A stretch of 5,396 nucleotides of DNA from Prasinococcaceae sp. CCMP 1430 (Eukaryota > Plantae > Prasinodermophyta), in contig RQSC01000029.1 of assembly GCA_013416795.1 (NCBI GenBank), positions 1-5,396 of the forward strand, given 5' to 3'. Below, in pieces: positions 1 through 5,396 of this stretch (positions are counted from its first letter, which is position 1; the number at the start of each line of letters is the position of its first letter). Position numbers and translations under genes: made by a program. A model generated the notes under the pieces. That model saw only the letters and a program-made list of their open reading frames with translations. It was not told the DNA's origin and searched no databases.

Positions 1-37
1 TCTACTGAGCGTCATCCCTCAGATCCGAGATTTGTAC

Positions 38-176
38 CAAACACACACACGCGTGGACTCCACGCGCGTGCGTGTTTACCCCCCTTCTACCATCACACAC
101 ACACGCATCCACCTCTCCCTCCTCCCTCAACCACAACACACACACAACCAACGTGTACCCCCCCACACACATCAAA
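38..176 (+). repeat. CA-rich low-complexity region
   Basis: Several (AC)n runs and C/T tracts, largely G-depleted on the + strand; includes an 8-bp inverted repeat CGCGTGGA-C-TCCACGCG (50-66). Confidence 0.6.
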
Positions 177-1300
177 ACGCACGCCTCAGGACGAGTCTCC
201 CGTGGGTGACGATGAGCTCAAGATGAATGCATCGAACAATAGGTGTGTGGTGAAGCATGCGCGCCCGCGTGTGCGGCAGACGCGAGCGATCAGGCGCATC
301 ATGCGTGTGGGGGTGCGAGCGACCGAGCGCGCGGCGCGGCGGCGCTGATGTGGACGAGTCCCCGCATCACGCCGGGGGGGGAGCGCAGGCCGGCCGGGGC
401 GCCCCGAGGCGCGCGCGCGCGCGTTTTCGCATGCGTTTCGCACATCATTTCGGCGCTGGACCTTGGCCATTTTTCGCCGCGCGGCGCGCGGCATGCGCTG
501 CCTGCATCTACAGTAGGTTGTGCGCGTTTCAACTCCCCACAGGTCTCCTGGACGGTCTCCACCAGCGAGAGGGGGCTAGCTACGCTGCTGCAACGCCCGC
601 TGCCGTACGCATCACATCGCATGCACGTACGTACGTGCCCGCATGCCTTCAATGGAGTCTCCCGTTAGTAATAATATCGAAATTTTAAATATCCATCATT
701 CAGCACGACTAGTGACTGCCCGAGCACCGCCGCGGCCGAAGCACTCACCCTGCCCTGCTGCCCCCCCCCCACACCCCACACCCCACGTCCGCACACGCGC
801 GCTCCGCTCCGCATTCGCCACAGCGCCCAGCCAGCCACTCTGCTCGCGCGCGGCCCCCGCCCTCCTGCGGGCTGCCCTCCCGCCCCCCGTCCATGCCGCC
901 GGCTGCATGCAGGCAGCCGTCGGCCGTCGTCTCGATTGCAAACCCTTTCTTTCATGCGAGACGACACTCCCAAAACAGCCTCACGCGCGCGCCCCTTCCA
1001 AAACCTCAACCTGCACGCGCGGCTCTGCGCGCAGCAGTGCGCGCGGCACGCGGCGCGCGTGGCGACGTGGGGGTTCGTGCGACTGTGTGTCCCTTCAACA
1101 ATTGAGTGCATTCCGCTCTCTCATCAATTGTAAACGGAGCAAATTTCGGCAAATTTTGGGTGCACCGAACGCACCAACGCACTATGGCGCATCCGCGGAA
1201 GCGCGCGCGCGGCAGCGGAAATTGGATGGGGGGATCGGGTGGCCAGCGGCGCGTGCGGAGAGGCGCGGGCGCCGCGCGCGGGGAGGGTGGTGCGGCGTAG

Positions 1301-2008
1301 GCTGCCCGCCGGCTGCGCGCGGGCCGGCCAGTACGCGCGGCCGCGCAGGCGCCGTGCGAGTGCGCGACGGAGGGGGGCGTCGCCGACGTGGGCGGGGTGG
1401 GCGTCACGGCCGCGGGGCTGCGCAAGCTGGAGCTCCTGGGTGCAGACGGCAACCGCAAGGTGCTGGGCGATGTCCTGGGGAGCTCCGACGGGCCCTCCCC
1501 GATCGTCTTCTTGCGCCACCTCGGATGACTGTTCTGCTGGTCGCTAGCGAATCGCTGGTCGGAGCCGCAGGTGCTGGAGCGCCTGCGCGCGCGCGACCCG
1601 AAGAGCTGCGGCCCGGTCTTCGTCAGCGTGGGCGACGACGAGAAGCTGCGCAAGTTTCTCGAGCTCAATCCGCTGGTGAACGCCGACAACGTGTTCGTCG
1701 ACGACTCGCCCGAGCGCGACGCGTACACAGGACAGGGCTTCGGGAAGATCGGAGACGTCAAGCCAGAGACGAGTGAGATGAGCAAGCCGGGCTTCACCCC
1801 TTCGCAGTGGTGGTCGTACCTGTCCAATGTCATGTCGCTCTCGCCCGTGCCCAAAGACATCAAGTTCGGCGAGGTCCCGCAGGGCGTCTTGCAGCTCGGT
1901 GGCACGTTTGTGATCGAAGGGGACGACGTCACGTACGCGTGGGCGGACCCGATTCCTGGCCAGCACCCGGAGCCGGAGGACGTGCTCACGGCCGCAGGCG
2001 TCCCGTAG
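1301..2008 (+). CDS. SELENOU: Selenoprotein of the AhpC/TSA-like thioredoxin-fold family (PRXL2 / AAED1 / selenoprotein U-like), Sec encoded by TGA 1526-1528; 5' end unresolved (upstream exon or start before 1301)
   Basis: One frame runs from 1301 to TAG 2006-2008, interrupted only by TGA 1526-1528. Translation: AARRLRAGRPVRAAAQAPCECATEGG...LELLGADGNRKVLGDVLGSSDGPSPIVFLRHLG-U-LFCWSLANRWSEPQVLERLRARDPKSCGPVFVSVGDDEKLRKFLELNP...QLGGTFVIEGDDVTYAWADPIPGQHPEPEDVLTAAGVP*. The FLRHxGCxxC-like active site and the QLGGTFV..H C-terminal signature are recognised as AhpC-TSA_2-type redoxin motifs. A SECIS lies downstream. The ORF track shows only the post-UGA part (1571..2008). The symbol is a family-level match. 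Confidence 0.88.
1526..1528 (+). other. In-frame UGA, predicted selenocysteine codon (U of UxxC)
   Basis: Codons CGC CAC CTC GGA TGA CTG TTC TGC read R H L G U L F C. The TGA occupies the first Cys position of a thioredoxin-fold CxxC, and coding-like sequence continues in frame on both sides. Confidence 0.9.
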
Positions 2009-2097
2009 TGAGTGAGCCAGCGCCATCATGGGCGTGCCAGGAGGTCCCACGGACGCCGCGCACGCCGCGCTTTCGTGCTCGGGGCGGAGGTGGGAGA

Positions 2098-2169
2098 GAA
2101 GGCATATGACGCGACGACGCCAACAAAAGGCCGCATCCACGGCCGTGGCCGTCGCTGACGACGACCTTC
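2098..2169 (+). promoter_or_regulatory. Eukaryotic SECIS element, type II (3' UTR)
   Basis: Helix I: GAAGG 2098-2102 / CCTTC 2165-2169. Core: ATGAC 2106-2110 / TGAC 2156-2159 (tandem G.A/A.G). Helix II: GCGACG 2111-2116 / CGTCGC 2150-2155, then GCCA 2119-2122 / TGGC 2146-2149. Unpaired AAAA 2125-2128. Apical mini-stem GGCCG 2129-2133 / CGGCC 2140-2144 closing loop CATCCA. It starts about 90 nt after the stop codon. Confidence 0.9.
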
Positions 2170-2243
2170 CGACCATCCCCGTGCTCCAGCACAGGAAGAG
2201 CGCAGGAGGCAGCGCGCGGAGGCGACCCTCGGCACGCGGAATG

Positions 2244-2248
2244 TGTAA
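2244..2248 (+). terminator. Candidate polyadenylation signal TGTAA for the selenoprotein mRNA
   Basis: TGTAA sits in the AT-richer patch 2240-2268, 75 nt downstream of the SECIS. UGUAA is the known poly(A) signal of many chlorophytes. A 5-mer can occur by chance. Confidence 0.5.
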
Positions 2249-2303
2249 GATACAGTGTTTGGTATTACGTGCGCAGCCGCGTTCTGCGCGGCGCACACGG
2301 CGC

Positions 2304-4556
2304 TCACGCCCTGCGCTGGCACACGTGCTCGGGCATCGCGATCTGCGCATCAAGAGCGGCGTTGGGCAGAGCGACAGAAAGCGTCAGTGCGTGCGGCAAG
2401 CGACGGCGCTGCGCGCGTTCGGCAGCTGCCTCGCGAGATTGGGGGACACACGCTGCGCATGAACGGACCTTGTCACCAGGAAAAATCTCTCCGCGGATGC
2501 CACCGCTCTCGCGCAGCCTGCGGATAGCAGCGCCAACGTCCGTCCCAGGCGCGCAGTGCGCCGACAGGATGCCCCAGAGACTATCGCCGTCCTTGACGGT
2601 CACCACCGGTGGGCTCGTCTCCGTCGCTGCTGTTGCGCTCGCTGAGCTCTCGCTAGGCGGGGTTTGCTCCGCAAGCCCCGCGTTCGAGGGGCTGCTACCA
2701 TCCTGCTTCGATTCCGCGCTCGGGTGCTCACCAGGCTGTGCCGTACCAACGCTCTCGGGCGCACGCGGCGGCCGGGCCACTGCATGGTAGTCCATCAAGT
2801 CACCCTCGGCCTCCCCGGTGCCTTCTGGCTCGACGAAAGCCCGCCTGAAGGGGCCTTCGACGAATGACAGTGCAGTAATTGCCAGGCACGCGACCCACCT
2901 CAGGGAGTGCAGCGCCCGCTGCCTGCTGCTCATCAGCGCCCTCCGCGCCGCTCTGTCGGCCCGCTTAGACTCAGCGACGGTCATGCACGCGACGCGCAGT
3001 GCCGGGCCCGCGCTGCGCGCGGAGAGCAGCGCCACGGCCACGCCGCTGTCCCCTTCCACGCATCCTATTGGCAGCGCCGCGGCGCGGTGGTCGTACACGT
3101 CGTAGTAGGACTCCAGCGCCACGCGGATGCTGCCCCCGGACGCGAGCGTCCTGGAGAGCGAGCTTTCAGCAAAGAGCTCTTTGCTGTCGAAGCTCACCGG
3201 CGACATCATGCTTCGAGCAGCAGTGGCGGCCGCGTCGGCCGCGTCTGCAGCGGCCAGTGCGGTGGCGCGCGCTTTGGCCACGCTCGCCAAGCCGGTGACG
3301 GCCACGCGCGCGCTCGCCGTTTCAGAGGCGCTGCTGGGCTTCTCGTCGCTGCCCCCGGTGCTCGCCGCAGCGCTCTCGATATCAGCACCGTCACCGGCGG
3401 CAACAGTCTCGGTGGTGTCGGCACCGTTCACGCTCGCCGCCTCCTCGGCCGCAGCCAACGCGTCCGCCGCCTTCCGCGCAGCCTCCGCGAGCCGCTCCGC
3501 CTCGGACCTCTTTTGCGAAATGCGCTCCTCGGCTGCCGCCGTCGCCGAGGGCCCCCCTGCGAACGCGCTGACTTCGACCGCCATGTACCACTGCAGGACG
3601 TACCCCTTGGCCGCGACCTTGTCCCCGCGCACGTCGTACGACCCGTCCGCTGACGGCGGCCGATAGGTTTCACTGAGGGAGAGCGCGCGTGCGCTCGCCG
3701 CCATGGAGGCGTCCGAGGTCTCGCAACGGTACCAGCACTCGAAAGGGAGGCCACAGCCGCCGCGTCGAATGGCGACGTCGATCACCAAGCAGTGCAGGTC
3801 GGCGCGCGGGCGCTCCGCCTGGCCGCCGCTGGCGCTGTACCTCCCGAACGCGCCGCCCCGCAGCGTGACGGCCTCCCCTGGCAGGTGGTCCACGGTGACC
3901 GCCTCGACCGCCTCGCAGAGGGCATCGCGCACAGCGACCTCGGCGGCGCTCGGCGGCGCGAGCTTCGTGACGGGCACCCACTGCGCGCACTTGTACGCGC
4001 AGCCGGCGTAGTGGAGCTTCACCAGCCAGCCTCCCGGAGCGTCGGCGTGCGCCGCGACGGCGCTCACCGACGCGAGCGTCGGCACGTCCTCATACTCGTG
4101 GTCTGACACCAGCACGTGCGCGCCTGGCTCGACCGGGCAGCGGCCGCCGAAGGCTGCCTCGTCGGCGTACGGGTGGTCCCTTTGCGCGTCGAAGGTGCCC
4201 TCGTCGGCGTCTTTCGCCGGCCCCGCGGCCAGCGCGACGAGGTTGGACCACGCGACCAGGAACTCGGGGCGCACCTCGGCTGGGGCCCCGCCGGCTGCGC
4301 CCGGGGCGCCGGCGCCCCCGGCAACGCGCGGGCGGTCAGACACTCGGCGCGGCAGCGCGCGCGCGGGGAAGGAGGGGGGGGGGGGTGAGGGAGGAGGCGC
4401 CGCGTGGCGCGGAGCGCAGCGGCCCCGACCGAGAGCCGCCAACCCCCCTTCACATCCCCCCACGCACCGCCACCACCGCCCCCGCCCCCGCGCCCGCCGG
4501 CGCGGACGCGGGGCGTTCGCCCGTCACCGGCGCCGGGGAACCGATCGATGAGTACT
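2304..4556 (-). CDS. Spliced gene for a multidomain protein: Tudor-knot/chromo-barrel-like segment, coiled coil, hydrophobic segment, C-terminal LysM. Proposed exons 4556(?)-4468, 4294-2469, 2342-2304; start codon not located
   Basis: A long frame (ORF 2304..4463) gives protein-like sequence. LysM motif VTVKDGDSLWGIL...IFPGDK|IAMP (2606-2331 after removing the intron). Tudor-knot-like motif GAHVLV...WLVKLHYAGCAYKCAQWVPVTKL (4133-3960). The track's GTG start at 4463 lies inside a predicted intron. Splicing 4467-4295 joins the Gly-rich frame VLIDRFPGAGDGRTPRVRAGGRGGGGGGG to AGGAPAEVRPEF with matching phase 1. That upstream frame has no ATG back to a stop at 4714-4712, so a further upstream exon is needed. 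Confidence 0.8.
2343..2468 (-). other. Spliceosomal intron (126 nt, phase 0, in-frame and stop-free) inside the LysM domain
   Basis: AAG|GTCCGT donor at 2468, CACTGAC branch motif (branch A 2384), GCGCAG| acceptor at 2343. Removal restores the LysM ending IFPGDK-IAMP. Confidence 0.85.
4295..4467 (-). other. Spliceosomal intron (173 nt, phase 1)
   Basis: GTGCGT donor at 4467, internal G- and C-runs, TCTGAC branch motif (branch A 4336), GCGCAG| acceptor at 4295. Branch-to-acceptor spacing (41 nt) equals that of the other intron. Confidence 0.7.
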
Positions 4557-4593
4557 CTGAGGAAGCTTGATGAGTGAGGGCCAAGGCGCGAAG

Positions 4594-4800
4594 CGGCCGA
4601 AAAAAACAAAAAAAACAAACAAAAAGAAAAAGTACCATGTGTGGGAGAGGGCCCGCGCGCCGGCGCGGGCGTCGCCTCGCCCGGGAAAAGAAAAACAAGA
4701 AAAAGAAAAAGTTACGAAAGAAGTACGCTGTACTGTACGTGTCTGGGGGAGGGCCCGCGCGCCGGTGCGGGATGCGGCCAAAAAAAAAAAAAGTACGGTA
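4594..4800. repeat. Degenerate tandem repeat (about 2.5 copies, ~100-bp period) of A-tract + AGTAC + GC-rich block
   Basis: GAGGGCCCGCGCGCCGG(C/T)GCGGG at 4647-4669 and 4749-4771 (22/23 identical, offset 102). A-rich tracts followed by AGTAC at about 4600-4635, 4686-4726 and 4780-4796. Confidence 0.75.
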
Positions 4801-4827
4801 CGGTCCACCTGTATGGGCCACGGCCGC

Positions 4828-4853
4828 GGGGTGGGTGGGTGGGTGGGGTGGGG
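4828..4853 (+). repeat. (GGGT)n / GGGGT simple repeat, G-quadruplex-forming potential
   Basis: GGGGTGGGTGGGTGGGTGGGGTGGGG: six G-runs of at least 3 with single-T loops. Confidence 0.8.
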
Positions 4854-5068
4854 TGTGGTGGGCGCCTGGGACGCGATGCACACGCATGCCTGTGCCGCCG
4901 GGCTGCAGAGGCGTTGGCCGGCGCGGGCGACGAACGTATTTCCTTCCTCCGTTCGGTGGGACTTGGTGTATGTGGGACCCTTGCCTGCGAGGAGGGGTGC
5001 CTCGGCGTCGCAAGGTGGCGCAGGCAGGCGTGCGGGCGCCGCGCGCGCGGGCGGCGTCGGGTGGCGGT

Positions 5069-5112
5069 GGGTGGGTGGGTGGGTGCGTGGATGGGTGGGT
5101 GCGTGCGTGCGT
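5069..5112 (+). repeat. Tetranucleotide repeat (GGGT/GCGT)n
   Basis: (GGGT)4 GCGT GGAT (GGGT)2 (GCGT)3, a continuous 4-nt period. Confidence 0.8.
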
Positions 5113-5263
5113 GGCCGGTGCATGAATGAAACGCGCCGGGTCGGAGAGTGCGTTCCTCGTGCGGCGGCGCTCGCGCCGCACCGCAGCTCGCGCTCCGCCC
5201 GCGCCCGCGGTTCCGGTTGCGCCCTCCCGCCCTGCCCCTCGCGTGCGCGGCGTGCGTGCACAT

Positions 5264-5291
5264 GGCACACGGCACACGGCACACGGCACAC
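5264..5291 (+). repeat. Heptamer tandem repeat (GGCACAC)x4
   Basis: Four perfect consecutive copies of GGCACAC. Confidence 0.9.
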
Positions 5292-5396
5292 ACGCCGTGG
5301 CACGGGCGTGCGCGCCGCGCTCGGGTCCTCGGCCGAGGGGCCTGTCAGGAGGCCCGGCCGATCGGCGCCGCGCCGCTCCGATGGCGCGCGCGCGCG

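What the first reader, a model, noticed from the sequence alone, without database searches (positions are those of the whole stretch)
1301..2169. Hidden selenoprotein: UGA-recoded UxxC redoxin with its own SECIS
Seen in sequence: the only interruption of a 235-codon frame is a TGA at exactly the first Cys position of a thioredoxin-fold CxxC (FLRHLG-TGA-LFC). A complete type II SECIS lies about 580 nt downstream in the 3' UTR. The true stop is TAG, followed directly by a TGA. Established: in eukaryotes a 3' UTR SECIS with SBP2, eEFSec and tRNA-Sec recodes UGA to Sec. The PRXL2/SelU (AhpC-TSA_2) family has Sec members in fish and algae and Cys members in mammals and land plants. Inference: this is a real selenoenzyme that standard ORF callers truncate to the 145-aa fragment lacking its active site. 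It also implies the host has the full Sec machinery. Whether this subfamily member is already described cannot be judged without a search.
Basis: partly seen in the sequence, partly recalled or inferred. Interest (0 to 1): 0.85.

Follow-up and report, generated by a model that had tools for sequence, protein, structure and literature searches.

The report
Mis-annotated Prx-like selenoprotein gene in Prasinoderma
This is a real selenocysteine-encoding gene for a peroxiredoxin-like redox protein in the green alga Prasinoderma coloniale; its family was described in Ostreococcus in 2007, so the news is a wrong gene model and about 150 missing bases that hide its start codon.

Summary
One frame is open from 1301 to 2005. 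Its only stop is TGA at 1526-1528, inside FLRHLG-TGA-LFCW. The true stop TAG (2006-2008) is followed by TGA. A type II SECIS (2092-2172; AUGA 2106-2109, GA 2157-2158) lies 578 nt after the UGA.

- **Not an error:** the TGA stands in a polyadenylated transcript contig, three more RNA assemblies and eight wild metagenome contigs.
- **Homologues:** nine homologous loci from seven other algal lineages, including the Cymbomonas genome, carry TGA in the same column. Cys forms read FLRHLGCPYCW. Coding conservation runs across the TGA.
- **SECIS:** seven of these lineages have a SECIS of their own with compensatory helix changes.
- **Family:** Pfam AhpC-TSA_2. The nearest folds are PRXL2C/AAED1 and PRXL2B.

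The family is already published as the "Prx-like protein" selenoprotein of Ostreococcus lucimarinus (Lobanov 2007). This is therefore a new member of a known kind.

Two things are new. The official model PRCOL_00001189 is a 145-aa artefact without the active site. The window has no in-frame ATG, because it lacks about 150 GC-rich bases at 1333 that carry the start codon and a transit-like peptide in a wild scaffold.

The scan also holds unchecked notes on other selenoprotein candidates in this genome. None concerns this gene on other DNA.

The parts
1298..1300 (+). In-frame TAG that closes the frame upstream; it lies in the 5' UTR
   Evidence: Translation. The same TAG is conserved in wild scaffold L022 at position 140, upstream of its ATG.
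1332..1334 (+). Junction where the window lacks about 150 nt. L022 has 151 nt (its 175-325) where the window has the single A at 1333. The missing piece carries the in-frame ATGs and an Ala/Arg-rich transit-like peptide.
   Evidence: One search gives the L022 alignment, with ATGs at L022 227 and 239. In one search, six of seven wild contigs diverge from the window exactly at 1334; the seventh starts at 1338. In one search, DNA contigs of run X16 (organism A) stop at 1332 and start at 1334 with 156 and 25 unlike letters. 156 + 25 - 30 (k-1) = 151.
1334..1525 (+). Coding sequence upstream of Sec: end of the presequence, a CEC motif (1355-1363), then the first strands of the thioredoxin fold up to FLRHLG
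   Evidence: Conserved in homologues across the TGA. 100% identical to P0024. The only wild substitution here (1444) is synonymous.
1526..1537 (+). UxxC redox motif: TGA (Sec, 1526-1528), CTG, TTC, TGC
   Evidence: TGA is present in 4 RNA assemblies and 8 wild DNA contigs. It aligns with Cys in P0017, P0029, P0032, P0033 and others. In the model of P0033 this residue caps helix 66-76.
1529..2005 (+). C-terminal 159 codons, AhpC-TSA_2 domain
   Evidence: Pfam PF13911: 35.2 bits against a cut-off of 27, E = 1.8e-8. Homologues.
2006..2008 (+). True stop codon TAG, followed by TGA at 2009-2011
2092..2172 (+). Type II SECIS: helix I, AUGA 2106-2109, helix II, AA 2122-2123 in an A-rich internal loop, mini-stem GGCCG/CGGCC, GA 2157-2158
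   Evidence: Identical in wild strains, while 7 other 3' UTR sites vary. Homologues carry equivalent elements.
2244..2267 (+). TGTAA (2244-2248) and the poly(A) addition site at about 2267
   Evidence: Transcript contig L001 matches window 1355-2267 at 100% and then runs into A's. RNA contigs of X1, X2 and X3 end at 2239-2267. That TGTAA is the green-algal poly(A) signal is my own knowledge.

Best explanation
The region is the single-exon nuclear gene (no intron between 1355 and 2267) for a selenocysteine-containing, peroxiredoxin-like thiol-disulfide oxidoreductase of Prasinoderma coloniale. The protein has a thioredoxin fold, belongs to Pfam AhpC-TSA_2 and is of the PRXL2C/AAED1 type.

The UGA at 1526-1528 is decoded as Sec. 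The type II SECIS in the 3' UTR (2092-2172) of the same polyadenylated mRNA directs this through the eukaryotic SBP2/eEFSec/tRNA-Sec route. Translation then ends at TAG 2006. Sec is the N-terminal, attacking residue of a UxxC motif at the start of helix alpha-1. The Cys three residues on resolves it through a selenenylsulfide.

The full protein is about 257 residues. An Ala/Arg-rich N-terminal presequence probably targets it to an organelle. Its ATG sits in about 150 GC-rich bases absent from this assembly at position 1333.

Shown here: the TGA is real and conserved; coding is conserved on both sides; the transcript contains the SECIS; the fold family is as stated. Inferred: Sec insertion itself, the catalytic chemistry and the targeting.
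For: **The TGA is real**
- It is in the poly(A) transcript contig L001, which is 100% identical to window 1355-2267.
- It is in RNA contigs of X1, X2 and X3 with no difference at 1526.
- It is in 8 wild Tara DNA contigs.

**The TGA is conserved**
- Homologues of 43-68% identity carry TGA in the same column: L002-L005, L006, L008, L011, L012, L013 and L014 and the Cymbomonas genome L010.
- Cys forms read FLRHLGCPYCW or FLRHLACPYCW.

**Selection**
- The only two wild CDS substitutions, 1444 and 1669, are synonymous. One lies on each side of the TGA.

**SECIS**
- Canonical features and fold z = -3.9.
- It is invariant while 7 other UTR sites vary.
- SECIS elements stand at matching places in 7 other lineages, with 2-4 base-pair types per helix II position.

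**Family and fold**
- Pfam is matched above its cut-off.
- The model of Cys homologue P0033 has pLDDT 89.
- It matches PRXL2C, AAED1 chloroplastic, PRXL2B and PRXL2A, and the PDB structure of human PGFS.

**Published counterpart and host**
- O. lucimarinus Prx-like protein has ...LAULFCWSYA....
- The host is reported rich in selenoproteins.

**Start codon**
- It is supplied by L022/P0024.
Against: - There is no direct evidence of selenium in the protein.
- Rfam's SECIS models gave no match, even at E <= 10.
- A covariance model built from this single SECIS found the homologues' elements only weakly (E = 0.03-1.4), with background hits of similar score.
- The window as given has no in-frame ATG.
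- If the 150-nt gap is a true deletion in the sequenced strain and not an assembly fault, this copy would lack its normal start. The mRNA is nevertheless well represented in that organism's RNA assemblies.
- RNA contigs do not reach 5' of 1355, so the transcript start is unseen.
- Sec machinery genes and tRNA-Sec were not checked here. That point rests on the literature.
Confidence: 0.9

Rival explanations
1. The UGA acts mainly as a stop. The gene yields a short N-terminal peptide of about 97 residues. The downstream domain is untranslated or made by re-initiation, as in the 145-aa models.
For: Gene callers and the official annotation produce 145-aa products. Sec insertion is never fully efficient, which is general knowledge.
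Against: A product starting after the UGA lacks the redox motif and two core strands of the fold. The official model begins in another frame and needs an invented intron. The transcript is colinear with the genome over 1355-2267. TGA plus SECIS are conserved in seven further lineages.
Confidence: 0.04
2. This is a pseudogene or a sequencing or assembly error: a Cys codon (TGC/TGT) mutated or misread to TGA.
For: The same assembly has a fault or deletion only 190 nt upstream, at 1333.
Against: The TGA is in four RNA assemblies and eight wild DNA contigs. It stands at the same codon in distant species. Substitutions are synonymous only. A SECIS is present.
Confidence: 0.01
3. The UGA is read through, but by a near-cognate tRNA (Trp or Cys) and not by Sec. 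The 3' UTR hairpin would then be incidental.
For: One homologue, P0025, is recorded with W at this position. Rfam finds no SECIS.
Against: W in P0025 is most simply a TGA translated under another genetic code by the gene caller. This was not checked. SECIS-like elements with the AUGA/GA quartet recur after the stop in seven other lineages. The family has published Sec members.
Confidence: 0.03

Closest known systems
'Prx-like protein' selenoprotein of Ostreococcus lucimarinus (Lobanov et al. 2007, Genome Biol 8:R198, additional file 2)
   Same: Same architecture. An Ala/Arg-rich presequence is followed by a Cys-containing N-terminal stretch, then ...HLA-U-LFCWSYA..., then the blocks FLELNP, FVDDS, GFGK, PEGVLRLGGTFV and YAWADALPGAHP. 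Both are from picoplanktonic marine green algae.
   Different: It comes from a different phylum (Prasinodermophyta against Mamiellophyceae). Similarity was judged by reading the printed sequence, not by a computed alignment. I found no published description of the P. coloniale gene itself, and its official model is wrong.
PRXL2 family / selenoprotein U (PRXL2A, PRXL2B = prostamide/PGF synthase, PRXL2C = AAED1; Pfam PF13911)
   Same: Same Pfam family. Same fold, with the CxxC/UxxC at the start of helix alpha-1. These are the best structural matches, at TM 0.5-0.66. Sec/Cys interchange at the first position is known for SelU.
   Different: Only 17-23% identity. Lobanov 2007 lists SelU and Prx-like as separate selenoproteins in the same organism. 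This clade has an inserted helical segment and an N-terminal CxC motif. No enzymatic activity is known for it.
Arabidopsis 'Thioredoxin-like protein AAED1, chloroplastic' (Q9ZUU2) and its land-plant relatives
   Same: A distant sequence relative: P0169 and P0173 read LLRHFGCxCCWELA, with E about 1e-4. Fold match E = 3e-10. It has an N-terminal transit peptide.
   Different: It is the Cys form, as land plants lack Sec. Identity is about 20-30%. The loop regions differ.
SelL / bacterial 'SelL-related redox protein' (NCBIfam NF040769, Prx-like2)
   Same: The only NCBIfam match to the window's C-terminal piece and to two homologues, E = 6e-6 to 1.5e-12. It is a redox motif on a Prx-like thioredoxin fold.
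   Different: Scores of 26-48 bits fall far below the 120-bit cut-off. From my own knowledge, SelL has UxxU.

Membership tests
Eukaryotic selenoprotein gene | In-frame UGA aligned with Cys (or Sec) in homologues | tested here: met
Eukaryotic selenoprotein gene | Protein-level conservation on both sides of the UGA | tested here: met
   Synonymous-only variation.
Eukaryotic selenoprotein gene | SECIS in the 3' UTR of the same mRNA | tested here: met
   Poly(A) transcript L001 spans the TGA and the SECIS. RNA contigs.
Eukaryotic selenoprotein gene | Host has tRNA-Sec, eEFSec, SBP2, SPS, PSTK and SecS | not testable with these tools
   Only the window is readable. PMC7455551 reports many selenoproteins in P. 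coloniale. Other unchecked scan notes list further candidates.
Eukaryotic selenoprotein gene | Selenium actually incorporated | not testable with these tools
   Needs 75Se labelling or mass spectrometry.
Eukaryotic type II SECIS | AUGA...GA non-Watson-Crick quartet flanked by helix I and helix II | tested here: met
   AUGA 2106-2109, GA 2157-2158, helix I GAAGG/CCUUC, helix II 6+3(4) bp.
Eukaryotic type II SECIS | Unpaired AA 10-13 nt after the quartet, followed by an extra apical mini-stem | tested here: met
   AA at 2122-2123, 11 nt after the quartet. Mini-stem GGCCG/CGGCC.
Eukaryotic type II SECIS | Structure kept by compensatory changes in homologues | tested here: met
   An anchored pair table shows 2-4 pair types at each of the first ten helix II positions across 8 elements. 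This is a hand-anchored count, not a formal covariation test.
Eukaryotic type II SECIS | Match to the Rfam SECIS covariance models | tested here: not met
   No SECIS family matched at E <= 10. From my own knowledge, the Rfam seeds are mostly animal.
Pfam AhpC-TSA_2 (PRXL2/SelU superfamily) | Score above Pfam's gathering threshold | tested here: met
   35.2 bits against 27 for window 1529-2005. P0025 scores 35.8; P0017 scores only 19.4.
Pfam AhpC-TSA_2 (PRXL2/SelU superfamily) | Thioredoxin fold with CxxC/UxxC at the N-terminus of helix alpha-1 | tested here: met
   Model of Cys homologue P0033 (47% identical to the window's C-terminal piece): strand 54-59, C65xxC68, helix 66-76. Fold matches. 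The window's own protein was not folded.
SelU / PRXL2A-C orthologue | Closer to SelU/PRXL2 sequences than to other subfamilies | tested here: inconclusive
   Identity is 17-23% to all three PRXL2 types. Lobanov 2007 counts it apart from SelU. No tree was built.
Algal 'Prx-like protein' selenoprotein (Lobanov 2007) | U-LFCW motif and the shared sequence blocks along the whole length | tested here: met
   Compared by eye with the sequence printed in the supplement.

The most novel reading that the evidence does not exclude
The mostly-Sec algal clade (UxxC plus a conserved N-terminal CxC motif, behind an organellar presequence) could be a distinct, still uncharacterised plastid selenoenzyme. Its Cys-converted descendant would survive in land plants as chloroplast AAED1. 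That would make it a clean case of Sec-to-Cys replacement on the way to land and a handle on the unknown function of AAED1/PRXL2C.
Probability: 0.3. Interest if true: 0.45.

Novelty: new member of a known kind. Interest (0 to 1): 0.3.

Why it matters
For selenium biology this is one more member of a selenoprotein family known in marine green algae since 2007. It fits the published statement that P. coloniale has a large selenoproteome.

The practical value is in annotation.
- The reference gene model PRCOL_00001189 starts in the wrong frame on the ATG that overlaps the Sec codon. It invents an intron and loses the active site.
- The Cymbomonas model CYMTET_49497 splices out the Sec codon and the UxxC motif with it.
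- Most database entries for this family are 130-150-aa stumps.
- The assembly also lacks about 150 very GC-rich bases that carry the start codon. The neighbouring gene shows a similar break at its own 5' end.
- Ultra-GC 5' exons may therefore be a recurring weak point of this genome.

Tried and rejected
- **Rfam scan** of the whole window at E <= 10: no SECIS family, only a chance miRNA hit.
- **MAFFT alignments** of the SECIS elements misplaced the AUGA cores and could not be used for RNAalifold or pair counting. I used end-anchored pair tables instead.
- **Single-sequence covariance model**: it found the homologues' SECIS elements at the expected places but with weak E-values, among background hits.
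- **Exact-pattern scans of metagenome contigs** for the 5' end: both found nothing. The second pattern lies inside L001, so that collection evidently does not hold that sample.
- **ATG 1184 or 1226 plus a short intron over the TAG at 1298:** rejected. ATG 1184 is GTG in the wild scaffold, and that scaffold supplies a proper ATG inside the missing 151 nt.
- **Inversion in the window beyond 4322:** local alignments on both strands were only low-complexity noise.
- **Supplements** of Liang 2019 and Li 2020 did not yield a listing of this gene.
- **PDB sequence search** with P0017 gave nothing relevant.
- **Word-index search** with P0017 gave only three relatives. The exhaustive search was needed.

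Full report
**1. What is in the sequence**

Reading frame 2 of the + strand is open from 1301 to 2005. An in-frame TAG stands just before it at 1298-1300. The only internal stop is TGA at 1526-1528, in the context ...PSPIVFLRHLG-TGA-LFCWSLANRW.... The frame ends at TAG 2006-2008, directly followed by TGA. Mechanical ORF calling splits it into a 46-aa piece (1388-1528) and a 145-aa piece (1571-2008). The 159 codons after the TGA match Pfam AhpC-TSA_2 (PF13911) at 35.2 bits against a gathering score of 27, E = 1.8e-8. The window is 60-80% G+C.

**2. The TGA is real and expressed**

- A 919-nt JGI contig (L001) is 100% identical to window 1355-2267 without gaps and then runs into A's. It is a polyadenylated transcript that holds both the TGA and the 3' hairpin, with no intron in between.
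- Contigs of three further RNA runs cover 1398/1408 to 2239-2267 with no difference at 1526. Two runs are from the organism itself and one is a marine metatranscriptome.
- Eight wild metagenome contigs, 97.8-99.7% identical over their blastn matches, also keep the TGA.
- Across 1334-2005 these contigs differ from the window at only two sites. Both are synonymous: 1444 GCA>GCG upstream of the TGA, and 1669 AAT>AAC downstream.

**3. Comparative evidence**

- The closest database relatives are almost all 130-150-aa stumps that begin just after this position.
- I fetched their DNA. In every case the frame continues upstream through a TGA in the same column: G-TGA-LFCW, G-TGA-PYCW or G-TGA-PFCW.
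- This holds for L002-L005, L006, L008, L011, L012, L013 and L014. It also holds in the Cymbomonas tetramitiformis genome, L010.
- Upstream of the TGA there is clear similarity, for example LRKLELLGADGNRK against LRSLELLGADGNRR.
- An exhaustive search found 157 cluster representatives at E <= 1e-3. The full-length ones carry Cys there: FLRHLGCPYCW or FLRHLACPYCW. A few are degenerate.
- Land-plant proteins with LLRHFGCxCCW are distant members.

**4. The SECIS**

- Window 2092-2172 folds into helix I (GAAGG/CCUUC), an internal loop with AUGA (2106-2109) facing GA (2157-2158), and helix II (6 bp, a 2-nt bulge, 3-4 bp).
- Above that come an A-rich internal loop, with AA starting 11 nt after the quartet, and a 5-bp apical mini-stem. 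This is the type II layout.
- The slightly wider stretch 2085-2180 has an MFE of -40.5 kcal/mol, z = -3.9.
- My own descriptor finds it and one other site in the window. It hits shuffles about 1.7 times per 10.8 kb, so the element alone is worth roughly p = 0.04.
- Rfam does not recognise it.
- The weight comes from comparison. In seven other lineages an [A/G]UGA...GA stem-loop stands in the 3' UTR, 68-203 nt after the stop where that distance was measured.
- In four of these lineages unpaired A's begin 11-12 nt after the quartet. One (L014) has CC there instead.
- Anchored on the quartet, each of the first ten helix II positions shows 2-4 different standard pair types across the eight elements.
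- Within the species the SECIS is invariant while seven other 3' UTR sites vary. That is a small sample, roughly p = 0.07 if the sites were independent.
- A TGTAA lies 19 nt before the poly(A) site.

**5. Organism and annotation**

The 145-aa cluster contains EukProt entry PRCOL_00001189-RA of Prasinoderma coloniale. That model reads MTVLLVASESL and then SCGPVFVS.... It starts at the ATG 1525-1527 that overlaps the TGA in another frame, then jumps into the right frame through an intron that the colinear transcript contradicts. The Cymbomonas model CYMTET_49497 likewise splices out the Sec codon and the UxxC motif, keeping only the start of that exon. The P. coloniale genome paper gives 69.8% GC and reports a high number of selenoproteins. 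I could not find this gene in its held supplements.

**6. The missing start codon**

- No ATG lies in frame between 1301 and the TGA.
- RNA assemblies and wild DNA assemblies all break at 1334-1408.
- One wild scaffold (L022, protein P0024) gets through. It matches window 1163-1332, then has 151 nt where the window has one A (1333), then matches from 1334 on.
- Its flanking contig ends are about 88-100% G+C.
- The segment supplies in-frame ATGs (L022 227 and 239) and the peptide MAAAMARGGVVARAAARARAAGAAPARARRAAA, which joins ...RAAAQAPCEC. The full protein is then 257 residues.
- The window's ATG at 1184 is GTG in that scaffold.
- DNA contigs of run X16, labelled as the same organism, stop matching at 1332 with 156 further letters and start matching at 1334 after 25 other letters.
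- With the 30-letter overlap of k = 31 contigs, that gives 156 + 25 - 30 = 151. This agrees only if the 156 letters lie on the 1332 side, which is the orientation that makes the two contigs adjacent.
- I therefore read the window as lacking 150 nt, most likely through an assembly fault in an ultra-GC stretch.
- A true deletion in the sequenced strain is the alternative. It would leave this copy without its normal start.

**7. Fold and family**

- The window's protein cannot be submitted read through, so I folded Cys homologue P0033 (47% identical to the window's C-terminal piece) with a 36-row alignment. The result was pLDDT 89.4 and pTM 0.83.
- Cys65, the Sec position, sits between strand 54-59 and helix 66-76. 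This is the classical thioredoxin-fold active site.
- The best Swiss-Prot model matches are PRXL2C (E = 2.5e-11), Arabidopsis AAED1 chloroplastic, PRXL2B (prostamide/PGF synthase) and PRXL2A.
- The best PDB match is human PGFS, 9usa.
- NCBIfam gives only a sub-threshold match to 'SelL-related redox protein'.

**8. Prior knowledge**

Lobanov et al. 2007 list a 'peroxiredoxin-like' selenoprotein in O. lucimarinus apart from SelU. Their additional file prints its sequence. It has an Ala/Arg presequence, a Cys-containing N-terminal stretch...HLAULFCWSYA..., and the same blocks along its length. The family is therefore described. The P. coloniale member is a further instance.

**9. Mechanism**

- Shown: a polyadenylated mRNA with a conserved in-frame UGA at the attacking position of a CxxC-type motif, and a SECIS 578 nt downstream.
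- Inferred from established SECIS/SBP2/eEFSec biology: the UGA is decoded as Sec.
- Inferred from thioredoxin-fold chemistry: Sec attacks a disulfide or peroxide substrate and is resolved by Cys at +3 through a selenenylsulfide.
- Inferred from composition and the chloroplast AAED1 relative: the presequence targets the protein to an organelle.
- The conserved CxC just after the presequence in the green-algal members (CEC, ECPC, DCGC, ECSC, CAVC) has no assigned role.

**10. Verdict**

The gene is a new member of a known kind. The useful additions are the wrong gene models and the 150-nt gap that hides the start codon.

Noticed in passing
window 4322-4330 (5' end of the minus-strand ORF 2304-4463): Four of the five wild contigs examined at this end stop matching the window at 4322. 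Three of them run on far enough to show an ATG about 37 nt further on that would start the minus-strand gene (MAQAAPATGAAP...). A fifth contig matches with gaps to 4332. The window's ORF has no ATG there. This may be a second GC-rich 5' exon where the assembly and wild DNA disagree.
   Followed up: partly
window 2304-4463, minus strand: A convergent 719-codon ORF ends 37 nt from the selenoprotein gene's poly(A) site. It has only faint Pfam hints (LysM, T2SSF) and an Ala-rich low-complexity middle.
   Followed up: no
window 1355-1363 and the matching places in L006, L008, L011, L013, L014: A CxC or CxxC motif (CEC, DCGC, ECPC, CAVC, ECSC) followed by EG..A.VNG is conserved just after the presequence in the green-algal Sec forms. 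It is absent from many Cys forms. Its function is unknown.
   Followed up: partly
L010:3954 (Cymbomonas tetramitiformis LGRX02033577.1): The annotated protein CYMTET_49497 (P0018) splices out the part of the exon with VVFLRHMG-TGA-PFCW and ends in out-of-frame sequence. The genome has the TGA and a SECIS at L010 5209-5282.
   Followed up: partly
L014:950-1011: This homologue's SECIS has CC instead of AA 12 nt after the quartet. From my own knowledge, this variant is known from vertebrate SelM and SelO.
   Followed up: no
P0025 (Logan contig, 274 aa): This full-length relative reads FLRHLG-W-FYCW. The W at the Sec position is probably a TGA translated under a code in which TGA is Trp.
   Followed up: no
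P0002 (ENA contig, 157 aa): Its last 105 residues are 99% identical to the window's protein, but they are joined to an unrelated 52-residue N-terminus (MPEVDIQIRCQRCGEQ...). This is probably a chimeric metagenome contig.
   Followed up: no
window 592 and 634: DNA contigs of run X16 (same organism label) differ from the window by A>C at 592 and a 5-nt deletion at 634. These are further small disagreements with the assembly.
   Followed up: no
L002:~500-700 (Tara relative, 68% identical): This relative has an intron between ...LGDLLGSGE and GKPGVVIFLRHLG that P. coloniale lacks.
   Followed up: no
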